This document shows, piece after piece, positions 1 to 64,000 of a stretch of 64,000 bases of DNA. The notes below the pieces were generated by a model. That model did not search any database. It was not told the origin of the DNA and was given only the letters and a program-made list of their open reading frames with translations. Source of the stretch: Escherichia coli. Its GTDB lineage: Bacteria > Pseudomonadota > Gammaproteobacteria > Enterobacterales > Enterobacteriaceae. The DNA lies in assembly GCF_003334765.1 (NCBI RefSeq), contig NZ_QOWT01000014.1; one strand, written 5' to 3'. Positions within the stretch are counted from its first letter, which is position 1, and every line of letters begins with the position of its first letter. The position numbers were made by a program, and so were the translations under genes.

Positions 1-13903: not shown

Positions 13904-14830
13904 ATGACTGAACAACAAATTAGCCGAACTCAGGCGTGGCTGGAAAGTTTACGACCTAAAACCCTCCCCCTCGCCTTTGCTGCAATTATCGTCGGGACAG
14001 CGCTGGCATGGTGGCAAGGTCACTTCGATCCGCTGGTCGCCCTGCTGGCACTAATTACCGCCGGGCTATTACAGATCCTTTCTAACCTCGCCAATGATTA
14101 CGGCGATGCGGTAAAAGGCAGCGATAAACCTGACCGCATTGGGCCGCTACGCGGCATGCAAAAAGGGGTCATTACCCAGCAAGAGATGAAACGGGCGCTC
14201 ATTATTACCGTCGTGCTCATCTGTCTCTCCGGGCTGGCACTGGTTGCAGTGGCATGCCATACGCTGGCCGATTTTGTCGGTTTCCTGATTCTTGGCGGGT
14301 TGTCGATCATTGCCGCTATCACCTACACCGTGGGCAATCGTCCTTATGGTTATATCGGTCTGGGTGATATTTCCGTACTGGTTTTCTTTGGCTGGTTGAG
14401 TGTCATGGGGAGCTGGTATTTACAGGCTCATACATTGATTCCGGCACTGATCCTTCCGGCGACCGCATGCGGCCTGCTGGCAACGGCAGTACTGAATATT
14501 AATAACCTGCGTGATATCAATAGCGACCGCGAAAATGGCAAAAACACGCTGGTGGTGCGCTTAGGTGAAGTGAACGCGCGTCGTTATCATGCCTGCCTGC
14601 TGATGGGCTCGCTGGTGTGTCTGGCGCTGTTTAATCTCTTTTCGCTGCATAGCCTGTGGGGCTGGCTGTTCCTGCTGGCGGCACCATTACTGGTGAAGCA
14701 AGCCCGTTATGTGATGCGGGAAATGGACCCGGTGGCGATGCGACCAATGCTGGAACGTACTGTCAAGGGAGCGTTACTGACTAACCTGCTGTTTGTTTTA
14801 GGGATATTCCTAAGCCAGTGGGCAGCATAA
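13904..14830 (+). CDS. menA: 1,4-dihydroxy-2-naphthoate octaprenyltransferase
   Basis: Track ORF 312 aa (MARIMTEQQ...); 308 aa from ATG at 13904 (MTEQQISRTQAWLESLRPKTLPLAF...); polytopic membrane protein with UbiA-like NDxxD motif. Confidence 0.9.
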   Translation: MTEQQISRTQAWLESLRPKTLPLAFAAIIVGTALAWWQGHFDPLVALLALITAGLLQILSNLANDYGDAVKGSDKPDRIGPLRGMQKGVITQQEMKRALIITVVLICLSGLALVAVACHTLADFVGFLILGGLSIIAAITYTVGNRPYGYIGLGDISVLVFFGWLSVMGSWYLQAHTLIPALILPATACGLLATAVLNINNLRDINSDRENGKNTLVVRLGEVNARRYHACLLMGSLVCLALFNLFSLHSLWGWLFLLAAPLLVKQARYVMREMDPVAMRPMLERTVKGALLTNLLFVLGIFLSQWAA

Positions 14831-14922
14831 CTGACAAATATCAATTAACAATTGATGATTTTGCCAACAGCCCACATAGCGCGATATACTGAAAATTCTC
14901 GCAGCAACTGAATGTTAAGCCT

Positions 14923-15408
14923 ATGAAATACGATACTTCCGAGCTTTGTGACATCTATCAAGAAGATGTTAACGTCGTGGAACCGCTGTTCTCCAACTTT
15001 GGCGGACGGGCGTCGTTTGGCGGACAAATAATCACGGTAAAATGTTTCGAGGACAACGGGTTGCTGTACGATCTGCTCGAACAGAATGGCCGTGGTCGTG
15101 TTCTTGTCGTCGATGGCGGTGGTTCTGTTCGTCGCGCACTGGTCGATGCTGAACTGGCGCGTCTGGCAGTACAAAATGAATGGGAAGGTCTGGTCATTTA
15201 CGGCGCGGTGCGTCAGGTAGATGACCTGGAAGAGTTGGATATCGGCATCCAGGCGATGGCGGCAATTCCGGTTGGTGCCGCTGGCGAAGGCATTGGCGAA
15301 AGCGATGTCCGCGTCAATTTTGGCGGTGTCACCTTCTTCTCCGGCGACCATCTTTATGCCGACAATACCGGGATTATTCTTTCAGAAGATCCGCTGGATA
15401 TTGAATGA
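14923..15408 (+). CDS. rraA: regulator of RNase E activity A
   Basis: 161-aa [70 protein letters not shown]. Confidence 0.94.
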
Positions 15409-15411
15409 TAA

Positions 15412-15438
15412 GAAAGGCACCGCAAGGTGCCTTTTTTC
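15412..15438. terminator. bidirectional intrinsic terminator between convergent rraA and zapB
   Basis: AAGGCACC-GCAA-GGTGCCTT followed by T6; A-rich on the other side. Confidence 0.8.
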
Positions 15439-15492
15439 TGCGTTACCTGTTGGCCTACACAGTAAAGAAATTACGCGGAAGATGAAGCGTAA

Positions 15493-15786
<294 letters not shown>

Positions 15787-16039
15787 TTACCGGTGACGCC
15801 TTAATAAATACGAGCGCACTTTAGTTAGCTCCGATTGTATGAAGCCGCGCCATCGCTGTCCAGCGGCACGCCTTGCAGATTACGGTTTGCCACACTTTTC
15901 ATCCTTCTCCTGGTGACATAATCCACATCAATCGAAAATGTTAATAAATTTGTTGCGCGAATGATCTAACAAACATGCATCATGTACAATCAGATGGAAT
16001 AAATGGCGCGATAACGCTCATTTTATGACGAGGCACACA

Positions 16040-16105
16040 CATTTTAAGTTCGATATTTCTCGTTTTTGCTCGTTAACGATAAGTTTACAGCATGCCTACA
16101 AGCAT
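16040..16105. promoter_or_regulatory. glpFKX promoter region with probable GlpR operator repeats
   Basis: AAGTTCGATATTTCTCGTTT and TTTGCTCGTTAACGATAAG resemble GlpR half-sites (TTCGATAACGAA-like); position 60-120 bp upstream of glpF. Confidence 0.35.
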
Positions 16106-16162
16106 CGTGGAGGTCCGTGACTTTCACGCATACAACAAACATTAACTCTTCAGGATCCGATT

Positions 16163-18539
<2,377 letters not shown>

Positions 18540-18540
18540 T

Positions 18541-18610
18541 GTAAATGCCGAATGAAGCGTTTATGCCGCATCCGGTAGTCCCGAAACGTGCGGGGGCAAC
18601 CCCGCACACA
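18541..18610. repeat. REP-like fragment and hairpin in glpK-glpX spacer
   Basis: GCCGCATCCGG fragment plus GTGCGGGG-GCAA-CCCCGCAC hairpin; source of spurious N-terminal extension of glpX in track. Confidence 0.45.
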
Positions 18611-18673
18611 TCAATAATCCCTCCCTTCCCCTGTGCTACACTTCGCGCCATTCCTTACTGCTTAGAGTTTGCT

Positions 18674-19684
18674 ATGAGACGAGAACTTGCCATCGAATTT
18701 TCCCGCGTCACCGAATCAGCGGCGCTGGCTGGCTACAAATGGTTAGGACGCGGCGATAAAAACACCGCGGACGGCGCGGCGGTAAACGCCATGCGTATTA
18801 TGCTCAACCAGGTCAACATTGACGGCACCATCGTCATTGGTGAAGGTGAAATCGACGAAGCACCGATGCTCTACATTGGTGAAAAAGTCGGTACTGGTCG
18901 CGGCGACGCGGTAGATATTGCTGTTGATCCGATTGAAGGCACGCGCATGACGGCGATGGGCCAGGCTAACGCGCTGGCGGTGCTGGCAGTAGGCGATAAA
19001 GGCTGCTTCCTCAATGCGCCGGATATGTATATGGAGAAGCTGATTGTCGGGCCGGGAGCCAAAGGCACCATTGATCTGAACCTGCCGCTGGCGGATAACC
19101 TGCGCAATGTAGCGGCGGCGCTCGGCAAACCGTTGAGCGAACTGACGGTAACGATTCTGGCTAAACCACGCCACGATGCCGTTATCGCTGAAATGCAGCA
19201 ACTCGGCGTACGCGTATTTGCTATTCCGGACGGCGACGTTGCGGCCTCAATTCTCACCTGTATGCCAGACAGCGAAGTTGACGTGCTGTACGGTATTGGT
19301 GGCGCGCCGGAAGGCGTAGTTTCTGCGGCGGTGATCCGCGCATTAGATGGCGACATGAACGGTCGTCTGCTGGCGCGTCATGACGTCAAAGGCGACAACG
19401 AAGAGAATCGTCGCATTGGCGAGCAGGAGCTGGCACGCTGCAAAGCGATGGGCATCGAAGCCGGTAAAGTATTGCGCCTGGGCGATATGGCGCGCAGCGA
19501 TAACGTCATCTTCTCTGCCACCGGTATTACCAAAGGCGATCTGCTGGAAGGCATTAGCCGCAAAGGCAATATCGCGACTACCGAAACGCTGCTGATCCGC
19601 GGCAAGTCACGCACCATTCGCCGCATTCAGTCCATCCACTATCTGGATCGCAAAGACCCGGAAATGCAGGTGCACATCCTCTGA
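18674..19684 (+). CDS. glpX: class II fructose-1,6-bisphosphatase
   Basis: Track ORF 379 aa; ATG at 18674 gives 336 aa MRRELAIEFSRVTESAALAGYKWLGRGDKNTADGAAVNAMR. Confidence 0.94.
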   Translation: MRRELAIEFSRVTESAALAGYKWLGRGDKNTADGAAVNAMRIMLNQVNIDGTIVIGEGEIDEAPMLYIGEKVGTGRGDAVDIAVDPIEGTRMTAMGQANALAVLAVGDKGCFLNAPDMYMEKLIVGPGAKGTIDLNLPLADNLRNVAAALGKPLSELTVTILAKPRHDAVIAEMQQLGVRVFAIPDGDVAASILTCMPDSEVDVLYGIGGAPEGVVSAAVIRALDGDMNGRLLARHDVKGDNEENRRIGEQELARCKAMGIEAGKVLRLGDMARSDNVIFSATGITKGDLLEGISRKGNIATTETLLIRGKSRTIRRIQSIHYLDRKDPEMQVHIL

Positions 19685-19704
19685 TTGATTTGATCGATTG
19701 AGCC

Positions 19705-19733
19705 TTCCAGTCCTTCGGGACTGGAATTTTTTT
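19705..19733 (+). terminator. intrinsic terminator of glpFKX
   Basis: TTCCAGTCC-TTCG-GGACTGGAA followed by T7. Confidence 0.85.
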
Positions 19734-19780
19734 GTTCGGAGAACGAAGATAAGGCAAGTCAATCAAAACAGGAGAAAAAC

Positions 19781-20527
19781 ATGGCTGATTGGGTAACAGG
19801 CAAAGTCACTAAAGTGCAGAACTGGACCGACGCCCTGTTTAGTCTCACCGTTCACGCCCCCGTGCTTCCGTTTACCGCCGGGCAATTTACCAAGCTTGGC
19901 CTTGAAATCGACGGCGAACGCGTCCAGCGCGCCTACTCCTATGTAAACTCGCCCGATAATCCCGATCTGGAGTTTTACCTGGTCACCGTCCCCGATGGCA
20001 AATTAAGCCCACGACTGGCGGCACTGAAACCAGGCGATGAAGTGCAGGTGGTTAGCGAAGCGGCAGGATTCTTTGTGCTCGATGAAGTGCCGCACTGCGA
20101 AACGCTATGGATGCTGGCAACCGGTACAGCGATTGGCCCTTATTTATCGATTCTGCAACTAGGTAAAGATTTAGATCGCTTCAAAAATCTGGTCCTGGTG
20201 CACGCCGCACGTTATGCCGCCGACTTAAGCTATTTGCCACTGATGCAGGAACTGGAAAAACGCTACGAAGGAAAACTGCGCATTCAGACGGTGGTCAGTC
20301 GGGAAACGGCAGCGGGGTCGCTCACCGGACGGATACCGGCATTAATTGAAAGTGGGGAACTGGAAAGCACGATTGGCCTGCCGATGAATAAAGAAACCAG
20401 CCATGTGATGCTGTGCGGCAATCCACAGATGGTGCGCGATACACAACAGTTGCTGAAAGAGACCCGGCAGATGACGAAACATTTACGTCGCCGACCGGGC
20501 CATATGACAGCGGAGCATTACTGGTAA
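19781..20527 (+). CDS. fpr: ferredoxin/flavodoxin-NADP(+) reductase
   Basis: 248-aa ORF MADWVTGKVTKVQNWTDALFSLTVHAPVLPFTAGQFTKLGLEIDGERVQRAYSYVNSP. Confidence 0.95.
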   Translation: MADWVTGKVTKVQNWTDALFSLTVHAPVLPFTAGQFTKLGLEIDGERVQRAYSYVNSPDNPDLEFYLVTVPDGKLSPRLAALKPGDEVQVVSEAAGFFVLDEVPHCETLWMLATGTAIGPYLSILQLGKDLDRFKNLVLVHAARYAADLSYLPLMQELEKRYEGKLRIQTVVSRETAAGSLTGRIPALIESGELESTIGLPMNKETSHVMLCGNPQMVRDTQQLLKETRQMTKHLRRRPGHMTAEHYW

Positions 20528-20531
20528 GCGG

Positions 20532-20960
20532 TTACTTATCGATAAACGGCACGATGAGCAAATCCGCACTCATCTTATTGATCATCCCGCGATATGCCGG
20601 CATCAAACGGTTGATAAATGAGTGATGATGACCACAGACAAGGAGGTCGCACTGCTCTTTTTGCATAATTTCCAGCAGTGTTTCCGGCATTTCTCCGCGT
20701 TCAATACGCAGTTTTGTCTTCGGCCATTGAATATTTTTCGTCAGTTTATACAGCTTGTTATCCGACTTATTCTTCAACAATTGAAGAATATCTTCTGTTG
20801 CAGGGAAGTAGATACCCGGATACAACTCGCTTAAGCCATCATCAATATGAATTAACGTCAGGTGAGCGTCATTATGTCTGGCGAGCTCCAGGGCTTTATT
20901 CACCAGTAAGGCATCTTCTTCATTCCCGGAAATTGCCACGCCAATGTGTTTATAAGCCAT
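20532..20960 (-). CDS. uspD: universal stress protein D
   Basis: 142-aa [43 protein letters not shown]; UspA-family fold; position next to fpr. Confidence 0.9.
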
Positions 20961-20986
20961 GTTTAACTCCTTCTAAAGCAACTCCA

Positions 20987-21286
20987 TCAAGCTAACGAAC
21001 GCAGTGATAACTCAAAAATAATCATCTCGGCCTGGCATGAGAAAGTGAAGGCCGCATCAAGCTCAACTTGCCCCTCCAGATCCTTAATCTTATAGGCCAC
21101 GCTGGCCCCTTCATCTGCAGAGGATGTAGCGGCGGCAAGCTCTTTCAGTTTGGTCATAAAAGACTCTGCTTCTTCGCGGGTGGCAAAAAAGCGCGAAAAC
21201 TTACTGGTACAGTTGTCGTTATCAATCACCGTACCGATATCAATCGCACATCCTTTAGTACTGCATTTATCTACGACATCTTTCAT
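20987..21286 (-). CDS. yiiS: YiiS, small protein of unknown function (DUF406 family)
   Basis: 99-aa [29 protein letters not shown]...; 26 bp upstream of uspD, likely co-transcribed. Confidence 0.85.
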
Positions 21287-21497
21287 AGGGCACCTCTGTA
21301 TATTCGCCTCTCTGTCGATTACGACTTAAGAATAATGCGCCGTTAAGGGAAGAACAAACAAGTAATGATCTTATGGATTACCATTTTTTTTGATATTGCT
21401 TAAGGTGAAGAGTTCAGAAGGATTTTCCGGGTATTGTCATTTGCATCGTGGAAATAACAATCCCGGAAAAAAATAGCAGTAAGAGATATATTAAAGG

Positions 21498-21938
21498 TTA
21501 ATTACTTGATTTATTGTCGGCTTTATACTTCACATCCTGAGTATCTTTACCATATTTATTTTCGCCTTGTGTGCCAACAAACGCACCAAGATCGATAAGC
21601 ATCATCACCAGAATCAACGTCGGGACAAAACGCCCCACCGCCCATTGCCAGACACCCGGTAAAATCGCCCAGTTACCCGCCAGCAGCATCCACGCCACAA
21701 TCATCAGAAATGCCCATGCGCCGGAACGCCCGCGATCATGCAAGCGCTTAACAGTTACTGCCGCTGTTGGCCAGAGCAAGCACACAAGGCAAAACGCCGC
21801 GGTCTGAATATCGAGTAGATTCTTACCCGCCAGTGAGAAAAGCACCAGCATGCCTGCGAACCACAGGCCTATCCAAATCCAGAAATCACGGCGTCCAATA
21901 CGCCCTTTAAATGAGAATAACCATTGCTGTATGGTCAT
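21498..21938 (-). CDS. yiiR: YiiR, DUF805-family inner membrane protein
   Basis: 146-aa ORF MTIQQWLFSFKGRIGRRDFWIWIGLWFAGMLVLF; hydrophobic segments. Confidence 0.88.
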   Translation of the reverse strand: MTIQQWLFSFKGRIGRRDFWIWIGLWFAGMLVLFSLAGKNLLDIQTAAFCLVCLLWPTAAVTVKRLHDRGRSGAWAFLMIVAWMLLAGNWAILPGVWQWAVGRFVPTLILVMMLIDLGAFVGTQGENKYGKDTQDVKYKADNKSSN

Positions 21939-22038
21939 GTAAGTTCCTTGATGGTTGTCTTTTCCAGGATTCTACCCTTTTGACAAGGGCGACAGATATC
22001 GTTTTAATCGGAGCCAGTCATAACAAAAGGTACTGTCA

Positions 22039-22638
22039 ATGAAGCCAGGGTGTACGCTGTTTTTTCTCTTATGTTCTGCATTAACCGTTACAACAGCGGC
22101 GCATGCACAAACACCAGATACGGCAACGACCGCGCCTTATCTGCTGGCTGGAGCCCCTACTTTCGATCTCTCCATCAGCCAGTTTCGAGAAGACTTTAAC
22201 AGCCAGAATCCCAGCCTGCCACTGAACGAATTTCGTGCCATCGACAGCAGTCCCGACAAAGCCAATCTCACTCGTGCTGCAAGTAAAATTAATGAGAACT
22301 TGTATGCTTCTACAGCGCTGGAGCGCGGTACCTTAAAAATCAAAAGCATTCAAATGACCTGGCTACCCATCCAGGGGCCAGAGCAAAAAGCCGCGAAAGC
22401 GAAAGCTCAGGAATACATGGCAGCGGTGATCCGCACACTCACCCCATTAATGACCAAAACACAAAGCCAGAAAAAACTGCAGTCGCTACTAACGGCGGGG
22501 AAAAACAAACGTTATTACACCGAGACAGAAGGTGCACTGCGTTATGTTGTCGCGGACAACGGCGAAAAGGGGCTGACCTTCGCTGTTGAACCGATTAAGC
22601 TGGCGCTATCTGAATCGCTTGAAGGTTTGAATAAATGA
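22039..22638 (+). CDS. yiiQ: YiiQ, secreted protein of unknown function (signal peptide)
   Basis: 199-aa ORF with signal peptide MKPGCTLFFLLCSALTVTTAAHA. Confidence 0.88.
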   Translation: MKPGCTLFFLLCSALTVTTAAHAQTPDTATTAPYLLAGAPTFDLSISQFREDFNSQNPSLPLNEFRAIDSSPDKANLTRAASKINENLYASTALERGTLKIKSIQMTWLPIQGPEQKAAKAKAQEYMAAVIRTLTPLMTKTQSQKKLQSLLTAGKNKRYYTETEGALRYVVADNGEKGLTFAVEPIKLALSESLEGLNK

Positions 22639-22745
22639 CAAAAAGCAAAGCCTTTGTGCCGATGAATCTCTATACTGTTTCACAGACCTGCTGCCCTGCG
22701 GGGCGGCCATCTTCCTTTATTCGCTTATAAGCGTGGAGAATTAAA

Positions 22746-23513
22746 ATGCGACATCCTTTAGTGATGGGTAACTGGAAACTGAACGGCAGCCGCCACATGG
22801 TTCACGAGCTGGTTTCTAACCTGCGTAAAGAGCTGGCAGGTGTTGCTGGCTGTGCGGTTGCAATCGCACCACCGGAAATGTATATCGATATGGCGAAGCG
22901 CGAAGCTGAAGGCAGCCACATCATGCTGGGTGCGCAAAACGTGGACCTGAACCTGTCCGGCGCATTCACCGGTGAAACCTCTGCTGCTATGCTGAAAGAC
23001 ATCGGCGCACAGTACATCATCATCGGTCACTCTGAACGTCGTACTTACCACAAAGAATCTGACGAACTGATCGCGAAAAAATTCGCGGTGCTGAAAGAGC
23101 AGGGCCTGACTCCGGTTCTGTGCATCGGTGAAACCGAAGCTGAAAATGAAGCGGGCAAAACTGAAGAAGTTTGCGCACGTCAGATCGACGCGGTACTGAA
23201 AACTCAGGGTGCTGCGGCATTCGAAGGTGCGGTTATCGCTTACGAACCTGTATGGGCAATCGGTACTGGCAAATCTGCAACTCCGGCTCAGGCACAGGCT
23301 GTTCACAAATTCATCCGTGACCACATCGCTAAAGTTGACGCTAACATCGCTGAACAAGTGATCATTCAGTACGGCGGCTCTGTAAACGCGTCTAACGCTG
23401 CAGAACTGTTTGCTCAGCCGGATATCGACGGCGCGCTGGTTGGTGGTGCTTCTCTGAAAGCTGACGCCTTCGCAGTAATCGTTAAAGCTGCAGAAGCGGC
23501 TAAACAGGCTTAA
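22746..23513 (+). CDS. tpiA: triosephosphate isomerase
   Basis: 255-aa [33 protein letters not shown]...IIGHSERR...[11 protein letters not shown]. Confidence 0.97.
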
Positions 23514-23522
23514 GTCTGACAG

Positions 23523-23552
23523 GTGCCGGATTTCATATCCGGCACTTACTTT
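23523..23552. terminator. hairpin terminator between convergent tpiA and cdh
   Basis: GTGCCGGAT-TTCAT-ATCCGGCAC, 10 bp after tpiA stop, followed by T-rich run. Confidence 0.7.
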
Positions 23553-23567
23553 CCTTAACTCTTCGCC

Positions 23568-24323
23568 TTAACGCAAAATCTCACACTGATGATCCTGAAT
23601 TTCCTCGGCTGAAGCACGGTTAAGCGTCAGTAGATTTCGTTGTGTCGCCAGCAATACAAATGAGTTATCACTCTGCCGTACCATCGCCAGCCCGTAGCGT
23701 CCCATATGTTCCCGCGCCTCAGGTACTTCTTCTGCCAGCATCATAAATGGGCTGCGTTGTACCAGTTCGCTTTCCGTTACCCGACGCGCCAGGTATTCAT
23801 GCCCGCGCAAACCACCTGGCAGTGGCAACCAGCGGCTGCTGATGTTCGCCAGATTGTTATCCAGCTGTTTGCGCACATCAGGACGAATACAAGAGATATG
23901 AATATGAAAATGGTTTTGCGTACGCCCGGTGCGGGAGTTGATCGCCAAAGAAACCGCGCGATCGGGAACCGGCTGGCCGTATTTTTTGCTCATAAAATCA
24001 CGCGCCTGCCAAGCCAACCAAAAGAAGTTCGGCGTTGAAGGATCGGTCAACAAAGGACTTTCAGTACCGTTAATACGATACGTTGGCATCAACAGATATT
24101 GCAGTGGGCCATTAAGATCTTTTAAAACCACGTATCCGGCATTGGGTTTGACTTCCGCACATGGCGAAGGATTTTGATTTTGCTGCTGATTGGGCAAACA
24201 TTCCTCAAGGACAATCTTACGTAATGTATCCGACTCTTCACCGGTTAATTTCCAGTAACCAATACCGGCAGCCACAACGGCGATAACTATCATCACCAAA
24301 AAAAGAAGACCCGCTTTTTTCAT
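23568..24323 (-). CDS. cdh: CDP-diacylglycerol pyrophosphatase
   Basis: Track ORF 315 aa overlaps sbp; ATG at 24323 gives 251 aa [26 protein letters not shown]... Confidence 0.9.
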
Positions 24324-24373
24324 CTTTTTTTCCCTGTACCTCAAAGAGATGCAAGGGTAACGCAAAATCGTGA

Positions 24374-24408
24374 CAAATAAAAAACCCGGTCGCGAGAAAC
24401 CACCGGGT
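24374..24408 (-). terminator. intrinsic terminator of sbp
   Basis: Minus-strand reading ACCCGGT-GGTTTCTCGCG-ACCGGGT followed by T6ATTTG. Confidence 0.75.
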
Positions 24409-24429
24409 TTGATAATTATCCTGGGGAAA

Positions 24430-25419
24430 TCAGCGTTTGCTGATCTGATCGAACGTACCGCCGTTAGCAAAATGCTCTTTTTGCGCTTTCGTCCAGCCGC
24501 CGAACTCTTCATCAATGGTGAATAACTTCAGCTTTGGAAACGCATTTTCGTACTTTTTCGCCACCTCAGCGTCGCGCGGACGGTAGTAGTTTTTCGCGGC
24601 AATTTCCTGACCTTCTGGCGAGTAGAGATATTTCAGGTAGGCTTCCGCCACCTCTTTAGTACCTTTTTTCTCGACCACTTTATCGACCACCGACACGGTT
24701 GGCTCTGCGAGGATAGACTCACTCGGCGTGACGATTTCGAATTTATCTTTCCCCAGTTCATTCGCTGCCAGCAGAGCTTCGTTTTCCCAGGCAATCAGTA
24801 CATCGCCAATTCCGCGCTCGACAAAAGTGTTAGTGGAGCCACGCGCGCCAGAATCCAGAACTTCGACGTTTTTATACAGTGCCCGAACAAAATCCTGTGC
24901 TTTTGCCTGATCGTTGTTGTTGTGATGCAGCGCGTAGCCCCAGGCTGCCAGGTAGTTCCAGCGCGCGCCACCAGAGCTTTTCGGATTAGGCGTGATCACC
25001 GAAACACCCGGTTTAATCAGATCGTTCCAGTCATGGATCTGCTTCGGATTTCCCTTACGTACCAGGAAAACAATGGTGGAAGTGTACGGTGCGGAGTTAT
25101 CCGGCAGACGTTTGATCCACTCTTTATCAATCCGCCCGCGTTCCGCAATTGCGTCCACGTCATAGGCCAGAGCCAGCGTGACAACATCAGCTTCAATACC
25201 GTTGATTACCGACGTCGCTTGTTTACCTGAGCCACCGTGTGACTGACGAATCACCACGTTATCACCAGTTTGCTGTTTCCAGTGGGCGCTGAATGCCTTG
25301 TTGTACTGTTCGTACAATTCGCGCGTTGGATCATATGAAACGTTAAGAAGCTGAATATCCTTTGCCATAACGCTGGTTGCCGCCAGCAAAAATGTTAACC
25401 CTACGCCCCACTTGTTCAT
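24430..25419 (-). CDS. sbp: periplasmic sulfate-binding protein
   Basis: 329-aa ORF with signal peptide [19 protein letters not shown] then [24 protein letters not shown]. Confidence 0.96.
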
Positions 25420-25554
25420 CGCCCGACTCTCTTATGTTGTGTTGTGATGAGCAAAGCGTGCCAGAAGGTTAACCAAACATTAAAGAATAAAAAAAGATTG
25501 GCTATAACTTGCGGGTATATGTTGAGGGATTAAAAAGGCGGAAGAAATCCGCCT

Positions 25555-25654
25555 CATATTGCTGACAAAGTGCGCTTTGTCCATGCCGGATGCGGCGCGA
25601 ACGCCTTATCCGGCCTACAAAAGTTTGCAAATTCAATAAATTGCAGAATTCATG
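25555..25654. repeat. REP pair with AT-rich central spacer (BIME-1/RIP-type)
   Basis: TGCCGGATGCGGCGCGAACGCCTTATCCGGCCTAC ... GTAGGCCTGATAAGCGAAGCGCATCAGGCA. Confidence 0.85.
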
Positions 25655-25738
25655 TAGGCCTGATAAGCGAAGCGCATCAGGCATTTTTGCTTCTGTCATC
25701 GGTTTCAGGGTAAAGGAATCTGCCTTTTTCCGAAATCA

Positions 25739-26701
25739 TTAATACAGTTTTTTCGCGCAGTCCAGCCAGTCACCTTTGAACGGACGCTTCATGTTTTCGA
25801 TAGCGTCGATGATGTCGTGGTGAACCAGCTGTTCGTTCTGGATACCTACACAACGACCGCCGTAACCTGCCAGCAGCAGATCGATAGCGTAAGCGCCCAT
25901 ACGGGAAGCCAGAATACGGTCGTAAGGCACCGGAGAACCACCGCGCTGGATGTGGCCCAGCACAGTTGCGCGGGTTTCACGACCGGTTTCTTTCTCGATG
26001 AAATGCGCCAGTTCGTCAACATCACACATATGTTCGGTAATCGCCACGATCGCGTGTTTTTTACCTTTCGCGATACCCGCTTTGATTTCGTTTACCAGGT
26101 CTTCACGGCTGAATTCAACTTCCGGAACCACAACGAATTCACAGCCACCGGCAATGGCCGCAGCCAACGTCAGATCTCCACAATAACGGCCCATCACTTC
26201 CACCACGGAAATACGCTGGTGAGAAGAAGAGGTGTCACGCAGACGGTCGATCGCTTCTACAACGGTGCTCAGCGCAGTGAAGAAACCGATAGTGTAGTCA
26301 GTGCCTTTGATGTCGTTGTCGATAGTGCCCGGCAGACCGATGCACGGGAAGCCCATTTCGGTCAGACGCATTGCACCCATGTAGGAACCGTCACCGCCGA
26401 TAACCACCAGCGCGTCGATACCACGTTTTTTCAGGTTTTCGATAGCCACGGCGCGGATGTTCTCGTCGCGGAATTCCGGGAAACGCGCAGAACCGAGGAA
26501 CGTACCGCCACGGTTGATCATGTCAGACACGCTGTAACGGTCTAGCTGTACCATACGGTCTTCATACAGACCCAGATAGCCGTCATAAATACCCATTACT
26601 TCCAGACCTTCTGTCAGCGCAGAACGAACAACCCCGCGAATTGCGGCGTTCATGCCTGGCGCATCACCGCCGCTTGTCAACACACCGATTTTCTTAATCA
26701 T
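25739..26701 (-). CDS. pfkA: 6-phosphofructokinase I
   Basis: Track ORF 352 aa; ATG at 26701 gives 320 aa [32 protein letters not shown]. Confidence 0.96.
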
Positions 26702-26881
26702 GACTACCTCTGAACTTTGGAATGCAAAATGAAATCTGTTGCCGGAAGTCTTCTTGCACATCGAAGTGATCCAACGAATGTGCAAATAGTATAACAATCA
26801 CTTCCTGCTGAATTGATTCAGGTCAGGCCAAATGGCGGTATTTTATACACAAAATGCGGGTCTGGCTCTCTTTTATACTGA

Positions 26882-27784
26882 TTATGAAAGCATAGACCGT
26901 TTACCCTCCCTGGGTACGACGGAACAGGGGTCCTGATGGATAATTACATCCGATCCCGGAAAACGCCGTAAAATAGCCTGCTCTACCTGATCCGCCACCA
27001 TATGTGCCTGAACCAAAGGCAGAGAGTCTTCCATTTCCAAATGAATCTGAATAAAGCGGGTCGGCCCTGACTGCCGCGTGCGAAGATCGTGAGCGCCGCT
27101 AACACCCGGCCAGGAAGTCACGATATCAATAATTTCTTGCCGTTCCTCATCAGGCAATGCGCGATCCAGTAATGACTGTACCGCCTCATATCCCATGCGT
27201 AACGCGCTATATAAAATATAGATGCCGATTCCCAATGCAAACAGAGCATCGGCGCGATGCCAGCCGTACCAGGACAACCCCAGCGCCAGCAGAATTGCGC
27301 CGTTCATCATAACATCAGACTGGTAATGTAGCATATCAGCCCGCACCGCCTGGCTTTGCGTCCGCCGCACCACCCAACGCTGAAACGAGACAAGGATAAT
27401 CGTACAAATTAGCGCCACAATTGTCACGATAACCCCGACGCCTGGATCTGTCATCGGTGTTGGAGATATCAGATGTTGAATACCCGTCAAAAACAGGAAT
27501 AGTGCCGAACCGGAGATAAACATACTTTGCGCCAGCGCCGCGAGGGACTCAGCTTTACCGTGACCAAACGAGTGATTATCGTCGGCAGGTTGCAGGGAAT
27601 ATCGCACCACCAATAAATTCGTCAACGACGCGCCGATATCCACCAGCGAATCCACCAGCGCGGCGAGAATACTCACCGACCCGGTATACCACCATGCAAA
27701 AATTTTAATCAGCAATAGCAGCGAAGCCATCGCCGTCGCAGCAATCGCCGCCCGACTGACCAGCCGTCCATAAGATTGATTCAT
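26882..27784 (-). CDS. fieF: cation-diffusion-facilitator Fe/Zn efflux transporter FieF (YiiP)
   Basis: Track ORF 306 aa; ATG at 27784 gives 300 aa [35 protein letters not shown]. Confidence 0.92.
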
Positions 27785-27865
27785 AAATACTCCCGCTATC
27801 AACTGACGCTAGTATAACGGAAGCAAATCATCTGCAATGCATTAAGCAGCAGGCAAATTGAGGAT

Positions 27866-27923
27866 AAAAAAAACCCCCACAGCATGTGGGGGAAGACAGG
27901 GATGGTGTCTATGGCAAGGAAAA
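27866..27923 (-). ncRNA. cpxQ: CpxQ sRNA, processed from the cpxP 3'UTR; includes the cpxP intrinsic terminator
   Basis: Minus strand reads TTTTCCTTGCCATAGACACCATCCCTGTCTTCCCCCACATGCTGTGGGGGTTTTTTTT, matching my memory of CpxQ; terminator CCCCCA-CATGCT-GTGGGGG then T8. Confidence 0.75.
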
Positions 27924-27932
27924 CAGGGTTTA

Positions 27933-28433
27933 CTACTGGGAACGTGAGTTGCTACTACTCAATAGCTTCAACGATGAACTTTTTTGCCATTGCGTCACGT
28001 CACGCAACTGCTCCATTCGTTGTTGATGTTTCTCGTTTAAAACCGCTTGCTGCTCCGGCGTTAACAGGCGATACATTTGGTTGCGGACTTTTGCCATCTC
28101 AACCTGACGAGCAATTTGCTCATTCGCCATTTTTTCTGCCTGTGCGCGCACAGCGTTTTCATCAAAATTTTCTGCGGTGACAAGGCGATGCATTGTCTCC
28201 AGTTCGCTAACATTAACAGGAGGCTGTTCGTGCCGGGCCTGTTGCATAAGATCTCGCATCTGCTGACGCTGATGTTCGGTTAAACTTATGCCGTCGAACA
28301 TATGGCTCTGCGTACTGCGCTGCGTAAGTTCTTCACCCGGATGCCAGTTATCGCCTGAACCGACTTCAGCAGCGTGGCTTAATGAACTGACTGCCAGCGT
28401 TGAGGCCATGACGGCAGCGGTAACTATGCGCAT
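27933..28433 (-). CDS. cpxP: periplasmic Cpx-pathway inhibitor/chaperone CpxP
   Basis: 166 aa from second [28 protein letters not shown]...; LTxxQ motifs. Confidence 0.94.
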
Positions 28434-28512
28434 CATTTGCTCCCAAAATCTTTCTGTCGCGATTCAACGATAGAGAGTTTACGATTCAGGCTGCAAACAT
28501 GCGTCAGGGGGT

Positions 28513-28527
28513 GTAAAACAACGTAAA
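28513..28527. promoter_or_regulatory. CpxR box in divergent cpxP/cpxRA control region
   Basis: GTAAA-ACAAC-GTAAA matches CpxR consensus GTAAA-N5-GTAAA. Confidence 0.8.
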
Positions 28528-28582
28528 GTCATGGATTAGCGACGTCTGATGACGTAATTTCTGCCTCGGAGGTATTTAAACA

Positions 28583-29281
28583 ATGAATAAAATCCTGTTA
28601 GTTGATGATGACCGAGAGCTGACTTCCCTATTAAAGGAGCTGCTCGAGATGGAAGGCTTCAACGTGATTGTTGCCCACGATGGGGAACAGGCGCTTGATC
28701 TTCTGGACGACAGCATTGATTTACTTTTGCTTGACGTAATGATGCCGAAGAAAAATGGTATCGACACATTAAAAGCACTTCGCCAGACACACCAGACGCC
28801 TGTCATTATGTTGACGGCGCGCGGCAGTGAACTTGATCGCGTTCTCGGCCTTGAGCTGGGCGCAGATGACTATCTCCCGAAACCGTTTAATGATCGTGAG
28901 CTGGTGGCACGTATTCGCGCGATCCTGCGCCGTTCGCACTGGAGCGAGCAACAGCAAAACAACGACAACGGTTCACCGACACTGGAAGTTGATGCCTTAG
29001 TGCTGAATCCAGGCCGTCAGGAAGCCAGCTTCGACGGGCAAACGCTGGAGTTAACCGGTACTGAGTTTACCCTGCTCTATTTGCTGGCACAGCATCTGGG
29101 TCAGGTGGTTTCCCGTGAACATTTAAGCCAGGAAGTGTTGGGCAAACGCCTGACGCCTTTCGACCGCGCTATTGATATGCACATTTCCAACCTGCGTCGT
29201 AAACTGCCGGATCGTAAAGATGGTCACCCGTGGTTTAAAACCTTGCGTGGTCGCGGCTATCTGATGGTTTCTGCTTCATGA
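28583..29281 (+). CDS. cpxR: envelope stress response regulator CpxR (OmpR family)
   Basis: 232-aa ORF MNKILLVDDDRELTSLLKELLEMEGFNV...; receiver plus winged-helix domains. Confidence 0.97.
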   Translation: MNKILLVDDDRELTSLLKELLEMEGFNVIVAHDGEQALDLLDDSIDLLLLDVMMPKKNGIDTLKALRQTHQTPVIMLTARGSELDRVLGLELGADDYLPKPFNDRELVARIRAILRRSHWSEQQQNNDNGSPTLEVDALVLNPGRQEASFDGQTLELTGTEFTLLYLLAQHLGQVVSREHLSQEVLGKRLTPFDRAIDMHISNLRRKLPDRKDGHPWFKTLRGRGYLMVSAS

Positions 29282-30651
29282 TAGGCAGCTTAACCGCGCG
29301 CATCTTCGCCATCTTCTGGCTGACGCTGGCGCTGGTGTTGATGTTGGTTTTGATGTTACCCAAGCTCGATTCACGCCAGATGACCGAGCTTCTGGATAGC
29401 GAACAGCGTCAGGGGCTGATGATTGAGCAGCATGTCGAAGCGGAGCTGGCGAACGATCCGCCCAACGATTTAATGTGGTGGCGGCGTCTGTTCCGGGCGA
29501 TTGATAAGTGGGCACCGCCAGGACAGCGTTTGTTATTGGTGACCACCGAAGGCCGCGTGATCGGCGCTGAACGCAGCGAAATGCAGATCATTCGTAACTT
29601 TATTGGTCAGGCCGATAACGCCGATCATCCGCAGAAGAAAAAGTATGGCCGCGTGGAACTGGTCGGTCCGTTCTCCGTGCGTGATGGCGAAGATAATTAC
29701 CAACTTTATCTGATTCGTCCGGCCAGCAGTTCTCAATCCGATTTCATTAACTTACTGTTTGACCGCCCGCTATTACTGCTGATTGTCACCATGTTGGTCA
29801 GTACGCCGCTGCTGTTGTGGTTGGCCTGGAGTCTGGCAAAACCGGCGCGTAAGCTGAAAAACGCTGCCGATGAAGTTGCCCAGGGAAACTTACGCCAGCA
29901 CCCGGAACTGGAAGCGGGGCCACAGGAATTCCTTGCCGCAGGTGCCAGTTTTAACCAGATGGTCACCGCGCTGGAGCGCATGATGACCTCTCAGCAGCGT
30001 CTGCTTTCTGATATCTCTCACGAGCTGCGCACCCCGCTGACGCGTCTGCAACTGGGTACGGCGTTACTGCGCCGTCGTAGCGGTGAAAGCAAGGAACTGG
30101 AGCGTATTGAAACCGAAGCGCAACGTCTGGACAGCATGATCAACGATCTGTTGGTGATGTCACGTAATCAGCAAAAAAACGCGCTGGTTAGCGAAACCAT
30201 CAAAGCCAACCAGTTGTGGAGTGAAGTGCTGGATAACGCGGCGTTCGAAGCCGAGCAAATGGGCAAGTCGTTGACAGTTAACTTCCCGCCTGGGCCGTGG
30301 CCGCTGTACGGCAATCCGAACGCCCTGGAAAGTGCGCTGGAAAACATTGTTCGTAATGCTCTGCGTTATTCCCATACGAAGATTGAAGTGGGCTTTGCGG
30401 TAGATAAAGACGGTATCACCATTACGGTGGACGACGATGGTCCTGGCGTTAGCCCGGAAGATCGCGAACAGATTTTCCGTCCGTTCTATCGTACCGATGA
30501 AGCACGCGATCGTGAATCTGGCGGTACAGGTTTGGGGCTGGCGATTGTTGAAACCGCCATTCAGCAGCATCGTGGCTGGGTGAAGGCAGAAGACAGCCCG
30601 CTGGGCGGTTTACGGCTGGTGATTTGGTTGCCGCTGTATAAGCGGAGTTAA
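29278..30651 (+). CDS. cpxA: envelope stress sensor histidine kinase CpxA
   Basis: 457-aa ORF; H-box SHELRTPLTRL; start overlaps cpxR stop by 4 bp (ATGA). Confidence 0.97.
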   Translation: MIGSLTARIFAIFWLTLALVLMLVLMLPKLDSRQMTELLDSEQRQGLMIEQHVEAELANDPPNDLMWWRRLFRAIDKWAPPGQRLLLVTTEGRVIGAERSEMQIIRNFIGQADNADHPQKKKYGRVELVGPFSVRDGEDNYQLYLIRPASSSQSDFINLLFDRPLLLLIVTMLVSTPLLLWLAWSLAKPARKLKNAADEVAQGNLRQHPELEAGPQEFLAAGASFNQMVTALERMMTSQQRLLSDISHELRTPLTRLQLGTALLRRRSGESKELERIETEAQRLDSMINDLLVMSRNQQKNALVSETIKANQLWSEVLDNAAFEAEQMGKSLTVNFPPGPWPLYGNPNALESALENIVRNALRYSHTKIEVGFAVDKDGITITVDDDGPGVSPEDREQIFRPFYRTDEARDRESGGTGLGLAIVETAIQQHRGWVKAEDSPLGGLRLVIWLPLYKRS

Positions 30652-30663
30652 ACTTCGCATTTG

Positions 30664-30746
30664 CAGGCAGGATAAGGCGTTTACGCCGCATCCGGCATTT
30701 GAGCAGGATGCCTGATGCGACGCTGATAGCGTCTTATCAGGCCTAC
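30664..30746. repeat. REP pair downstream of cpxA
   Basis: AGGATAAGGCGTTTACGCCGCATCCGGCA ... GCCTGATGCGACGCTGATAGCGTCTTATCAGGCCTAC. Confidence 0.85.
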
Positions 30747-30756
30747 ACTCCGGGGG

Positions 30757-31431
30757 TTATTTTCCCCACAACCGGCGGGAAAAATCTTCGATCTTGCCGC
30801 TCAGTCGGCGCTTTTGCATCGTCCGCGTCCAGCTTTTCGATAACCCGGCAGCGGAGAGTAAACGGTGATATTGATCGTCATCAAACGGCATATGCCATGC
30901 GATGGCGGCAGCCTCCTGCACGGTCACATCGCTGACACGGGAAACCAACTCCAGCGGCGCGTCCGCAGACACTTTCCCTGGCGCTATCACGCTATACAAC
31001 CACCCCACCTTACCTGTGTTTTGCATCAACTGCGCTATATCGCTGATATCAAAATGGTAATTGAGTTTATAGCAAGGCGAGCGCGGCTGGCTGACCTGAA
31101 TTAATGCCTCTCCCCAGCGGAAAATATCGCCCATATAAACATTACTTTCCGTCAGGCCGTCGGTTGAGAGGTTTTCACCAAACGCAGGCGCAACAAACAA
31201 CTCCGCCTGTTCCGGAAATTCCCGCGCCCAGTAGAGATAATGCTCACGAGGATAATGACACAGCGCTCTGTCTGGCCCGCCGTGAACCTTTTTCTCCGCC
31301 TGCTCGTCACCTTCCAGCCCCAGCTCCGTCAGCATCAACTCACCATCAACCTGGATTTTAGCAATTGCGCTGGGTTTGCCTTCGGGATAAGCCTGAATCT
31401 TGCCTGTGTATACATCAACCGGATATCGCAT
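30757..31431 (-). CDS. yiiM: YiiM, MOSC-domain protein (predicted N-hydroxylated base detoxification)
   Basis: Track ORF 234 aa; ATG at 31431 gives 224 aa MRYPVDVYTGKIQAYPEGKPSAIAKIQ. Confidence 0.88.
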   Translation of the reverse strand: MRYPVDVYTGKIQAYPEGKPSAIAKIQVDGELMLTELGLEGDEQAEKKVHGGPDRALCHYPREHYLYWAREFPEQAELFVAPAFGENLSTDGLTESNVYMGDIFRWGEALIQVSQPRSPCYKLNYHFDISDIAQLMQNTGKVGWLYSVIAPGKVSADAPLELVSRVSDVTVQEAAAIAWHMPFDDDQYHRLLSAAGLSKSWTRTMQKRRLSGKIEDFSRRLWGK

Positions 31432-31579
31432 CTGTTCCCTCTCCACGAGAAATTTCCCCATTAGACCATATTTATTTTATGTCAGGCGTGCTGTTTTCGC
31501 GGTAAGTATCCAGGCAGGAACTCAATAGCAAACCGGACGAACGTTAGTTCATCCGGCTGTGGGGATTAAGGAAGCAGGT

Positions 31580-32563
31580 TTATTTCACCGTACCTAAAAT
31601 TTCGATTTTCGCTGCTCTGGCTTTGACTTTACGTGACCAGATAGAGGTAAGAATTGGCACCAGAATCGAAGTCACAATGACCGCCGTCGCTACCAGCGAA
31701 GTTGCTGCCGGAGCCATCGGTTTAAACGCAGGCACCATTTCTGCAATCAGCACAGGTGTCGCTACCGCGGCCCCTGCGGAACTGGAAGCGGCAATTCCGG
31801 CAGTGCCATCGCCACCGCCAATCAATTTATCGGCGATAATCAACGGAATACCGGTCACGATAATTACTGCCACACCCAACAGGATCCCCAGCAAACCAGT
31901 CTGGGCAATCACAGTCAAATCAATGGTATTGCCCAGCGCGAAGGCAAAGAATGGAATCAGCGTTTGCACCGCTTTGCTGAAAAATTCTCGCAATTCAGGG
32001 TCAAGGTTCCCCAGGGCAAAGCCCACCAGGAACGGTAATACTGCGCCGACGAAAACATGCGGTTCAAACGAGGCAATCCCGGCAGTGCCCAGAATAATCA
32101 TCGTCATGAGCGGCCCGGACTCCAACGACATCAACACAAATGCCCCAGCTTCTTCTTTTGTGCCGTACTGCTGCATGATGGAAGCGTAAAGTCCGCCATT
32201 GGTCATATCCATCGCCGCCACCAGCGCCAGCGTTGAAAGTCCGGCAAAGAATCCAACTTCAACACCATGTTCCGGAATAATACGCGAGGCAATTGCCGCA
32301 ACCACCCACGCGACGGCAATTTTAGTTACCACCAGCGTACCGGATTTACGCAGTACCGTTCCCGTCGCGCTTAATTTTATTGACGCCCCCATGCAAAAAA
32401 ACCACACCGCCAGAATGGGCACCGTACCGGTAATCATCCCGTTGGTGAATGATCCAAAATATTTCCCCGCCCCCGGCGAGAAGGTGTGGCACAGTGCGCC
32501 AAGGAATAGCGGGACGAGCATCATCCCCCCCGGGATTTTCTCAATCGAGCGTTTTATCTGCAT
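31580..32563 (-). CDS. kdgT: 2-keto-3-deoxygluconate permease
   Basis: Track ORF 330 aa; ATG at 32563 gives 327 aa [28 protein letters not shown]; polytopic. Confidence 0.92.
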
Positions 32564-32822
32564 TTCCATCACCTGTCGGCATATTTTTAAGGGCTGATGC
32601 GTAATTCCTCAATGGAGCATCAGTGTTGATGGAAACGAAGATAGACATTCATTTAATCAATAAAAGTGATCAAAACCACATCAATTGAAACGCTGTTTTA
32701 TTTTTATCGGATCATTGTTTTTATTTTGAAATTGATCACAAAAAAACCACCGCCGTTGGCGATGGTTCATTTTTTAAGCTGATATGCGGCCTATACGCCT
32801 CATTGCAGCAGGCGGCAAATGA

Positions 32823-33443
32823 TTATTTTTTCGCCGCAAAACGTGCCGCTGCTTCGTCCCAGTTCACCACGTTCCAGAACTCTTTAATGTAGTCCGGACG
32901 GCGGTTCTGGAATTTCAGGTAGTAAGCATGTTCCCACACATCCAGGCCCATAATCGGGAAGCCGGAAGCGCCAGAAATAGCTTCACCCATCAGCGGAGAA
33001 TCCTGGTTAGCAGTAGAAACCACCGCCAGTTTATCGCCTTTCAGCACCAGCCATGCCCAGCCGGAACCAAAGCGGGAAGCTGCCGCTTTTTCAAATTCTG
33101 CTTTGAAGTTATCAACGGAGCCGAAGTCACGTTCGATAGCCGCTTTCAGGTCACCCTGCAGGGTGGTGCCTTTTTTCAGACCTTTCCAGAACAGGCTGTG
33201 GTTAGCGTGACCGCCAGCGTTGTTGCGCAGTACGGTTTTCTTGTCTGCTGGCAGCTGGTCCAGTTTGGTGATCAGCTCTTCAACCGGCAGGTTGGCAAAT
33301 TCTGGCAGGCTTTCCAGCGCCGCGTTGGCGTTGTTTACGTAGGTCTGATGGTGTTTGGTGTGGTGGATTTCCATGGTCTGCTTATCGAAGTGCGGTTCCA
33401 GGGCATCGTAAGCATACGGCAGGGATGGCAGGGTATAGCTCAT
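32823..33443 (-). CDS. sodA: manganese superoxide dismutase
   Basis: 206 aa from ATG at 33443, [44 protein letters not shown]. Confidence 0.97.
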
Positions 33444-33521
33444 ATTCATCTCCAGTATTGTCGGGCGGCCGATTGTTAATGCCGCGTAAGCAGTTGGTTC
33501 ATTATAGTTAATTAAATGATA

Positions 33522-33540
33522 TTGAAAATGATTATCAATG
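33522..33540. promoter_or_regulatory. Fur box in sodA promoter
   Basis: TTGAAAATGATTATCAATG resembles Fur consensus GATAATGATAATCATTATC; about 80 bp upstream of sodA start. Confidence 0.6.
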
Positions 33541-33727
33541 CCGTACTTTTCGTAAGGGTATGGTTTTGCAGGAAAATGCCCGAGATGTGAAGCAAATCAC
33601 CCACTTAATGCCGTGATTGCCAGTAAATCGACAACGGCGGCAACAGGCGAAAGGTTAATCGACAGCACGATTTTTACACTCATCTCGTCGGAGATGTGAC
33701 GCGACGAAAAATGATGAGGATAAGAAG

Positions 33728-34762
33728 ATGAGTAACGCGATTACGATGGGGATATTTTGGCATTTGATCGGCGCGGCCAGTGCAGCCTGTTTTTACGCTC
33801 CGTTCAAAAAAGTAAAAAAATGGTCATGGGAAACCATGTGGTCAGTCGGTGGGATTGTTTCGTGGATTATTCTGCCGTGGGCCATCAGCGCCCTGTTACT
33901 ACCGAATTTCTGGGCGTATTACAGCTCGTTTAGTCTCTCTACGCTACTGCCTGTTTTTCTGTTCGGCGCTATGTGGGGGATCGGTAATATCAACTACGGC
34001 CTGACCATGCGTTATCTCGGCATGTCGATGGGAATTGGCATCGCCATTGGCATTACGTTGATTGTCGGTACGCTGATGACGCCAATTATCAACGGCAATT
34101 TCGATGTGTTGATTAGCACCGAAGGCGGACGCATGACGTTGCTCGGCGTTCTGGTGGCGCTGATTGGCGTAGGGATTGTAACTCGCGCCGGGCAGTTGAA
34201 AGAGCGCAAGATGGGCATTAAAGCCGAAGAGTTCAATCTGAAAAAAGGGCTGGTGCTGGCGGTGATGTGCGGCATTTTCTCTGCCGGGATGTCCTTTGCG
34301 ATGAACGCCGCAAAACCGATGCATGAAGCCGCTGCCGCACTTGGCGTCGATCCACTGTATGTCGCTCTGCCAAGCTATGTTGTCATCATGGGCGGCGGCG
34401 CGATCATTAACCTCGGTTTCTGTTTTATTCGTCTGGCAAAAGTGAAGGATTTGTCGCTAAAAGCCGACTTCTCGCTGGCAAAATCGCTGATCATTCACAA
34501 TGTGTTACTCTCGACACTGGGCGGGTTGATGTGGTATCTGCAATTCTTTTTCTATGCCTGGGGCCACGCCCGCATTCCGGCGCAGTATGACTACATCAGT
34601 TGGATGCTGCATATGAGTTTCTATGTATTGTGCGGCGGTATCGTCGGGCTGGTGCTGAAAGAGTGGAACAATGCAGGACGCCGTCCGGTAACGGTGTTGA
34701 GCCTCGGTTGTGTGGTGATTATTGTCGCCGCTAACATCGTCGGCATCGGCATGGCGAATTAA
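33728..34762 (+). CDS. rhaT: L-rhamnose-proton symporter
   Basis: 344-aa polytopic [38 protein letters not shown]. Confidence 0.95.
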
Positions 34763-35607
34763 TCTTTCTGCAAATTGAGATGACGCCACTGGCTGGGCGT
34801 CATCCCGGTTTCCCGGGTAAACACCACCGAAAAATAGTTACTATCTTCAAAGCCACATTCGGTCGAAATATCACTGATTAACAGGCGGCTATGCTGGAGA
34901 AGATATTGCGCATGACACACTCTGACCTGTCGCAGATATTGATTGATGGTCATTCCAGTCTGCTGGCGAAATTGCTGACGCAAAACGCGCTCACTGCACG
35001 ATGCCTCATCACAAAATTTATCCAGCGCAAAGGGACTTTTCAGGCTAGCCGCCAGCCGGGTAATCAGCTTATCCAGCAACGTTTCGCTGGATGTTGGCGG
35101 CAACGAATCACTGGTGTAACGATGGCGATTCAGCAACATCACCAACTGCCCGAACAGCAACTCAGCCATTTCGTTAGCAAACGGCACATGCTGACTACTT
35201 TCATGCTCAAGCTGACCGATAACCTGCCGCGCCTGCGCCATCCCCATGCTACCTAAGCGCCAGTGTGGTTGCCCTGCGCTGGCGTTAAATCCCGGAATCG
35301 CCCCCTGCCAGTCAAGATTCAGCTTCAGACGCTCCGGGCAATAAATAATATTCTGCAAAACCAGATCGTTAACGGAAGCGTAGGAGTGTTTATCGTCAGC
35401 ATGAATGTAAAAGAGATCGCCACGGGTAATGCGATAAGGGCGATCGTTGAGTACATGCAGGCCATTACCGCGCCAGACAATCACCAGCTCACAAAAATCA
35501 TGTGTATGTTCAGCAAAGACATCTTGCGGATAACGGTCAGCCACAGCGACTGCCTGCTGGTCGCTGGCAAAAAAATCATCTTTGAGAAGTTTTAACTGAT
35601 GCGCCAC
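34759..35607 (-). CDS. rhaR: AraC-family rhamnose regulator RhaR
   Basis: Track ORF 340 aa overlaps rhaS; GTG at 35607 gives 282 aa (M)[33 protein letters not shown]; start choice is from memory of annotation. Confidence 0.85.
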
Positions 35608-35680
35608 CGTGGCTACCTCGGCCAGAGAACGAAGTTGATTATTCGCAATATGGCGTACAAATACGTTGAGAAGATTCGCG

Positions 35681-36517
35681 TTATTGCAGAAAGCCATCCC
35701 GTCCCTGGCGAATATCACGCGGTGACCAGTTAAACTCTCGGCGAAAAAGCGTCGAAAAGTGGTTACTGTCGCTGAATCCATAGCGATAGGCGATGTCAGT
35801 AACGCTGGCCTCGCTGTGGCGTAGCAGATGTCGGGCTTTCATCAGTCGCAGGCGGTTCAGGTATCGCTGAGGCGTCAGTCCCGTTTGCTGCTTAAGCTGC
35901 CGATGTAGCGTACGCAGTGAAAGAGAAAATTGATCCGCCACGGCATCCCAATTCACCTCATCGGCAAAATGGTCCTCCAGCCAGGCCAGAAGCAAGTTGA
36001 GACGTGATGCGCTGTTTTCCAGGTTCTCCTGCAAACTGCTTTTACACAGCAAGAGCAGTAATTGCATAAACAAGATCTCGCGACTGGCGGTCGAGGGTAA
36101 ATCATTTTCCCCTTCCTGCTGTTCCATCTGTGCAACCAGCTGTCGCACCTGCTGCAATACGCTGTGGTTAACGCGCCAGTGAGACGGATACTGCCCATCC
36201 AGCTCTTGTGGCAGCAACTGATTCAGCCCGGCGAGAAACTGAAATCGATCCGGCGAGCGATACAGCACATTGGTCAGACACAGATTATCGGTATGTTCAT
36301 ACAGATGCCGATCATGATCGCGTACGAAACAGACCGTGCCACCGGTGATGGTATAGGGCTGCCCATTAAACACATGAATACCCGTGCCATGTTCGACAAT
36401 CACAATTTCATGAAAATCATGATGATGTTCAGGAAAATCCGCCTGCGGGAGCCGGGGTTCTATCGCCACGGACGCGTTACCAGACGGAAAAAAATCCACA
36501 CTATGTAATACGGTCAT
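35681..36517 (-). CDS. rhaS: AraC-family rhamnose activator RhaS
   Basis: 278-aa [47 protein letters not shown]. Confidence 0.95.
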
Positions 36518-36680
36518 ACTGGCCTCCTGATGTCGTCAACACGGCGAAATAGTAATCACGAGGTCAGGTTCTTACCTTAAATTTTCGACGGAAAACCACG
36601 TAAAAAACGTCGATTTTTCAAGATACAGCGTGAATTTTCAGGAAATGCGGTGAGCATCACATCACCACAATTCAGCAAAT

Positions 36681-36696
36681 TGTGAACATCATCACG
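36681..36696. promoter_or_regulatory. CRP site in rhaSR/rhaBAD divergent control region
   Basis: TGTGA-ACATCA-TCACG; RhaS half-sites expected immediately downstream (36700-36750). Confidence 0.7.
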
Positions 36697-36771
36697 TTCA
36701 TCTTTCCCTGGTTGCCAATGGCCCATTTTCCTGTCAGTAACGAGAAGGTCGCGAATTCAGGCGCTTTTTAG

Positions 36772-39530
<2,759 letters not shown>

Positions 39531-39533
39531 ACA

Positions 39534-39753
39534 CTGCCGGATGCGGCGCGAGCGCCTTATCCGGCCTACGGGTCGGCAACAGTTGTAGGCCTGATAAGAC
39601 GCGACAGCGTCGCATCAGGCATTGATTGCCGGATGCGGCACAAGTGCCTTATCCGGCCTACAGGTCGGCAATAGTTGTAGGCCTGATAAGACGCGACAGC
39701 GTCGCATCAGGCATTGATTGCCGGATGCGGCGCGAGCGCCTTATCCGGCCTAC
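39534..39753. repeat. BIME: five alternating REP units in rhaA-rhaD spacer
   Basis: CTGCCGGATGCGGCGCGAGCGCCTTATCCGGCCTAC alternating with inverted GTAGGCCTGATAAGACGCGACAGCGTCGCATCAGGCA; about 80-bp unit repeated nearly identically. Confidence 0.9.
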
Positions 39754-39796
39754 GGGTCGTGCATCCGACAACACCGAATTTACAGGAACACAGAAC

Positions 39797-40621
39797 ATGC
39801 AAAACATTACTCAGTCCTGGTTTGTCCAGGGAATGATCAAAGCCACCACCGACGCCTGGCTGAAAGGCTGGGATGAGCGCAACGGCGGCAACCTGACGCT
39901 ACGCCTGGATGACGCCGATATCGCACCATATCACGACAATTTCCACCAACAACCGCGCTATATCCCGCTCAGCCAGCCCATGCCTTTACTGGCAAATACA
40001 CCGTTTATTGTCACCGGCTCGGGCAAATTCTTCCGTAACGTCCAGCTTGATCCTGCGGCTAACTTAGGCATCGTAAAAGTCGACAGCGACGGCGCGGGCT
40101 ACCACATTCTTTGGGGGTTAACCAACGAAGCCGTCCCCACTTCCGAACTTCCGGCTCACTTCCTTTCCCACTGCGAGCGCATTAAAGCCACCAACGGCAA
40201 AGATCGGGTGATCATGCACTGCCACGCCACCAACCTGATCGCCCTCACCTATGTACTTGAAAACGACACCGCGGTCTTCACTCGCCAACTGTGGGAAGGC
40301 AGCACCGAGTGTCTGGTGGTATTCCCGGATGGCGTTGGCATTTTGCCGTGGATGGTGCCCGGCACGGACGAAATCGGCCAGGCGACCGCACAAGAGATGC
40401 AAAAACATTCGCTGGTGTTGTGGCCCTTCCACGGCGTCTTCGGCAGCGGACCGACGCTGGATGAAACCTTCGGTTTAATCGACACCGCAGAAAAATCAGC
40501 ACAAGTATTAGTGAAGGTTTATTCGATGGGCGGCATGAAACAGACCATCAGCCGTGAAGAGTTGATAGCGCTCGGCAAGCGTTTCGGCGTTACGCCACTC
40601 GCCAGTGCGCTGGCGCTGTAA
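39797..40621 (+). CDS. rhaD: rhamnulose-1-phosphate aldolase
   Basis: Track ORF starts inside BIME; ATG at 39797 gives 274 aa [32 protein letters not shown]. Confidence 0.95.
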
Positions 40622-40630
40622 GGAGCAAAC

Positions 40631-40945
40631 ATGATCCGCAAAGCCTTTGTCATGCAGGTAAACCCCGACGCCCACGAAGAGTATCAGCGTCGGCATAATC
40701 CCATCTGGCCAGAACTGGAAGCAGTGCTGAAATCTCACGGTGCGCATAACTACGCCATCTATCTCGACAAAGCGCGTAATCTGCTGTTTGCCATGGTAGA
40801 GATTGAATCTGAAGAACGCTGGAATGCGGTTGCCAGCACTGATGTTTGCCAACGTTGGTGGAAATATATGACCGATGTTATGCCCGCTAACCCGGATAAC
40901 AGCCCGGTGAGTAGCGAGCTGCAAGAAGTGTTTTACCTGCCGTAA
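40631..40945 (+). CDS. rhaM: L-rhamnose mutarotase
   Basis: 104-aa [49 protein letters not shown]. Confidence 0.93.
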
Positions 40946-40953
40946 TTGCCCAA

Positions 40954-40985
40954 TGTGCCAGAGATGCCTCCGGCACAATATTTTA
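40954..40985 (+). terminator. candidate terminator after rhaM
   Basis: GTGCCAGAG-ATGC-CTCCGGCAC imperfect hairpin followed by AATATTTT. Confidence 0.45.
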
Positions 40986-41245
40986 AATTTCGATTTGAAA
41001 AATTAAACATATTACATCTCCCGGTAAGTTATATTTCCCTGATACATTGTGAGTAAATCACAAAAATAATGAATAACCCATTAATGATTCATGTGGTTTA
41101 TTTAAATAACCATTATGTGCATTACTCCGCAAATCTGACCTTTCACTCTGTCTCAAATTGTCATTGTTTACCGACATATCGCCTCTCATCACTTAATCGC
41201 TCCACCATTACAATTGATTAAAATATATTTTATGGAGTCCGATTA

Positions 41246-41692
41246 ATGGCAGCTCTTACTGCAAGCTGTATTGACCTGAATATTCAGGGCAATGGCGCTT
41301 ATTCCGTTCTGAAGCAGTTGGCGACAATAGCGTTACAAAACGGTTTTATCACCGACTCACACCAGTTCCTGCAAACCCTGCTGCTGCGCGAAAAAATGCA
41401 CTCTACTGGATTTGGTTCCGGTGTCGCCGTGCCGCACGGTAAAAGCGCCTGCGTTAAACAACCGTTCGTATTATTCGCCCGCAAAGCGCAGGCTATTGAC
41501 TGGAAAGCCAGCGATGGCGAAGACGTCAATTGCTGGATCTGCCTCGGCGTGCCGCAAAGCGGCGAAGAGGATCAGGTCAAAATCATCGGCACACTGTGTC
41601 GCAAAATTATTCACAAGGAATTTATTCATCAACTGCAACAGGGCGATACCGACCAGGTGCTTGCCTTGTTAAATCAAACCCTCAGCTCATAA
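41246..41692 (+). CDS. frvA: PTS fructose-like enzyme IIA component
   Basis: 148-aa ORF; EIIA(Fru/Mtl/Ntr)-type with conserved His region SGVAVPHGK. Confidence 0.9.
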   Translation: MAALTASCIDLNIQGNGAYSVLKQLATIALQNGFITDSHQFLQTLLLREKMHSTGFGSGVAVPHGKSACVKQPFVLFARKAQAIDWKASDGEDVNCWICLGVPQSGEEDQVKIIGTLCRKIIHKEFIHQLQQGDTDQVLALLNQTLSS

Positions 41693-41702
41693 GGAAGTGG
41701 CG

Positions 41703-43154
41703 ATGGAGCCATCCTTACGTATTGTCGCGATCACCAACTGCCCCGCCGGGATCGCTCACACCTACATGGTGGCGGAAGCCCTGGAACAGAAAGCCCGTTC
41801 TCTCGGTCATACCATAAAAGTGGAAACTCAAGGGTCCAGTGGCGTTGAAAACCGCTTATCCAGCGAAGAGATTGCCGCTGCCGATTACGTCATTCTCGCT
41901 ACCGGGCGTGGCCTGAGCGGTGATGATCGCGCGCGGTTTGCCGGGAAGAAAGTTTATGAGATTGCCATCTCCCAGGCGTTGAAAAATATCGACCAGATTT
42001 TCAGCGAATTACCGACAAACTCGCAGCTTTTTGCCGCAGATAGCGGCGTGAAGCTTGGCAAACAGGAAGTGCAAAGCGGTAGCGTGATGAGCCACCTGAT
42101 GGCGGGCGTCTCTGCGGCGCTGCCGTTTGTCATCGGCGGTGGTATCCTGGTGGCGCTTGCCAACATGCTGGTGCAGTTCGGTTTGCCGTATACCGATATG
42201 TCGAAAGGCGCGCCGTCGTTTACCTGGGTAGTTGAATCCATCGGTTACCTTGGCTTCACCTTTATGATCCCCATCATGGGCGCTTATATTGCCTCGTCGA
42301 TTGCCGATAAACCGGCTTTCGCTCCGGCGTTTCTGGTTTGCTATCTGGCGAACGACAAAGCGCTGCTCGGCACCCAGTCGGGTGCGGGATTCCTCGGCGC
42401 GGTGGTGCTGGGGCTGGCGATTGGCTATTTCGTCTTCTGGTTCCGCAAAGTGCGCCTTGGCAAAGCATTACAACCGCTGCTCGGTTCAATGCTGATCCCG
42501 TTCGTTACTCTGCTGGTTTTCGGCGTGCTCACTTACTACGTTATCGGGCCGGTGATGTCCGACCTCATGGGCGGGCTGCTCCACTTCCTGAATACCATTC
42601 CTCCATCAATGAAGTTTGCGGCAGCGTTTCTGGTCGGTGCGATGCTGGCGTTCGATATGGGCGGCCCCATCAATAAAACCGCCTGGTTCTTCTGCTTCTC
42701 ACTGCTGGAAAAACACATTTATGACTGGTACGCCATCGTCGGCGTTGTCGCGCTGATGCCGCCCGTCGCGGCGGGTCTTGCGACGTTCATTGCGCCCAAA
42801 CTGTTTACCCGACAGGAAAAAGAGGCTGCCAGTAGTGCCATTGTGGTCGGTGCCACAGTCGCAACCGAACCGGCTATTCCTTACGCTCTGGCAGCTCCGT
42901 TGCCGATGATTACCGCCAATACGCTGGCGGGCGGCATTACCGGCGTGCTGGTGATCGCTTTCGGAATCAAACGTCTGGCACCTGGTTTGGGTATCTTTGA
43001 CCCGCTGATCGGCCTGATGTCGCCGGTGGGTTCGTTTTATCTGGTGCTGGCGATTGGCCTCGCGCTGAACATTTCATTCATTATCGTCCTGAAAGGATTG
43101 TGGTTACGCCGCAAAGCGAAAGCCGCGCAACAGGAGCTTGTCCATGAACATTGA
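41703..43154 (+). CDS. frvB: PTS fructose-like enzyme IIBC component
   Basis: Track starts at GTG 41697; ATG at 41703 has SD AAGGAAG 5 nt upstream and gives 483 aa; N-terminal IIB Cys motif (ITNCPAGIAHTYM) plus polytopic IIC. Confidence 0.9.
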   Translation: MEPSLRIVAITNCPAGIAHTYMVAEALEQKARSLGHTIKVETQGSSGVENRLSSEEIAAADYVILATGRGLSGDDRARFAGKKVYEIAISQALKNIDQIFSELPTNSQLFAADSGVKLGKQEVQSGSVMSHLMAGVSAALPFVIGGGILVALANMLVQFGLPYTDMSKGAPSFTWVVESIGYLGFTFMIPIMGAYIASSIADKPAFAPAFLVCYLANDKALLGTQSGAGFLGAVVLGLAIGYFVFWFRKVRLGKALQPLLGSMLIPFVTLLVFGVLTYYVIGPVMSDLMGGLLHFLNTIPPSMKFAAAFLVGAMLAFDMGGPINKTAWFFCFSLLEKHIYDWYAIVGVVALMPPVAAGLATFIAPKLFTRQEKEAASSAIVVGATVATEPAIPYALAAPLPMITANTLAGGITGVLVIAFGIKRLAPGLGIFDPLIGLMSPVGSFYLVLAIGLALNISFIIVLKGLWLRRKAKAAQQELVHEH

Positions 43155-44214
43155 GTTACTGCAACAGTTGTGCGAAGCCAGCGCCGTCAGCGGCGATGAA
43201 CAGGAAGTTCGCGACATTCTGATAAACACGCTGGAACCTTGCGTGAATGAAATCACCTTCGATGGTCTGGGCAGCTTTGTTGCCCGTAAGGGGAATAAAG
43301 GTCCAAAAGTTGCCGTTGTCGGACATATGGATGAAGTCGGCTTTATGGTCACCCACATCGACGAGAGCGGTTTTCTGCGTTTTACCACCATTGGCGGCTG
43401 GTGGAATCAGTCGATGCTCAACCACCGGGTAACCATACGCACACACAAGGGAGTGAAAATCCCTGGTGTGATTGGTTCCGTCGCGCCTCATGCGTTAACG
43501 GAAAAGCAAAAGCAACAACCGCTGTCATTTGATGAGATGTTCATTGATATTGGCGCGAACAGTCGCGAAGAGGTGGAAAAGCGCGGCGTGGAAATTGGTA
43601 ATTTTATTAGCCCGGAAGCCAATTTTGCCTGCTGGGGCGAAGATAAAGTGGTCGGCAAGGCGTTGGATAACCGCATCGGCTGCGCAATGATGGCTGAACT
43701 ATTGCAGACGGTGAATAATCCCGAAATTACGCTGTATGGCGTTGGCAGTGTGGAAGAAGAAGTTGGGCTACGCGGGGCGCAAACCTCGGCGGAACACATT
43801 AAACCGGACGTCGTGATCGTGTTGGATACCGCCGTAGCGGGCGATGTTCCGGGCATTGATAACATTAAATACCCGCTGAAACTGGGCCAGGGGCCGGGGC
43901 TGATGCTGTTTGACAAGCGCTACTTCCCCAACCAGAAACTGGTAGCAGCGTTAAAAAGCTGTGCCGCACATAACGATTTACCGCTGCAATTTTCCACCAT
44001 GAAAACCGGTGCGACGGATGGCGGGCGCTACAACGTGATGGGCGGCGGGCGTCCGGTTGTCGCGCTGTGTCTGCCAACTCGTTATCTGCACGCCAACAGC
44101 GGTATGATTTCAAAAGCCGATTACGAAGCTCTGCTCACGCTGATACGGGGTTTTCTGACGACCTTAACTGCGGAGAAAGTCAACGCGTTTAGCCAGTTCC
44201 GTCAGGTGGATTAA
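43144..44214 (+). CDS. frvX: M42-family aminopeptidase/cellulase-like protein FrvX
   Basis: Track starts at TTG 43138; ATG at 43144 with SD AGGAG 7 nt upstream gives 356 aa MNIELLQQLCEASAVSGDEQEVRDIL. Confidence 0.9.
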   Translation: MNIELLQQLCEASAVSGDEQEVRDILINTLEPCVNEITFDGLGSFVARKGNKGPKVAVVGHMDEVGFMVTHIDESGFLRFTTIGGWWNQSMLNHRVTIRTHKGVKIPGVIGSVAPHALTEKQKQQPLSFDEMFIDIGANSREEVEKRGVEIGNFISPEANFACWGEDKVVGKALDNRIGCAMMAELLQTVNNPEITLYGVGSVEEEVGLRGAQTSAEHIKPDVVIVLDTAVAGDVPGIDNIKYPLKLGQGPGLMLFDKRYFPNQKLVAALKSCAAHNDLPLQFSTMKTGATDGGRYNVMGGGRPVVALCLPTRYLHANSGMISKADYEALLTLIRGFLTTLTAEKVNAFSQFRQVD

Positions 44215-45962
44215 TGCTAAACGAACGCCAGTTAAAGATTGTCGATCTGCTGGAGCAACAGCCGCGCACGCCTGGCGAGCTGGCGCAACAGACTGGCGTT
44301 TCAGGCAGGACCATCCTGCGTGATATTGACTATCTCAACTTCACCCTTAACGGCAAAGCCCGCATTTTCGCCAGTGGCAGTGCGGGCTATCAGCTGGAAA
44401 TCTTCGAGCGCCGCAGCTTTTTTCAGTTGCTGCAAAAGCACGATAACGACGATCGGCTGCTGGCGCTGTTATTACTGAATACTTTCACTCCCCGTGCGCA
44501 ACTCGCCTCGGCGCTTAATTTGCCAGAAACGTGGGTAGCAGAGCGTCTGCCCCGGTTAAAACAGCGTTATGAACGCACTTGTTGCCTGGCCAGCCGCCCT
44601 GGTTTGGGCCATTTCATTGATGAGACAGAAGAGAAACGCGTTATCTTGCTGGCGAACTTGCTGCGCAAAGATCCGTTTTTAATTCCGCTGGCGGGCATAA
44701 CACGAGACAACCTTCAGCATTTATCCACGGCCTGCGACAACCAACACCGCTGGCCGCTCATGCAGGGTGATTATCTCTCCAGCCTGATTCTGGCGATTTA
44801 CGCCCTGCGTAATCAACTGACCGATGAGTGGCCGCAATATCCCGGTGACGAGATAAAACAAATCGTTGAACATAGCGGTCTGTTTCTTGGTGATAACGCT
44901 GTAAGAACCCTGACGGGTTTGATAGAGAAACAGCATCAGCAAGCGCAGGTAATTTCAGCCGATAATGTGCAGGGGTTGCTGCAAAGGGTGCCGGGCATCG
45001 CGTCATTGAATATTATTGATGCGCAGCTGGTTGAGAATATTACCGGGCATTTATTACGTTGCCTTGCCGCACCAGTGTGGATTGCTGAGCACCGCCAGAG
45101 CAGCATGAATAACCTGAAAGCCGCCTGGCCTGCGGCCTTTGATATGAGTCTGCACTTTATTACGCTACTGCGTGAACAGCTCGATATTCCCCTTTTCGAC
45201 AGCGATCTGATCGGTTTGTATTTTGCCTGTGCGCTGGAGCGGCATCAAAACGAACGCCAGCCGATCATTTTGCTCTCGGACCAGAACGCGATTGCCACTA
45301 TTAATCAGCTCGCCATTGAGCGCGATGTTTTAAATTGTCGGGTAATTATTGCCCGTAGCTTAAGCGAACTTGTTGCCATTCGCGAAGAGATTGAGCCGTT
45401 ATTGATCATTAACAACAGCCATTATTTACTGGATGACGCGGTAAATAATTACATCACCGTAAAAAATATCATTACGGCTGCCGGTATCGAACAAATAAAA
45501 CATTTTCTGGCGACGGCATTTATTCGCCAACAGCCGGAGCGTTTTTTCTCTGCCCCCGGAAGTTTTCATTATTCGAATGTACGCGGTGAAAGCTGGCAAC
45601 ATATTACCCGGCAAATTTGTGCGCAATTAGTCGCACAACACCATATTACCGCCGATGAAGCACAACGCATCATCGCCCGCGAAGGCGAAGGTGAAAACCT
45701 GATTGTTAATCGCCTCGCCATCCCACATTGCTGGAGCGAACAGGAGCGACGTTTTCGTGGATTTTTTATTACCCTCGCCCAACCAGTTGAGGTGAATAAC
45801 GAAGTCATTAACCATGTCTTGATCGCCTGCGCCGCCGCCGATGCGCGTCATGAGCTAAAAATATTTAGCTATCTGGCAAGCATATTGTGTCAGCATCCGG
45901 CGGAGATTATTGCCGGGTTAACAGGATATGAGGCATTTATGGAGTTACTTCACAAGGGGTGA
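44214..45962 (+). CDS. frvR: frv operon transcriptional regulator (HTH plus PTS-regulation-like domains)
   Basis: 582-aa ORF MLNERQLKIVDLLEQQPRTPGELAQQTGVSGRTILRDIDYL; start overlaps frvX stop by 1 nt. Confidence 0.9.
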   Translation: MLNERQLKIVDLLEQQPRTPGELAQQTGVSGRTILRDIDYLNFTLNGKARIFASGSAGYQLEIFERRSFFQLLQKHDNDDRLLALLLLNTFTPRAQLASALNLPETWVAERLPRLKQRYERTCCLASRPGLGHFIDETEEKRVILLANLLRKDPFLIPLAGITRDNLQHLSTACDNQHRWPLMQGDYLSSLILAIYALRNQLTDEWPQYPGDEIKQIVEHSGLFLGDNAVRTLTGLIEKQHQQAQVISADNVQGLLQRVPGIASLNIIDAQLVENITGHLLRCLAAPVWIAEHRQSSMNNLKAAWPAAFDMSLHFITLLREQLDIPLFDSDLIGLYFACALERHQNERQPIILLSDQNAIATINQLAIERDVLNCRVIIARSLSELVAIREEIEPLLIINNSHYLLDDAVNNYITVKNIITAAGIEQIKHFLATAFIRQQPERFFSAPGSFHYSNVRGESWQHITRQICAQLVAQHHITADEAQRIIAREGEGENLIVNRLAIPHCWSEQERRFRGFFITLAQPVEVNNEVINHVLIACAAADARHELKIFSYLASILCQHPAEIIAGLTGYEAFMELLHKG

Positions 45963-45965
45963 ACT

Positions 45966-45990
45966 GTGTCGGATGCGCCGCATCCGACAC
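45966..45990. terminator. near-perfect 12-bp-arm hairpin between convergent frvR and yiiG
   Basis: GTGTCGGATGCG-C-CGCATCCGACAC directly after frvR stop; REP-like core; no strong T-run. Confidence 0.45.
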
Positions 45991-46011
45991 TGCATTTATC
46001 ATCAAAAACGT

Positions 46012-47067
46012 TTAACGCAGGCTATTATAGTCATCAACCATTTCGTTGTACTCGCGTAATGCTCTCGGGAAAGAGTCTTCGACCATCCAGCTTGAGTTTG
46101 CGTCCTGAAGTTGCTCTTTATCCCAGTCAGAGTACGGGACTTTATCTCTGATGCGGCGAACGTATTTTTTAGCCTCGAGTTGATACTGGCCTGCCGAATT
46201 AATAAACGAGAAATTCATGCCGCCTTTATCCGCTTCTTTGGCCTGCGCCACTAGCGTTTCCAGTTCAGACACTTTCTTCATTGCCGCTTCTGCATCAAAC
46301 TTATCTTGCGATATCAGGTTATTAATTTGTTTCGCTGAAATCATGACTGCCAGAGAGTAGTAGTGGAATGTTTTCCCTTCTCTTTCTTCAATATTTTTCA
46401 GTTCCGCAAGCTGACGCTTATCATTAATTTCCTGAATCGCCGCATGATAAGATTCGGCTACAGGTTCAAAGGCTTCCAGATTTTTTAAGAATGTCTGGTG
46501 CAGCGTTTTCCCTTTCGCAAACGCATCGTCTTTATAATTTTCCTGGGTGTAATATTTATCCATTTCGTTAATGGTATTACCCAACGCCACGGCAGCATCG
46601 ATATAACTCACCGCCACGCCATCAATTGGTTGCAGCGCAGGCGTTAACGCCACAGCACTTTTTACGCCTTTTTCACACTCAGCGAGGTTGGATTCACTAA
46701 TGCCGTAGATGCCATAAACAGTACGCTCTTCACCGGTAGGCCCCTGTTTAAAATCTTTCAGCCAGTCAGCATAACGCGCCAGACTGCGCTGTACCGGGAT
46801 CTGTAACTTGTTGTAGCACTTGATATAGACATCCATTTTTTCGTCGAAAACCGCTTGTTCATCGACCACCGGTTGCGCAGGTGTTTCAGGTTTAGCTTCT
46901 GCTTTTGCAACGGGAGCTTCAGTAGGTTTCGCTTCAGGAGCTGGTGCGGCAGGTTGACTATTGGCAGGCGGGAGCGTTTCTGTTTCGGCTTTTTTATCAT
47001 CACAACCCGTCAGACCGAGGGACATGATGGCGACTATAATAGCGGAAGATAATAAATTCCTTTTCAT
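46012..47067 (-). CDS. yiiG: YiiG, predicted lipoprotein of unknown function
   Basis: 351-aa ORF with lipoprotein signal MKRNLLSSAIIVAIMSLGLTGC; Pro/Ala/Glu-rich linker. Confidence 0.88.
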   Translation of the reverse strand: MKRNLLSSAIIVAIMSLGLTGCDDKKAETETLPPANSQPAAPAPEAKPTEAPVAKAEAKPETPAQPVVDEQAVFDEKMDVYIKCYNKLQIPVQRSLARYADWLKDFKQGPTGEERTVYGIYGISESNLAECEKGVKSAVALTPALQPIDGVAVSYIDAAVALGNTINEMDKYYTQENYKDDAFAKGKTLHQTFLKNLEAFEPVAESYHAAIQEINDKRQLAELKNIEEREGKTFHYYSLAVMISAKQINNLISQDKFDAEAAMKKVSELETLVAQAKEADKGGMNFSFINSAGQYQLEAKKYVRRIRDKVPYSDWDKEQLQDANSSWMVEDSFPRALREYNEMVDDYNSLR

Positions 47068-47176
47068 TTAATTGCCTTATAAATATATAGATAAGAGAGT
47101 GAACATAATAAATGAAAAAAGAAAACGCCACTACACGCATTTTGTTTATAAATAAAATAATAAAATTCACGAAATG

Positions 47177-47217
47177 AATAAGTCCTGCAATTTAATATAT
47201 TTCGCAGGACTTATTTT
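47177..47217 (-). terminator. candidate terminator hairpin after fdhD
   Basis: AATAAGTCCTGC-(15 nt loop)-GCAGGACTTATT immediately downstream of fdhD stop. Confidence 0.45.
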
Positions 47218-47219
47218 AA

Positions 47220-48053
47220 TTAATTGCTCAAACGCTGCGGATGGGTATAAACCGTTGCCCGACCCGGTTTACAAAAACCTACCAGTGTCAGATTACAGCG
47301 CTCAGCCACTTCTACAGCAAGCGTGGTCGCGGCAGACACCGCAAACAAAATCTCTACGCCGCACATCGCCGACTTTTGCACCATTTCATAACTGGCACGA
47401 CTGGAAACCAGTACCGCACCTTGCTGCCAGCTTTCCCCTTCTTGTGACCGGCGGCCTAACAGTTTGTCCAGCGCCACATGGCGACCCACGTCTTCATGCC
47501 CGCCGACCAGTTCGCCAGATGGCAACATCCAGGCAGCGGCGTGAGTACAACCAGTCAGTTGCCCCACTGGCTGAAAATCGTTGAGATGACGTAATGCATC
47601 ATCCAGTTTGTTGAGATCAAACGTCTGGGTGAACGGTAGCGGCTGCACCGGTTTTCCGATGTCATTAAGTTGCTCCACGCCGCATACGCCACAGCCCGTA
47701 CGTCCCGCCAGCGCCCGGCGGCGCTCCTTCAACCCCATAAAGCGGCGGCTGGAAAGCTCAATTTGTACTTCAAGACCATTACAGGAAGGAACGACATCCA
47801 TGCCGAAGATATCGCGCGGACTTTCGATAATCCCCTCGGAAAGCGAAAAACCGAGCGCAAAGTACTCAAGGTCTTTGGGCGACGCCATCATCACCACATG
47901 CGAAATGCCGTTGTAGACCAGCGCAACGGGAACTTCTTCCGCGACCTCATCTAACCGTGGGTGTTGTAAATCATCACGCCGCCATAACTCAATTTGACGA
48001 ACACCTGTGATATTTGTCACATTTTCGATTTCTTTTCGCTGTGTTTTTTTCAC
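47220..48053 (-). CDS. fdhD: formate dehydrogenase sulfurtransferase/accessory protein FdhD
   Basis: 277-aa [40 protein letters not shown]. Confidence 0.95.
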
Positions 48054-48246
48054 TTTCTCTTAACCAGATAAGAACACACACACCAACATTATGGTATTCT
48101 GTTACAAACCCTTCCTGGATGGAGGGAAATTGAGCCAATTCTGGACCTTTGCGGCCCCTTCCGCAAAGAAAAATAACTCCCACTCCCTGCACACGCAGCA
48201 AGCGAATGTAAATGGGACGTGACAATGTCGAAACAAGGAGCAATCC

Positions 48247-51200
48247 ATGCAGGTCAGCAGAAGGCAGTTCTTTAAGATCTGCGCTGGCGGTATGGCAGGC
48301 ACCACGGCAGCGGCACTGGGTTTTGCACCCAGCGTAGCACTCGCGGAAACCCGGCAGTATAAACTGCTGCGCACCCGCGAAACCCGTAATACCTGCACCT
48401 ATTGTTCCGTAGGCTGTGGGCTGTTGATGTACAGCCTCGGTGACGGAGCAAAAAACGCCAAAGCATCTATCTTCCATATCGAAGGCGATCCGGATCACCC
48501 GGTCAACCGCGGTGCACTTTGTCCGAAAGGCGCTGGCCTGGTGGATTTCATCCACTCCGAAAGCCGTCTGAAGTTTCCGGAATACCGTGCGCCAGGTTCT
48601 GATAAATGGCAGCAAATCAGTTGGGAAGAGGCGTTTGATCGCATCGCCAAACTGATGAAAGAAGACCGCGATGCTAACTACATTGCGCAAAACGCCGAAG
48701 GCGTGACTGTTAACCGCTGGCTCTCCACCGGGATGCTGTGTGCTTCCGCGTCGAGTAACGAAACCGGCTATTTAACGCAAAAATTCTCCCGCGCGCTGGG
48801 TATGCTCGCGGTCGACAACCAGGCGCGTGTCTGACACGGACCAACGGTAGCAAGTCTTGCTCCAACATTTGGTCGCGGTGCGATGACCAACCACTGGGTC
48901 GACATCAAGAACGCCAACCTCGTCGTGGTGATGGGCGGTAACGCCGCTGAAGCTCACCCGGTCGGGTTCCGCTGGGCGATGGAAGCCAAAATTCACAACG
49001 GCGCGAAGCTGATTGTGATCGATCCTCGCTTTACGCGTACGGCGGCGGTAGCTGACTACTATGCCCCTATTCGTTCCGGTACTGACATTGCTTTCCTGTC
49101 AGGCGTATTGCTGTACCTGCTGAACAATGAAAAATTCAACCGCGAATACACCGAAGCCTATACCAACGCCAGCCTGATCGTGCGTGAGGATTACGGCTTT
49201 GAAGATGGCCTGTTCACCGGCTACGACGCGGAAAAACGCAAGTACGATAAATCCTCCTGGACTTATGAACTGGACGAAAACGGCTTCGCCAAACGCGATA
49301 CCACGCTGCAACATCCGCGCTGCGTGTGGAACTTGCTGAAACAGCACGTTTCCCGCTACACGCCAGATGTGGTTGAAAACATCTGTGGTACGCCAAAAGA
49401 CGCGTTCCTGAAAGTCTGCGAATACATCGCAGAAACCAGTGCTCACGATAAAACTGCCTCGTTCCTGTATGCCCTCGGCTGGACGCAACACTCCGTTGGT
49501 GCGCAAAACATTCGTACGATGGCGATGATCCAGCTGCTGCTCGGCAATATGGGGATGGCAGGCGGCGGCGTTAACGCCCTGCGCGGTCACTCCAATATTC
49601 AGGGGCTGACGGACCTGGGGCTGCTGTCGCAGAGCCTGCCAGGTTACATGACGCTGCCAAGCGAGAAGCAGACCGATCTGCAAACCTACCTTACCGCCAA
49701 CACGCCAAAACCGCTGCTGGAAGGCCAGGTAAACTACTGGGGCAACTACCCGAAATTCTTCGTCTCTATGATGAAGGCCTTCTTTGGTGATAAAGCGACG
49801 GCGGAAAATAGCTGGGGCTTTGACTGGTTGCCGAAGTGGGATAAAGGCTACGACGTCCTGCAATACTTCGAGATGATGAAAGAGGGCAAGGTCAATGGCT
49901 ATATCTGCCAGGGCTTTAACCCTGTTGCCTCATTCCCGAACAAAAACAAAGTGATCGGTTGTCTGTCGAAACTGAAGTTCCTCGTCACCATCGACCCACT
50001 GAACACTGAAACCTCTAACTTCTGGCAGAACCACGGTGAGCTGAACGAAGTTGACTCGTCGAAGATCCAGACCGAAGTGTTCCGTCTGCCATCGACCTGC
50101 TTCGCGGAAGAGAACGGTTCTATCGTTAACTCAGGTCGCTGGTTACAGTGGCACTGGAAAGGTGCGGACGCCCCGGGGATTGCGCTGACTGACGGCGAGA
50201 TCCTCTCCGGTATCTTCCTGCGCTTGCGCAAGATGTATGCCGAACAGGGTGGCGCGAACCCGGACCAGGTGCTGAACATGACATGGAACTACGCCATTCC
50301 GCATGAGCCATCTTCAGAAGAAGTGGCGATGGAGAGCAACGGTAAGGCGCTGGCCGATATTACCGATCCGGCAACCGGTGCGGTTATCGTCAAGAAAGGC
50401 CAACAACTTAGTTCGTTCGCCCAATTGCGCGATGACGGTACAACCTCCTGTGGCTGCTGGATTTTCGCCGGTAGCTGGACGCCGGAAGGCAACCAGATGG
50501 CACGCCGTGATAACGCCGATCCGTCTGGCCTCGGTAACACGCTGGGCTGGGCATGGGCATGGCCGCTTAACCGCCGCATTCTGTATAACCGCGCCTCCGC
50601 AGATCCGCAGGGTAACCCGTGGGATCCGAAGCGTCAGTTGCTGAAATGGGACGGCACTAAGTGGACCGGCTGGGATATTCCGGACTACAGCGCAGCGCCT
50701 CCGGGTAGCGGCGTCGGGCCGTTTATCATGCAGCAGGAAGGCATGGGGCGTCTGTTTGCCCTCGATAAGATGGCGGAAGGTCCGTTCCCGGAACACTACG
50801 AGCCGTTTGAAACGCCGCTGGGAACTAACCCGCTGCATCCAAACGTTATCTCGAACCCGGCTGCACGTATCTTTAAAGACGACGCCGAAGCATTGGGTAA
50901 AGCCGATAAGTTCCCGTATGTCGGAACCACCTATCGTCTGACCGAGCACTTCCACTACTGGACCAAACACGCGCTGTTGAACGCGATTTTGCAGCCAGAG
51001 CAGTTTGTGGAAATCGGGGAGTCGCTGGCGAATAAACTTGGCATTGCCCAGGGCGATACCGTGAAAGTCTCCTCCAACCGTGGCTATATCAAAGCCAAAG
51101 CGGTGGTGACCAAACGTATTCGCACGCTGAAAGCGAACGGCAAAGATATCGATACCATCGGTATTCCGATTCACTGGGGCTATGAAGGCGTAGCTAAAAA

Positions 51201-51297
51201 AGGCTTTATTGCCAATACTTTAACGCCATTCGTTGGTGATGCGAACACGCAGACGCCGGAGTTTAAGTCCTTCCTTGTGAATGTGGAAAAGGTGTAA
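48247..51297 (+). CDS. fdoG: formate dehydrogenase-O major subunit; selenocysteine encoded by in-frame TGA at 48832-48834
   Basis: Two track ORFs (48247..48834 and 48883..51297) are in the same frame, separated by a single TGA; Tat signal MQVSRRQFFKICAGGMAGTTAAALG; joined length 1016 aa. Confidence 0.93.
48835..48875 (+). promoter_or_regulatory. SECIS-like hairpin directing Sec insertion at fdoG UGA
   Basis: Imperfect stem-loop GGTAGCAAGTCTTGCTCC immediately 3' of the UGA; fold not verified. Confidence 0.55.
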
Positions 51298-51309
51298 CGG
51301 AGACGACAT

Positions 51310-52212
51310 ATGGCTTATCAATCTCAAGATATCATTCGTCGTTCCGCGACTAACGGTCTGACCCCCGCGCCTCAGGCGCGGGACTTCCAGGAAGAAGTGG
51401 CGAAACTCATCGACGTTACCACCTGTATCGGCTGTAAAGCCTGTCAGGTGGCGTGTTCAGAGTGGAACGACATTCGCGATACCGTCGGCAATAACATTGG
51501 GGTGTACGACAACCCCAATGATTTAAGCGCCAAATCGTGGACGGTAATGCGCTTCTCGGAAGTGGAGCAGAACGACAAACTGGAATGGCTGATCCGCAAA
51601 GACGGCTGTATGCACTGTTCCGATCCAGGCTGCCTGAAAGCGTGCCCGGCGGAAGGTGCAATTATTCAGTATGCCAACGGTATCGTCGACTTCCAGTCCG
51701 AGCAGTGCATTGGCTGCGGTTATTGCATTGCGGGCTGTCCGTTCGACATTCCGCGCCTCAACCCGGAAGACAACCGCGTCTACAAATGTACGCTGTGCGT
51801 TGACCGCGTGGTGGTTGGGCAAGAACCAGCCTGCGTGAAGACCTGCCCAACGGGCGCGATTCACTTCGGTACGAAAGAGTCGATGAAAACGCTGGCGAGC
51901 GAGCGCGTTGCTGAGCTGAAAACCCGCGGTTACGACAATGCGGGTCTGTACGATCCGGCAGGCGTCGGTGGTACACACGTCATGTACGTGCTGCACCATG
52001 CTGACAAGCCAAATCTGTATCATGGCTTGCCGGAGAACCCGGAAATCAGCGAAACCGTGAAATTCTGGAAAGGCATCTGGAAACCGCTCGCGGCTGTTGG
52101 CTTTGCGGCTACCTTTGCGGCCAGTATCTTCCACTACGTGGGTGTCGGTCCGAACCGTGCGGATGAGGAAGAGAATAATCTGCACGAAGAGAAAGACGAG
52201 GAGCGCAAATGA
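51310..52212 (+). CDS. fdoH: formate dehydrogenase-O iron-sulfur subunit
   Basis: 300-aa ORF with four CxxCxxCxxxCP-type ferredoxin motifs. Confidence 0.96.
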
Positions 52213-52844
52213 AACGACGTGACACCATCGTGCGCTACACCGCGCCGGAACGTATCAACCACTGGATCACCGCCTTCTGCTTCATCCTGGCGGCGGTGAG
52301 CGGGCTGGGCTTTTTGTTCCCGTCCTTCAACTGGTTGATGCAAATCATGGGCACACCGCAGCTGGCGCGAATTCTGCACCCGTTTGTCGGCGTGGTTATG
52401 TTTGCCTCGTTCATCATCATGTTTTTCCGTTACTGGCATCACAACCTAATCAATCGGGATGATATCTTTTGGGCGAAGAATATTCGTAAGATCGTCGTCA
52501 ACGAGGAAGTAGGTGACACCGGGCGTTATAACTTCGGTCAGAAATGCGTTTTCTGGGCGGCGATTATTTTCCTGGTTCTGCTGCTGGTGAGCGGCGTGAT
52601 TATCTGGCGTCCTTATTTTGCGCCTGCTTTCTCAATCCCGGTGATCCGATTCGCGTTAATGCTGCATTCATTTGCCGCAGTGGCGTTAATTGTGGTTATC
52701 ATGGTGCATATCTACGCCGCCCTTTGGGTGAAAGGCACGATTACCGCCATGGTGGAAGGATGGGTTACCAGCGCCTGGGCGAAGAAACATCACCCGCGCT
52801 GGTACCGTGAGGTCCGCAAGACAACGGAAAAGAAAGCTGAATGA
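52209..52844 (+). CDS. fdoI: formate dehydrogenase-O cytochrome b556 subunit
   Basis: 211-aa membrane [38 protein letters not shown]; overlaps fdoH stop. Confidence 0.95.

Positions 52845-64000: not shown

Follow-up and report, generated by a model that had tools for sequence, protein, structure and literature searches.

Overlapping transcript ends at the tight convergent fpr–uspD junction of Escherichia coli

The fpr and uspD genes of Escherichia coli, whose stop codons face each other across 4 bp, are best explained overall as an ordinary tight convergent pair with overlapping 3′ untranslated ends, a reading to which we assign a probability of roughly 0.8. A spacer of this size is too small for a terminator, so each transcript ends within the other gene. 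The resulting overlap is most likely a by-product of genome compaction and of a terminator embedded in coding sequence; that it serves to tie uspD in particular to fpr is improbable, and antisense effects, if any, would probably be small and asymmetric. The new part of this analysis is small and comparative: the tight junction and an antisense hairpin appear to be features of fpr, and Escherichia alone has uspD at this site.

The junction and its mapped transcript ends

The window analyzed here is the whole stretch of 64,000 nucleotides from contig NZ_QOWT01000014.1, and it is 100% identical to E. coli K-12 MG1655 over 1.6 kb. A sequence-only reading of this DNA had proposed that the convergent fpr (+) and uspD (−) stops lie 4 bp apart, and both the coordinates and the gene names are confirmed by the open reading frames and by RefSeq, the MG1655 RefSeq annotation giving the same fpr and uspD ends and the same names as the ORFs of the window. 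The junction comprises the following features:

19781–20527, + strand: fpr coding sequence (ferredoxin/flavodoxin-NADP+ reductase), with a TAA stop at 20525–20527; from the ORF and RefSeq annotation
20528–20531, no strand: spacer GCGG between the fpr and uspD stops, 4 bp; from the sequence, with the same gap in the annotation
20532–20960, − strand: uspD coding sequence (universal stress protein D), with a TAA stop (TTA on the + strand) at 20532–20534; from the ORF and RefSeq annotation
20987–21286, − strand: yiiS (DUF406), adjoining uspD on its upstream side on the same strand; from the annotation

In the MG1655 RefSeq annotation, the local gene order is glpF-glpK-glpX-fpr (+), uspD-yiiS-yiiR (−), and yiiQ-tpiA (+). 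An 81-nt query spanning the junction found a match in every complete E. coli genome (5,426 of 5,426), with fpr and uspD annotated beneath it. An Rfam search of 19500–21600 returned no family at E ≤ 1. A small RNA or small ORF hidden in the junction was considered and dropped, having support neither in the ORF list nor in the Rfam search.

All transcript data were taken from published supplementary tables. The + strand of the window corresponds to the minus strand of NC_000913.3, and window positions were obtained by subtracting the genome position from 4134253. This conversion was checked on three features: the 3′ end of the glpX terminator at 4114522 falls at window 19731, the fifth U past a hairpin at 19705–19726, the glpX stop falls at 19684, and the start of yiiS is also placed correctly. 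Supplementary file 1 of Adams et al. (2021, eLife, PMC7815308) lists a Term-seq end at 4113600(−), designated “antisense uspD,” with ∼50,000 reads and present in all three sheets (LB OD 0.4, LB OD 2.0, and M63). The same file lists an end at 4113796(+), designated “antisense fpr,” with 1,132 reads and present only in the LB OD600 2.0 sheet. Supplementary file 2 compares DirectRNA-seq with and without bicyclomycin and provides Rho-dependent regions (PMC7815308). Converted to the window, these data give the following features:

20528–20653, + strand: 3′ UTR of the fpr mRNA, 126 nt, antisense to the last ∼41 uspD codons; dominant 3′ end at 20653 (Term-seq)
20457–20531, − strand: 3′ UTR of the uspD mRNA, 75 nt, antisense to the last ∼24 fpr codons; 3′ end at 20457 (Term-seq)
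20457–20653, both strands: segment transcribed on both strands, 197 bp; derived from the two Term-seq 3′ ends
20677, + strand: peak of a Rho-sensitive region in transcripts from fpr; 4113576(−), Rho score 3.65, p = 3e-18 (PMC7815308)
20453, − strand: peak of a weaker Rho-sensitive region in transcripts from uspD; 4113800(+), Rho score 2.82, p = 1.2e-5 (PMC7815308)

With the fpr transcript ending at 20653 and that of uspD at 20457, the mature mRNAs are complementary over 197 nt, and this mapped overlap is almost certainly real. The sequence-only reading had further held that no intergenic terminator is present and that the transcripts end within the opposite gene. The latter agrees with Term-seq, which places the ends 126 nt into uspD and 75 nt into fpr. 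The former stands for the spacer, which holds no terminator, but has to be amended in that terminators exist, embedded in the opposing coding sequences. Its prediction of overlapping 3′ ends is matched by RNA-seq coverage, in which the pair overlaps convergently in 50% or more of 58 transcriptomes, and the contrary outcome that it had named, transcripts ending exactly at their stop codons and antisense coverage absent, is contradicted by the published 3′-end maps. That reading had also named mutual antisense interference as a possible consequence.

The two 3′-end signals differ by ∼45-fold, with ∼50,000 reads for fpr versus ∼1,100 for uspD (Term-seq, PMC7815308). The fpr end has the same strength at OD 0.4 and OD 2.0 (about 50,100 versus 50,700 reads). 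The uspD end is detected only at OD 2.0, in early stationary phase, which is consistent with the induction of uspD in stationary phase described in the literature.

Termination on the two strands

We favor, with some reserve as to the mechanistic details, a model in which ribosomes would be gone from the fpr transcript after its stop codon and Rho would terminate the transcript around 20650–20680, the stable end at 20653, at the base of a weak stem, then resulting from trimming or pausing. On the other strand, uspD transcripts would stop at a hairpin of the intrinsic type whose U-tract is imperfect and which is encoded opposite the last 24 codons of fpr; Rho would remove the transcripts that run past this hairpin.

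For the fpr end, read-through rises when Rho is inhibited (published score 3.65, p = 3e-18). Upstream of this end, the structure does not exceed that of shuffled sequences (z = 0.13), as expected for a Rho-type end. The end itself lies at the foot of a weak stem, with a T5 run (20658–20662) located 5 nt downstream and the Rho peak 24 nt downstream; given this T5 run after a weak stem, the fpr end may have a weak intrinsic component. By composition, a rut-type C>G bias is absent from both 3′ UTRs, the C/G ratio of the fpr 3′ UTR being ∼1.0 over its 126 untranslated nucleotides, and because the C>G rut signature is lacking we only infer Rho termination and trimming of the fpr transcript. Rho-dependent ends that are trimmed back to a stem have been described (Dar & Sorek 2018; Adams et al. 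2021), and the fpr end shares with them a position more than 50 nt past the stop, a bicyclomycin-sensitive vicinity, and a location at the foot of a small stem. It differs from them in having no clear C-rich, G-poor rut and in being followed by T5.

The uspD end is associated with a different element:

20461–20501, − strand (uspD-sense): interrupted 14-pair hairpin, antisense to the fpr codons T-R-Q-M-T-K-H-L-R-R-R-P-G

This hairpin has a ΔG of −22 kcal/mol (z = −3.6), with no equally stable structure among 200 shuffles (0/200), and its stability exceeds that of 99.5% of 3,000 synonymous recodings of the fpr codons that it occupies. As looked for in an intrinsic terminator, the uspD end thus has a stable G+C-rich stem-loop. 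UCUUUC (20460–20455) lies directly 3′ of the hairpin, and the tail, UCUCUUUC, contains five U in eight positions and is interrupted. The mapped 3′ end at 20457 is located 4 nt past the stem, at a site with a Rho score of 2.82. A consensus promoter and terminator scan called no canonical terminator in 20300–20800; the scan misses the embedded hairpin because of its 9-nt loop and internal mismatches. The hairpin at 20461–20501 is a probable terminator or 3′-end-protecting stem of uspD. The interrupted U-tract, the position of the end only 4 nt after the stem, and the Rho sensitivity mean that the hairpin could instead protect an end produced by processing, with release taking place elsewhere.

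A stable hairpin within the fpr/uspD overlap would also be compatible with a collision-driven overlapping bidirectional terminator (Ju/Wang/Liu type), in which polymerases pause at the overlap hairpin, collide, and dislodge, without Rho or a U-tract. Convergent E. coli pairs in the hundreds have been proposed to use this mechanism, and the model pair, ynaJ-uspE, likewise includes a usp gene. The fpr/uspD junction shares with the ynaJ-uspE type (Ju, Li & Liu 2019) a convergent 3′ overlap with hairpin-forming sequence. However, the class is described as independent of Rho, its hairpin lying in a short overlap shared by both directions, whereas the fpr and uspD ends are both bicyclomycin-sensitive (Rho scores 3.65 and 2.82), lie 197 nt apart, and are formed at different elements. 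There is no single short shared hairpin, since a strong hairpin stands beside only one of the two ends, with significant structure on the uspD side only (fpr side z = 0.13). In addition, the fpr end is equal at OD 0.4 and OD 2.0 despite the weak expression of uspD in exponential phase, so that termination of fpr is independent of opposing traffic. We consider a collision-driven terminator very improbable at this junction, and retain the model of a Rho-type fpr end and a hairpin-associated uspD end.

The fpr 3′ end in relatives

A UspD scan of genome contigs identified only E. coli and E. albertii, and a word-based protein search with UspD gave E. coli variants for the most part. Because these UspD matches are narrow, the comparison was run through Fpr homologs and through a degenerate DNA pattern in metagenomes; one assembly of low quality, with frameshifts (L007), was left out of the comparisons. 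The 4-bp fpr-uspD gap is kept in E. coli, in E. albertii, and in a relative with an 85%-identical UspD. The yiiS-uspD module is absent between fpr and yiiR in four loci (L008–L011), those of Salmonella, Enterobacter, and Klebsiella and one with an Fpr common to several Enterobacteriaceae. In these four loci fpr converges directly on yiiR, with a gap of 0 bp in three of the four; in Salmonella, the fpr-yiiR spacer is 106 bp (L008 2748–2853). The Salmonella homolog of UspD (65% identity, L004) is found at a different locus, without yiiS. As a separate observation, the 106-bp Salmonella spacer holds a REP-palindromic-unit-like sequence, gccggattgcaggtcgcgccttatccgacc, and a REP-type element appears to replace the tight junction there.

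The degenerate DNA pattern, designed on the fpr C terminus, yielded a set of 120 metagenome loci, six of which have no identifiable downstream partner. A convergent partner was identified in the other 114 of the 120, yiiR in 106 and uspD in eight, with the following spacing:

yiiR partner, gap of 0 bp: 81 metagenome loci
yiiR partner, overlap of 10 bp: 5 metagenome loci
yiiR partner, gap of 1–2 bp: 7 metagenome loci
yiiR partner, gap of 14–121 bp: 13 metagenome loci
uspD partner, gap of 4 bp: 8 metagenome loci

Among the loci compared, and judging from their sequences, the yiiS-uspD module is at the fpr-yiiR site only in Escherichia. With yiiS-uspD lying between fpr and yiiR in Escherichia, uspD would occupy the position that yiiR holds elsewhere. 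We infer that near-zero spacing and the antisense hairpin characterize the 3′ end of fpr throughout Enterobacteriaceae. The GCGG spacer was also considered as a relic of the yiiR stop region in the ancestor, and this idea was dropped, as a 5-nt resemblance is no evidence.

Nearly all of 69 unique sequence variants of the fpr 3′ end retain the antisense hairpin. Across these variants, 87.6% of hairpin cells are paired in the antisense orientation, versus 68.5% in the sense orientation and 31–55% for slid partners, and the excess stability over synonymous recodings has a mean z of −1.94 antisense and −1.22 sense; these statistics are suggestive only, because they are confounded by strong amino-acid conservation and by the kinship of the 69 sequences, as well as by the E. 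coli codon usage that was applied to all 69 variants in the recodings. Tentatively, the hairpin in the last ∼24 fpr codons may be a “guest terminator” selected across Enterobacteriaceae to stop transcripts of any gene converging on fpr with virtually no spacer, yiiR ancestrally and uspD in Escherichia, a possibility that we take seriously while leaning slightly against it. Were it true, fpr codon choice would have been shaped by the termination need of a neighbor, and a newly arrived gene would have taken over the site.

Spacing in the genome and the excludon assignment

The fpr-uspD spacing is ordinary and not rare in E. coli. In 150 kb of MG1655 annotation, made up of the first 50 kb of the window plus two further stretches of 50 kb each, a gap of ≤4 bp is found in four of 20 convergent pairs:

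fpr-uspD, convergent: gap of +4 bp
rhaT-rhaR, convergent, in the same window: gap of −4 bp; rhaT 33728–34762 (+) and rhaR 34759–35607 (−), overlapping at 34759–34762
mtgA-yrbL, convergent: gap of −4 bp
pmrD-arnF, convergent: gap of −7 bp

Convergent pairs number 704 in E. coli (2026 preprint), and with four of 20 in the sample, dozens to about a hundred equally tight pairs are expected. The rhaT-rhaR, mtgA-yrbL, and pmrD-arnF pairs resemble fpr-uspD in their abutting or overlapping stops, and all three are on the published excludon list considered below; they overlap by 4–7 bp, whereas fpr and uspD are separated by 4 bp. The rhaT-rhaR pair is a second convergent junction in the window, tighter than that of fpr-uspD and also on that list.

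ExcludonFinder (NAR 2025, PMC12288877) places uspD-fpr among 165 convergent excludons and names it in the text, so that both the 3′ overlap and the pair by name are already known. The criterion for the list is RNA-seq overlap in ≥50% of 58 MG1655 transcriptomes (PMC12288877). By the operational definition of ExcludonFinder, fpr and uspD lie tail to tail on opposite strands and, in the published data, their transcription units overlap. The pair shares with most other convergent excludons a short intergenic distance and terminators inside the transcription unit of the neighbor, although its 4-bp spacer is far under the excludon mean of 95 nt (PMC12288877). The list is built on RNA-seq coverage only, such that membership of uspD-fpr is operational, and reciprocal expression or RNase III dependence is only implied by the concept (PMC12288877). 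Three E. coli usp genes are found in overlapping convergent pairs, uspC-otsA and uspD-fpr on the excludon list and ynaJ-uspE as the model overlapping bidirectional terminator, and this may be coincidence.

The same study presents uspD-fpr as an example of functional interdependence, on the grounds that both genes are linked to oxidative stress (PMC12288877). If the excludon were functional in this sense, the 197-nt overlap would have the genes of an oxidative-stress reductase and a stress protein repress each other, either by interference between RNA polymerases or by RNase III cleavage of the duplex. Besides the classification of the pair and the interdependence cited for it by ExcludonFinder, this idea draws on an overlap that is long enough for an RNase III substrate and on a junction that is invariant in 5,426 E. 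coli genomes. However, a literature search found no experiment on the uspD-fpr pair, and validation by p19 capture of dsRNA was not feasible for convergent excludons (PMC12288877). Furthermore, the pairing is Escherichia-specific, and fpr abuts yiiR elsewhere at similar near-zero spacing, which argues against a selected coupling of fpr and uspD functions. The ∼45-fold inequality of the 3′-end signals would make any effect one-directional. There is also a physiological difficulty, as SoxS activates fpr and uspD is reportedly needed under superoxide stress (Nachin et al. 2005); with both genes needed under that stress, mutual exclusion would be counter-intuitive. Considered together, we regard a functional excludon as unlikely, and the comparative result tempers the published suggestion that the uspD-fpr pairing reflects functional interdependence.

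As an ordinary tight convergent pair with overlapping 3′ ends, fpr-uspD is a clean textbook example of E. coli gene ends differing from transcript ends, of little importance beyond correct annotation. Each of the two mRNAs continues for tens of nucleotides antisense to the opposite gene, which is relevant to knock-outs, reporter fusions, and CRISPRi at either gene: a uspD deletion takes with it the 3′ UTR of fpr and the region in which fpr terminates, and an fpr deletion does the same to uspD.

Three minor observations concern the neighboring genes. The consensus scan identified a terminator-like hairpin followed by AGAGTCTTTT at 21168–21192 (−), inside the yiiS coding sequence and upstream of uspD. 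One E. coli assembly encodes a 324-residue “Fpr” (P0147) with an extra PF00359 domain (PTS EIIA type 2), which is probably a frameshift or assembly fusion. Finally, an orphan Term-seq end at 4112837(+) (PMC7815308) corresponds to window 21416 (−), within the yiiR-yiiS spacer (21287–21497). This end follows the stop of yiiR by 82 nt and precedes the start of yiiS by 130 nt, and it is probably either the yiiR terminator or a 3′ end in the yiiS leader.

Follow-up and report, generated by a model that had tools for sequence, protein, structure and literature searches.

The DNA between fpr and tpiA is very probably not one cluster of four genes but three units that have promoters of their own and belong to two evolutionary layers. 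The units would be yiiS–uspD, yiiR with its promoter, and yiiQ behind a promoter-like element that is conserved. yiiR and yiiQ would represent a divergent pair of long standing that has kept its place next to tpiA throughout the Enterobacteriaceae, and yiiS–uspD is an insert of low GC content, about 1 kb long, which the Escherichia lineage gained between fpr and yiiR, two convergent genes. The original prediction had described all four genes as one cluster; this grouping did not hold up, as yiiQ lies on the opposite strand, yiiR is unresponsive to the regulator YdeO, and a 211-bp spacer with a hairpin splits yiiR from yiiS. Independent transcription, which the same prediction had named as a finding that would speak against it, largely applies to yiiR and yiiQ.

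The locus itself is ordinary and already known: it is textbook E. coli K-12 sequence whose operon has been published, and its importance beyond annotation hygiene is small. Of the four proteins, three are unremarkable members of the 'y-ome'. What the analysis adds is that the apparent cluster is a composite, an Escherichia-specific yiiS–uspD insert next to an ancient yiiR/yiiQ pair; that the pairing of a DUF406 gene with a universal stress protein (Usp) gene recurs once, on mobile DNA; and that YiiS is a lineage-specific paralogue of the widely conserved protein YfcZ. From these points come two cheap hypotheses for workers on Usps and the y-ome, a YiiS–UspD interaction and a role of YfcZ with fadIJ.

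Layout of the locus and its four genes

The window, meaning the whole 64,000-nucleotide stretch that was analysed, comes from the E. coli chromosome, and several sequenced strains of the species match it at 100% identity. Its relevant features are listed here by position.

19781-20527, plus strand: fpr, flanking gene
20532-20960, minus strand: uspD (yiiT), class I universal stress protein of 142 aa; open reading frame, second gene of the yiiS–uspD operon
20961-20986, minus strand: yiiS–uspD spacer of 26 bp, seen in the sequence, holding the uspD ribosome-binding site GAAGGAG
20987-21286, minus strand: yiiS, DUF406 (YfcZ/YiiS family) protein of 99 aa; open reading frame, first gene of the operon
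21287-21422, minus strand: AT-rich promoter/regulatory region of yiiS, from Escherichia alignment and published YdeO ChIP-chip, EMSA and yiiS-lacZ data
21423-21470, minus strand: stable hairpin that lies 28 nt past the stop codon of yiiR, from RNA folding and alignment
21498-21938, minus strand: yiiR, DUF805 (Pfam PF05656) inner-membrane protein of 146 aa with four predicted transmembrane segments; open reading frame
21980-22008, plus strand: candidate yiiQ promoter, TTGACA, 17 nt, TTTAAT; both hexamers invariant in 14 genera
22039-22638, plus strand: yiiQ, DUF1454 predicted periplasmic protein of 199 aa; open reading frame with a predicted signal peptide at residues 1-23 (AHA|Q)
22671-22707, plus strand: TATACT, resembling a -10 element (22671-22676), and a hairpin (22690-22707) upstream of tpiA, from an 11-genus alignment
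22746-23513, plus strand: tpiA, flanking gene

The four open reading frames are present as predicted: their coordinates, the RefSeq annotation, which gives these four genes too, and the family models all agree. All of the 5426 complete E. coli genomes searched contain the uspD–yiiQ region (at least 95% identity). In comparisons with E. albertii, E. fergusonii and Salmonella, dN/dS was 0.04-0.10 for all four genes, a sign of purifying selection, so the reading frames are real constrained genes rather than chance. The predicted gene identities were likewise right, with NCBIfam or Pfam matches for UspD, YiiS, YiiR and YiiQ. A permissive Rfam scan of 19500-23700 returned one chance-level miRNA match inside tpiA and no known RNA in the spacers, and none of the four proteins matched the anti-phage defence models of PADLOC.

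The yiiS–uspD insert and its operon

Two lines of evidence mark yiiS–uspD as an Escherichia insert. First, the order fpr, yiiR, yiiQ–tpiA is kept in 52 Enterobacteriaceae species loci, as far as the contigs reach, and the only ones of the 52 species with yiiS–uspD at the fpr–yiiR junction are E. coli, E. albertii and E. fergusonii. The 49 non-Escherichia loci keep yiiR–yiiQ without yiiS–uspD; in Salmonella and Citrobacter koseri, for example, the layout is fpr, yiiR and yiiQ–tpiA. The conservation in position that had been claimed for all four genes is thus borne out for yiiR–yiiQ–tpiA, in the 52 loci, and fails for yiiS–uspD, which is confined to Escherichia. Second, base composition drops across the pair: GC content is 0.43 for uspD (0.431), 0.46 for yiiS, 0.49 for both yiiR and yiiQ, 0.53 for tpiA and 0.54 for fpr, with 0.519 for the whole window, and segments of 300 bp range from 0.37 to 0.48 over uspD, yiiS and the 211-bp spacer and from 0.51 to 0.59 on the glpX–fpr side.

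We detected no convincing direct or inverted repeats or mobile-element scars around yiiS–uspD (the best repeat family, 30 nt at 70% identity, is probably due to chance), and the empty site of Salmonella and Citrobacter carries REP-like palindromes. Because no repeats or scars mark an insertion, the pair may instead have been lost in other genera; gain in Escherichia needs far fewer events than several independent losses.

The 26-bp gap had been taken to suggest an operon, and published work confirms it: yiiS–uspD is one transcription unit directly controlled by YdeO, with each gene induced about 5-fold by RT-qPCR, YdeO ChIP-chip, EMSA and yiiS-lacZ data mapping to the spacer upstream of yiiS, and yiiR unaffected (PMC4222967). 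GadX binding and an acid-resistance phenotype of the yiiS knockout have also been described (PMC4918353), a rapid acid shift raises both yiiS and uspD (PMC2270276), and AppY ChIP-seq sites lie at yiiS and uspD (bioRxiv 10.1101/2022.02.28.482378). The locus is the K-12 yiiS–uspD locus (b3922-b3923, in the YdeO/GadX acid-resistance regulon), with the same genes, order, 26-bp gap and upstream spacer and no difference, so this regulation carries over directly.

The sequence agrees with a bicistronic arrangement: the genes share a strand, are co-induced in the published data, have a second counterpart pair elsewhere, and are separated by a short gap in which there is a strong Shine-Dalgarno sequence (GAAGGAG) for uspD and in which a consensus scan of 20961-20986 found no promoter-like or terminator-like site. 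The yiiR–yiiS spacer (211 bp) is AT-rich, with a GC content of 0.37, and the yiiS promoter region within it is nearly identical across E. coli, E. albertii and E. fergusonii by alignment. The exact YdeO hexamer ATTTCA is absent from 21287-21497 and shows no enrichment in the window as a whole; the published YdeO box at yiiS must therefore be degenerate. In the mechanism we propose, a bicistronic stress operon would be transcribed from this AT-rich spacer, and its expression would rise on acid shift and in response to YdeO, GadX and AppY, AraC-type regulators of acid resistance. An internal uspD promoter may also lie within yiiS.

The second pair consists of a 99-aa DUF406 protein (62% identity) and a 140-aa Usp (57% identity), separated by a 29-bp gap (locus L008) and located downstream of asrABC on rare mobile DNA. 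An obligate link to asrABC was considered and rejected, given that asrABC occurs in 59 E. coli genomes and an adjacent Usp gene in only 4.

Co-transcription and this single further instance of the pair suggest that YiiS and UspD are functionally coupled. It is somewhat unlikely that the genes are co-transcribed only through joint acquisition and that their proteins work separately, coupled neither physically nor through a pathway. Such independence would fit with most DUF406 genes lacking a Usp neighbour, as seen for the widespread YfcZ branch by fadL and fadIJ and for the DUF406 genes of Klebsiella, Kluyvera and distant gammaproteobacteria. It would also fit with rare accessory islands that retain Usp, the DUF406 copy being unannotated (in complete genomes with the accessory copy, Usp alone is annotated and DUF406 appears decayed), and with descriptions of UspD phenotypes that do not mention yiiS. 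It sits less well with an order, orientation and gap of about 26-29 bp kept in two pairs that share 57-62% protein identity in unrelated contexts, and with the yiiS knockout having an acid-resistance phenotype of its own within the same regulon (PMC4918353).

yiiR, yiiQ and the tpiA side

YiiR matches Pfam DUF805 (PF05656) at 9.5e-19 with the full model covered, and its hydropathy profile contains four segments of at least 1.6, at residues 19-37, 44-62, 75-93 and 104-122. A KRxHDxG loop is present in 55 of 55 orthologues. YiiQ matches Pfam DUF1454 (PF07305) at 5.5e-92 over model positions 2-189 of 189. By heuristic features, all 50 of its orthologues carry a signal-peptide architecture (N-terminal K/R, hydrophobic core and small-x-small site), and none of the 50 has a lipobox. 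The expectation of a membrane YiiR and a secreted YiiQ thus fared well at the level of sequence: YiiR is a predicted four-helix inner-membrane protein, and YiiQ is probably exported by Sec to the periplasm. PDB sequence searches with either protein gave no significant match.

Downstream of yiiR, the hairpin at 21423-21470 folds at -22.8 kcal/mol (z = -6.55), and alignment shows conserved arms, a variable loop and a compensatory change from T:A to C:G in E. albertii and the divergent E. coli L017. The hairpin may form the yiiR 3′ end or act as an insulating element. Because no U-tract follows its stem on either strand and no intrinsic terminator was found between yiiR and yiiS, some transcription could read through from yiiR into yiiS. 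yiiR itself is probably transcribed from its own promoter.

Within the 100-bp divergent spacer between yiiR and yiiQ, the arrangement TTGACA-17-TTTAAT before yiiQ is invariant in 14 genera and is probably yiiQ's own promoter. The consensus promoter and terminator scan, whose counts were not above those in shuffled sequence, missed motifs that alignment later showed; it passed over this one because base 2 of its -10 hexamer is T, not A. Upstream of tpiA, an alignment of 11 genera shows an invariant TATACT and a hairpin with co-varying arms, which together point to a promoter of tpiA's own in the yiiQ–tpiA spacer; the scan also lists this hairpin as terminator-like.

A closer bond between yiiR and yiiQ, as a linked envelope pair of a membrane protein and its periplasmic partner co-regulated from the shared 100-bp spacer, seems rather unlikely. 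Their divergent layout, with a spacer of about 100-111 bp, recurs in each of the 52 species loci that extends far enough, the spacer motifs are invariant across 14 genera, and the proteins are predicted in adjacent compartments. On the other hand, the neighbouring genes, the essential tpiA and fpr on the other side, could alone preserve this order, and the two families probably differ in range, YiiQ relatives occurring only in Enterobacterales and DUF805 being a broad family in Pfam. The literature on yiiQ, yiiR and DUF805 likewise yielded screen mentions only: an antibiotic allele screen for yiiR and a Salmonella desiccation Tn-seq screen for yiiQ.

YiiS, UspD and their known relatives

The description of the genes as functionally open holds for the biochemistry of YiiR and YiiQ and goes too far for UspD, which has a superoxide and iron phenotype (PMC8509486), and for YiiS, which has an NMR structure (PMC2860719).

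YiiS scores 197 bits (197.4) against NF007435 (cut-off 130), 131 bits against TIGR00743 (cut-off 71) and 1.3e-28 against Pfam DUF406 (PF04175). Its solved structure, 2k3i, is a monomer with residues 1-28 disordered, and a conserved Glu was proposed as a ligand site (PMC2860719). The sample used for NMR was in 10 mM DTT. The protein fits the DUF406 fold, with the beta-alpha-beta-beta-alpha order of 2k3i and 2jz5 and a disordered N-terminus. Among 30 aligned DUF406 sequences F82 never varies, and conservation reaches at least 90% at C84, E87, I90 and F91 (E87 in native numbering is E89 in the tagged construct). YiiS is a small alpha/beta protein, monomeric and probably cytoplasmic, in which the N-terminus is disordered and contains Cys and the Glu87/Cys84 surface is conserved; most likely it binds a small ligand or a partner and takes part in the stress response of UspD.

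UspD scores 329.2 bits against the NCBIfam UspD equivalog NF007436 (cut-off 203) over residues 1-142 of 142, and matches H. influenzae UspA (structure 1jmv) at 7e-22. Reviews assign UspD to the class I Usps and give superoxide sensitivity and altered intracellular iron as mutant phenotypes (PMC4750201, PMC8509486), and uspD is induced by stationary phase and ppGpp according to published reviews. The ATP-binding motif G-2x-G-9x-G(S/T), defined in PMC8509486, is restricted to the UspF/G type (PMC4750201, PMC8509486); a regular-expression search for G-2x-G-9x-G[ST] did not find it in UspD, which is a class I, non-ATP-binding Usp.

A bolder version of the YiiS–UspD coupling, which we regard as improbable, makes the two proteins a dedicated, horizontally mobile stress module: YiiS, by way of the flexible N-terminus with its Cys residues and the conserved Glu87/Cys84 surface, would sense or carry a metal or a ligand, and would act directly on UspD, which lacks ATP binding, or together with it, to control the balance of iron, sulfur or redox state during acid or anaerobic stress. 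If true, it would explain both the iron phenotype of UspD and the position of the second pair right after the Fe-S enzyme genes asrABC, and by extension YfcZ would be an analogous accessory for fadIJ and fadL, genes of anaerobic fatty-acid oxidation.

Very improbable is a single stress/envelope module of all four genes, with YiiS/UspD as a cytoplasmic sensor pair, YiiR in the membrane and YiiQ in the periplasm: adjacency in every E. coli genome, products predicted in three compartments (cytoplasm, inner membrane and periplasm) and a synonymous divergence between E. coli and E. fergusonii that is higher over the whole uspD–yiiQ block than in its flanks, so that within the genus the block may travel as a single allele, are outweighed by the opposite strand of yiiQ, a YdeO response in yiiS and uspD and none in yiiR, the 49 loci with yiiR–yiiQ only, a second DUF406–Usp pair without a DUF805 or DUF1454 neighbour and a literature in which we found no link among the four.

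Like the class I proteins UspA and UspC, UspD consists of one Usp domain of about 142 aa, spans the full UspA and UspC models and lacks the ATP-binding motif. It is nevertheless distinct from UspA, scoring only 96 bits on the UspA model (cut-off 202), and whereas UspA is widespread, UspD is limited to Escherichia/Shigella save for rare mobile copies.

Outside its own family, the YiiS fold matches only generic ferredoxin-like or DCoH-like folds. Membership of the pterin-4a-carbinolamine dehydratase (DCoH) family was considered and rejected, as identity in alignments is 4-10%, a resemblance rather than membership; what is shared with DCoH is the generic ferredoxin-like beta-alpha-beta-beta-alpha fold, also matched by many unrelated and designed proteins. 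The structure paper gives 11-12% identity to T. thermophilus DCoH, with catalytic residues not conserved (PMC2860719).

YiiS has a known paralogue in YfcZ (DUF406/UPF0381), whose gene lies between fadL and fadI-fadJ: a member of the same Pfam and NCBIfam family, 43% identical to YiiS over 84 residues, with C84, E87, F82 and the QAE..IF helix in common. YfcZ has a C-CC cluster and a SEPC motif, both of which YiiS lacks. From E. coli out to distant gammaproteobacteria, YfcZ keeps fadL and fadIJ as neighbours; YiiS-type genes are limited to a handful of enterobacterial genera, and in Escherichia a Usp gene accompanies them.

The four genes between fpr and tpiA

The window is E. coli chromosome, in which RefSeq annotates the order glpK, glpX, fpr, uspD, yiiS, yiiR, yiiQ, tpiA, cdh and sbp, and a 2.4-kb query over the four genes between fpr and tpiA matched every one of 5426 complete E. 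coli genomes, with 95–100% identity. The original prediction of four genes at this place is confirmed, its coordinates agreeing exactly with the ORF list and the raw sequence:

20532–20960, minus strand: uspD, 142 aa
20987–21286, minus strand: yiiS, 99 aa
21498–21938, minus strand: yiiR, 146 aa
22039–22638, plus strand: yiiQ, 199 aa

Profile searches also bore out the family labels of all four proteins (UspD, DUF406 for YiiS, DUF805 for YiiR and DUF1454 for YiiQ). Purifying selection acts on all four genes (dN/dS 0.04–0.10 against E. albertii, E. fergusonii and Salmonella), and their products gave zero matches to defence-system models (PADLOC).

UspD, a universal stress protein (Usp), scores 329 bits against its NCBIfam equivalog model (cut-off 203) and aligns along its entire length with H. 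influenzae UspA (1jmv, 7e-22). The ATP-binding motif G-2x-G-9x-G(S/T) was not found in its sequence, an absence expected in class I Usps (PMC4750201; PMC8509486); reviews credit UspD with defence against superoxide-generating agents and an effect on intracellular iron (PMC8509486). YiiS matches NF007435 at 197 bits (cut-off 130) as well as Pfam DUF406, and is identical at 98 of 99 residues to the S. flexneri protein of NMR structure 2k3i, a monomer with approximately 28 disordered N-terminal residues and two helices packing a three-stranded sheet. That structure resembles DCoH/PCD, with a conserved Glu as proposed ligand site and no function assigned (PMC2860719). YiiR shows four hydrophobic segments together with the KRxHDxG loop of DUF805. 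YiiQ has a conserved signal-peptide architecture without a lipobox, and a PDB sequence search found no solved relative; its family extends across Enterobacterales (Yersinia and Serratia through to Proteus and Providencia) and has no characterised member (AFDB50).

Only 4 bp (20528–20531) separate the stop codons of the convergent fpr and uspD, into which an intergenic terminator cannot fit, and in several other genera the 3′ ends of fpr and yiiR likewise abut or overlap. Three strains, WEM25, HCP8S3_I1 and MSB1_1D, carry an IS1 insertion within the interval 20400–22800, seen as a two-piece match spanning 3177 bp versus 2401 bp, otherwise 100% identical, with an IS1 transposase annotated beneath.

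Two evolutionary layers

Gene-context look-ups found all four genes in E. fergusonii, and in Salmonella and Citrobacter koseri the arrangement glpFKX-fpr, yiiR (minus), yiiQ (plus)-tpiA, without yiiS or uspD. A YiiQ alignment, used to scan a single genome of each species, yielded 52 Enterobacteriaceae loci, on which we drew a tblastn map. The order and orientation of fpr, yiiR, yiiQ and tpiA are constant in every locus reaching far enough, among genera that include Citrobacter, Salmonella, Enterobacter, Kluyvera, Pluralibacter, Yokenella, Trabulsiella, Pseudocitrobacter and Intestinirhabdus, whereas E. coli, E. albertii and E. fergusonii alone have yiiS-uspD between fpr and yiiR. The base composition fits an insert: GC in 300-bp windows is 0.37–0.48 over uspD, yiiS and the 211-bp spacer versus 0.51–0.59 on the glpX-fpr side (per gene, uspD 0.43, yiiS 0.46, yiiR and yiiQ 0.49, tpiA 0.53 and fpr 0.54). 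The claim that all four genes are conserved in position therefore stands for yiiR and yiiQ but not, beyond one genus, for yiiS and uspD. Almost all close UspD homologues come from Escherichia or Shigella. The empty site in Salmonella and Citrobacter holds REP-like palindromes; neither repeats nor scars of mobile elements were found beside the Escherichia insert.

Between E. coli and E. fergusonii (locus L014), synonymous divergence is 1.0–1.3 for uspD, yiiS and yiiQ and 0.59 for yiiR, versus only 0.18–0.30 for glpX, fpr and tpiA on either side, so that the middle 2 kb has a recombination history different from that of its flanks. Against E. albertii the divergence is more even (0.25–0.64).

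The yiiS-uspD operon and the spacers

The 26 bp from the yiiS stop to the uspD ATG contain solely a strong ribosome-binding site, GAAGGAG. The operon predicted from this spacing is correct and already known, because the literature describes yiiS-uspD as one transcription unit (PMC4222967). YdeO, an acid-resistance AraC-type regulator like GadX and AppY, was shown by ChIP-chip in vivo and by EMSA in vitro to bind the spacer preceding yiiS; it increases expression of a yiiS-lacZ fusion and induces yiiS and uspD alike by approximately 5-fold (log10 0.72 for yiiS, 0.70 for uspD) (PMC4222967). GadX also binds this spacer, and knocking out yiiS weakens general acid resistance (PMC4918353); rapid acid shift raises yiiS and uspD together (PMC2270276), and AppY ChIP-seq places sites at both (bioRxiv 10.1101/2022.02.28.482378). 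The implied four-gene unit does not hold: yiiQ is on the opposite strand, and yiiR is unaffected by the YdeO that induces yiiS and uspD (PMC4222967).

At the uspD start (20958–20964, minus strand, AAACATG) an ACA overlaps the ATG, and a paper on the MazF regulon lists the uspD transcript among those cleaved at an ACA lying 2 nt before the start codon (PMC5001579). Cleavage by MazF could therefore free a leaderless uspD mRNA from the bicistronic message.

The 100-bp divergent yiiR/yiiQ spacer contains, on the plus strand, TTGACA (21980–21985), 17 nt and TTTAAT (22003–22008), invariant in 14 enterobacterial genera; this candidate yiiQ promoter was passed over by a consensus scan because the second base of its −10 element is T. 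The yiiQ-tpiA spacer is highly conserved on the plus strand, with an invariant TATACT (22671–22676) followed by a GC-rich hairpin (22690–22707) whose arms co-vary. From this pattern, the two are probably tpiA's own promoter and a 5′-UTR hairpin, and the hairpin could also end yiiQ transcripts. In the yiiR-yiiS spacer, a very stable minus-strand hairpin (21423–21470; −22.8 kcal/mol, z = −6.6) lies 28 nt past the yiiR stop, its stem lengthened by U-run and A-run flanks. Among Escherichia species its loop varies and its arms are conserved, with a single compensatory change, T:A to C:G, in E. albertii and in a divergent E. coli. It may mark the yiiR 3′ end; a canonical intrinsic terminator is ruled out because neither strand has a U-tract after the stem. 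None of these three spacers matches Rfam.

DUF406 genes with and without a Usp partner

The YiiS family is small (77 representatives at 50% identity among 1.84 billion proteins). In an alignment of 30 DUF406 sequences, F82 is invariant and C84, E87, I90 and F91 are at least 90% conserved; the Cys cluster of the flexible N-terminus reads CxxxxC in YiiS and C-CC in members of the YfcZ type. Two further settings of the family concern us here:

L008, 2232–5423 (also L009, L010 and L074): asrABC loci, followed in rare genomes by a second, diverged DUF406-Usp pair
L073, 2501–2785: yfcZ, between fadL and fadI-fadJ in E. coli

In the second pair, a 99-aa DUF406 gene 62% identical to YiiS is followed after 29 bp by a Usp 57% identical to UspD; the pair comes directly after asrA, asrB and asrC (anaerobic sulfite reductase, named by NCBIfam equivalogs) and lies within an accessory island with AlpA, Hha and YfjJ-type genes. 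The pair is rare, being present in 4 of the 5426 complete E. coli genomes, against 59 with asrABC; in one complete genome, TUM12357, the Usp is annotated and the DUF406 gene is not. In Salmonella, a contig carrying integrase and plasmid-replication genes retains the same Usp and only a remnant of DUF406. The asrABC genes are borne by rare accessory islands and some conjugative Escherichia plasmids. Elsewhere DUF406 genes lack a Usp neighbour: in Klebsiella (adjoining a TonB-dependent receptor), in Kluyvera and, between fadL and fadI-fadJ, in distant gammaproteobacteria. The recurrence of the pair is only moderate support for a functional coupling of YiiS with UspD.

Three proteins of 787–1083 aa (P0341, P0347 and P0354) match a DUF406 query in 5–6 separate stretches at weak E-values (1e-6 to 1e-4), and may be repeat proteins built with DUF406-like units.

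In E. coli the fadL/fadIJ position is held by yfcZ, annotated 'YfcZ/YiiS family protein', which is present in all 5426 genomes and whose product is 43% identical to YiiS. Distant gammaproteobacteria (L068–L072) retain the fadL-fadI-fadJ arrangement or at least the fadL adjacency; this link of DUF406 with genes of fatty-acid uptake and anaerobic beta-oxidation is conserved and unexplained. Taken together, the finding is real but ordinary: the genes are annotated in E. coli, the operon is documented and the other two y-genes are unrelated. Our modest additions are an origin of yiiS-uspD specific to Escherichia, a rare mobile twin of this pair and the paralogy of YiiS and YfcZ.

Follow-up and report, generated by a model that had tools for sequence, protein, structure and literature searches.

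The window (the whole stretch of DNA that was analysed, 64,000 nucleotides of the Escherichia coli contig NZ_QOWT01000014.1) carries the cpxP coding sequence, the gene of the small regulatory RNA CpxQ and fieF next to each other on its minus strand (table 1). The DNA is E. coli K-12-like: over the 200 nt compared, the minus strand of the cpxP-fieF region is 100% identical to that of MG1655 (NC_000913.3), in which the ncRNA gene cpxQ (b4716, 'small regulatory RNA CpxQ') is annotated at 4106330..4106387, between cpxP and fieF. This identity places cpxQ at window positions 27923..27866, and alignment with the curated NC_000913.3 ncRNA gave 58 of 58 identical nucleotides. Thus, the initial annotation, which had recognized CpxQ in the minus-strand sequence 3' of cpxP and had called it a known element, was right on both counts, the gene being curated in E. 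coli K-12 as cpxQ and experimentally characterized in the literature. CpxQ of Salmonella enterica and E. coli was reportedly the subject of work by Chao & Vogel in 2016 and by Grabowicz et al. in 2016. At the level of the species, an 801-nt query taken from the locus found matches in all the 5,426 complete E. coli genomes, with at least 99% identity in 5,421 of them and 100% identity in several K-12 strains.

The cpxP reading frame closes with a TAG at 27935-27933, directly followed by an in-frame TAA, and the 5' end of CpxQ is found 9 nt past the TAG. The order 3' of the stop codon is therefore UAAACCCUG (9 nt, outside the mature RNA) and then the 58 nt of mature CpxQ, UUUUCCUUGCCAUAGACACCAUCCCUGUCUUCCCCCACAUGCUGUGGGGGUUUUUUUU. 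The interval initially proposed (27866-27932) contains the whole of CpxQ, but it also takes in these 9 nt that precede the mature 5' end. The distance of approximately 80 bp to the fieF start agrees with the 81 nt measured between the end of the T-run and the ATG of fieF. The description of fieF as convergent had to be corrected, because fieF lies on the same minus strand as cpxP, and the two genes are in tandem. The two in-frame stops, TAG TAA (27930..27935), are only 6 nt away from the CpxQ processing site. In PGAP-annotated E. coli records, cpxP and fieF are the only features present at the locus.

Table 1. Features of the cpxP-fieF locus and related matches. Coordinates are window positions, except where a comparative locus (L number) is named.
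Feature	Coordinates	Strand	Basis
cpxP coding sequence, parental mRNA of CpxQ	27933..28433	-	ORF list and MG1655 annotation
mature CpxQ sRNA, 58 nt (gene cpxQ, b4716)	27866..27923	-	100% identity to NC_000913.3 cpxQ
processing site G/UUUU making the CpxQ 5' end	27923..27924	-	annotated 5' end at 27923; RNase E cleavage according to the literature
invariant sRNA body (nt 1-31), including the 5' seed UUUUCCUUGCCA (nt 1-12)	27893..27923	-	conservation and published seed
small predicted stem-loop AGACA-CCAUCCC-UGUCU (nt 14-30)	27894..27910	-	RNAfold and RNAalifold
Rho-independent terminator (cpxP terminator and 3' Hfq-binding module of the sRNA)	27866..27892	-	terminator scan and fold
attB core of WPhi-type P2-like phages, 47 bp (CpxQ nt 15-58 plus 3 nt, AUC)	27863..27909	-	direct repeat at prophage ends
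fieF	26882..27784	-	co-directional with cpxP
CpxR box GTAAA-N5-GTAAA, cpxR-cpxP intergenic region	28513..28527	+	sole exact match in the 64-kb window
other Rfam matches (SECIS_3, naRNA4, ClpQY promoter, L31 leader, ES036)	48829..48887, 30666..30743, 39588..39750, 11911..11968, 7247..7299, 25620..25661, 6226..6267	+, +, -, +, -, +, - (in the same order)	
RF02628 matches in three Erwiniaceae loci	L032 5697-5771, L105 1298-1373, L019 360-430	antisense to cpxP	
loci with a WPhi-type integrase homologue	L010, L012, L023, L030, L058, L017, L102, L120, L098, L086, L002		

That the RNA ends in the cpxP terminator with a run of eight T residues, as had been stated at the outset, was borne out by a terminator scan, which returned an 8-bp stem with six GC pairs and a 3-nt loop at 27892..27874, followed by T8 at 27873..27866. 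The terminator consists of the stem CCCCCACA/UGUGGGGG, the loop UGC and a U8 tail. Folding of the 67-nt interval 27866-27932 gave −17.4 kcal/mol (z = −2.4, with 2 of 200 shuffled sequences folding as well) and resolved it into a small 5-bp stem-loop and the terminator. For the AGACA/UGUCU stem of the former, the same base pair is present at each of the five positions in 71-72 of 72 sequences among the matches listed; with pairs that are essentially invariant, covariation neither supports nor contradicts the stem. As to the terminator, folding of each sequence separately revealed a GC-rich hairpin of 5-9 bp followed by a run of 6-9 T residues in all 72 homologous loci among the matches listed, the '0 bp' returned for four Photorhabdus sequences stemming from a TTTTT loop that was parsed wrongly. 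Across these 72 loci the arms of the stem take at least 20 different sequences, all of which can still pair. RNAalifold did not call the terminator on the MAFFT alignment, because the variable stem arms are out of register, and per-sequence folding was used instead. Position 42 of CpxQ (27882, minus strand), in the terminator loop, differs among the sequences: the window has the K-12 type UGC, and a UGA loop is found in E. albertii, in most other Enterobacteriaceae of the set, in the attP copies of phages and in both att copies of a lysogen. From this distribution, the C at this position in K-12 may be a derived allele.

The consensus of the CpxR box is GTAAA-N5-GTAAA. The exact sequence occurs once in the 64-kb window, versus 0.09 occurrences expected by chance, and a promoter scan of positions 27600-28700, including the inside of cpxP, found no sigma-70-like promoter. 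The lack of an internal promoter in that region, together with the single CpxR box, is in keeping with dependence of the RNA on the cpxP promoter. The processing site of CpxQ has been detected by TIER-seq, and the sequence preferred by RNase E has been defined as RN|WUU, with U at +2 (PMC5222698). At the cut site, UG/UUUU, the UUU from +1 to +3 fits the WUU part of the motif, and position −2 is a U, not the preferred purine. The U-run that opens CpxQ is invariant in 72 sequences among the matches listed. According to a review, RNase E cuts CpxQ from the cpxP mRNA, and Hfq both guides the cut and protects the product (PMC9438474). Stabilization by Hfq (PMC4817254), a 58-nt species on Northern blots of E. 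coli (PMC6755755) and a half-life of over 16 min (PMC10250213) have also been reported.

For the comparative analysis, a species-representative genome collection was scanned with the DNA pattern CCTTGCCA-N(6-11)-TCCCTGTCT, which gave at least 120 loci. Among the matches listed, cpxP and/or fieF lie beside the motif in 73, all from Enterobacterales; without exception, the 71 with a detectable cpxP (CpxP protein identity, 36-98%) have the motif on the sense strand of that gene, with the start of CpxQ 6-102 nt past the stop codon. The other 47 of the 120 matches listed show neither gene, come nearly all from unrelated phyla and are plausibly chance matches, approximately 200 of which were estimated in the present analysis to be expected in 298 Gb. 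Two Enterobacterales loci (L042 and L073) are among these 47 and may be too short to show the neighbouring genes. Since selection of the loci relied on an exact 17-nt motif, only the positions left free by the pattern were counted, and the values given here describe constraint where CpxQ exists and not how widespread it is. At the 14 pattern-free positions of the body, mean identity to E. coli is 99.5%, with full identity in 67 of 71 loci among the matches listed, and the block UUUUCCUUGCCAUAGACACCAUCCCUGUCUU is nearly invariant in the same set. Over the final 150 nt of the cpxP coding sequence, mean identity is 64% in the 71 loci listed, versus a shuffled baseline of approximately 50%, and the 50 nt past the T-run are at chance level (51%, equal to the baseline, in the 71 loci listed). 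On these alignments, the sRNA body, with its co-varying terminator, is extremely conserved, and more so than the coding sequence of cpxP.

Such a pattern bears directly on the simplest alternative, namely that the region is just an intrinsic terminator preceded by an inert cpxP 3'UTR with no function in trans. A strong terminator is indeed present, and any 3'UTR ending in one would fold in a similar way. However, the 31 nt that precede the terminator are almost invariant even where the CpxP proteins are only 36-60% identical, and a terminator has no need of a body that is far more conserved than the coding sequence. Furthermore, regulation in trans has been published for E. coli, including the phenotypes of deletion and overexpression (PMC4817254, PMC6755755, PMC10250213), so that an inert 3'UTR is very improbable.

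The published targets of CpxQ in E. coli include skp, nhaB and cfa, all of which are repressed (PMC4817254, PMC10250213, PMC6755755), the repression of nhaB being documented in PMC10250213. The 5' end of the RNA has been identified as the seed for nhaB and cfa (PMC6755755). By lowering Skp, CpxQ averts the mistargeting of outer-membrane proteins into the inner membrane (PMC4817254), and a preprint of 2024 has added FadL and fatty-acid metabolism to its field of action (10.1101/2024.10.18.618624). Complementarity was calculated here as compact duplexes between the 5' end of CpxQ (from nt 1 to about nt 14-16) and 24-nt windows of the MG1655 target mRNAs. The best duplexes were found at −17..−5 of skp (the Shine-Dalgarno region), at −15..−4 of nhaB (the translation-initiation region) and at −134..−126 of cfa, the last one coinciding with the published 5'UTR region; 3-13% of shuffled seeds score as well as the real one, which makes the duplexes consistent with pairing and not decisive. 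Unrestricted RNAduplex runs against the whole target mRNAs yielded duplexes that contain very large loops and do not surpass those of shuffled sequences. As a separate observation, the best duplex of CpxQ nt 1-12 with MG1655 nhaB, on GGUAAGGGAAAC in the translation-initiation region (13% of shuffles as good), disagrees with the report that the site used in this region of the Salmonella mRNA is not conserved in E. coli, where the coding-sequence site alone remains (PMC10250213).

Detection of CpxQ by family models is less straightforward. At the gathering threshold Rfam gave no match at the CpxQ locus, and with Rfam 15 nothing matched the CpxQ strand. Significance was reached solely by RF02628 (Hrs1), on the plus strand at 27866..27938 (41.4 bits, E = 9e-7), at a score below the gathering value of 56.4 bits; the other matches obtained at the locus with permissive settings are weak terminator look-alikes such as NsiR1 and anti-hemB. 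In Erwinia persicina, E. aphidicola and Pantoea stewartii the same model exceeds gathering, with 61-83 bits, and there, too, it matches the strand opposite cpxP; all the RF02628 matches found are antisense to both cpxP and CpxQ. Elsewhere in the window, Rfam matches above gathering were obtained for SECIS_3 (a selenocysteine insertion element), three naRNA4 (repeat-type elements), the ClpQY promoter element, the L31 ribosomal leader and two ES036.

Taken at face value, the orientation of the RF02628 matches, and in particular the three Erwiniaceae loci that exceed gathering, would place a functional RNA on the plus strand. However, the model opens with an unpaired A-run followed by a hairpin, namely a terminator read backwards, and on the plus strand neither a T-run after the hairpin nor a promoter-like site is present. 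Moreover, in the paper from which the family derives, hrs1 is located between cpxP and fieF in the orientation '> > >', that is co-directional with both genes, and has a Rho-independent terminator, a Northern signal and dependence on Hfq (PMC4070566), and the curated E. coli cpxQ is on the cpxP strand. A plus-strand RNA at this position is thus hardly credible. From the backwards terminator in the model and the published co-orientation it follows that Hrs1, classed as Erwinia-specific in its source paper (Zeng & Sundin 2014, PMC4070566), is the CpxQ orthologue of Erwinia, and the RF02628 model appears to be reverse-complemented and to represent in reality a CpxQ family. No publication joining the names CpxQ and Hrs1 was found within the literature searched. 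The practical consequence is that CpxQ is missed by automatic Rfam-based annotation, the only related family being Hrs1, seeded with Erwinia sequences and apparently modelled on the wrong strand.

A second property of the locus emerged from the complete E. coli genomes. In 831 of the 5,426, no single match covered 80% of the 801-nt query, and in the five of these 831 that were listed the match ends at window position 27863, 3 nt past the T-run. The two that were examined carry a P2-like prophage between cpxP and fieF, with the integrase adjoining cpxP. The prophage of NZ_CP077477.1 is P2-like, approximately 32.3 kb long and bounded at both ends by a direct repeat of 47 bp that corresponds to window 27909..27863. 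At its cpxP-side junction full-length CpxQ is rebuilt with one substitution in the terminator loop, and at the fieF-side junction an orphan 44-nt CpxQ fragment is kept with its terminator. This is the result of the phage carrying its own copy of the CpxQ segment, so that integration restores the complete RNA and leaves the fragment before fieF. The core is also present, with 46 of 47 positions identical, in the free phage genomes of WPhi, fiAA91-ss and P24B2 and in about 50 other phage records; the integrase of the prophage is over 99% identical to that of L-413C and related phages; and the att core is flanked by TGTGGAC arm-type repeats that match the P2-type arm consensus (PMC3448106). The possibility that ogr of the prophage uses the orphan CpxQ copy as its terminator was considered and rejected, ogr having a hairpin and T-run of its own upstream of the att arm repeats. 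One E. coli lysogen (NZ_CP135458.1; L123 6068-6555), whose match to the window reaches only 97.6% identity, has cpxP annotated as a pseudogene with a frameshift.

Outside E. coli, a homologous integrase, in some cases only as a fragment, is found 160-310 nt downstream of CpxQ and antisense to it in 11 of the 71 loci listed, which belong to Photorhabdus, Erwinia, Rosenbergiella, Acerihabitans and one MAG. The occurrence of integrases past CpxQ in several genera makes it seem that the same RNA 3' end serves as an integration site across families. Overall, the evidence leans towards the 3' two-thirds of cpxQ being the attB of WPhi-type P2-like phages, used in approximately 15% of complete E. coli genomes, with WPhi-type integrases at the corresponding place in Photorhabdus, Erwinia, Rosenbergiella and Acerihabitans, and with integration rebuilding CpxQ and leaving an orphan copy. 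Lysogeny might then subtly alter the expression of CpxQ or fieF. The attB of WPhi is said to have been studied by Karlsson et al. in 2006. In E. coli W, the Wphi1 prophage is recorded at 'cpxP-fieF' and P2-type prophages at 'cyaR RNA' (PMC3032704), and because they are listed in that paper, both the WPhi site and the general pattern were already known. Within the literature searched, no publication linking CpxQ, prophage and attB was found, nor any that presents the site as an sRNA gene, and CpxQ and integrase occur together only in a paper on fatty-acid metabolism. It is now possible to place the WPhi site within a gene for an sRNA, and this adds to the cases of temperate phages that target the conserved 3' ends of RNA genes.

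That CpxQ nt 15-58 and the next 3 nt make up the 47-bp att core, and that prophages or integrase genes sit at the locus in many genomes, raises the question of whether the conservation is due to the attachment site rather than to the sRNA. This is very unlikely, given that the host gains nothing from keeping an attB and that phages typically adopt sites that are already conserved, that the same invariance extends to CpxQ nt 1-14, which lie outside the core, that free variation between genera is seen in the terminator arms, which lie within it, and that most loci have no prophage. None of the three alternatives (inert terminator, antisense RNA, attachment site) agrees with the pattern of conservation, the evidence on the strand and the published experiments.

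The reading of window 27866..27923 (minus strand) as cpxQ, the 3' sRNA released by RNase E and Hfq from a CpxR-driven cpxP transcript and repressing mRNAs in trans, is regarded as practically established (probability approximately 97%), and none of the observations speaks against it. The present analysis contributes identity, position, strand, terminator, conservation, the CpxR box, the lack of an internal promoter and seed complementarity, and the literature contributes RNase E cleavage, Hfq dependence, stability and target repression. In the scheme that results, envelope stress would activate CpxR, which would bind the box at 28513-28527 and promote transcription of cpxP up to the hairpin and U8 tail. 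RNase E and Hfq would then, as reported in the literature, cut the transcript between G27924 and U27923, a few nt past the stop codon, to free a stable 5'-monophosphate RNA. Through its invariant, anti-Shine-Dalgarno-like 5' seed (UUUUCCUUGCCA) and its middle region, CpxQ would pair with mRNAs such as those of nhaB, skp and cfa (in Salmonella, agp, ydjN and fimA would be partners), and pairing would either block translation or promote decay by RNase E. CpxQ would thus act as a cytoplasmic riboregulator that eases the load on the inner membrane, CpxP being a periplasmic protein, and with such a cleavage scheme one transcript would yield both the protein and the riboregulator.

CpxQ, the non-coding arm of the Cpx response to inner-membrane stress, is the textbook case of how cleavage near the end of a protein-coding mRNA gives rise to a regulatory RNA. 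The element found here is already known and annotated, as well as experimentally characterized, so that the initial identification was correct and the finding in itself is an ordinary one: its presence in this window merely confirms a correct annotation.

When set beside known systems, the RNA of the window does not differ from CpxQ of E. coli K-12 (b4716) in sequence, position, terminator or length (58 nt). SroC, SdhX, NarS and GlnZ resemble it in being mRNA 3' ends that are released by RNase E, keep the parental terminator and act in trans (PMC9438474). They differ from it in their parental genes, seeds and regulons, and in that CpxQ, unlike them, covers almost the whole 3'UTR of a monocistronic mRNA. 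Hrs1 of Erwinia amylovora shares with CpxQ the position between cpxP and fieF, the orientation, the dependence on Hfq and the terminator, along with the sequence blocks CCUUGCCA and UCCCUGUCU; what sets the two apart is the Rfam model of Hrs1, which appears to be the reverse complement of the RNA and with which E. coli remains below gathering.

As an insertion site, cpxQ is comparable with cyaR (RyeE), the site of phage P2, and with the tRNA and tmRNA att sites, where an RNA gene likewise hosts the prophage. In 186-type phages, long att cores keep the tRNA gene intact after insertion (PMC3448106), and this rebuilding is paralleled by that of cpxQ at the junction of the WPhi-type prophage. Unlike cyaR and the tRNA/tmRNA sites, however, the WPhi site, whose description predates the naming of CpxQ, was classed as intergenic.

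Follow-up and report, generated by a model that had tools for sequence, protein, structure and literature searches.

The spacer between rhaA and rhaD in the E. coli DNA analysed here (a stretch of 64,000 nucleotides, referred to as the window) is occupied by a BIME-2, in which 92-bp units, each composed of a Y REP and an inverted Z2 REP, are arranged in tandem and closed by a final Y. Considering all lines of evidence jointly, the array is very probably best explained as a BIME-2 inside the rhaBAD operon which gains and loses whole units, and which would serve as a hairpin barrier in the mRNA, as a partial attenuator of transcription and as a gyrase site. The kind of element, the locus and the kind of polymorphism are all already known. 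The K-12 allele is already listed as BIME-2, and the structure of BIME-2 elements, their targeting by gyrase, their copy-number polymorphism between strains (in general terms) and the REP-specific insertion of IS elements have all been described. Our full-text literature search on rhaA, rhaD and REP together found no paper about this particular element.

The plus strand of the window carries the rhaBAD operon with rhaB at positions 36805-38274, rhaA at 38271-39530, rhaD at 39797-40621 and rhaM at 40631-40945, the names rhaB and rhaM being taken from the RefSeq annotation of syntenic loci. The translation of rhaA (L-rhamnose isomerase) ends with EILSRRG, followed by the stop codon TAA at 39528-39530; the homologous CDS in RefSeq has a length of 1260 bp. 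The gene rhaD encodes rhamnulose-1-phosphate aldolase (274 aa) and starts with the ATG at 39797. The spacer between the two genes (39531-39796) comprises 266 bp, 218 bp of which belong to the REP array (39536-39753). On the rhaA side, the stop codon is separated from the first REP by the 5-nt gap acact (39531-39535, plus strand), which is the same in every dissected allele whose first REP is intact, and likewise in that of strain IAI39, whose first REP is split by IS1397. On the rhaD side, the array is followed by a unique leader of 43 nt (39754-39796, plus strand) with a Shine-Dalgarno-like AGGA at 39784-39787, and every allele ends in this 43-nt form or in a 53-nt variant of it.

A mechanical search for open reading frames starts rhaD further upstream, with a TTG (39626-40621, 331 aa), and thus lengthens the protein by 57 codons at the N-terminus relative to the annotated 274-aa RhaD. 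An earlier note on this DNA had regarded this extension as a spurious product of the array, and the RefSeq records, which give an rhaD of 825 bp, agree with that view. The in-frame extension (39626-39796, plus strand) passes through REPs 2-5 and is non-coding REP sequence. We rejected a coding extension of rhaD because this sequence is missing from alleles with one REP and because the RefSeq start is the ATG at 39797; the 331-aa reading frame is an artefact, and 39797 is the true start of rhaD. Between 39300 and 40000 we detected neither a sigma-70 promoter consensus nor an intrinsic terminator (a hairpin rich in G+C with a run of T behind it) on either strand, so that the array appears to be read through within the operon rather than to form a separate unit.

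Five REPs, with a sequence variant in one unit, had been noticed in this spacer before, and our dissection confirms both points: the order is Y+ Z2- Y+ (Y') Z2- Y+ over positions 39536-39753. Y REP no. 1 (GCCGGATGCGGCGCGAGCGCCTTATCCGGCCTAC, 39536-39569, plus strand), recognized by pattern match, has a predicted RNA hairpin of -21.3 kcal/mol. It is followed by a tail-to-tail linker of 15 nt (gggtcggcaacagtt, 39570-39584), which allele dissection and the BIME-2 definition identify as a short S-type linker, and by the first inverted Z2 REP (39585-39620, minus strand, hairpin of -20.5 kcal/mol), which contains, at 39585-39595, an exact natural target of IS621, GTAGGCCTGAT. The head-to-head linker attgatt (7 nt, 39621-39627), again delimited by allele dissection, leads over to REP no. 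2 (39628-39661, plus strand), the GCACAAGTG variant termed Y'. Then come a variant 15-nt tail-to-tail linker (aggtcggcaatagtt, 39662-39676), defined by comparison of the units, the second inverted Z2 REP (39677-39712, minus strand), identical in sequence to the first and carrying the second IS621 target at 39677-39687, another head-to-head linker attgatt of 7 nt (39713-39719, from allele dissection) and finally Y REP no. 3 (39720-39753, plus strand; pattern match), which is identical in sequence to no. 1.

The repeat unit is not the one of approximately 80 bp that had been proposed earlier, a value too small by 12 bp, but the 92-bp Y+Z2 dimer. Tandem Repeats Finder (TRF) located the repeat at 39535-39759, with a period of 92 bp, 2.4 copies, 93% matches and a score of 415, and a separate repeat search returned the same 92-nt register. 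The two full units, 1 and 2, can be told apart at 5 of their 92 positions. Changes at three of these (39640, 39642 and 39645) convert GCGCGAGCG into GCACAAGTG in the Y' REP, and the remaining two are 39662 and 39672. That such an arrangement arose by chance can be dismissed, since the three Y and two Z2 pattern matches in the spacer compare with an expectation of 0.00 derived from 100 shuffles of the window.

The spacer RNA is predicted to be strongly structured, with a folding energy of -141.9 kcal/mol compared to -99.3 +/- 5.0 kcal/mol for shuffled sequences (z = -8.6). In the minimum-free-energy fold, adjacent inverted Y and Z2 REPs pair with each other to give long hairpins. For the Y hairpin, 8+4 pairs and a tetraloop are predicted, with the inner stem GGCG/CGCC. 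In Y', the innermost pair of this inner stem is changed from G-C to A-T by a compensatory exchange (39640 and 39645), accompanied by a single loop change from G to A (39642), and the predicted hairpin energy is hardly affected, with -20.0 kcal/mol versus -21.3 kcal/mol for Y. Among 50 Y copies from the dissected alleles, the innermost pair is G-C in 15, A-T in 31, G.T in one and A.C in three cases; these counts do not stand for independent events, the copies being related by descent and duplication. Thus, two paired states predominate at this position and both single-step intermediates are rare. The Z2 copies are nearly invariant, 32 of 33 being identical in the dissected alleles.

According to the published definition, BIME-2 elements consist of Y and Z2 REPs joined by short linkers and are repeated several times in tandem, with a copy number that differs from strain to strain (PMC3333891, summarising Gilson/Bachellier). 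The three Y copies of the rha array are imperfect palindromes about 34 nt long (GCCGGATG...ATCCGGC, then the tail CTAC) and agree with the published Y query TGCCGGATGCGGCGTAAACGCCTTATCCGGCCTAC at 31 of 34 positions. The two identical Z2 copies on the minus strand have the form GCCTGATGCGACGCTG.CGCGTCTTATCAGGCCTAC, with an inner stem longer than that of Z1, and share 35 of 36 positions with the published Z2 query. Y and Z2 alternate head-to-head as well as tail-to-tail. All linkers measure either 15 or 7 nt and, judged by length, are of the short S type and not of the long L type with an IHF site. Tandem copies differing between strains are likewise present, with 2.4 copies of the 92-bp unit here and 1-11 REPs elsewhere. 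Moreover, the array is extragenic, and its sequence is repeated in the genome: a 541-bp query spanning it found a median of nine places per E. coli genome. Elsewhere in the window we observed four further Y-type REP sites with a nearby Z-type tail (ATCAGGCCTAC), at 6223-6301, 25585-25664, 30663-30746 and 53970-54049. These are probably two-REP BIMEs, none of them being a multi-unit array.

To survey the locus in other strains, a query made of the flanks only, in which the terminal part of rhaA was fused to the beginning of rhaD, was compared with complete E. coli genomes, and the distance between the two matching pieces was taken as the spacer length. The query matched 5,363 of 5,426 genomes. 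In the other 63, no match to the rhaA or rhaD flank was obtained, and these genomes may lack the locus or have a strongly diverged form of it; two of the flank matches were located on plasmids. Three evenly spaced samples of the ranked matches yielded 167 distinct genomes. Expressed as shares in this collection, not in the species (the database over-represents clinical lineages), nine REPs were found in 24% of them (spacer of 447-460 bp), a single REP in 20% (82 or 92 bp), three REPs in 17% (174-184 bp), five REPs in 17% (263-276 bp), one REP plus a 159-bp boxC-like element in 16% (241 bp), seven REPs in 4% (358 bp), eleven REPs in 0.6% (542 bp) and an IS insertion, either IS1397 or IS621, in 1.2% (more than 1,500 bp). 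The share of 5-REP alleles is probably too low in the sample obtained with the 120+120-nt flank query, which failed to recover the rhaA part in about 700 genomes; at least one of these has a 266-bp (5-REP) spacer.

The expectation that the copy number may differ between strains, voiced in the earlier note together with the remark that an identical unit count in all strains would speak against ongoing expansion or contraction, is thus well founded: the alleles carry 1 to 11 REPs and show 15 different spacer lengths (82, 92, 174, 176, 184, 241, 263, 266, 276, 358, 447, 448, 450, 460 and 542 bp). We dissected 19 alleles in addition to that of the window, with at least one genome per length class. 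The lengths follow the rule 82+92n, or 92+92n in combination with a right flank that is longer by 10 nt, with deviations of 2-3 nt at 176, 263, 447 and 448 bp. In every allele made of repeats only, Y is both the first REP, exactly 5 nt past the stop codon of rhaA, and the last. This constant Y-to-Y layout with fixed ends shows that the array changes by whole 92-bp Y+Z2 units, so that strains carry 1, 3, 5, 7, 9 or 11 REPs. E. coli K-12 MG1655, for example, has nine REPs in a spacer of 450 bp, for which its RefSeq record lists no repeat_region features; removal of two in-register units from this K-12 allele gives the window allele with its five REPs. Such in-register gain and loss of whole units most likely goes back to slippage during replication, or to unequal recombination, between the direct repeats of 92 bp; for BIMEs in general, an involvement of TnpA-REP has been proposed.

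Turnover of the array is recent, since the copy number varies within a single flank haplotype. Among the 45 matches whose flanks are 100% identical to those of the window, the spacer measures 450 bp in 31 cases and 448 bp in one (nine REPs), and 358, 266, 174 or 82 bp in the other 13 (one to seven REPs). Within lineages the lengths are consistent: all sampled O157:H7 strains have 174 bp, while MG1655, HB101, MC4100 and ER2683 share the 450-bp spacer. In BL21(DE3) the spacer measures 174 bp, in Nissle 460 bp.

The alleles of 447 and 448 bp represent genuine sequence variation, due to the loss of 3 nt from one Z2 and to a chimeric REP. Chimeric REPs of two kinds were observed, one in NZ_CP086538.1 (spacer positions 98-133) with the outer stem of Y and the inner stem of Z2, and the other in NZ_CP139177.1 (spacer positions 55-88) with the outer stem of Z2 and the inner stem of Y. 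Both look like products of templated conversion between adjacent inverted Y and Z2 REPs, i.e. of quasipalindrome strand switching. In the 241-bp class (e.g. NZ_AP024114.1, positions 245-405), one Y REP is followed by a boxC-like element of 159 bp with the inverted ends CCCTCACCCC...GGGTTAGGGTGAGGGG, and no Y/Z2 repeat units are present beyond the first REP. A near-full-length copy of this element exists in 827 genomes, and related pieces are found at a median of three places per genome.

Two alleles contain insertion sequences. In IAI39 (NC_011750.1, positions 1484-3000), IS1397, a member of the IS3 family of about 1.4 kb, resides in the loop of the single Y REP with AGC duplicated at the flanks, and rhaA and rhaD are 1,517 bp apart. 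In WP2-W18-ESBL-08 (NZ_AP021933.1, positions 1946-3500), IS621 (IS110 family, bridge-RNA recombinase; 1.3 kb) has inserted at GTAG|GCCTGAT in the tail of a Z2 REP. This site is the same as the published natural target of IS621, ATCAGGCCTAC with a CT core. Besides the two intact IS621 targets in the array (39585-39595 and 39677-39687), the window contains four more, at 6223, 25654, 30736 and 53970.

Outside E. coli, one genome per species was scanned for the N-terminal motif of RhaD, which gave at least 120 loci; the spacer could be measured in 115. Escherichia is represented among the loci listed by the isolate Escherichia sp. ESNIH1 only, E. albertii, E. fergusonii and Shigella lying outside the sample. 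Among the matches listed, rhaA and rhaD are separated by merely 4-25 unstructured nucleotides in Pectobacterium, Brenneria, Dickeya, Samsonia, Serratia, Hafnia, Budvicia, Gilliamella and the Pasteurellaceae; the tight junction is thus ancestral. The spacers of the Enterobacteriaceae among these matches range from 15 to 466 nt, are at least 35 nt long in all but one metagenome-assembled genome, and are usually strongly structured. We inspected seven structured spacers, and each of them is made of the palindromic repeats of its own genus. For example, REP pairs occur in Salmonella and Citrobacter, Klebsiella-type units in Klebsiella, and in Enterobacter cloacae a boxC-like palindrome that is similar to the element of the 241-bp class of E. 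coli. Superficieibacter electus has a direct REP array of 466 bp, and the metagenome-assembled genome UBA5654 a boxC-type array of 400 bp. The slot between rhaA and rhaD has thus been colonised repeatedly within the Enterobacteriaceae.

With regard to function, we propose the following by analogy with characterized REP elements. On induction by rhamnose, the array would be transcribed together with rhaBAD, and hairpins of about -20 kcal/mol, or the longer Y:Z2 hairpins, would form in the message. These hairpins would block 3'-to-5' exonucleases and thereby protect the upstream rhaBA message. At the same time, the array could partly attenuate transcription into rhaD and rhaM, which would bias expression towards the upstream genes. 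Both effects have been described for the REP325 array between yjdM and yjdN, where the upstream mRNA is stabilised and the downstream gene attenuated about 8- to 10-fold in a partly Rho-dependent manner, and where a ladder of hairpin-ended RNAs is produced (PMC4550694; bioRxiv 10.64898/2026.03.23.713779). The first hairpin may, in addition, slightly lower the synthesis of RhaA, as it begins only 5 nt past the rhaA stop codon: REPs located less than 16 nt from a stop codon reportedly stall terminating ribosomes and lower the translation of the gene upstream of them (Liang, Rudd and Deutscher 2015, as cited in PMC12306157).

At the DNA level, the array would represent a transcription-independent cleavage site for gyrase, and its Z2 tails would provide natural targets for IS621. 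BIME-2 elements are known as transcription-independent gyrase cleavage sites which are cut mainly in their Y REPs, and gyrase sites are over-represented in BIME-2. The binding of gyrase by such arrays, to which the earlier note had referred in general, finds support at this very locus. An entry in table DS3 of Sutormin et al. (PMC6379681), based on Topo-seq in a W3110-derived K-12 strain, describes a 401-bp BIME-2 labelled rhaA>-rhaD>; gyrase cleavage sites in this interval are given as 4, 2, 1 and 0 in the four count columns of the table, whose headings are not given here.

Several other readings of the array have to be weighed against this proposal. One is that the count of five REPs merely results from the collapse or expansion of repeats during assembly. 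Short-read assemblers can indeed collapse repeats with a 92-bp period, and the lengths of 447 and 448 bp at first resembled indel errors; these alleles have turned out to be true variants, however. An independent assembly (L004) has a 266-bp spacer identical to this one at every base, strain H2 matches the window at 100% over the 541 bp spanning the spacer, and HS, LS992171, CP158147 and AP045783 combine the same spacer length with flanks that are 100% identical. The consistency of spacer lengths within lineages (O157:H7; MG1655, HB101, MC4100 and ER2683) argues in the same direction, making an assembly artefact extremely improbable. We also consider it very unlikely that the array marks an operon boundary, either as an intrinsic terminator for rhaBA or by concealing a separate promoter of rhaD. 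Stable G+C-rich hairpins directly after the stop codon would be in line with a terminator, but they are not followed by a T run, sigma-70-like sites are missing from both strands between 39300 and 40000, and the distance of 4-25 nt between rhaA and rhaD outside the Enterobacteriaceae fits co-transcription. A partial, Rho-assisted attenuation at the array would rather be a component of the explanation that we favour. A gene of the naRNA4 type, whose product would act with HU as a nucleoid-associated non-coding RNA to condense the chromosome, is suggested by two matches to Rfam family RF02564 on the minus strand, at 39680-39750 (77 bits) and 39588-39658 (76.6 bits), both above the gathering score of 59.5. 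These matches, however, are antisense to rhaBAD; the transcribed plus strand scores 56.5 and 53.2 bits, i.e. below the gathering score, and the promoter consensus is absent from both strands in the interval searched. Furthermore, the RF02564 model corresponds approximately to one Y/Z2 unit of the REP325 array, so that a match is to be expected for every BIME-2 unit. The role of this family in the nucleoid is itself now disputed: a preprint of 2026, one of whose authors comes from the original naRNA4 laboratory, reports that REP325/naRNA4 has no measurable effect on nucleoid compaction (bioRxiv 10.64898/2026.03.23.713779). We therefore regard such a gene as highly improbable at this site. In practice RF02564 picks up BIME-2 units in general, so that automated annotation would report spurious sRNA genes at this site.

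The main rival explanation concerns selection rather than the identity of the element, and is compatible with its assignment to BIME-2. It holds that the array is neutral selfish DNA, a REP/BIME insertion that persists and changes its length by recombination, with no selected role in rhamnose metabolism and no meaningful effect on expression. Such a view would account for the short ancestral spacer (4-25 nt) and for the usual filling of the Enterobacteriaceae spacers with the palindromic repeats of each genus, as well as for the variety within E. coli, where arrays of 1-11 REPs are found along with IS insertions and with a boxC-like element next to the first REP. Against it stands the first Y REP, which was retained in 18 of the 18 dissected alleles without an IS at this place, always 5 nt past the stop codon, the nineteenth being that of IAI39, where it is split by IS1397. 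The pairing of the hairpin is preserved through a compensatory change, and a comparable array, REP325, alters the expression of its flanking genes about 3- to 10-fold at the native locus, and more strongly on plasmids. On this evidence, neutrality seems somewhat unlikely to us, yet worth serious consideration. Constraint on the exact array is weak in any case, as indicated by the IS1397 and IS621 alleles, by the range of 1-11 REPs and by the boxC-like element in about 16% of the genomes. The most far-reaching reading is that the array works as a heritable and reversible dial, the gain or loss of 92-bp units tuning both the transcription that reaches rhaD and rhaM and the lifetime of the rhaBA message, so that the frequent changes in copy number within identical flank haplotypes would be selected and not a matter of neutral slippage. 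We consider this decidedly doubtful; if it were true, lineages with 1, 3, 5, 9 or 11 REPs would differ in the balance between making and cleaving rhamnulose-1-phosphate, and selection would act on this balance.

The BIME-2 reading with whole-unit turnover has practical consequences as well. The spacer is a length-polymorphic site (82-542 bp, or more than 1.5 kb with an IS) which can cause errors in short-read assembly, in PCR typing and in the alignment of pangenomes. On the other hand, the natural series of 1, 3, 5, 7, 9 and 11 REPs on near-identical backgrounds would offer a handy system for relating the length of an array to attenuation and mRNA stability.

Compared to known systems, the rha array shares with the BIME-2 class the alternation of Y and Z2, the short linkers, the tandem copies, the intergenic location, the strain-variable number and, probably, the role as a gyrase target. 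From the K-12 allele listed as BIME-2 it does not differ in kind, but has five REPs instead of nine, with one Y' variant unit. BIME-1 elements (RIB/RIP) likewise contain paired inverted REPs including Y, whereas in their case Y is combined with Z1, the linker is of the long L type that carries an IHF site, and the element is present in single copy; the rha array has Z2, linkers of 7 and 15 nt, and tandem units. IS1397 and IS621 are REP-targeting elements that have inserted into the rhaA-rhaD spacer of other strains, while the window itself is free of IS and merely has the two intact IS621 targets in its array. The REP between malE and malF, which we take to be a single-REP stabiliser inside an operon, may be likened to the first REP of the rha array. 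Single-REP stabilisers and stop-codon-proximal REPs comprise one or two REPs, in contrast to the variable length of the rha array. The stop-codon-proximal REPs, as described in PMC12306157, resemble it in placing a REP hairpin just past a stop codon inside an operon, and the distance of 5 nt in the rha array falls under the <16-nt rule given there. The REP325/naRNA4 array (Rfam RF02564), like the rha array, comprises several units built from the same type of REP and lies between two genes that belong to one operon and point in the same direction, and its unit is nearly identical in sequence to the rha unit (77 bits on a 77-position model). It differs in its opposite orientation to transcription, in the number of hairpins (12 versus 5) and in the head-to-head linker (13 nt in the naRNA4 model versus 7 nt). 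For REP325, the roles as stabiliser and attenuator were demonstrated by experiment, whereas for the rha array they are proposed by analogy.

Follow-up and report, generated by a model that had tools for sequence, protein, structure and literature searches.

Our analysis showed that frvABXR, a four-gene operon in an Escherichia coli stretch of 64,000 nucleotides (the window), is best explained as an intact and self-contained catabolic module, which would be transcribed from an activator-dependent promoter and would act on a sugar-amino-acid substrate. We put the probability of this reading at roughly 0.6. The operon itself is already named and annotated in E. coli, and its presence is textbook knowledge, not new. 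Upon Megablast search the window matched annotated E. coli chromosomes with 100% identity, and the genes there are named frvA, frvB, frvX, and frvR, the same identities that an earlier reading made from the sequence alone (the sequence-only reading) had assigned at 41246-45962. The coordinates of the four genes, taken from the ORF listing and from direct reading of the window, are as follows.

41246..41692, plus strand: frvA, 148 aa, PTS EIIA of the fructose/mannitol type, phosphorylation-site His64.
41703..43154, plus strand: frvB, 483 aa from ATG, PTS EIIB-EIIC permease of the fructose family, phosphorylation-site Cys13.
43144..44214, plus strand: frvX, 356 aa from ATG, M42 (TET-type) dinuclear metallo-aminopeptidase homolog.
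44214..45962, plus strand: frvR, 582 aa, divergent MtlR/LicR/Mga-type regulator.
45966..45990, no strand assigned: perfect 11-bp stem with a 3-nt loop, between the convergent frvR and yiiG.

The tight packing claimed by that reading was found, with an overlap of 11 nt between frvB and frvX and of 1 nt (TAATG) between frvX and frvR. There is no overlap between frvA and frvB, which are separated by a 10-nt gap containing AGGAAG; a GTG two codons 5′ of the frvB ATG is also open. Among the 12 enterobacterial loci examined, the 11-nt overlap is retained in 11, and the 1-nt overlap was found only in E. coli, Citrobacter, and Klebsiella. These overlaps suggest that the genes are translationally coupled. 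The stem downstream of frvR (−19.4 kcal/mol, z = −4.4, equalled by 0 of 200 shuffles) is likely a bidirectional terminator or a REP-like element.

FrvA scored 289.9 bits against NF007389 (cut-off 151) and 146.6 against TIGR00848 (cut-off 103.5). It has the features of a fructose/mannitol-type EIIA (Pfam PTS_EIIA_2), namely a profile score above the curated threshold and an active-site His in the (A/I)(V/I)PHG context; this residue, H64 in VAVPHG (VAVPH64G), is invariant in 14 loci, Listeria included. FrvB scored 1032 bits against NF008493 (cut-off 806) and matched both PTS_IIB (E = 1.9e-20) and PTS_EIIC (E = 6e-34) of Pfam. Its C13 in ITNCPAGIAHTYM (CPxGxAHT motif) is invariant in all loci, and the surrounding ITNC13PAGIAHTYMVAEALE is likewise kept, Listeria included, with one Ile-to-Val replacement in locus L019 as the sole change. 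FrvB and its Listeria ortholog are 78% identical. Judged by profiles and active sites, FrvA (EIIA, His64) and FrvB (EIIB Cys13 plus EIIC) make up a fructose-family PTS permease. In a 2023 review, both proteins were still given as putative.

FrvX matched Peptidase_M42 of Pfam (PF05343) over its full length with E = 1.9e-102, and it reached 843.6 bits against NF007367 (cut-off 569). H61, D63, D175, E205, E206, D228, and H316 show no variation and coincide with the PhTET2 motifs in the alignment. The offset to PhTET2 (1y0r) is constantly 7 for the metal ligands H61, D175, E206, D228, and H316 and the catalytic E205, which correspond to its HMD, DDR, EE, D, and H motifs. FrvX, YpdE, SgcX, and the orthologs of each share these six residues without exception. 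The alignment thus identifies FrvX as a homolog of the TET-type M42 metallo-aminopeptidases with a complete predicted catalytic set. Its closest matches are ordinary TET aminopeptidases, for example YsdC of B. subtilis (1vhe, E = 1e-86). The FrvX paralog YpdE is reportedly a plain aminopeptidase (cited in PMC3511314), and dodecameric YpdE is mentioned there as unpublished data. Because of this kinship with ordinary TET enzymes and with YpdE, FrvX may simply degrade peptides.

FrvR consists of a winged HTH (residues 1-63), a second HTH of the Mga type (66-135), a PRD-like helical region (139-345), an EIIB-like alpha/beta domain without Cys (349-440), and an EIIA-like domain (451-582). Pfam recognized HTH_11 (E = 8e-10) and PTS_EIIA_2 (E = 3.4e-13, residues 455-560), and the AF2 model, with pLDDT of 90.5, showed two winged-helix units at 1-63 and 66-135. 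A Foldseek search with the model gave MgaSpn, AtxA, an E. faecalis Mga-like protein, and AcpB as the best PDB folds (E = 3e-10 to 2e-5), the Mga/AtxA fold being matched over about 480-500 columns. For the C-terminus the matches were EIIA-Ntr, EIIA-Mtl, and CmtB (target TM-scores 0.63-0.74). No Pfam match to PRD was obtained for FrvR, and the helical region 139-345 of the model superposes on the PRDs of Mga/AtxA. Among 45 relatives of FrvR, Pfam found PRD in 12–18, Mga in 11–19, and PTS_IIB in 6–7. By its predicted structure, FrvR is folded like the PRD-containing regulators, in which an Mga/AtxA body plus a C-terminal EIIA-like domain gives the architecture of MtlR/LicR/ManR.

The AIPH505C motif of FrvR is invariant in alignment A4; in the remote-family alignment H279 and P504 never vary, and at least 90% of the sequences keep H505. 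H279, in the context HLLR, is the only invariant PRD-type histidine, and none is conserved in the first helical half. The first strand of the EIIB-like domain reads IILLSDQ, with Ser in place of Cys, and alignment A4 shows no conserved Cys in this domain. The phosphorylation logic of MtlR therefore fits FrvR only in part, since the Pfam PRD match, the EIIB-like Cys, and the first-half His are all missing. The family is small, with 195 matches among 1.84 billion representatives.

The spacer between the rhaM stop and the frvA ATG is exactly 300 bp long (40946-41245), with a GC content of 0.35-0.38 versus about 0.52 for the whole window. It contains the following features.

40947..41113, no strand assigned: distal AT-rich spacer part, 167 bp, specific to the porin-less (K-12-type) allele.
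40954..40977, plus strand: terminator-like hairpin, then AATATTTT, directly after rhaM.
41116..41131, plus strand: CRP-like site TGTGCATTACTCCGCA (TGTG-N8-CGCA), in invariant alignment columns.
41159..41176, no strand assigned: inverted repeat TGTCATTGTTTACCGACA, family consensus TGTCA-N8/9-TGACA.
41186..41214, plus strand: predicted promoter core, weak −35 TCATCA (41186-41191), 17-bp spacer, −10 TACAAT (41209-41214).

The length and AT-richness of the spacer were as previously described, but only the proximal 132 bp (41114-41245) are homologous in other alleles and genera and carry conserved regulatory motifs, while the distal part is allele-specific. The latter is present in 2,826 of 5,426 genomes, where it replaces about 1.8 kb (a RafY-type porin gene and its upstream region) of the O157-type alleles, and it has no similarity to positions 2548-4325 of locus L001. 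The hairpin (−13.3 kcal/mol, z = −4.0, equalled by 0 of 200 shuffles) marks where rha transcription ends and lies outside frv regulation.

In other genera the CRP-like site reads TGTG-N8-CACA and is likewise located at −130 relative to the ATG. This position was found in 12 of the 14 loci; the site lies at −119 in Scandinavium, and in locus L008 it reads CGTG-N8-CACA. The right half is CGCA in five of the six E. coli alleles. The inverted repeat is invariant at −87 in the enterics; counted locus by locus, a single copy lies between −86 and −88 relative to the ATG in 13 of the 14 enterobacterial loci. The TGTCA/TGACA motif was also found 5′ of the EIIA gene in locus L017 and in all 11 Listeria modules, and in L019 with one mismatch; every FrvR homolog found was thus accompanied by the motif 5′ of the EIIA gene. 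The repeat is therefore likely the FrvR operator, a candidate that travels with FrvR across phyla. Its centre lies about 53 bp 5′ of the transcription start and that of the CRP-like site at −97.5, outside the positions canonical for class I CRP sites; both values are approximate because the start is itself a prediction. The −35 and −10 of the predicted promoter fall in conserved alignment blocks. A sigma-70 consensus scan found no full promoter 5′ of frvA, which fits an activator-dependent promoter, and the combination of CRP-like site, inverted repeat, and a −10 with a weak −35 points to the same.

None of the four genes is disrupted in any of the 14 loci. The dN/dS values were 0.08-0.36 for frvA, 0.01-0.08 for frvB, 0.02-0.14 for frvX, and 0.07-0.16 for frvR; they mostly fall within 0.01-0.16, the exception being one frvA pair at 0.36. 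These ratios indicate that all four genes are under purifying selection. Every catalytic and phosphorylation residue is kept. For these reasons frvABXR in the window is not a pseudogene cluster, a case that would have overturned the sequence-only reading. The operon was found in 77% of complete E. coli genomes and is missing from about 22%.

In O157:H7, in Trabulsiella, and in those E. coli alleles that differ most, a RafY-type glycoporin gene (Porin_8, E = 2.7e-153) is oriented divergently from frvA. It is missing from the window and absent from most of the genera that carry frv. The K-12-type strains, including the source of the window, appear to have lost an ancestral porin gene. Since the candidate operator motif occurs once per locus and not near the porin gene, co-regulation of the porin by FrvR is unsupported. 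The presence of such a porin beside frv fits a bulky or scarce substrate. Porin loss and the mismatch in the right half of the CRP-like site may both add to the cryptic look of frv in laboratory strains.

The comparison of genomic context around frvX orthologs, which had been proposed as a check, revealed the frv-type module in eight genera of enterobacteria, in one more gammaproteobacterium, and in 11 species of Listeria. The order frvA-B-X-R and the chromosomal site are shared by Citrobacter, Klebsiella, Salmonella houtenae, Trabulsiella, Enterobacter, Scandinavium, Pseudenterobacter, and one further relative; in L017 the module stands alone at a different site. All three M42 paralogs of E. 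coli K-12 lie inside PTS operons (sgcX-sgcBC..A, fryBC-ypdFE-fryA, and frvABX). Because of this linkage and of the conservation across phyla, the pairing of a PTS with an M42 protein is not unusual, contrary to what had been noted from the sequence. The FrvAB-type permease is accompanied by M42 alone in the enterics and L017, by PatB alone in L019, and by M42 plus a PatB C-S lyase in 10 of the 11 Listeria species; L022 had no M42 match and a partial PatB match. In every locus compared, the enzyme partner is a member of a family that processes amino acids.

Two other accounts of the cryptic behaviour of frv have to be weighed. The sequence-only reading had taken the AT-rich 300-bp spacer to suggest silencing; in this account the operon would be silent mainly because the spacer nucleates H-NS silencing. 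The GC content of the spacer agrees with this; the paralogous sgcXBCQAER appears in a SlyA regulon study (PMC5797941) that has SlyA antagonising H-NS at its known targets fimB and hlyE; and frvA is tabulated together with prophage and horizontally acquired genes under altered RNA polymerase distribution in an rpoZ mutant (PMC5811629). However, the most AT-rich stretch (40947-41113) is not conserved and belongs to the porin-less allele only, whereas the conserved part has an activator-type layout with candidate operator, CRP-like site, and weak −35. An activator-dependent promoter would account for the silence at least as well, and we regard H-NS as an unlikely main cause, although it is compatible with the module reading and does not exclude it. 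Less probable still is that frvABXR is a decaying remnant without a usable substrate pathway, being lost from E. coli, whose copy in the window is not yet broken. This would agree with its absence from about 22% of complete genomes (one such deletion also takes part of yiiG), with the co-occurrence of porin and frv in only about 25% of genomes (by subtraction), with two frvR frameshifts, a frvB-frvR deletion fusion, and an IS5 insertion in one genome, and with the weakened CRP half-site of most E. coli alleles. Truncating frvR alleles are also common, a stop after residue 448 alone forming a cluster of 1,875 sequences; but this stop deletes only the EIIA-like domain and therefore could de-repress FrvR, not inactivate it. 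Decay also disagrees with the dN/dS of 0.01-0.16, seen between genera as well as inside E. coli, where synonymous divergence reaches 0.5, and with the retention of all active-site residues and of the promoter motifs. Crohn's disease work has used FrvX as a seroreactive antigen of E. coli (PMC6204372), which implies expression in vivo.

The remaining alternative concerns the substrate, for which our literature search found no published assignment, as had been stated before. FrvAB could carry an ordinary fructose-like ketose or hexitol, FrvX being no pathway enzyme and acting either as a general peptide-degrading TET aminopeptidase, expressed alongside to keep carbon and nitrogen in balance, or as a modulator of FrvR, much as MalY of E. 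coli binds the activator MalT. The standard TET catalytic set of FrvX and its nearness to generic TET enzymes would suit this, as would malX-malY of E. coli, which PMC5845896 describes as a PTS permease with a PatB-family lyase of regulatory role. The frvX/frvR overlap suggests a translational link in E. coli, but it is not kept beyond three genera. A neighbouring cluster in Citrobacter and Klebsiella (PfkA-like kinase, class II aldolase) could process a plain sugar phosphate, but in Enterobacter, Scandinavium, Pseudenterobacter, L017, and Listeria the module is alone, with no sugar-phosphate enzyme nearby. Moreover, peptidase and/or C-S lyase genes accompany four different PTS families, a coincidence that is hard to credit. 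We consider a plain sugar improbable, and the frv substrate is probably a sugar-amino-acid conjugate, which would account for the need of only one enzyme. A more specific proposal is tentative and itself rather unlikely to hold in full: that FrvAB(X), with PatB in Listeria, is a PTS pathway for a sugar with a covalently attached amino acid or short peptide, perhaps linked via cysteine, and that FrvX is a phospho-glyco-amino-acid hydrolase.

Under the reading of frvABXR as an activator-dependent catabolic module, transcription would start from a promoter whose −10 is good and whose −35 is weak, with the CRP-like site near −97 and TGTCA-N8-TGACA near −53. When the substrate is absent, phosphoryl groups would back up via FrvA/FrvB onto H505 of FrvR and keep it inactive; when the substrate is transported, H505 would be dephosphorylated. 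HPr may phosphorylate H279 when preferred PTS sugars are absent, and active FrvR would then bind its operator and, with cAMP-CRP, switch the operon on. The substrate, a weaker part of the proposal, would be a sugar bearing an amino acid or short peptide, which FrvB would import and phosphorylate; FrvX would then split the aminoacyl bond, so that a sugar phosphate and an amino acid result.

The frv genes were reportedly first described in the genome era of the 1990s, from which the substrate question is said to date. The wider question is why several orphan PTS systems of E. coli carry an M42 "aminopeptidase", and what their cargo is. If the pathway proposed above is true, its substrate class would be one not yet known for any PTS, and the same logic would cover the M42-linked orphan operons fry and sgc and the PTS-MalY/PatB pairings. 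As the enzyme partner is always amino-acid-processing (M42, PatB C-S lyase, or both), the chemical space is narrowed to sugar-amino-acid conjugates. Substrate testing should be easier with a candidate operator and promoter layout defined and two regulatory histidines predicted, and the natural FrvR truncation allele could serve to switch the operon on. K-12 is without the cognate porin, and phenotype screens are therefore better done in O157-type or other strains with both porin and frv. Environmental Listeria, whose module has five genes, offers a second experimental host.

Among known systems, FrvX resembles the TET M42 aminopeptidases (PhTET2, B. subtilis YsdC, and YpdE, 1ylo) over the full family length, with the metal ligands and catalytic Glu aligned, but its gene lies within a PTS operon, which is not so for the archaeal TETs. 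Close parallels are fryBC-ypdFE-fryA and sgcXBCQAER, both orphan PTS operons with an M42 paralog that has the catalytic residues of FrvX (YpdE 36% and SgcX 29% identical to it). They differ from frv in PTS family or component set, sgc being a Gat-type PTS and fry having the EI-HPr-EIIA fusion FryA; they have extra enzymes (YpdF, SgcE, SgcQ) that frv is without; and neither has an FrvR-type regulator, that of sgc being the DeoR-type SgcR. In malX-malY and in the L. sakei LT-13 cluster, a PTS permease goes with a PatB/MalY-family PLP enzyme, as in the M42 plus PatB module of Listeria, and the LT-13 cluster (Lac-family PTS, MalY) adds two aminopeptidases and PRD regulators (PMC5845896). However, these systems use other PTS families (Glc, Lac), E. 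coli frv has no PatB gene, and the established role of MalY is regulatory. The RafY-type Porin_8 gene that adjoins frv in O157-type E. coli and Trabulsiella recalls the dedicated outer-membrane glycoporins of bglGFB-bglH, scrY, and rafY, but it is divergently transcribed and has no FrvR operator motif nearby. Regulators of the MtlR/LicR/ManR type are rare in Enterobacteriaceae. FrvR has the same domain order as MtlR, LicR, and ManR of Bacillus and Geobacillus, including the C-terminal EIIA-like domain with its AIPH histidine, and, like them, it presumably controls the PTS operon encoding it, with the candidate operator 5′ of the weak −35. It differs in having Ser where MtlR has the phosphorylated EIIB Cys and in conserving only H279 as a PRD-type His. 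In its fold, it also matches the virulence regulators MgaSpn, AtxA, and AcpB.

Four plus-strand genes occupy the window near 41-46 kb, where rhaA-rhaD-rhaM and a 300-bp gap precede them and convergent yiiG and fdhD follow:

41246-41692, + strand, frvA (window ORF)
41703-43154, + strand, frvB (window ORF)
43144-44214, + strand, frvX (window ORF)
44214-45962, + strand, frvR (window ORF)

The overlaps are 11 nt for frvB/frvX and 1 nt for frvX/frvR, and 10 nt separate frvA from frvB. Annotated E. coli chromosomes with genes named frvA, frvB, frvX, and frvR were 100% identical to this segment. The gene identities and overlaps given in the sequence-only reading were thus borne out, and frvABXR is an already known operon that had been correctly identified. 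Between the convergent frvR and yiiG lies a perfect 11-bp stem with a 3-nt loop (45966-45990; −19.4 kcal/mol, z = −4.4), which probably represents either a bidirectional terminator or a REP-like element.

FrvA passed the curated FrvA model (290 bits, cut-off 151) and possesses the EIIA histidine, H64. FrvB passed its own curated model (1032, cut-off 806) and contains PTS_IIB and PTS_EIIC domains, with the phospho-cysteine C13 within ITNCPAGIAHT. FrvX matched the M42 peptidases over its full length (E = 1.9e-102), and its closest solved relative was YsdC of B. subtilis (1vhe). Seven residues, H61, D63, D175, E205, E206, D228, and H316, are invariant among FrvX orthologs and the paralogs YpdE and SgcX, and in an alignment with PhTET2, a TET aminopeptidase of solved structure, they fall on its metal-binding and catalytic motifs. 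A paper on M42 enzymes counts three of them in E. coli and names YpdE as the only one characterised (PMC3511314). In the Salmonella enterica subsp. houtenae locus (L006 7733-9000), frvX was called as 370 aa and is separated from frvR by 155 nt rather than by the usual overlap or short gap. This suggests that the 3′ end of the gene has been altered in that lineage, possibly by a frameshift.

FrvR matched two Pfam families only, HTH_11 (residues 5-60) and PTS_EIIA_2 (455-560). A PDB sequence search with it gave no match at E ≤ 1, and the fold search alone was informative. Its AlphaFold model (mean pLDDT 90.5) consists of two winged-helix units (1-63 and 66-135), an all-helical region (139-345), an alpha/beta domain (349-440), and an EIIA fold (451-582). 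In Foldseek the body matched MgaSpn, AtxA, an E. faecalis Mga-like protein, and AcpB (E = 3e-10 to 2e-5), and the C-terminus matched EIIA-Ntr, EIIA-Mtl, and CmtB. An exhaustive search of 1.84 billion representative proteins yielded 195 relatives. In a 45-sequence alignment reaching down to 16-20% identity, R32, T33, G132, H279, and P504 were invariant and H505 was kept in at least 90%; Pfam scans of these 45 relatives found PRD in 12-18, Mga in 11-19, and PTS_IIB in 6-7. The scans of relatives, the modelled domains, and the fold matches together place FrvR, by prediction, in the superfamily of PRD-containing, PTS-controlled regulators, where it is a divergent member and shares the domain order of MtlR, LicR, and ManR. 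The EIIB-like domain of MtlR carries a phosphorylated Cys, whereas FrvR has Ser at that position. FrvR has just two candidate phosphorylation sites, H279 and H505.

None of the four frv genes was broken in any of 14 loci, of which six are E. coli alleles and eight belong to other genera. Pairwise dN/dS among them was 0.01-0.16 except for one frvA pair (0.36), a mark of purifying selection, with synonymous divergence of at most 0.5 within E. coli and saturated between genera, and constraint was strongest on frvB. A pseudogene cluster, which the sequence-only reading had named as a finding that would refute it, was therefore ruled out for the window, although broken alleles are known in other strains. 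A common frvR allele of E. coli stops after residue 448 (cluster P0031, 1875 member sequences). Codon 449 in the window is GGA (45558-45560), one change from TGA, and the stop takes away the EIIA-like domain and nothing else. If FrvR behaves like MtlR-type regulators, this allele could be constitutively active rather than dead. Further truncating frvR alleles comprised two frameshifts and one frvB-frvR deletion fusion, and an IS5 insertion at the locus was seen in one of the 5426 complete E. coli genomes.

Our analysis of the same genomes showed that the operon is polymorphic. frvABXR was present at ≥ 80% coverage in 4185 of the 5426, the K-12-type spacer in 2826, and a 464-aa porin gene divergent to frvA in 2557 (~47%). 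In the O157:H7 locus the porin gene lies as follows:

L001 2587-3981, divergent to frvA, porin gene between rhaM and frvA; missing in the window at 40946-41114

The protein belongs to the RafY-type glycoporins (Pfam Porin_8, E = 2.7e-153), and an NCBIfam scan of it gave no match. By subtraction, about 52% of the genomes have frv only, 25% have both, and 22% have the porin only, so that one of the two has been lost in most strains. The porin-bearing arrangement was found in O157:H7, in the most divergent E. coli frv alleles, and in Trabulsiella (72% protein identity). Because one deletion suffices to turn it into either of the other arrangements, we infer that it is ancestral within Escherichia. 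In the frv-less, porin-only E. coli MS1050 (L002 7835-8525), yiiG is also cut, lacking its N-terminus and being annotated as frameshifted, which indicates that frv was lost there in one larger deletion.

FrvR orthologs from a word search came without exception from Enterobacteriaceae. Citrobacter, Klebsiella, Salmonella houtenae, Trabulsiella, Enterobacter, Scandinavium, Pseudenterobacter, and a further enterobacterial relative (L008) share both the gene order frvA-frvB-frvX-frvR and the chromosomal position, with rha or azlCD genes on one side and fdhD on the other; the flanking genes differ. The four genes also occur together in another gammaproteobacterium (L017), but at an unrelated site. 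A search with a narrower FrvR alignment added Listeria only, so that lineages beyond this genus and the Enterobacteriaceae are under-sampled. In ten of 11 environmental Listeria species, genes for EIIA, EIIBC, M42, and the regulator are accompanied by one for a PatB-family C-S lyase (TIGR04350, 367 bits, cut-off 340), and L. booriae and L. newyorkensis are among the carriers of this five-gene module; the eleventh (L022) gave no M42 match and a partial PatB match. In a further remote module (L019), a PatB lyase replaces the M42 protein. Identity between E. coli and Listeria was 78% for FrvB (window 41703-43154 against L018 4276-5748), 62% for FrvX, 39% for FrvA, and 34% for FrvR. The gap between FrvB on the one hand and FrvA and FrvR on the other points to a strongly constrained permease, and the module has probably moved between phyla by horizontal transfer.

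The spacer upstream of frvA (40946-41245) was as long and as AT-rich as the sequence-only reading had described (GC 0.35-0.38). Homology between K-12-type and porin-type alleles is limited to 41114-41245; the distal 167 bp is allele-specific and starts with a terminator-like hairpin for rhaM. Alignment of 13 upstream regions from eight named genera and L008 (mean column identity 50%) revealed three invariant blocks. Block 1 is a CRP-like TGTG-N8-CACA at −130 from the frvA ATG, whose right half is CGCA in five of the six E. coli alleles. Block 2, at −86 to −88, is an inverted repeat TGTC-N10-GACA, mostly TGTCA-N8-TGACA across genera, that occurs once per locus:

41159-41176, inverted repeat, candidate FrvR operator (conserved upstream block 2)

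Block 3 is a −10 box TACAAT (41209-41214) after a weak −35 TCATCA. A predicted transcription start at about 41221 would put the centre of the repeat near −53 and that of the CRP-like site near −97, a layout that reads as an activator-dependent promoter. A consensus sigma-70 promoter was rejected for frvA, as a scan upstream of the gene found none, and an RNA leader or riboswitch was rejected as well, with no Rfam match at E ≤ 0.1.

The repeat also accompanies distant FrvR homologs. It reads CGTCA-N9-TGACA in L017 (FrvR 40% identical), is a perfect TGTCA-N9-TGACA in all 11 Listeria modules (FrvR 34-35% identical to that of E. coli), where it precedes the EIIA gene by 98-125 nt, and has one mismatch in L019. 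Such matches would arise by chance at roughly 0.001-0.03 per region. This association and the low chance probability make the repeat the likely FrvR-family operator. Co-regulation of the porin by FrvR was unsupported, as the porin-frvA intergenic region holds no second inverted repeat.

A second orphan cluster lies divergent to frvA in Citrobacter (L005 704-5555), Klebsiella (L009 587-5554), and L008 (548-5396). It encodes a PfkA-like kinase, PTS IIB, a Ula/Gat-type IIC (NF009551, above cut-off), a class II ketose-bisphosphate aldolase, an 89-aa protein, EIIA, and a 185-186-aa protein; the 89-aa and 186-aa proteins of Citrobacter had no NCBIfam match. In Salmonella houtenae it is reduced to decayed fragments (L006 2357-4525). 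The idea that E. coli frv and this cluster were once the two halves of one island, of which frv survives, was rejected as a general rule, because the cluster is absent from Enterobacter, Scandinavium, Pseudenterobacter, Trabulsiella, L017, and Listeria, and because no FrvR operator motif adjoins it. In Klebsiella huaxiensis another PTS island lies directly downstream of frvR (L009 11109-18662), with a sigma-54/PRD LevR-type activator, mannose-family EIIA/B/C/D, a GH88 unsaturated glucuronyl hydrolase, and a KdgM porin. With this additional island, the rha-to-fdhD interval looks like a hotspot for sugar-uptake islands.

MtlR/LicR-type regulators provide the basis for a putative control circuit, in which FrvR would be an activator. 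When no substrate is transported, H505 would be phosphorylated via FrvA and FrvB and FrvR held inactive; substrate flux would release it. HPr-dependent phosphorylation of H279 may also be required, and cAMP-CRP would assist activation. The cryptic look of the operon in K-12-type strains could come from porin loss, the weakened CRP half-site, or the need for an inducer. Silencing, which had been proposed from the AT-rich spacer, is in the form of H-NS silencing one of several explanations, and our results neither support nor exclude it. Recombinant E. coli FrvX is a commensal antigen to which seroreactivity and Th17 responses are raised in Crohn's disease (PMC6204372), implying that the supposedly cryptic frvX is expressed in the human gut.

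The earlier description of the operon as functionally open stands: our literature search, with most subscription journals outside its coverage, found no functional study, substrate, or phenotype for frv. A 2023 review labels FrvA and FrvB putative, and frvX has elsewhere served as a "randomly chosen" negative-control gene. What is added here is incremental, namely the operator/promoter layout, the classification of FrvR, the porin polymorphism, and the five-gene version of Listeria, and it makes the old question of M42-linked PTS cargo more directly testable.

The pairing of a PTS permease with an M42 protein had been considered unusual, which did not hold. In K-12, sgcX heads sgcX-sgcB-sgcC-sgcQ-sgcA-sgcE-sgcR and ypdE lies inside fryB-fryC-ypdF-ypdE-fryA, so that, counting frvX, each of the three M42 genes of E. 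coli is PTS-linked. In L. sakei, an accessory cluster brings together two PRD proteins, a Lac-family PTS, two aminopeptidases, and MalY, a PatB-family protein with demonstrated racemase and C-S lyase activity, and in E. coli malX-malY the partner of MalY is a PTS permease (PMC5845896). Together with sgc, fry, and frv, these cases indicate that peptidase and/or C-S-lyase partners recur with four PTS families. The single enzyme of the frv module always comes from an amino-acid-processing family, which tentatively suggests a sugar-amino-acid or sugar-peptide conjugate as substrate; a substrate that is bulky or scarce would agree with the dedicated glycoporin of the ancestral E. coli arrangement. 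FrvB might phosphorylate the conjugate and FrvX split it into a sugar phosphate and an amino acid, a role that would parallel that of the phospho-beta-glucosidases in glycoside PTS operons.

What the first reader, a model, noticed from the sequence alone, without database searches (positions are those of the whole stretch)
48832..48875. In-frame UGA (selenocysteine) and downstream hairpin split fdoG in the ORF track
The ORFs 48247..48834 and 48883..51297 share a frame and are separated only by TGA at 48832-48834, followed by a hairpin-forming sequence. This is the recoding signature of the selenoprotein formate dehydrogenase-O alpha subunit; naive ORF calling yields two fragments.
Basis: partly seen in the sequence, partly recalled or inferred. 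Interest (0 to 1): 0.3.

Follow-up and report, generated by a model that had tools for sequence, protein, structure and literature searches.

The report
Selenocysteine UGA and SECIS in fdoG
The "stop codon" that splits this gene in a naive ORF list is the well-known selenocysteine codon of E. coli formate dehydrogenase-O, read through with the help of an RNA hairpin just downstream; it is real, correctly interpreted and already textbook knowledge.

Summary
Observation confirmed and interpretation supported. The feature is already known.

- **Locus.** The window is E. coli K-12 DNA, 100% identical to MG1655 over 47000-54000. Window 48247-51297 (+) is fdoG (b3894), annotated as one 3051-nt CDS.
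- **The UGA.** TGA at 48832-48834 is codon 196, in frame with both ORF fragments. The ATG at 48883 is only an internal Met codon. The codon aligns with the selenocysteine position (residue 196) of FdnG in crystal structure 1KQF.
- **The RNA element.** Window 48829-48887 matches Rfam SECIS_3 (RF01989) at 84.3 bits (threshold 63, E 1e-19). The apical stem-loop (48846-48863) starts 11 nt after the UGA. Its bulged U (48848) and loop G-U (48854-48855) sit at the same distances from the UGA as U17, G23 and U24 of the fdhF SECIS.
- **Hairpin stability.** Stability alone is only modest (-12.7 kcal/mol, z -2.1).
- **Comparative evidence.** Ten homologues with UGA keep the element (80-84 bits) with compensatory changes. 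Two homologues with a Cys codon have lost it (35-45 bits). Across Enterobacterales fdoG and fdnG, 71 nt are invariant, including 23 of 23 third-codon positions against 21 of 77 outside.

Surroundings fit FDH-O: fdoH, fdoI and fdhE lie downstream and fdhD is divergent upstream.

The parts
48247..51297 (+). fdoG: catalytic alpha subunit of formate dehydrogenase-O. It is 1016 codons, with a Tat signal (SRRQFFK) at the N-terminus and Sec at codon 196.
   Evidence: Single-frame translation. TIGR01553 scores 1574.6 bits over the full length. 1KQF FdnG scores 1902.6 bits over 1-1015. Annotated as the single CDS b3894 in NC_000913.3.
48832..48834 (+). In-frame UGA, recoded as selenocysteine 196 (the Mo ligand). 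It is followed by C, giving UGAC.
   Evidence: It aligns with X196 of FdnG in 1KQF. Ten of 12 homologues have TGA here and two have a Cys codon, TGT or TGC.
48829..48887 (+). Full match to the bacterial SECIS family SECIS_3 (RF01989).
   Evidence: 84.3 bits, gathering score 63, E 1.1e-19, model positions 1-59 of 59.
48835..48877 (+). SECIS hairpin. The lower helix pairs 48835-48844 with 48869-48877 and carries the apical stem-loop.
   Evidence: The MFE structure equals the Rfam consensus structure apart from the two outermost pairs. Energy -12.7 kcal/mol, z -2.11.
48846..48863 (+). Apical SelB-binding stem-loop (GGUAGCAAGUCUUGCUCC). The bulged U is at 48848 (U17) and the loop G and U at 48854-48855 (G23, U24). 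It begins 11 nt after the UGA.
   Evidence: Positions computed. Pairing is 7 of 7 in all UGA-bearing homologues, with compensatory changes in 3 of 7 pairs. The requirement for U17, G23, U24 and the 11-nt spacing in the fdhF SECIS is summarised in PMC8659212.
48829..48899 (+). A 71-nt block invariant in six Enterobacterales fdoG and fdnG sequences, showing frozen synonymous sites (RNA and protein constraint together).
   Evidence: 23 of 23 third-codon positions are invariant inside the block against 21 of 77 outside, Fisher p 8e-11.
51310..52212 (+). fdoH: Fe-S beta subunit.
   Evidence: TIGR01582 scores 478.7 bits. Annotation.
52209..52844 (+). fdoI: cytochrome b556 gamma subunit.
   Evidence: NF007924 scores 453.3 bits, against 243.6 on the FdnI model NF007558.
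52841..53770 (+). fdhE: formate dehydrogenase accessory protein.
   Evidence: NF002925 scores 604 bits.
47220..48053 (-). fdhD: divergently transcribed accessory sulfurtransferase.
   Evidence: TIGR00129 scores 340 bits. Annotation.

Best explanation
Window 48247-51297 is one gene, fdoG of E. coli K-12. It encodes the Tat-exported molybdopterin catalytic subunit of the respiratory formate dehydrogenase-O.

The UGA at 48832-48834 (codon 196) is not a terminator. It is decoded as selenocysteine, the residue that ligates the molybdenum. Decoding works as in the other two E. coli formate dehydrogenases.
- The mRNA directly 3' of the UGA folds into a SECIS hairpin (48835-48877).
- The apical stem-loop of that hairpin (48846-48863; bulged U 48848, loop G and U 48854-48855) is bound by the C-terminal domain of the specialised elongation factor SelB.
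- SelB-GTP carries Sec-tRNA(Sec), the selC product charged through SerRS and SelA with selenophosphate from SelD.
- The fixed 11-nt spacer places this complex at the ribosomal A site when the UGA arrives, so it out-competes release factor 2.

Shown here: the in-frame UGA, its alignment with the Sec residue, the SECIS family match, the geometry, covariation, co-occurrence of UGA with the SECIS, and gene identity.

Inferred from established knowledge and not tested here: SelB binding and actual Sec incorporation.
For: - In-frame TGA with a single open frame across it.
- 100% identity to E. coli K-12 MG1655 over 7 kb. The region is present in 5425 of 5426 complete E. coli genomes. NC_000913.3 annotates one 3051-nt CDS, fdoG b3894.
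- The UGA aligns with X196 (Sec) of FdnG in PDB 1KQF, within the identical context [16 protein letters not shown].
- Rfam SECIS_3 scores 84.3 bits against a gathering score of 63, E 1e-19. It is the only SECIS hit in the 64-kb window.
- The element is 59/59 nt identical to the fdnG SECIS.
- U17, G23 and U24 sit at the same distances from the UGA as in fdhF. These are the reported SelB determinants, together with the 11-nt spacing (PMC8659212).
- Ten UGA-bearing homologues from gamma-, beta- and alphaproteobacteria score 80-84 bits and keep 7 of 7 apical pairs. Three of those 7 pairs show compensatory changes. The covariation score is 0.243 against 0.140 for shuffles (0 of 500 shuffles reach it) and at most 0.106 for slid controls.
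- Two homologues with a Cys codon score 44.7 and 35.4 bits, keep only 5 of 7 and 4 of 7 apical pairs, and have C instead of G23.
- Synonymous sites are frozen over 48829-48899: 23 of 23 against 21 of 77, p 8e-11.
- The literature states that all three E. coli FDH catalytic subunits, including FdoG, coordinate bis-MGD through a selenocysteine (PMC6239281).
Against: - Hairpin stability alone is unremarkable: z -1.1 for 48829-48880 and z -2.1 for 48835-48877.
- The lower helix is imperfect. Pairs 8:48 and 15:42 are often unpaired across homologues.
[quoted passage not shown] There are no tRNA genes in it, so the machinery is assumed from knowledge of K-12.
- The Enterobacterales sequences are identical in the element, so all covariation comes from the more distant alpha- and betaproteobacterial homologues.
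Confidence: 0.98

Rival explanations
1. The TGA is a genuine nonsense codon. On this reading fdoG is a pseudogene or a sequencing error in this strain, and the two fragments are non-functional.
For: A naive ORF list shows two fragments. UGA is normally a stop codon.
Against: The region is found in 5425 of 5426 complete E. coli genomes, and 5341 records are at least 99% identical around the codon. The same TGA occurs in fdnG and in homologues from Salmonella, Klebsiella, Proteus, Sinorhizobium, Ensifer, Rhizobium, Caballeronia, Paracoccus and Roseomonas. Downstream coding sequence is fully conserved. A SECIS scoring above threshold follows the codon.
Confidence: 0.005
2. Two separate genes: an N-terminal Tat-signal and Fe-S domain protein (48247-48834), and a catalytic protein initiated at ATG 48883.
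For: An ATG lies 48 nt after the TGA, in the same frame.
Against: The ATG is the conserved internal Met of GAMTNHW. The 16 codons between the TGA and that ATG are conserved coding sequence that aligns residue for residue with FdnG. Homologues with a Cys codon are continuous single ORFs. The solved FdnG structure is a single 1015-residue chain. No Shine-Dalgarno-like sequence precedes 48883 (GGUCGCGGUGCG).
Confidence: 0.005
3. The UGA is read through without selenocysteine, for example by near-cognate Trp or Cys insertion at the leaky UGAC context. On this reading the hairpin only slows the ribosome.
For: UGA followed by C is regarded as a weak termination context in E. coli (own knowledge). 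Two homologues function with Cys at this position.
Against: The hairpin keeps the specific SelB determinants (bulged U17, loop G23 and U24, 11-nt spacing), not just stability. Those features decay exactly in the homologues that use a Cys codon. The literature reports Sec as the Mo ligand in all three E. coli FDHs. Non-Sec read-through may occur as a minor side reaction but is not the function.
Confidence: 0.01

Closest known systems
E. coli fdnG SECIS (formate dehydrogenase-N alpha subunit; Rfam SECIS_3, RF01989)
   Same: The 59-nt element is identical base for base, and identity extends over 71 nt. The Sec codon number (196) and flanking peptide are the same. The operon has the same alpha, beta, gamma architecture.
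   Different: It sits in the paralogous gene. The flanking 230 nt are only 80% identical. The fdo operon also has fdhE downstream and a divergent fdhD. Regulation differs, according to the literature: fdn is induced by nitrate under anaerobiosis, while fdo is expressed at low constitutive levels and also aerobically.
E. coli fdhF SECIS (formate dehydrogenase-H; Rfam SECIS_2, RF01988), the experimentally dissected prototype
   Same: The start is the same (GUCUGACACGG). There is an 11-nt spacer, a bulged U at +17 and G and U at +23 and +24 counted from the U of the UGA. The apical GGU...CC stem and the GUC in the loop are shared.
   Different: The stem and 3' arm sequences differ. The fdoG element scores only 28.1 bits on SECIS_2 (threshold 70), and fdhF scores 35.8 on SECIS_3. 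In the fdoG fold the apical stem has one more pair and a 3-nt loop, against 4 nt in fdhF. The host protein is a cytoplasmic 715-aa enzyme and not a Tat-exported 1016-aa subunit.
Cys-type FdnG homologues (E. coli plasmid p1RM9088; Azospirillum argentinense)
   Same: The protein family and surrounding peptide motif are the same: (V/L)-C-HGPTV...FGRGAMT.
   Different: They carry TGT or TGC in place of TGA. The SECIS is degraded to 44.7 and 35.4 bits, apical pairing is lost and G23 is replaced by C. They serve as natural negative controls.

Membership tests
Bacterial SECIS element (Rfam SECIS_3, RF01989) | Score at or above the family's curated gathering threshold over the full model | tested here: met
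   84.3 bits against 63, E 1.1e-19, model positions 1-59 of 59, window 48829-48887.
Bacterial SECIS element (Rfam SECIS_3, RF01989) | Located within the ORF, immediately 3' of an in-frame UGA | tested here: met
   The UGA is at 48832-48834 and the hairpin begins at 48835, all inside the fdoG frame.
Bacterial SECIS element (Rfam SECIS_3, RF01989) | Apical stem-loop with a bulged U (U17) and loop G23 and U24, starting 11 nt after the UGA (determinants defined on fdhF) | tested here: met
   U at 48848, G at 48854 and U at 48855. The spacer is 48835-48845, which is 11 nt. The criteria come from PMC8659212.
Bacterial SECIS element (Rfam SECIS_3, RF01989) | Structure supported by covariation in homologues | tested here: met
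   In the apical helix 3 of 7 pairs show changes on both sides. Cells paired are 86.8%, against 28-49% for slid controls. The covariation score is 0.243, and 0 of 500 shuffles reach it. The sample is small, with 9 distinct sequences.
Bacterial SECIS element (Rfam SECIS_3, RF01989) | Binds SelB and directs Sec insertion | not testable with these tools
   This needs biochemistry or genetics. It is inferred from identity with the fdnG element and from shared determinants with fdhF.
Formate dehydrogenase-O alpha subunit (FdoG) | Full-length membership of the FDH-N/O alpha-subunit family | tested here: met
   TIGR01553 scores 1574.6 bits (cutoff 814.2) over residues 2-1015. 1KQF chain A scores 1902.6 bits.
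Formate dehydrogenase-O alpha subunit (FdoG) | Sec (or Cys) at the Mo-ligand position, aligned with Sec196 of FdnG | tested here: met
   Codon 196 aligns with X196 of 1KQF.
Formate dehydrogenase-O alpha subunit (FdoG) | fdo rather than fdn locus: followed by fdoH, fdoI and fdhE, with divergent fdhD | tested here: met
   FdoI model NF007924 scores 453 bits against 244 on the FdnI model. FdhE and FdhD are found in the expected places. NC_000913.3 labels b3891-b3895 accordingly. The window is 100% identical to K-12.
Formate dehydrogenase-O alpha subunit (FdoG) | Twin-arginine (Tat) signal peptide | tested here: met
   The N-terminus reads MQVSRRQFFKICAGG, which contains the S-R-R-x-F-F-K motif. 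This was read from the sequence. No predictor was run.

The most novel reading that the evidence does not exclude
The most novel reading not excluded concerns the 12 invariant nucleotides 3' of the Rfam SECIS model (48888-48899). Together with the perfect identity of the 71-nt block between the fdoG and fdnG paralogues and across Enterobacterales, they might reflect a constraint beyond SelB binding. Examples would be a second RNA or ribosome interaction that tunes Sec decoding efficiency, or recurrent gene conversion between fdoG and fdnG confined to this segment. Simple combined protein and SECIS selection would then not be the whole story.
Probability: 0.05. Interest if true: 0.35.

Novelty: already known. 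Interest (0 to 1): 0.05.

Why it matters
Scientifically this adds nothing new. FdoG is one of the three classical E. coli selenoproteins, and its UGA and SECIS are annotated in reference genomes and in Rfam.

It matters practically for the scan. It is a true positive for recoding, it shows that a split same-frame ORF pair with a conserved hairpin is a reliable signature, and it is a reminder that mechanical ORF lists fragment selenoprotein genes.

The Cys-codon homologues with a decayed SECIS, and the frozen synonymous sites, give a clear illustration of dual RNA and protein constraint.

Tried and rejected
- **Thermodynamic significance of the hairpin as the main test.** Window 48829-48880 gave z -1.08 and 48835-48877 gave z -2.11. 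This is too weak to decide, so I relied on the covariance model and comparative data.
- **SECIS_2 (fdhF-type) membership.** The score was only 28.1 bits against a threshold of 70. The element belongs to the fdnG and fdoG-type family SECIS_3.
- **Pseudogene, two-gene and non-Sec read-through readings.** All rejected (see the rival explanations).
- **Primary SECIS paper.** Liu et al. 1998 (PMC147357) is not held in the library. The determinants are cited from the review PMC8659212 instead.
- **Python analysis of L002 and L003.** It failed because those loci were not exported to /data. I used DNA alignment and pasted sequences instead.
- **Literature on an fdoG RNA thermometer in E. coli.** The search found nothing directly relevant.
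- **Selenocysteine tRNA in the window.** None is present.
- **Not used.** No large-database protein, structure or metagenome searches were run, because the answer was already unambiguous.

Full report
**1. Observation**

Reading the window at 48100-49000 shows TGA at exactly 48832-48834. The mechanical ORF list contains 48247..48834 (+, 195 aa, ATG) and 48883..51297 (+, 804 aa, ATG), and both starts fall in the same reading frame.

Translating 48247-51297 in one frame gives 1016 codons with a single internal stop at codon 196. The 16 codons between the TGA and the ATG at 48883 read [16 protein letters not shown]. The ATG itself is the Met of the conserved GAMTNHW motif, so the second "ORF" starts only at the first internal Met after the UGA.

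**2. The hairpin**

Window 48835-48877 folds into a stem-loop of -12.7 kcal/mol (z -2.11, 8 of 200 shuffles as good). The wider segment 48829-48880 gives -14.6 kcal/mol but only z -1.08. Stability alone is therefore modest evidence.

A covariance-model scan of 47000-52000 against Rfam finds SECIS_3 (RF01989) at 48829-48887. It scores 84.3 bits against a gathering score of 63, with E 1.1e-19, over the full model. It is the only SECIS hit in the 64-kb window at gathering thresholds. The fdhF-type family SECIS_2 scores only 28.1 bits (threshold 70).

The consensus structure places these parts:
- a lower helix pairing 48835-48844 with 48869-48877;
- an apical stem-loop GGUAGCAAGUCUUGCUCC at 48846-48863;
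- a bulged U at 48848;
- a GUC loop at 48854-48856.

Counting the U of the UGA as 1, the bulged U is U17 and the loop G and U are G23 and U24. The apical stem starts 11 nt after the UGA. These are the positions reported for the fdhF SECIS as the SelB determinants and the required spacing (review PMC8659212). The fdhF element from K-12, fetched here, shows U, G and U at the same offsets.

**3. Identity of the gene**

Window 47000-54000 is 100% identical to E. coli K-12 MG1655. The region is present at 80% coverage or more in 5425 of 5426 complete E. coli genomes.

In NC_000913.3 the gene is b3894 fdoG, "formate dehydrogenase O subunit alpha", a single CDS of 3051 nt. It is followed by fdoH, fdoI and fdhE, with a divergent fdhD. 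Family scans of the window's own ORFs agree:

| Gene product | Model | Score |
|---|---|---|
| Alpha subunit | TIGR01553 | 1574.6 bits, full length |
| Beta subunit | TIGR01582 | 478.7 bits |
| Cytochrome b subunit | NF007924 (FdoI-type) | 453 bits |
| Cytochrome b subunit | NF007558 (FdnI-type) | 244 bits |
| FdhE | NF002925 | 604 bits |
| FdhD | TIGR00129 | 340 bits |

The N-terminus carries a twin-arginine motif (SRRQFFK).

Against solved structures the best match is FdnG (1KQF/1KQG) at 1902.6 bits over residues 1-1015. The UGA position, entered as X, aligns with the X at residue 196 of the FdnG chain, which is the selenocysteine, within the identical context [36 protein letters not shown]. 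The next matches are Desulfovibrio enzymes named "alpha subunit, selenocysteine-containing". [quoted passage not shown]

**4. Comparative evidence**

The K-12 fdnG SECIS (L002 984-1042) is identical to the window element over all 59 nt.

Twelve homologous segments were fetched from a BLAST search of the plasmid collection. Some of those records are really chromosomes. The results:
- **UGA-bearing homologues.** Ten carry TGA at the aligned codon and score 80.3-84.3 bits on SECIS_3. They come from Salmonella, Klebsiella, an E. coli plasmid, Proteus, Sinorhizobium, Rhizobium, Ensifer, Caballeronia, Paracoccus and Roseomonas.
- **Cys-codon homologues.** Two carry a Cys codon (TGT in E. coli plasmid p1RM9088, TGC in Azospirillum). 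They score only 44.7 and 35.4 bits, below threshold.
- **Apical helix and determinants.** All UGA-bearing sequences keep 7 of 7 apical pairs plus U17, G23 and U24. The two Cys-type sequences keep 5 of 7 and 4 of 7 pairs and have C at position 23.
- **Compensatory changes.** Three of the seven apical pairs change on both sides: A-U to G-C, G-C to U-G, and C-G to A-U. In Paracoccus and Roseomonas some of these even change the encoded amino acids in a coordinated way.
- **Overall pairing.** 86.8% of cells pair, against 28-49% when partners are slid by 1-3 columns. The covariation score is 0.243, against 0.140 ± 0.023 in shuffles (0 of 500 reach it).

Among six Enterobacterales fdoG and fdnG sequences whose flanks are only 79-96% identical, a 71-nt block (48829-48899) is completely invariant. 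Inside it 23 of 23 third-codon positions are invariant, against 21 of 77 outside (Fisher p 8e-11). This is the expected footprint of an RNA structure overlaid on coding sequence.

**5. Mechanism**

Shown here: the in-frame UGA, a family-level SECIS with the right geometry, covariation, co-occurrence of the SECIS with UGA and its decay with Cys codons, and alignment with the Sec ligand of a solved paralogue.

Inferred from established knowledge of the E. coli sel system:
- SelB-GTP-Sec-tRNA(Sec) binds the apical loop through SelB's C-terminal domain.
- The 11-nt spacer positions it at the A site when the UGA is there.
- Sec is inserted in competition with RF2, and Sec196 ligates the Mo of bis-MGD.
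- The sel genes and selC are not in this window. There are no tRNA genes in it.

**6. Rivals**

A true nonsense mutation or pseudogene, two separate genes, and Sec-independent read-through are all contradicted. The evidence against them is conservation across thousands of genomes and several proteobacterial classes, continuous homology across the UGA, and the specific SECIS features, which go beyond generic stability.

**7. Novelty and verdict**

This is the textbook selenocysteine recoding site of fdoG. It is annotated in the reference genome and represented in Rfam, so it is already known. The only refinement is that "a stable hairpin" is a weak criterion here, and the diagnostic evidence is the SECIS architecture and its comparative behaviour. 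Interest is low (0.05).

The only slightly open point is why invariance extends 12 nt beyond the Rfam model and is perfect between paralogues. Ordinary protein and RNA constraint is the most likely cause, and a role for gene conversion or an additional interaction is unlikely (about 5%).

Noticed in passing
window 48040-48276 (+): There is a sub-threshold Rfam hit to RF02778, 'FdoG-1 5' UTR thermometer' (36.4 bits, gathering score 50, E 1.7e-6), over the fdhD-fdoG intergenic region and the first fdoG codons. The best-aligned part is the Shine-Dalgarno sequence, the AUG and the first codons. The upstream helices align poorly, with a 53-nt insertion. It may reflect only conserved start-region sequence and not a functional thermometer in E. 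coli.
   Followed up: partly
L001 2748-5798 (NZ_CP032667.1) and other RefSeq E. coli records: RefSeq PGAP annotation names the alpha subunit at the fdo locus 'fdnG: formate dehydrogenase-N subunit alpha' in the listed RefSeq E. coli genomes. The reason is that the equivalog model TIGR01553 carries that name. NC_000913.3 names the same gene fdoG. This is a systematic naming ambiguity between the two paralogues.
   Followed up: partly
L008 (NZ_CP042296.1, E. coli plasmid p1RM9088, CDS 26888-29938): E. coli IncF conjugative plasmids carry an fdnG-like gene that is 70% identical in DNA. It has a Cys codon (TGT) where fdoG has UGA, and a decayed SECIS (44.7 bits). It is presumably a selenium-independent FDH alpha subunit carried on a mobile element.
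   Followed up: partly
L005 (CP125156.1) and L007 (NZ_OL790812.1): Two records in the plasmid collection are chromosome-sized: 5.37 Mb for Klebsiella pneumoniae and 4.09 Mb for Proteus mirabilis. They are evidently chromosomes labelled as plasmids.
   Followed up: no
window 30666-30743 (+), 39588-39658 (-), 39680-39750 (-), 25620-25661 (+), 6226-6267 (-): These are Rfam gathering-level hits to naRNA4 (CssrE) and ES036 (CssrF), which I take to be REP-type repeat families in intergenic regions of the window.
   Followed up: no
window 11911-11968 (+) and 7247-7299 (-): The ClpQY (hslVU) promoter element (63.6 bits) and the L31 ribosomal-protein leader (60.1 bits) were detected at gathering level. 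Both are expected features of this K-12 region.
   Followed up: no
window 48888-48899 (+): Invariance among Enterobacterales fdoG and fdnG sequences continues 12 nt past the 3' end of the Rfam SECIS model, over the sequence CAACCACTGGGT that encodes part of TNHWV. It is probably protein constraint plus chance, but it was not tested separately.
   Followed up: partly
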